From NCBI GenBank assembly GCA_043819795.1, contig JBDREN010000221.1, positions 1 to 13,400 on the forward strand: DNA of 13,400 nt. Reading direction: 5' to 3'. The DNA is from Elusimicrobiota bacterium. Its GTDB lineage: Bacteria > Elusimicrobiota > Elusimicrobia > UBA1565. Every line of letters starts with the position of its first letter. Position 1 is the first letter of the stretch. Under the pieces are notes generated by a model that was not told the DNA's origin, searched no databases, and was given only the letters and a program-made list of their open reading frames with translations. Of the stretch, positions 1 to 13,400 are shown one piece after another. Made by a program: the position numbers and the translations under genes.

Positions 1-1166
1 CCCAGCGCCGCCAGCAGGGCCGTCGCAGCGGCGACGAGGCCTGCCGGGGGGTCGAAGGGAAGCGGCACGCGGGCCGCGGCGGGCAAAGCGATGACGCAGG
101 CCGCCAGCAGCAGACCCCCGAGCGCCGTGCCGAAGCCGCGCACCCACCGGTCGAGGCCGCGGTCGGTCTCCAGCGTGCCCAGCAGCCGGGCGCCGAGAAT
201 CGCCTGGTGGGCGAAGACGGGCAGGATGTAGGTGATCAGCTTCGAGCTCGAAGCCGAGAAGAACAGGAACACGAGCGCCGCCCAGAGGCTCAGCTGCCGG
301 TCGCGGGGGTCGGAGCGTCTCCAGGCGAGCAGCGGAGCGAGGACCGCGGTGAGGATCAGCGGGGTCCACGGCATGGTCCCGACCAGCTCCACGCCGATGA
401 AGTAGTACCACGGGCCGGGCCGGTTGTACTTGGACGTCAGGAATCGCTGGAAATGCTGCTCGATCACGAAGACGTGGAAGAATCCCGGGTTCTGCCGCTC
501 CATGGCCGCGAACCAGGAGCCGATGACGATGAAGAATACGGGTAGCCCCCAGTTGAGGAACAGGGGCCTGAGCCCCTTGCGCAGCCCGGGGAAGAGGACG
601 ATCAGGCCCGCGGTCCATACGCACGGGAGCAGCACCCCTATGAGGCCCTTGGAGAGGAAAGCGCCCGCCATCGCGATCCAGGCCAGCGCGCCCGCCCAGC
701 GCCCGTCTTCGGGACGGCGCAGGCAGCGCAGGATGAGCCCCGTCGCCCAGAGGAGGGCCACGCTGAGGGCCATGTCGGGGGTGATCACGTGGGACAAGGC
801 GTAGTACTCGGCGCAGGTCCCGAGCAGGATGGCCGAGCTCATGCCCACAGCGGGCGAGTAGAGCCACGAGCCGAGCCACCACGCCCCCAGCATCCCGAGC
901 ACGGCCAGCAGAGCCAGCGGAATACGGGCGGCGGCCTCGCCGACTCCGAAGATCCTATAGGAAGCGGCCCCGAGCCAGTAGATCAAAGGGGGCTTCTCGA
1001 CGTAGTCCACGTAGTTGAGGCTCGGGGTCAGCCAGTCCCCGCTTTCGACCATCTCTCGGGGGATCTCGGCGTAGCGGGCGTCGTCGACCTCCCAGAGCGG
1101 ATGACCGAGGTCCCAGAAGGGGGTGGTGAGGACGACGGCGAAGACCAGCGGGAGCAGACGTTTCAA
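1..1166 (-). CDS. ArnT/PMT_2 (GT39/GT83-like) lipid-carrier-dependent glycosyltransferase, 3' end runs off the window
   Basis: Not in the ORF track; translated by hand from TTG at 1166-1164: MKRLLPLVFAVVLTTPFWDLGHPLWEVDDARYAEIPREMVESGDWLTPSLNYVDYVEKPPLIYWL...AARIP...PDM...LSKGLIG...HFQRF...PWYYF...SKLITYILP. The D-x-x-RY-EI-REM, EKPP, KG and SKL-TYILP motifs plus many hydrophobic helices are typical of ArnT-like enzymes. The TTG overlaps the upstream TGA (TTGA, 1163-1166). Confidence 0.9.
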   Translation of the reverse strand, partial: MKRLLPLVFAVVLTTPFWDLGHPLWEVDDARYAEIPREMVESGDWLTPSLNYVDYVEKPPLIYWLGAASYRIFGVGEAAARIPLALLAVLGMLGAWWLGSWLYSPAVGMSSAILLGTCAEYYALSHVITPDMALSVALLWATGLILRCLRRPEDGRWAGALAWIAMAGAFLSKGLIGVLLPCVWTAGLIVLFPGLRKGLRPLFLNWGLPVFFIVIGSWFAAMERQNPGFFHVFVIEQHFQRFLTSKYNRPGPWYYFIGVELVGTMPWTPLILTAVLAPLLAWRRSDPRDRQLSLWAALVFLFFSASSSKLITYILPVFAHQAILGARLLGTLETDRGLDRWVRGFGTALGGLLLAACVIALPAAARVPLPFDPPAGLVAAATALLAAL

Positions 1167-2200
1167 ACCTTCAGGACCACCTTGCCGAACTGCCGCCGGG
1201 CGGCCAGGTATTCGTGCGCCTGGCGGGCCTCGGCCAGGGGGAATGTCCGGTCCACGACCGGCTTGAGCTTCCCCTCACGGAAGAGGCCGACGACCTCCCG
1301 GAGTTGCTCGAAGGGCCCCATCTTTGCGCCGAGGATCTGAAGCTCCCGGAAGAATACGTAGCGCAGGTCCGCCTCGACCTTCGCCCCTCCCGTGGCCCCG
1401 CAGGTGACGAGGCGACCGGCAGGAGCGAGGCATCTCACGGCTTCCTGGAACAGCGGCGCGCCCACGTGCTCGAATACGATGTCGACGCCCTTGCCCCCGG
1501 TGAGCCTCTTCGTCTTGCGCAGCGCGCTCTCCGAGGGGGTATGGAGGGTCTCGTCGGCGCCGAGCTCCTTGGCGGCGGCGAGCTTCTCCTCCGATGTGGA
1601 GGCGGCGATCACGCGCGCGCCCAGGGCCTTGGCGATCTGGATCGCGGCGACGCCCACGCCGCTGCCCGCCCCGAGAACGAGGACGGACTCCTCCGGACGC
1701 GCGCGGGCGAGGTGCTTGAGCATGTGCCACGCGGTGAGGAACGTGAGCGGGATGCTGGCCGCGCGCTCGAAGCTCATTGCCTCGGGCGCGGGCAGGAGGT
1801 TCCGGGCCGGCACCACGGCGAGCTCCGCGTAGCCTCCCCAGCCCCCGTCGGCTCCCAGGATGGCGTAGCGCTCGCAGAGGTGGTCCCGGCCGGACCGGCA
1901 CCACCGGCATTTCCAGCAGGAGACGCCCGGCGAGACGATGACCGCCGCTCCGGGCGAGGCCTGCCCAGAGCCCGCGCCGGGGCCGACGGCGACGACTTCC
2001 CCGGCGATGTCGTTGCCGAGGACGTGCGGCAGCTTGATCCTGTAGGCGGGGTTCCCCTCCCGGACCCAGACGTCCAGGTGGTTGAGCGCGCAGGCGCGGA
2101 CGCGGACGAGGGCCTCTCCCGGTCCGGGGGCGGGGTCGGGAAGCTCGCCGTAGACCAGGCTTTCCGGACCGCCGAAGCGGTCGAGCCGTGCGGCTTTCAT
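1163..2200 (-). CDS. Zinc-binding alcohol dehydrogenase / quinone oxidoreductase (MDR superfamily)
   Basis: 345 aa. N-terminal GroES-like domain (GGPESL...PGPGEALVRVRACALNHLD), structural Zn cluster CWKCRWC-x7-C, nucleotide-binding GAGSGVG, C-terminal FGKVVL. The catalytic GHE motif is replaced by GND, as in QOR-like MDR subfamilies. Confidence 0.93.
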   Translation of the reverse strand: MKAARLDRFGGPESLVYGELPDPAPGPGEALVRVRACALNHLDVWVREGNPAYRIKLPHVLGNDIAGEVVAVGPGAGSGQASPGAAVIVSPGVSCWKCRWCRSGRDHLCERYAILGADGGWGGYAELAVVPARNLLPAPEAMSFERAASIPLTFLTAWHMLKHLARARPEESVLVLGAGSGVGVAAIQIAKALGARVIAASTSEEKLAAAKELGADETLHTPSESALRKTKRLTGGKGVDIVFEHVGAPLFQEAVRCLAPAGRLVTCGATGGAKVEADLRYVFFRELQILGAKMGPFEQLREVVGLFREGKLKPVVDRTFPLAEARQAHEYLAARRQFGKVVLKV

Positions 2201-2292
2201 GTCGCCGGCGCCCCCCGTGTCGGCATCCCCCGTGTCGGCATCCCCCCCACGGGGGGATGCCTAAGTAGGGGGGCATGCCTCTCAAGCTTCAT
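2197..2292 (-). CDS. Putative mini-ORF C (31 aa, MKLERHAPLLRHPPVGGMPTRGMPTRGAPAT)
   Basis: ATG at 2292 lies inside the 42-bp repeat; its TGA (2199-2197) overlaps the MDR ATG (2200-2198) as ATGA. No homology evidence. Confidence 0.3.
   Translation of the reverse strand: MKLERHAPLLRHPPVGGMPTRGMPTRGAPAT
2212..2246. repeat. 15-bp tandem repeat CCCCCGTGTCGGCAT x2 plus a partial third copy
   Basis: Exact copies at 2212-2226 and 2227-2241, followed by CCCCC. Confidence 0.9.
2237..2261. repeat. Perfect 11-bp inverted repeat (REP-like hairpin)
   Basis: GGCATCCCCCC-CAC-GGGGGGATGCC. Confidence 0.88.
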
Positions 2293-2359
2293 GAGAGCGC
2301 GGTCCTCTGCCCATGCCGGGATGCCTAAGTAGGGGGGCATGCCTCTCAAGCTTCATGAG
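2254..2359. repeat. 42-bp exact direct repeat x2, 64-bp period
   Basis: GGGATGCCTAAGTAGGGGGGCATGCCTCTCAAGCTTCATGAG at 2254-2295 and 2318-2359. Degenerate similarity continues after both copies (GCGGTCCTCT vs GCGGTTCTCT). Confidence 0.93.
2282..2356 (-). CDS. Putative mini-ORF B (24 aa, MKLERHAPLLRHPGMGRGPRSHEA)
   Basis: ATG 2356-2354 overlaps the TGA of mini-ORF A (ATGA). It ends at TGA 2284-2282, overlapping the mini-ORF C start by 11 nt. Confidence 0.25.
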   Translation of the reverse strand: MKLERHAPLLRHPGMGRGPRSHEA

Positions 2360-2451
2360 GCTGCGGTTCTCTTCACGGGGGGCGTCACGAACGGGGGCCA
2401 TGGCCTCAATTCCGCGCTAGGGGACCGGACGGCACCGCGCGCCCGCATCAT
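2353..2451 (-). CDS. Putative mini-ORF A (32 aa, MMRARGAVRSPSAELRPWPPFVTPPVKRTAAS)
   Basis: ATG 2451-2449 overlaps the pfpI TGA (ATGA). It ends at TGA 2355-2353. Confidence 0.25.
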   Translation of the reverse strand: MMRARGAVRSPSAELRPWPPFVTPPVKRTAAS

Positions 2452-2966
2452 TCGTGCGCGGCGGCCAAGAAGCGCAGCATCTCCCGGCAGAAGGCGGGCA
2501 GGTCGTCGGGCTTGCGGGCCGTCACGATGTTGCCGTCGACGGAGACCTCCTCGTCCACGTAGTCCGCGCCGGCGTTCACCAGGTCGTCTTTGATCGCGTA
2601 AAAGCAGGTGGCCCTGCGGCCCTTGAGCACGCCGGCCGACACGAGCATCCAGCCCCCGTGGCAGATCGCGGCCGTGAGCTTGCCGGCGGCGCAGACGGAG
2701 CGCACGAACCTCGCCGGTTCGGGGTGGCGGCGCATGAAGTCGGGCGCGAATCCTCCGGGGATGACGACGCCCCGCGTATCCTCGGGCCGGATGTCGGCGT
2801 AAGACGCCTCGGCCTCCGCCGGGTAGCCGGTCTTGCTCTTGTAGGTGCGCCCTTTCTCGCGGCCCAGCAGCACGGCCGGATAGCCGGCCTCCTTGAGGCG
2901 GTAATAGGGGACCCAGACTTCCAGGACCTGATACTGTTCGTCAAGGAGGACGGCTACCGGCTTCAC
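2448..2966 (-). CDS. pfpI: PfpI/DJ-1 family protein (type 1 glutamine amidotransferase-like; protease/deglycase/glyoxalase III)
   Basis: Motifs E-x-x-x-P-YYRLKEAG, IPGGFAPD, nucleophile elbow AAICHG, DGNIVTAR-PDDLPAF. Start reassigned to GTG 2966-2964 (172 aa), which overlaps the dksA TGA (GTGA). Confidence 0.92.
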   Translation of the reverse strand: MKPVAVLLDEQYQVLEVWVPYYRLKEAGYPAVLLGREKGRTYKSKTGYPAEAEASYADIRPEDTRGVVIPGGFAPDFMRRHPEPARFVRSVCAAGKLTAAICHGGWMLVSAGVLKGRRATCFYAIKDDLVNAGADYVDEEVSVDGNIVTARKPDDLPAFCREMLRFLAAAHE

Positions 2967-3499
2967 AGCAGGGTCGCCGACGCCCGCTCGGACGTGTTCT
3001 GGCACTGGATGCAGTAGCGGGCGAACGGCACGGCTTTGATGCGCAGCTTCTCGATCGGCAGACGGCACAGCTCGCAGGCCCCGTAGGTCCCCTTGTCCAT
3101 CTTGCGGAGCGCGCCCTCGATCTGGTCGAGCGTGGTGCGCTCGTTGTCGGAGAGCTCGAACTGGAGTTCCCGCTCGATCGAGAGCCCCGCCTGGTCGGCC
3201 TCGTCCCCGACGTCCCGCTCCACCTCCTGGCGCTGGGTGCGCCGCATGATGTCGAGCACCTGCTCCCGCTGCTCGACGAGCTTCTTGCGGATCGTAATGA
3301 GATCGCTCTTTCGGATGCCGCCTCGGGCCAGAGCCCTCTTGAGCGGGGGCGCCGCCGCGGGAACTGGGGCGGTCTTCTGGGTCTTCTTCTTCGCGGGCTT
3401 CTTTTGGGCCTTCTTTTTCCGGGCTCCGGCCTTTCCCCCCGCCGTGCGCTTGGCCTTTGGTCGCGTCTTCGTTTTCGGTTTTCTCTTCGCTTTCTTCAT
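2963..3499 (-). CDS. dksA: DksA/TraR family C4 zinc-finger transcription factor with Lys-rich N-terminal extension
   Basis: Coiled-coil tip DEADQA (DxxDxA), ALRKMDKGTYGACELC...I...R..AVPFARYCIQC. GAGAGGG SD-like sequence upstream of the ATG. Confidence 0.9.
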   Translation of the reverse strand: MKKAKRKPKTKTRPKAKRTAGGKAGARKKKAQKKPAKKKTQKTAPVPAAAPPLKRALARGGIRKSDLITIRKKLVEQREQVLDIMRRTQRQEVERDVGDEADQAGLSIERELQFELSDNERTTLDQIEGALRKMDKGTYGACELCRLPIEKLRIKAVPFARYCIQCQNTSERASATLL

Positions 3500-3530
3500 G
3501 GGACCGCCCTCTCTAGGAAATGTGGGTTAT

Positions 3531-3558
3531 AGTGTAACGAGATTCTTCCATCTGTCAA
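3531..3558 (-). promoter_or_regulatory. Sigma70-type promoter for the dksA operon
   Basis: TTGACA (3558-3553), 16-nt spacer, TACACT (3536-3531), in an AT-rich island about 30 nt upstream of the dksA ATG. Confidence 0.65.
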
Positions 3559-3650
3559 TATGTAAATTTAGGCGCCGCCAGGAAGGTCCGCGGCATGGCG
3601 ACGACAATGACACTCTCTTGCGACGGGATGACTGATAACGCAGGAAAGCA

Positions 3651-3677
3651 AGCGCCGCGGGGCAAGCCCGCGGCGCT
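3651..3677 (-). terminator. GC-rich hairpin, probable intrinsic terminator (or REP-like element)
   Basis: AGCGCCGCGGG-CTTGC-CCCGCGGCGCT (11-bp perfect stem) starts 3 nt after the stop at 3681 and is followed by only a weak T tract (TGCTTTCC). Confidence 0.55.
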
Positions 3678-3680
3678 GAC

Positions 3681-5303
3681 TCAGGCATCCGGCTTCTTAA
3701 GGAGGTTTTGGAAGGTGGCCGACAGCATGCTGATCATTTCGTCCTTCTTGCGCAGCGTCGCGTCGAGCTCCTCGCGCTCCTTGTCCCATCCCGAGGAGCT
3801 CTTCTCGACCGCATCCTTCTCGCGCAGGGCCCGGCTCATGTGCTCGCTGAGGGTCTGGATCCGGGCGCGCAGCTCCGAGACGGTCTCCTCGGCGCGCAGG
3901 CGATTCTCGCGCTCGTCGTTGAGGAGCTTCTGGTGCTCGACGATCCTCCCCTCCCAGCCCTTGTCGGACTCCATGCGCCCCTCGACCTGCCGCCTGACCT
4001 TTTCCGCCTCTTCGGCCAGGGCCGTCACTAGGCTGTCCCGTTCGGCGGCCAGGGAATGGAAGCGATCCTCCTTCTGCTGGACCTCGCTCTTGGAGAGATC
4101 GATCCGCGCCTTGAGCGCCTCGACCGTGTTTTCGAGGGAGCCGATGTGCTCCTTGAGTTTCTGGCGCTTCGCCCGCTCGACCTCGAGCTGCCGGTTGAGG
4201 TCCATGAGGCTTTCGCCCATGCCGCGCTCGACCTCCCGGCGCTCGAGGGTGTAGGCGCGGAGCTGCTCGGTGCGCTGGTTGAGGGCGGCCATGAGGTCGC
4301 GCTTCTCGGCCTCGATCTCCTGGATCATCTGGTCTTTGGCCTTCGCCGGCCGCGTCAGGATCGCGTGGACCTTCTTGGCGAGCTCCTGGAGCTGCCCGAG
4401 GACGTCGGCCGCCCCGGTCTGGCGCTCGGCGAGCGCTCCGAACGACGCCTTCAGCTCGGCGATCTGGTCGTTGAACTGGGTCTCGAGCGCGATGCGCTCC
4501 TTGGTGTATTCGTGGCGGACGCGGTGATGCCGCTCCTCGATGGCCTCCTGGAGCGCCTCGCGGTCGCCGGTCATGGCCGTGAGCCGCTCCTGGTGAGCGT
4601 GAAGCTCACCCGCGAGCCGGCGGTCGATGGCGCCGAGGCGCTCGAGCAGGCTCTCGCCGAGGCGGTCGGCCATGCCGCGCAGCTCCTCGCGCACGGCCTG
4701 GCTCTCGGCCTCGCGGCGCTTCACGGCCGCCGGGACGGATTCGCGCAGCTCGGCCATGCCGTCGGCGACGTCCGAGACCGGCGAGACGTCCTCGCGCAGC
4801 CGCGAGAGGCCTTCCTTCAGGAGGCGCAGCTCCTGCCGGAACGCGGCGAGGTCCTCCGAGACGGCGCGGATCGGCGGGGCGAGCGATTCGCGGCCCGCCT
4901 CCTGCCGCTCCATGGCGTCCTTGAGCATCCCCGCCCAGCTCTTGTGCATCTCGTCGAGACGGCGCTCCAGGGACTCGACGCGCCCGTGCGACTGCTGCTT
5001 CTCCTCCTCCAGGTCCCGGACGGTCTTCTCCTGGCGCAGCTGCTCGCTGATCTTCTTGAGCTGGCTTTCCACCTCGCCGCGCAGGGACTCCTGCTGCTTG
5101 AGCAGGCCTTCGGAGGCCAGCGCGCGCTCCCGCTCCTTGATGATCTCGCGCTCCATGATCTCCATGCGCTGGCGCATGTACTCCATGAGCGCGCTCTCCT
5201 CCTTGTGGATGAGCCCCGCGGCCGGCGGCGCGGGGGGGCGCGGGGCCCCGGGCCGCGGCGGGAGCGGCCGCTTCGGGGGCTCGGGGGGGCGGTCTTCGCT
5301 CAT
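3681..5303 (-). CDS. Long coiled-coil protein of unknown function with Pro-rich N-terminus
   Basis: 540 aa, E/R/L/K/Q-rich heptads over nearly the whole length. No signal peptide, TM segment or Walker A motif. GAGGTG SD upstream; begins 7 nt after the porV-like stop. Confidence 0.85.
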   Translation of the reverse strand: MSEDRPPEPPKRPLPPRPGAPRPPAPPAAGLIHKEESALMEYMRQRMEIMEREIIKERERALASEGLLKQQESLRGEVESQLKKISEQLRQEKTVRDLEEEKQQSHGRVESLERRLDEMHKSWAGMLKDAMERQEAGRESLAPPIRAVSEDLAAFRQELRLLKEGLSRLREDVSPVSDVADGMAELRESVPAAVKRREAESQAVREELRGMADRLGESLLERLGAIDRRLAGELHAHQERLTAMTGDREALQEAIEERHHRVRHEYTKERIALETQFNDQIAELKASFGALAERQTGAADVLGQLQELAKKVHAILTRPAKAKDQMIQEIEAEKRDLMAALNQRTEQLRAYTLERREVERGMGESLMDLNRQLEVERAKRQKLKEHIGSLENTVEALKARIDLSKSEVQQKEDRFHSLAAERDSLVTALAEEAEKVRRQVEGRMESDKGWEGRIVEHQKLLNDERENRLRAEETVSELRARIQTLSEHMSRALREKDAVEKSSSGWDKEREELDATLRKKDEMISMLSATFQNLLKKPDA

Positions 5304-5310
5304 GGGCCGC

Positions 5311-6360
5311 TCACCTCGGGCGCAGCCGCCGGGAGTGCTTGGCCGGCAGGTTCCAGCTGACGGAGAATCGGTGGGCGTTGCCCAGCAGGCCGAACGGGAC
5401 GAAGGCGTAGTCGAAGGTGATGTCCCTCGCCTTGACGCCGAAGCCGAGAGTCACGCCGCGCAGGCCGTCGAGGCCGCTGAAGAGGCTTCGCGAGTTGAAT
5501 CCGCCGCGCAGGAACGCGATGAGCTTGTCCGTGGGGTTCAGGGAGACCTCGACGCCCGCCGCGCCGTAGGGGTGGTTCGAGATCGGGAACACGGCCTCCA
5601 GGGCGACGAGGACGGAGGGCTTCGGGTTGATGGAGCTCCCGAGACGCGCGCGGAACGGCAGGTTGTCCCGCACGGCGTCGAACTTCTGCCCCTGGCCGAT
5701 GTTCTGCAGCACGAGCCCGAAGTGGTACGGGAGGTAGACGTCCGTGTAGTGGGCCTGGATGCCCACGTCCCCCGAGAAGCCGTCGGCGTGGGCGACGAGG
5801 TCGGAGTGGAAGTAGCGCCCCCCGATCCCCATCGAGACTTCGCGCTCGGCGTCGCTGAGGTCCGTGATGCTCTGGCCCCAGCCCACCTCGTAGACGTAGT
5901 TGCGCGGATGGAAGGTCCCGATGGTGTTGCCGTTGATGTCGGTGTTCGTGATCTCGCCGACGTCCATGTAGCGTATGGCGGCCCCGAAGACGGACGTGTC
6001 GGTGGCGCGCTGGGCGTAGGTGAAGTGCTGCATCCGTATCCCGGCGAAGTACTCGTTGTGCATCGCGGCGGCCGAGATGCGGGGGATCGAGCTCAGCCCG
6101 GCGGGGTTCCAGTACAGGGCGTAGGCGTCCGCGGTGACGGCCGAGAAGGCCCCTCCCATCGCGATGCCGCGCGCGTCCACGTCGATGTTGAGGAACTCGG
6201 ATCCCGCCGTGCCGACGGCGTGCGAGCCGAAATCGGAGCCCCGCGCCCAAGGCGCCGCGAGGAACAGCGCCGCGGCGGCGATCCGGCAGGACCACCCCGC
6301 TCGCCCTCGCTCGCGGGGCCCAGGAGCGGAGGGCTTCCGTCCCGCTCGCATCCCCATCAT
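5311..6360 (-). CDS. PorV/PorQ (UPF0164, FadL-like) outer-membrane beta-barrel protein
   Basis: Signal-peptide-like RIAAAALFLAAPWARG, then the family signature FLNIDVDARGIAMGGAFSAVTADAYALYWNPAGL, alternating beta-strands and C-terminal DYAFVPFGLLGNAHRFSVSW. Start set at ATG 6360 (349 aa), an ATGA overlap with the upstream gene; ATGs at 6357 and 6351 are alternatives. Confidence 0.87.
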   Translation of the reverse strand: MMGMRAGRKPSAPGPRERGRAGWSCRIAAAALFLAAPWARGSDFGSHAVGTAGSEFLNIDVDARGIAMGGAFSAVTADAYALYWNPAGLSSIPRISAAAMHNEYFAGIRMQHFTYAQRATDTSVFGAAIRYMDVGEITNTDINGNTIGTFHPRNYVYEVGWGQSITDLSDAEREVSMGIGGRYFHSDLVAHADGFSGDVGIQAHYTDVYLPYHFGLVLQNIGQGQKFDAVRDNLPFRARLGSSINPKPSVLVALEAVFPISNHPYGAAGVEVSLNPTDKLIAFLRGGFNSRSLFSGLDGLRGVTLGFGVKARDITFDYAFVPFGLLGNAHRFSVSWNLPAKHSRRLRPR

Positions 6361-6615
6361 CGCACCACCGCCAGCTTCACCGTGTTCGTCGTGTCGCCGG
6401 ATTGGACCACCGCGATGTAGAGGCCGCTCGCGACCGGCCTCCCGACTTGGTTCGTGGCGTTCCATGTGAGCAGGCCCGACGCGTTCGCGTTGCGGTCGAA
6501 TACCTCCTCGCCGTGCACTGTGTAGACGCGCACGCGGGCGCCCGACGGCATCCGGTCGAACGTGAAATATCCCTGGGTGCGGGTGTAGAGCGGGTTCGGG
6601 AAGACCCGGGCGGCC
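6357..6615 (-). other. T9SS type A-like / FlgD-Ig C-terminal sorting domain
   Basis: Matches the (Y/F)PNP, IY-x-x-x-G-x-x-V, SG-x-Y and K-hydrophobic terminal motifs of Por secretion tail domains. Confidence 0.75.
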
Positions 6616-9600
6616 GAAAGCGAGCCGTGGGGCGCGATCTGCTGGAGCTGGAACTGGGACAGGTGGTTGACCTGAGTGAGCACCAGGTTCGACGCCGTGT
6701 CGACCGTGCTGTCGAGAGGGACGCAACTGTTGGAGACGGGGTCGTAGCGGACGATGGCGAGCGTGCTCAGGGAGCCGAGGTTCGTCTCACCCGGGAAGTA
6801 TTCGAGGCCGAGCTCGAACGGGATCAGCGGCTGGACCGACGGTAACGGCGTGATGGTGATCGCCGCGTTGATGTTGCCGCAGGGGAGAGCGCTCTCCGTG
6901 GAGATGAATATCCGCGTGTCCGAGTCGAACGTCTCGGGGATGACGCGCATGGTGACGCGGCGGCCCGAGGAGAGCGTCCCGTTGAGCACGGACATCCTCG
7001 CTCTCTCGACGAGCACCGACAGCGAGCCCGCCGGGCCGCCGCCGTTGTCGGTGAAGGCCTGAGTCGAGACCGAGGCGGTCTCGGTCCCGTACTGGTTCGC
7101 CGCGGAGATCCGGATGGAGTAGGTCTTCCCGGTGAAGAGGTTCGGGATCGTCGTGGCGAGGCCGGTGAACGCGTCGGCGAACGATATGTGGGTCGAGAAG
7201 GCCGTCGCGAAATTGTCGCTCGAGTAGACCACCTTGTACGTGGTCGACGAGGGGTTGTCGTTGGCGTCCCAGGCGACGCCGATGGCCGACGGCTCCGCGA
7301 CGGTGATCGTCGGGTTCGTCGGGGGCCGCGCGAGCGTGACGGTGCTGCTGAGGGAGGTGTACGCGGTCGAGATGTCGTCGCCGTTGGTCGCGGCGACGCT
7401 CACGTCGAAGCGCGTGTTCGGAGGCGTCCCGTGGTCGCCGGTGATCGCGATCGACTCGCCGACGAGGTTCGAGACCACCACGGGCTCGGTCGAGCCCTCC
7501 GCGGACACGCTGATCTCGTAGAGCGTCCCGATCGGGTTGGTGTTGGCGAACCAGACGGCCACGAAGCCGCCGGTGGAGACCTTCTGAAGCGGGGGCACTC
7601 CCGGCGTCGGGGGCGCCGCGAGCGTGAAGGTGGTCACGGCTCCCGTCAGCAGCCCGTCGCCCGCCTCGGTCACGGCTTGCACCTGCACGGCGCTCGCCGT
7701 GTTCGTGGAGAGCCCGGTCTGCAAAAACGAGTTGGAGGTGACCGTCGAGATGACGACTCCCGAAGAGGCCGAGTATACCTTGTAGGAGTTCGCGGCCTGC
7801 GAGGCCGGCCAGGACCAGAATATCTCGGTCTCGTTTTGCGCCTGGCCCTGCAGGCTGGCGATGACGCTCGAATAGGTGTGGATCGGGACCGTCGCGACCG
7901 ATACCTCCCCGTCGCCGCTGACGTTGTAGGCGGCGACACGGATCATCGACGAGGTGTCCGGCCCGAGGCCCGACTGGATGAAGGTCTGCGTCCCCCCGCC
8001 GCCGGGGACCACCGTCGAGATGAATACGCCGTCGGTGGCGGAGTAGACGTTGTAGCCGTCGAAGATCCCGGCGGCCGCGGGCCATGTCCATGAGATCGAG
8101 GAGACGCCGAGCAGCACCCCTTCCGGGATGCCGGGCACGCCGGTGGGCTTGGCCGGCCCGACCTGGACGATCTTGCTCTCGGAGAACTGGGCGTTGGCGG
8201 CCACGCGCAGATGGTACCAGCCGAACGGGAGGGCTGCGCTGGTCGCCGGGACGGAGAAGGTGATCGAGGTCCCCATTTGGGACCACGAGTTGACGCCCGA
8301 GGTGTATGCCCCGCTGGTCAGGTCGAGCAGGAACCCGCTGTCGTTGGCGGAGCTGTTCCCCGACCCGTCGATCCGCTGCAGGTAGACGCGGGGGTGGGCG
8401 TGCGAAGAGTTCGCGCTTCCCGCGCCTCCGCCCGAGGCTTCGGTGACGCCCTTGAAGCTGGTGCCGCGCACCGAGACCGCGGCCCCGGGCAGGAAGATAT
8501 TCGTATCCGTGCCGGTGATGGCCGGCCGGCGCCGGATGGCGCTCGGCGGCGACATGGCATCGGGCTCGCCCGCGAAGTACAGGCTGGTGGTGGTGTCCAG
8601 GTAATCGACGCCGGTGTAGCCGCCTATGCTGACGAGGTGGCCGTCAGGGAGCAGGACCGTCGTATGGTCGCCCCGGGCGACCGCGCCCTGCCCCTGGAAC
8701 TGCCAGGTGGCGAAGTCGACGTCGAACCCCTCGGCTATCTGGATCGCTCCGCCGAAGGCTTCGAAGCCCCCCACGAACAGCACCTTCCCGTCGGGCAGCA
8801 ATGTGGCGGTGTGGTTGAGGCGCGGGACGAGCATGTCGTTGCCCCCGATATCCTCCTTGGTCCGCGCCCAGGCGTTCAGAGCGGGATAGTATATCTCGGC
8901 TTTCCCGATTTCGCCGAAGCCGTCGTTGCCCCCCGCCACGAGGACCCGCCCGTCGCGCAGCAGGGTCGCCGTGTGGGAGTGCCGGCGGGTGTTCAGGGTC
9001 CCGGCGGTGGACCACTGAAGCGTGACCGGATCGAATATCTCCGCGCCCACCTTGCCTGTGGACGATTCCTGGCCCAGGACGCCGGTCCCGTTCACGCCTC
9101 CAACGACCAGAACCCTTCCATCCTGCATGATCGAGGCCGTATGTTGGGCGCGTTTGGTGTCCATCGAAGGGATCGACACCCAGCGGCGCGCGGTCGAGAC
9201 GTAGATCTCGGCCGAATTCAGATAGTTGCCTTCCGTGATTCCCCCCGCGACCAGGATGTTGCCGTCGGGGAGCAAAACCGCAGCGTGGTAGGAGCGCGAG
9301 GAGCTCATCGGGGAGGTCGGGACCCAGGCGCCCGTGTCCGGAAAGTAGGTTTCGGCCCGGTTCGTGGTGCCGGTGGAGGCGGCCGAGGTGAAGCCTCCGG
9401 CCGCGAGGACCGTGCCGTTGGGGAGCAGGGTCGCGCTGTGATGGCTGCGCGCGAGCTTCATGATGCCGGAGTCGGACCACGTCTCCGCGGCCGCGTCGAA
9501 GAGCTCGGATTCGGGCCTGACCTGGACCCCGTCCGACCCCCCGGCCACGAGGATCCGTCCATCGGGCAGGAGGGTGCTGGTATGGTTGCTGCGCTTTCTG

Positions 9601-11618
9601 GAGAGGCCTGCCGTCTGCCGCCCGGCAGTCCCTTCCGGCCCCAGGTAGATATAGACCAGGACGCCCGACTTGGCCGTGAAGTTGAACGCCGAGTAGTCGC
9701 TGGCGCTGTCGCAGGAGCGCCCGCCCGGCATCATCTGGTCGCCGTTGGGCAGGAGCACGGCGGAGTGGTTGAAGAGCGGGGGGCCGTGGGGACCGAACGA
9801 CCATGCGTCCTGAGAGGGGTCGTATTGCTCCATATCGGAGAATACCATCTGACGGATGCTGATCGAGGCGACGTCGAAATCGAACTCGATTTCGTCGAGA
9901 TTCACCGGGCTCACGACGTAGAATAGTGCGAGCTCCAAGTCGGTCGCCAACAGGCCGCCGACGTCGATCGGACTGTTCTGGGGCGTGGTGGTGCTGTTGG
10001 TGATCGCCCCCGTCACGTTGCTGAAGGTGACCGGCATGGAGAGCGTGGCCCCCCCGAGGCCGTCCGAGACGATCGGGCCCCCCCCGGTGATGCTGGCCTG
10101 GCCGCCGGTGAGCTCGATGTCGAAGCCCGCCGAGGCATCCGACGAAGCCTTGGATATGTTCCCCCCCTTGATGGTGGCGATGCCCGAGGTTATGGAGCCG
10201 CCGATGTTGGTCGGCGGGAACTGGACCACGATCGTGCCGCTCAGATTTCCGGACGTGATGAGCGAGGTGCTCGAGGCTCCCACGGGGTTCGGGGTGAAGC
10301 TGAGGGAGCCGGCGGTTGTGACCACGGATTCCGATACGACTTCCTGAGGCTGGAACTCGATCCGGCCCGGTACGGTTTCCAGCCGCAGCGTATCGTCGAG
10401 CTGTCCCGGCTCTGAGATCAGAACCCCGTCCAGAGAGGCGCTGATACCCGGGTTGTCGAAGAGGATCTTTGCGTCGGGCAACGTGGCGGTGGGGCTTGAG
10501 AAGAAGATGTCGCCGTCCACGATGCGACCGGTGACCGCGGCGGACAGCTCGCCGACGAGATCGATCGTGACTATGGAGTTTAGAACGTCGATGTCCCCCG
10601 TGGTGTCGCTGGTGGGCGTCGAGGCCAGGCTGCCGCTGGGGAAAACCAGAGGGCCACTGATGTAGGACGTCGTGATGTTGCCGAGCCCCCCGTAGAAGTT
10701 GACCCTGCCCTCCGGGGCGAGCACCGCGGAGTGGAACATCTTGCGGGCCTGCAGAGAATCCGCCGGCGTCATGCTGTCCGAGATCGGGTCGTAGATCTCG
10801 GCGGTGTCGAGGATTCCTTGGTTCAACTTCACGTTTCTGTCGTTGAAGCCCCCGGCGATCAGGACTTGCTGGTTCCCCATCTGCGTGGCGGAATGAAAGG
10901 CGCGCTTCTGGATAAGGGCGGGTCCGGCCGTCCAGCGGTCGGCATCGGGGTCGAACATCTCCGTGGTCACCGCGAAGTCCGTGCCGGTGTAGCCGCCGGC
11001 CACGAAGACGCGTCCGTTGTGCAGCAGAGTCGCCGTGTGCCCGGCGCGCCCGAGAATCATGGCCCCGCCCGAGCCGCAGCTGGCGCCGCCGCTCTCGAAC
11101 TGGTTGGTGGACGGGTCGAACAGGTCGCAGTCGGCCGTGGTCGCTCCCGTCAGCGCATTCGTCTCCCCGCCCGTGATCAGGACCTTTCCGTCCGGGAGGA
11201 GCGTGGCCGTATGGGCCCGGCGCGGTTGGTCCATAGTGTTGCCGGCGCCCACCCAGGTGTTCGTTTCCGGGTCGTATATCTCCGCGTCGCTGCAGACGTC
11301 GTTGTTGCAGCCAGTGTTGAAACCGCCGGTGACGAGGACCCGGCCGTCGGGCAGGAGCGTGGCGGTGTGGGATGTGCGCGCGACGCTCATCGGCCGCCCG
11401 GCCACGAAGCCGGGACGCGTGGAGATGTAGATCTCGACGGTCGTCATCGGCGTGTCGGCGCTGTTCGCGCCGCCGGCGACGAGCACGTTGCCGTCCGTGA
11501 GCAGCGTCGTCGTGTGGCCGTATCGGGCGGTGGTCTGCCCCAAGGCCGGAGCCGAGAATACGCACGCGAGGATGGGGAGGGAGAGGAAGGCGCCGAGTCG
11601 CATGTGCCGAAGGAGCAT
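6357..11618 (-). CDS. Large exported kelch-repeat / FN3 protein with T9SS type A-like (FlgD-Ig-like) C-terminal domain
   Basis: 1753 aa. Signal peptide (..FLSLPILACVFSAPALG), 14 repeats of R-x-x-H-T/S-A-T-LL-x-DG-x-VLV-x-GG...E-x-Y/F-DP...W, an Ig-like domain, four FN3-like repeats, a domain ending VNHLSQF, and terminal VFPNP...VRVYTVHGEEV...W...N..G..VASGLY...KLAVVR. Confidence 0.92.
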   Translation of the reverse strand: MLLRHMRLGAFLSLPILACVFSAPALGQTTARYGHTTTLLTDGNVLVAGGANSADTPMTTVEIYISTRPGFVAGRPMSVARTSHTATLLPDGRVLVTGGFNTGCNNDVCSDAEIYDPETNTWVGAGNTMDQPRRAHTATLLPDGKVLITGGETNALTGATTADCDLFDPSTNQFESGGASCGSGGAMILGRAGHTATLLHNGRVFVAGGYTGTDFAVTTEMFDPDADRWTAGPALIQKRAFHSATQMGNQQVLIAGGFNDRNVKLNQGILDTAEIYDPISDSMTPADSLQARKMFHSAVLAPEGRVNFYGGLGNITTSYISGPLVFPSGSLASTPTSDTTGDIDVLNSIVTIDLVGELSAAVTGRIVDGDIFFSSPTATLPDAKILFDNPGISASLDGVLISEPGQLDDTLRLETVPGRIEFQPQEVVSESVVTTAGSLSFTPNPVGASSTSLITSGNLSGTIVVQFPPTNIGGSITSGIATIKGGNISKASSDASAGFDIELTGGQASITGGGPIVSDGLGGATLSMPVTFSNVTGAITNSTTTPQNSPIDVGGLLATDLELALFYVVSPVNLDEIEFDFDVASISIRQMVFSDMEQYDPSQDAWSFGPHGPPLFNHSAVLLPNGDQMMPGGRSCDSASDYSAFNFTAKSGVLVYIYLGPEGTAGRQTAGLSRKRSNHTSTLLPDGRILVAGGSDGVQVRPESELFDAAAETWSDSGIMKLARSHHSATLLPNGTVLAAGGFTSAASTGTTNRAETYFPDTGAWVPTSPMSSSRSYHAAVLLPDGNILVAGGITEGNYLNSAEIYVSTARRWVSIPSMDTKRAQHTASIMQDGRVLVVGGVNGTGVLGQESSTGKVGAEIFDPVTLQWSTAGTLNTRRHSHTATLLRDGRVLVAGGNDGFGEIGKAEIYYPALNAWARTKEDIGGNDMLVPRLNHTATLLPDGKVLFVGGFEAFGGAIQIAEGFDVDFATWQFQGQGAVARGDHTTVLLPDGHLVSIGGYTGVDYLDTTTSLYFAGEPDAMSPPSAIRRRPAITGTDTNIFLPGAAVSVRGTSFKGVTEASGGGAGSANSSHAHPRVYLQRIDGSGNSSANDSGFLLDLTSGAYTSGVNSWSQMGTSITFSVPATSAALPFGWYHLRVAANAQFSESKIVQVGPAKPTGVPGIPEGVLLGVSSISWTWPAAAGIFDGYNVYSATDGVFISTVVPGGGGTQTFIQSGLGPDTSSMIRVAAYNVSGDGEVSVATVPIHTYSSVIASLQGQAQNETEIFWSWPASQAANSYKVYSASSGVVISTVTSNSFLQTGLSTNTASAVQVQAVTEAGDGLLTGAVTTFTLAAPPTPGVPPLQKVSTGGFVAVWFANTNPIGTLYEISVSAEGSTEPVVVSNLVGESIAITGDHGTPPNTRFDVSVAATNGDDISTAYTSLSSTVTLARPPTNPTITVAEPSAIGVAWDANDNPSSTTYKVVYSSDNFATAFSTHISFADAFTGLATTIPNLFTGKTYSIRISAANQYGTETASVSTQAFTDNGGGPAGSLSVLVERARMSVLNGTLSSGRRVTMRVIPETFDSDTRIFISTESALPCGNINAAITITPLPSVQPLIPFELGLEYFPGETNLGSLSTLAIVRYDPVSNSCVPLDSTVDTASNLVLTQVNHLSQFQLQQIAPHGSLSAARVFPNPLYTRTQGYFTFDRMPSGARVRVYTVHGEEVFDRNANASGLLTWNATNQVGRPVASGLYIAVVQSGDTTNTVKLAVVR
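7050..8160 (-). other. Four fibronectin type III-like domains (approximate bounds)
   Basis: Repeated I-x-W-x-W...Y-x-VY...GL-x-P/T-D/N-T...V-x-A-x-N/T and TLA-x-PP...W-x-x-N-x-NP-x-x-T-x-Y patterns. Confidence 0.75.
8575..11530 (-). other. 14 kelch repeats, probably two 7-bladed beta-propellers (approximate bounds)
   Basis: Counted from the translation; blade 6 is interrupted by a non-kelch segment at about 9845-10685. Confidence 0.8.
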
Positions 11619-11674
11619 ATCTCCACCCGCCGTCGCAATCCAAGGTCCGCCGGACCATTGGCGGTGGCATCCGA

Positions 11675-11703
11675 AGTTTAACAGCCGGGTGTTACAAAAT
11701 CAA
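11675..11703 (-). promoter_or_regulatory. Sigma70-type promoter with extended -10 for the kelch-porV-coiled-coil unit
   Basis: TTGATT (11703-11698), 17-nt spacer ending TGT, TAAACT (11680-11675), in an AT-rich island 56 nt upstream of the ATG. Confidence 0.65.
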
Positions 11704-11718
11704 TACAGTGAAAGGCTT

Positions 11719-11759
11719 GGATTTTCGAGGTAATCCCTTCGGGATTCCCTCGAAAATCC
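11719..11759. repeat. 41-bp inverted repeat (18-bp stem, one mismatch, 3-nt loop); terminator, operator or REP-like
   Basis: GGATTTTCGAGG-T-AATCCC-TTC-GGGATT-C-CCTCGAAAATCC. Confidence 0.85.
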
Positions 11760-11820
11760 CCATAGCTCAACGGATCGGACTTCTTGGCGGGGGGCGGGGC
11801 GGGAGCGAGGGACCGGGCGC

Positions 11821-12501
11821 CTATTCGAAGACGTCGACGGTCTGCGCGGCCGTGATCTTCTTCTGGCCCTTCGCGTCGACGACCTCGAACTGGTAGCGGT
11901 ACTGGACGCCGATATTGAGGTAGACCGTCGTCTGCCAGGCGCCCTTGCTGTCCTTGAACATGGGCTTGCGCCCGTTCGCGCGCACGAGGAACATCCCGAG
12001 AAGCGACACCTCTTTGGCGCTCGCGTCCACGTAGGTGAAGGAGACCGGGCGTGTGACCCGCTTCTTCTTCCCCTTCTTCTCGGCGATGGCCTTGCCGGAG
12101 TCGGCCGGCTTGGGCTTCGCGGGCGCCTTCTTGGCCGCCGGCGCCTTCGGCTCCTTGGGCGCCTTCTTCTCGGGCGCGGGCTTCTTGGTGGCCGGCTCGG
12201 CCGGGGGCTTGGCCTCCGGCTCCGGCGCGGGCGCCGGGGCCTTCTTGGGCGGGGCCGGGGCGCGCGCCTGCAGCGGGGGCGCGGAGGGGGCCGTCAGATG
12301 GTGATAGGCCCGTGCGGCGAGGACGCCCACGCACAGCAGGATGAGCAGGGCGTCGAGCGCCAGGAGCAGTCCCCAGGCGCGCTTGGGCAGCTTGGAGCCG
12401 GAGCCGCCGCCGGCGGGGCCGGAGGCCTCCGCCGGCTCGCTCTCTTCCTCCCCGCCGCCCTTGAGGTCCTTCTTGATGCCGAAAAGATCGAAAAGGGGCA
12501 T
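11821..12501 (-). CDS. Single-pass membrane protein with Pro/Ala/Lys-rich linker and C-terminal CBM48/AMPK-beta-like (early-set) domain
   Basis: 226 aa. TM segment AWGLLLALDALLILLCVGVLAA, PAK-rich linker, then PVSFTY...AKEVSLLG-x-F...PM-x-K...G-x-W...L-x-x-G-x-x-Y-x-YQF-x-V. Confidence 0.8.
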   Translation of the reverse strand: MPLFDLFGIKKDLKGGGEEESEPAEASGPAGGGSGSKLPKRAWGLLLALDALLILLCVGVLAARAYHHLTAPSAPPLQARAPAPPKKAPAPAPEPEAKPPAEPATKKPAPEKKAPKEPKAPAAKKAPAKPKPADSGKAIAEKKGKKKRVTRPVSFTYVDASAKEVSLLGMFLVRANGRKPMFKDSKGAWQTTVYLNIGVQYRYQFEVVDAKGQKKITAAQTVDVFE

Positions 12502-12507
12502 GAACGA

Positions 12508-12536
12508 ATTCTAGTCATTCCCCGGAGGGGTGTCAA
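12508..12536 (-). promoter_or_regulatory. Near-consensus sigma70 promoter, predicted leaderless transcript
   Basis: TTGACA (12536-12531), 17 nt, TAGAAT (12513-12508), 6 nt, ATG (12501). No SD upstream of the ATG. Confidence 0.78.
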
Positions 12537-13398
12537 TACTTGATGTTTCGCTTGATGTTTCGCTGTCGGGAATCCCCGCGGCGGGTCCGGGCTCGGCGGC
12601 GGCGCCGGCCGCGGGCGGCGGCAGATGCTGGAACCTCCAAAGCGGCCTCTCGATGAGGCGGTCGAGGCCGTCGCGGCCCAGCCAGACCCGGCGTCCGCGC
12701 ATCGTGAACGACGAGAGCGGGGCCTTGCCGTCGTCGAGTCCCGAGAGGCGATAGGCCTCCACGAGACTGAGCGACAGGTCCCAGCGGTGCCGGTAGACGA
12801 GCCTGTTCTCCATGTCGGCCGACCAGAACTTCTGCTCGTCGGCGAAGAGGCCCACCGGCCCGTGACCGACCGGGAACGAGCGCAGCACCGTGAGGTCGTC
12901 GTCGACGGCGTGCTGGTAGACGCGCTGTTCGGCCATGTCCGCGGACCAAAGATGCTCGCCGTCGAAGAAGAGGGCCGAGGGCCTCTCGCCCGGGCTCGGC
13001 CAGCTTCGGTCCAGGGTCGTCCGGTCGGCGCGGAAGTTCCATCTCTGGATCTGGCCGCGCCATGAGTCGGCGACGTAGACGCTCTCGCCGTCGAGCGCCA
13101 TGCCCGTGATGTGGCTCTCCGGCATCGAGTAGCGCTTCTCGACGCTCAGCCCCCGGGGGGTGAGCCGCATGCGGAAGACGGCTTGCTGCTGCCAGTCGGC
13201 GGCCCACAGGCGGTCTTCCTGCCAGACGAGCGCCGTCGGGTGCGAGAAGGGGACGGCATAGTCGCGGCCGATCCGCGACGATCCCCAGAACATGGCGGCC
13301 GCGGCCGCGGCCGCGATCGCGGCCGCCGCGCCGGCCGCCCACAACCAGAGCCGGCTGCGTCCCGGGCCCGGCGCACAGCTTCGGCGTCGGCCCCGGAG
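12511..13398 (-). CDS. Membrane-anchored/exported beta-propeller repeat protein (NHL/YncE/glutaminyl-cyclase-like repeats), probably 5'-truncated
   Basis: Hydrophobic LWLWAAGAAAAIAAAAAAMFW, then five ~45-aa repeats (PTALVWQEDRLWAAD, ITGMALDGESVYVAD, PSALFFDGEHLWSAD, PVGLFADEQKFWSAD, LSSFTMRGRRVWLG). The frame stays open from the TTG at 13344 to the window edge (Arg-rich n-region), so the true start is probably outside the window. Confidence 0.78.
   Translation of the reverse strand, partial: LRGRRRSCAPGPGRSRLWLWAAGAAAAIAAAAAAAMFWGSSRIGRDYAVPFSHPTALVWQEDRLWAADWQQQAVFRMRLTPRGLSVEKRYSMPESHITGMALDGESVYVADSWRGQIQRWNFRADRTTLDRSWPSPGERPSALFFDGEHLWSADMAEQRVYQHAVDDDLTVLRSFPVGHGPVGLFADEQKFWSADMENRLVYRHRWDLSLSLVEAYRLSGLDDGKAPLSSFTMRGRRVWLGRDGLDRLIERPLWRFQHLPPPAAGAAAEPGPAAGIPDSETSSETSSIDTPPGND
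12539..12562. repeat. 12-bp tandem direct repeat abutting the -35 box (candidate operator)
   Basis: CTTGATGTTTCG at 12539-12550 and 12551-12562. Confidence 0.8.
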
Positions 13399-13400
13399 GC

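Follow-up and report, generated by a model that had tools for sequence, protein, structure and literature searches.

The window analysed here, 13,400 nucleotides of contig JBDREN010000221.1 (assembly GCA_043819795.1) from an Elusimicrobiota bacterium, contains an intergenic gap of 247 nt (2201-2447) between two genes on the minus strand, pfpI and an MDR gene, in which every base lies inside a short open reading frame. The question raised by this locus is whether these mini-ORFs form a relay that hands ribosomes from pfpI to the MDR gene, or whether the tiling is a by-product of the repeats that build the gap.

The pfpI-MDR gap and its operon

The gap lies within a run of four co-directional genes, all on the minus strand, preceded by a promoter-like site:

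3..1166, minus strand: PMT_2/ArnT-like glycosyltransferase gene (Pfam PMT_2, E 5.5e-15), truncated by the window end
1163..2200, minus strand: MDR (zinc-type alcohol dehydrogenase family) gene (Pfam ADH_zinc_N, E 1e-34; ADH_N, E 1.2e-26)
2448..2966, minus strand: pfpI (DJ-1/PfpI family) gene (Pfam DJ-1_PfpI, E 2.2e-45), a crude gene call
2963..3499, minus strand: DksA/TraR-type zinc-finger gene (Pfam zf-dskA_traR, E 6e-9)
3531..3558, minus strand: sigma-70-type promoter-like site TTGACA-16-TACACT (one found, shuffle mean 0.1)

The Pfam matches agree with the names given to the flanking genes (pfpI, MDR, ArnT-like) in a sequence-only reading of this DNA. The DksA-like gene is likely the first of the transcription unit. 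The promoter-like site upstream of it was the only one detected in a scan of positions 1-5400, and sigma-70-type promoters are seemingly in use by the organism. Neither a sigma-70-type promoter-like site nor a terminator-like site was found within 1900-2800, a range that includes the pfpI-MDR gap. All four genes would be co-transcribed from the site upstream of the DksA-like gene. The MDR gene begins with ATGA (2200-2197), and the operon's other junctions are NTGA overlaps with weak starts that have no SD core: the GTG start of pfpI overlaps the DksA-like stop (GTGA), and the MDR stop overlaps the TTG start of the PMT_2 gene (TTGA).

Re-reading the minus strand confirmed the full tiling of the gap by ORFs of 32, 24 and 31 codons that the sequence-only reading had described. 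The junctions run, in order, ATGA, ATGA, an 11-nt overlap and ATGA:

2353..2451, minus strand: mini-ORF 1, 32 codons, ATG 2451-2449, stop TGA 2355-2353, codon score -0.27 per codon
2282..2356, minus strand: mini-ORF 2, 24 codons, ATG 2356-2354, stop TGA 2284-2282, codon score -0.41 per codon
2197..2292, minus strand: mini-ORF 3, 31 codons, ATG 2292-2290, stop TGA 2199-2197, codon score -0.26 per codon

The ATG of mini-ORF 1 overlaps the pfpI stop (TGA at 2450-2448) in ATGA 2451-2448, and its own stop overlaps the ATG of mini-ORF 2 in ATGA 2356-2353. Mini-ORF 3 shares 11 nt with mini-ORF 2 and ends on the MDR start, so that 4-nt overlaps of the ORFs with a flanking stop and start are present at 2451-2448, 2356-2353 and 2200-2197. 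The pooled codon score of the mini-ORFs (-0.30 per codon) matches the average over 2209 intergenic ORFs (-0.305) and is far from that of genes (+0.30, sd 0.10). Mini-ORF codon usage is non-coding, and a Pfam search of the mini-ORFs returned no matches.

The MDR gene had been described as having no canonical SD, only a G run. This stands as an observation, since no SD core is present in -18..-4 and there is only a G6 run. As a distinguishing feature it does not: of the 1691 crude gene starts preceded by a gap of at least 60 nt, just 31% have an SD core, against a background of 16%, and an SD-less MDR start is ordinary for the genome. One of the four relay starts, that of mini-ORF 3, has an SD core in the same interval.

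Predicted folds of the whole gap are more stable than those of its shuffles, on either strand (z -2.35 and -3.79). In the predicted fold, the G run that precedes MDR is bound in nested helices to C runs of the mini-ORFs and has an unpaired probability of 0.0, and a perfect long-range inverted repeat of 11 nt connects 2209-2219 with 2374-2384. Such elements could belong to a translational attenuator, in which translation of the mini-ORFs, or stalling on them, would refold the helices around the G run and tune MDR and PMT_2. The predicted accessibility of the MDR start argues otherwise. The interval AUG..+12 is predicted to be ~0.6 unpaired whatever the 5' context, and the values for -20..-1 (0.14-0.38) change little as the 5' part is removed stepwise. 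No alternative terminator/antiterminator pair was detected, and the helices are a consequence of the palindromic repeats as such. The attenuator variant proposed earlier for the MDR and ArnT-like genes found no specific support, and we consider it very improbable. Coupling through RNA unfolding was also rejected as a candidate, given that stepwise 5' removal barely alters the predicted accessibility of the MDR start.

Repeats that build the gap

The gap is built from the following repeats:

2246-2308 and 2310-2372, no strand assigned: local tandem duplication, start-to-start spacing 64 nt, 89% identity
2232..2279, minus strand: REP-like repeat copy, consensus (CATC)GCCCCCCTACTTGRGCNGCCCCCC-GYG-GGGGGGCNGCYGACA
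2206..2250, no strand assigned: 15-nt tandem repeat of the right arm of the hairpin, ~3 copies, the last ending GCGAC right before the MDR ATG

Each copy of the 64-nt duplication holds CTCATGAAGCTTGA, which supplies one ATG and one TGA in each of the other frames, and two of the three relay ATGs are copies from this one duplication. Mini-ORF 2 begins in copy 1 and terminates at the second TGA of copy 2; mini-ORF 3 begins in copy 2 and runs through the REP-like hairpin to the ATGA of the MDR gene. We found no second locus for a 20-mer of the ATG-bearing unit by exact matching in the genome, and no ATG-bearing unit elsewhere by blastn of the gap against the genome; in 40 relatives the hairpin part alone matched. 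As judged from these searches, the ATG-bearing unit is a single-locus duplication and not a dispersed family, whereas the sequence-only reading spoke of intergenic repeats of a family.

The REP-like GC hairpin family is the only dispersed component of the gap. The copy in the gap forms an 11-bp GC hairpin (arms 2237-2247 / 2251-2261) with a predicted fold of -24.8 kcal/mol (z -4.75). Of the 77 cores of this family in the genome, 70 fall outside the crude gene calls and 24 sit at contig ends; arrays occur, with a period of 44-51 nt. Compensatory change is seen in the stems, as 33 of the 77 cores have perfectly complementary 5-nt outer arms, in 10 different sequences. The hairpin part of the gap therefore resembles REP/BIME elements in being a short, imperfect palindrome with many intergenic copies, often in arrays, and with compensatory arm variation. 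It is unlike them in its unusual C6/G6 homopolymer stems and in that no RAYT link was found. PF01797, the family of RAYT-type (Y1) transposases, was matched at 6 sites, five of them intact genes whose open frames measure 288-330 aa, and no REP-like core lies within 2.5 kb of any PF01797 match in the genome. Spacings in the REP-like tandem arrays have no mod-3 preference. A reiteration of the right arm similar to that at 2206..2250 was seen in other copies of the family. By eye, ~12 gaps carry the REP-like repeat sense to transcription and 6 antisense, without clear bias and with no statistical test applied.

REP-type hairpins are mRNA stabilisers. The very stable hairpin, together with the better-than-shuffled fold of the gap on both strands, could mean that the repeat region serves the DksA-pfpI message as an RNA 3'-end or stability barrier, with MDR and PMT_2 expressed from an unrecognised promoter in or near the gap and translation across the gap irrelevant. 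The hairpin has no U tract, however, and 1900-2800 contains no promoter-like or terminator-like site in an organism that seemingly uses sigma-70-type promoters. The conserved DksA-like/MDR/PMT_2 order at 6 loci also argues against independent expression, which we regard as improbable.

A vestigial gene in the gap was considered and rejected, as blastn, blastx and tblastx searches with nine relatives' loci and the six proteins of the window as targets yielded chance-level matches only (best E ~0.01, in tiny databases). An Rfam search of 1800-2900 with E up to 1 returned three chance-level matches only, all far below gathering scores.

Tiling in shuffles, alleles and relatives

We compared the gap with dinucleotide shuffles in which both flanks were fixed, counting a gap as tiled when ORFs with ATG starts only, overlapping by up to 11 nt, left zero uncovered bases. 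Full tiling arose in 695/5000 and 738/5000 gap shuffles (14-15%). Most tiled shuffles contained a single bridging ORF, and multi-ORF relays occurred in 82/5000. The one-copy form of the gap, described below, was tiled in 524/5000 shuffles. Genome-wide, 9 of the 378 co-directional gaps of 150-400 nt are tiled, compared with 3.1 (sd 1.5) in shuffles; genes were called with a crude custom codon log-odds caller, and the genome-wide counts are therefore approximate. Two of the nine tiled gaps belong to an unrelated MIRU-like family, and two more resemble gene fragments by eye, one a twin-arginine-like and the other a phosphodiesterase-like N-terminus. Tiled co-directional gaps with a REP-like core number 2 of 21 including the pfpI-MDR gap, or 1 of 20 without it, for a shuffle mean of 0.52, and 5% of shuffles reach 2. 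The REP-like dispersed repeat is unlinked to tiling, and the expectation that gaps of this repeat family would be tiled beyond shuffles was not borne out. ATGA occurs at the stop of 552 of 3273 crude gene calls and at the start of 1159 of 3337. Tiling of the pfpI-MDR gap is weakly distinctive, with ~3 such gaps per genome by chance.

Two natural alleles of the gap were available for comparison. The run X1 contig carries a one-copy allele, which skips 64 nt and also differs by an inserted nucleotide and a substitution; one ORF of 63 codons bridges it. The run X4 contig spans the two-copy junction. Copy number of the 64-nt tandem unit thus differs between the X1 and X4 contigs, with assembly collapse still a possible cause. 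Tiling persists with one or two copies and with or without the natural 1-nt insertion, in all four combinations. Single-base insertions in the part of the gap that bears the X1 insertion preserve tiling in 242 of 364 cases, and random single-base indels do so in ~37-40%. Since the frame is open in both alleles, at least one mini-ORF, or the 63-codon ORF in the X1 contig, might code for a genuine small protein. We find this scarcely credible, because the codon usage is non-coding, the ORFs consist of repeat and hairpin sequence with no Pfam matches, and the two alleles differ by a frameshift and 21 codons.

The closest relatives of the MDR protein in genome and metagenome contigs have at most 53% identity, and the 40 relatives compared include none of the same genus. 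Six relatives have 1-20 nt between the DksA-like stop and the MDR start; this start is conserved in relatives and is NTGA in 5 of the 6. The order DksA-like, MDR, PMT_2 is kept at 6 loci. Given the 1-20-nt junctions, the 247-nt gap is an interruption of a tightly packed unit. The spacer may have arisen where a variable gene slot was rearranged; in relatives, the place between the DksA-like and PMT_2 genes is taken by either MDR or pfpI.

Probable by-product, possible relay and the MIRU-like family

On balance, we lean towards interpreting the mini-ORF tiling as a by-product of the REP-like hairpin, the 64-nt duplication and the 15-nt reiteration in stop-poor, GC-rich DNA, and not as a selected relay. 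A frame entering the duplicated unit would either read on or stop atop the unit's ATG. The unit has one ATG, with a TGA in both remaining frames, and given flanking ATGA motifs tiling would then follow almost by default. Translation of MDR would largely rely on independent initiation at its AUG, predicted to be mostly unpaired, and reinitiation from mini-ORF 3 might contribute incidentally. Against a by-product stand the NTGA-wired operon with weak, SD-less starts and a gap without a promoter-like site, which fits a relay, and the second natural (one-copy) allele, which is likewise fully tiled. The rarity of multi-ORF relays in shuffles (82/5000) also counts against it, as do the tight junctions of the relatives, which mark the gap as an interruption, and the fact that MIRU-like elements are at home in this genome.

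These elements form a family on other contigs of 53-56-nt ATGA-bounded units, 26 units at ~15 loci, present in 6 of 17 genomes of the organism's family (this genome and 5 related ones). In 22 of the 26 units the length is 2 mod 3 and the ORF stop falls exactly on the next ATGA, and GGAG lies 5-6 nt ahead of each ATG. The gap and this family are alike in having an NTGA start, an end just before the next ATGA, tandem copies and a position on gene starts. Dispersal and a length of 2 mod 3 are, however, features of the 53-56-nt family and not of the 64-nt unit in the gap, whose length is 1 mod 3, and each unit of that family brings its own GGAG. Blastn against the genome revealed no sequence similarity between the gap and the family.

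A precedent for such a relay is already in print for mycobacterial MIRUs (Supply et al. 1997, as summarised in a passage of PMC12548453). As in the gap, MIRUs are tandem units between co-directional operon genes, small ORFs in them share 4 nt with the stop and the start of the genes on either side, the units vary in number, and insertion has been proposed to have little effect on downstream translation. The gap differs from MIRUs in that its ATG-bearing unit occurs at one locus, is 64 nt long (1 mod 3) and has one 11-nt junction, with an SD core at one of four starts and tiling within chance reach; the likeness drawn here is one of layout. Our literature search found no paper on a REP-derived or multi-ORF relay, nor on serial reinitiation over throw-away ORFs, the MIRU passage in PMC12548453 alone bearing on the topic.

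Termination-reinitiation requires overlaps or very short distances, ~20 nt nearly abolishing coupling, and 15 nt of upstream ORF suffice for it, according to the relevant passages of PMC10666635. Of five E. coli pairs, three lost 60-90% of reinitiation on SD removal and another was strictly SD-dependent, as stated in an excerpt of PMC6728339. Three of the four relay junctions are the canonical -4 overlap of such coupling (PMC6728339; PMC10666635). The known cases join two real genes, whereas here three throw-away ORFs would be traversed in series.

In a single-locus MIRU-like relay, ribosomes terminating at pfpI would reinitiate and pass through mini-ORFs 1-3 to the MDR ATG, and MDR and PMT_2 would stay coupled and be shielded from polarity. 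As part of the same reading, the unit with one ATG and two TGAs would serve as a frame-reset module, preserving the relay whatever the number of copies. The order of junctions (ATGA, ATGA, 11 nt, ATGA), the tiling of all four copy-number and 1-nt-insertion combinations, and the appearance of multi-ORF relays in just 82/5000 shuffles are consistent with this, as are the NTGA operon junctions without SD cores, the gap without a promoter-like site and the 1-20-nt junctions in relatives. Precedent comes from the coupling literature (in the passages of PMC10666635 cited above), the MIRUs of the PMC12548453 passage and the true MIRU-like family in the genome. Several points weigh against a relay. 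The 64-nt unit is 1 mod 3, compared with 2 mod 3 in 22 of 26 MIRU-like units; an SD core is present at one of four starts, compared with GGAG before each ATG in that family; the ATG-bearing unit is not dispersed; and full tiling is reached by 14-15% of shuffles. Four serial reinitiations would also multiply losses, on the SD-dependence figures in the excerpt of PMC6728339. We consider the relay possible but doubtful. The ribosome hand-over suggested by the sequence-only reading thus has the anatomy right, is mechanistically legitimate (from the same passages of PMC10666635) and fits the operon context, but the checks proposed for it, such as comparison with shuffles, were mostly negative. A tentative form of the idea, which we hold with similar reserve, is that an NTGA-wired operon healed a repeat insertion with a home-grown relay on a frame-reset unit that survives most frameshifts. 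Such a relay would be MIRU-like but would have arisen in place from a REP-type repeat, not have arrived as a mobile element.

The concept of a ribosome relay over intercistronic repeats is already known from mycobacterial MIRUs, and the pfpI-MDR gap is at most a one-locus look-alike. If the relay works, serial termination-reinitiation over throw-away ORFs would span ~250 nt, a distance that otherwise abolishes coupling, and such bridges would arise locally from ordinary palindromic repeats and not just from specialised mobile repeats like MIRUs. As a caution, a GC-rich genome that has ATGA at many gene ends can be expected to contain a few gaps that mini-ORFs tile completely. The more useful outcome of the analysis is the clear MIRU-like family on other contigs and in related genera, which provides a yardstick for relay claims: a length of 2 mod 3, an own SD, and NTGA at both ends.

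The pfpI-MDR junction and its probable operon

The window (13.4 kb) is the entire contig C221 of a 4.99-Mb genome (G000; 241 contigs, 66.8% GC), and all of its genes lie on the minus strand.

3-1166, minus strand, PMT_2/ArnT-like glycosyltransferase gene (Pfam), truncated at the window end
1163-2200, minus strand, zinc-type MDR dehydrogenase gene (Pfam)
2448-2966, minus strand, DJ-1/PfpI gene, pfpI (Pfam)
2963-3499, minus strand, DksA/TraR-type gene (Pfam)
3558-3531, minus strand, sigma-70-type promoter-like site TTGACA-16-TACACT directly upstream of the DksA-like gene, the sole one in 1-5400
6357-11603, minus strand, gene whose 1748-aa product contains many Kelch repeats and fibronectin type III domains

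Inspection of the minus strand confirmed that the 247-nt gap at 2201-2447 is arranged exactly as the sequence-only reading had described. A 32-codon ORF starts with an ATG overlapping the pfpI stop and ends with a TGA that shares bases with the ATG of the next ORF, of 24 codons. This second ORF runs 11 nt into a 31-codon one (mini-ORF 3), whose own TGA lies within the MDR start, ATGA. The gap is thus tiled, with no base outside these chained reading frames. The gene for the 1748-aa protein shares an ATGA with the gene after it, the stop of the former overlapping the start of the latter.

The promoter-like site probably marks the start of a DksA-pfpI-MDR-PMT_2 unit. A GC hairpin lies 3' of a gene for a 540-aa coiled-coil-like protein (p540) and is followed by this site (window 3500-3680, minus strand). 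Neither a sigma-70-type promoter-like site nor a terminator-like site was found in the pfpI-MDR gap, and we regard an internal promoter or RNA-end barrier there as improbable. The remaining junctions are GTGA at DksA/pfpI and TTGA at MDR/PMT_2, both without a Shine-Dalgarno (SD) core, such that the operon seems to rely on reinitiation. According to one study, reinitiation coupling drops steeply with distance, with ~20 nt nearly abolishing it, and the final 15 nt of the upstream ORF are enough for coupling (PMC10666635). Given this limit, a bridging ORF would be the sole way for coupling to persist across 247 nt.

The order p540-DksA-MDR-PMT_2 is found at six loci in relatives, where MDR starts 1-20 nt past the DksA stop. 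One relative has DksA-pfpI-PMT_2 and a GTGA overlap; in another, DksA-pfpI is followed by an apparently convergent gene. Matches to pfpI and MDR were never adjacent in any of 40 relatives. These gene orders place the gap at a junction inside the variable slot of a unit that is otherwise compact. What lies between the DksA-like gene and PMT_2 varies (window 1163-3499 compared with loci L002-L010), and G000 has both MDR and pfpI there, separated by the repeat-filled gap. A serious rival reading, which we hold to be possible though doubtful, is that a functional, locally evolved, MIRU-like relay would hand ribosomes from pfpI through the mini-ORFs to MDR. The restriction of the promoter-like site to the DksA-like gene, the neighboring GTGA and TTGA junctions lacking SD cores and the short junctions of the relatives are consistent with this.

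Repeats and alleles of the gap

The gap contains a tandem duplication (spacing 64 nt, 89% identity) and a 15-nt reiteration that adjoins the MDR start.

2246-2308 and 2310-2372, the two copies of the duplication

It also contains an 11-bp GC hairpin, GGCAUCCCCCC-GUG-GGGGGGAUGCC, with a predicted fold of -24.8 kcal/mol. Together with ~25 nt on its 5' side (window 2232-2279), the hairpin is one member of a genome-wide family. We found 77 C5-9/GYG/G5-9 cores in G000, 70 of them outside crude gene calls. The family has C6-GYG-G6 hairpins, its cores are often arrayed with a period of 44-51 nt, and the outer 5-nt arms are perfectly complementary in 33 of the 77, with 10 distinct arm sequences. Since it is intergenic and arrayed, with complementary but varying outer arms, the family behaves like a REP-type palindrome, and the hairpin repeat is a new representative of this kind. 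With 24 of the 77 cores at contig ends, the family probably breaks the assembly. Relatives G009 and G014 have weak matches to it; beyond the hairpin part, the gap had no match in the 40 relatives. No core lies within 2.5 kb of any of the five intact Y1-transposase (PF01797) genes in G000 (L170-L175; frames of 288-330 aa).

C72:12754; C102:50213; C198:15598; C96:37536; C140:10437, intact Y1-transposase genes

Within the duplicated unit, the relay ATG sits in the segment CTCATGAAGCTTGA, which has no further occurrence anywhere in G000. It contains one ATG, with TGA in both other frames, so an ORF entering the motif either reads on or stops atop the ATG. Its duplication makes two of the three relay starts a single event, copied.

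A second allele, on a contig of sequencing run X1, differs in having a single repeat copy, a 1-nt insertion and one substitution; the reference form is backed by contigs of runs X2 and X4. In the X1 allele a single 63-codon ORF connects the pfpI stop with the MDR start, and this retained tiling also speaks for a relay. Simulated single-base insertions in the X1-variant part of the gap retained tiling in 242/364 cases. Over the whole gap, tiling was retained after 92/247 deletions, 398/988 insertions and 712/741 substitutions. Robustness of the tiling is largely built in.

Tiling compared with chance

We generated dinucleotide shuffles of the gap with both flanks held fixed, counting ATG starts only and overlaps of up to 11 nt. 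Two sets gave 695/5000 and 738/5000 fully tiled shuffles; of the 738, 656 were tiled via one bridging ORF and 82 via two or more. The one-copy form gave 524/5000. The NTGA flanks come cheap: ATGA is found at 552/3273 stops and 1159/3337 starts in crude gene calls of G000, and the MDR start is NTGA in 5/6 relatives. Among co-directional gaps of 150-400 nt in G000 (crude gene calls), 9/378 are tiled, where shuffles gave 3.1 (sd 1.5). Two of the nine carry a distinct, truly MIRU-like repeat and two further ones look like gene fragments; setting these aside, the number left is about that of chance.

The sequence-only reading had proposed counting such tiling across the repeat family. In the hairpin family, 2 of 21 core-bearing co-directional gaps are tiled, the pfpI-MDR gap included (shuffle mean 0.52). 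Allowing GTG/TTG starts gave 3/21 (shuffle mean 1.62). The sole other tiled gap of the family (C171:8972-9289, 316 nt, co-directional, with a REP-like core) is spanned by one ORF of 106 codons, which contains internal repeats and has the codon usage of non-coding sequence.

The mini-ORFs score -0.30 per codon, compared with -0.305 for 2209 intergenic ORFs and +0.30 (sd 0.10) for genes, and have no match in Pfam. That the gap encodes a real small protein is the least probable reading.

We lean towards the gap being a non-coding spacer, assembled from a REP-like repeat plus slippage duplications, with the tiling a by-product. MDR translation would then begin at its own AUG, which is predicted to be ~0.6 unpaired in all 5' contexts tried. 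The missing SD at MDR is ordinary in G000, since just 31% of leading genes have the core. Incidental reinitiation from mini-ORF 3 may occur to some extent. The suggested translational attenuator is very unlikely, and, like the internal promoter or RNA-end barrier and the small protein, less likely than a by-product or a relay.

A MIRU-like family in the same genome

The tiled gaps revealed a second repeat family on other G000 contigs, with units of 53-56 nt and some longer ones of 110-218 nt. NTGA opens each unit and GGAG-CGACC closes it, directly before the next ATGA. Units occur in 1-3 tandem copies, the final ATGA being the gene start. 22/26 units are 2 mod 3 long, and in those same 22 the next ATGA supplies the stop codon (TGA) of the unit's ORF. 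The pattern, matched exactly, is present in 6/17 genomes of the bacterial family (reversed control, 0 matches). A native GTG start that has an SD of its own can serve as the left NTGA of a unit, suggesting insertion directly after NTGA.

C177:9567-9712; C122:16277-16610; C171:5031-5308; C90:31922-32143; C83:17519-17628; C103:39126-39235; C10:1-1562 (L179), examples in G000
L176-L178, L180 and L181, loci in relatives

Measured against this family, the gap falls behind: its unit is 1 mod 3 long and not dispersed, and just 1/4 relay starts has an SD core. Neither a multi-ORF nor a REP-derived relay was described in any paper that our literature search found. The relay concept is already in print for mycobacterial interspersed repetitive units (MIRUs; PMC12548453), and the pfpI-MDR locus would be at best a new, atypical example of it.
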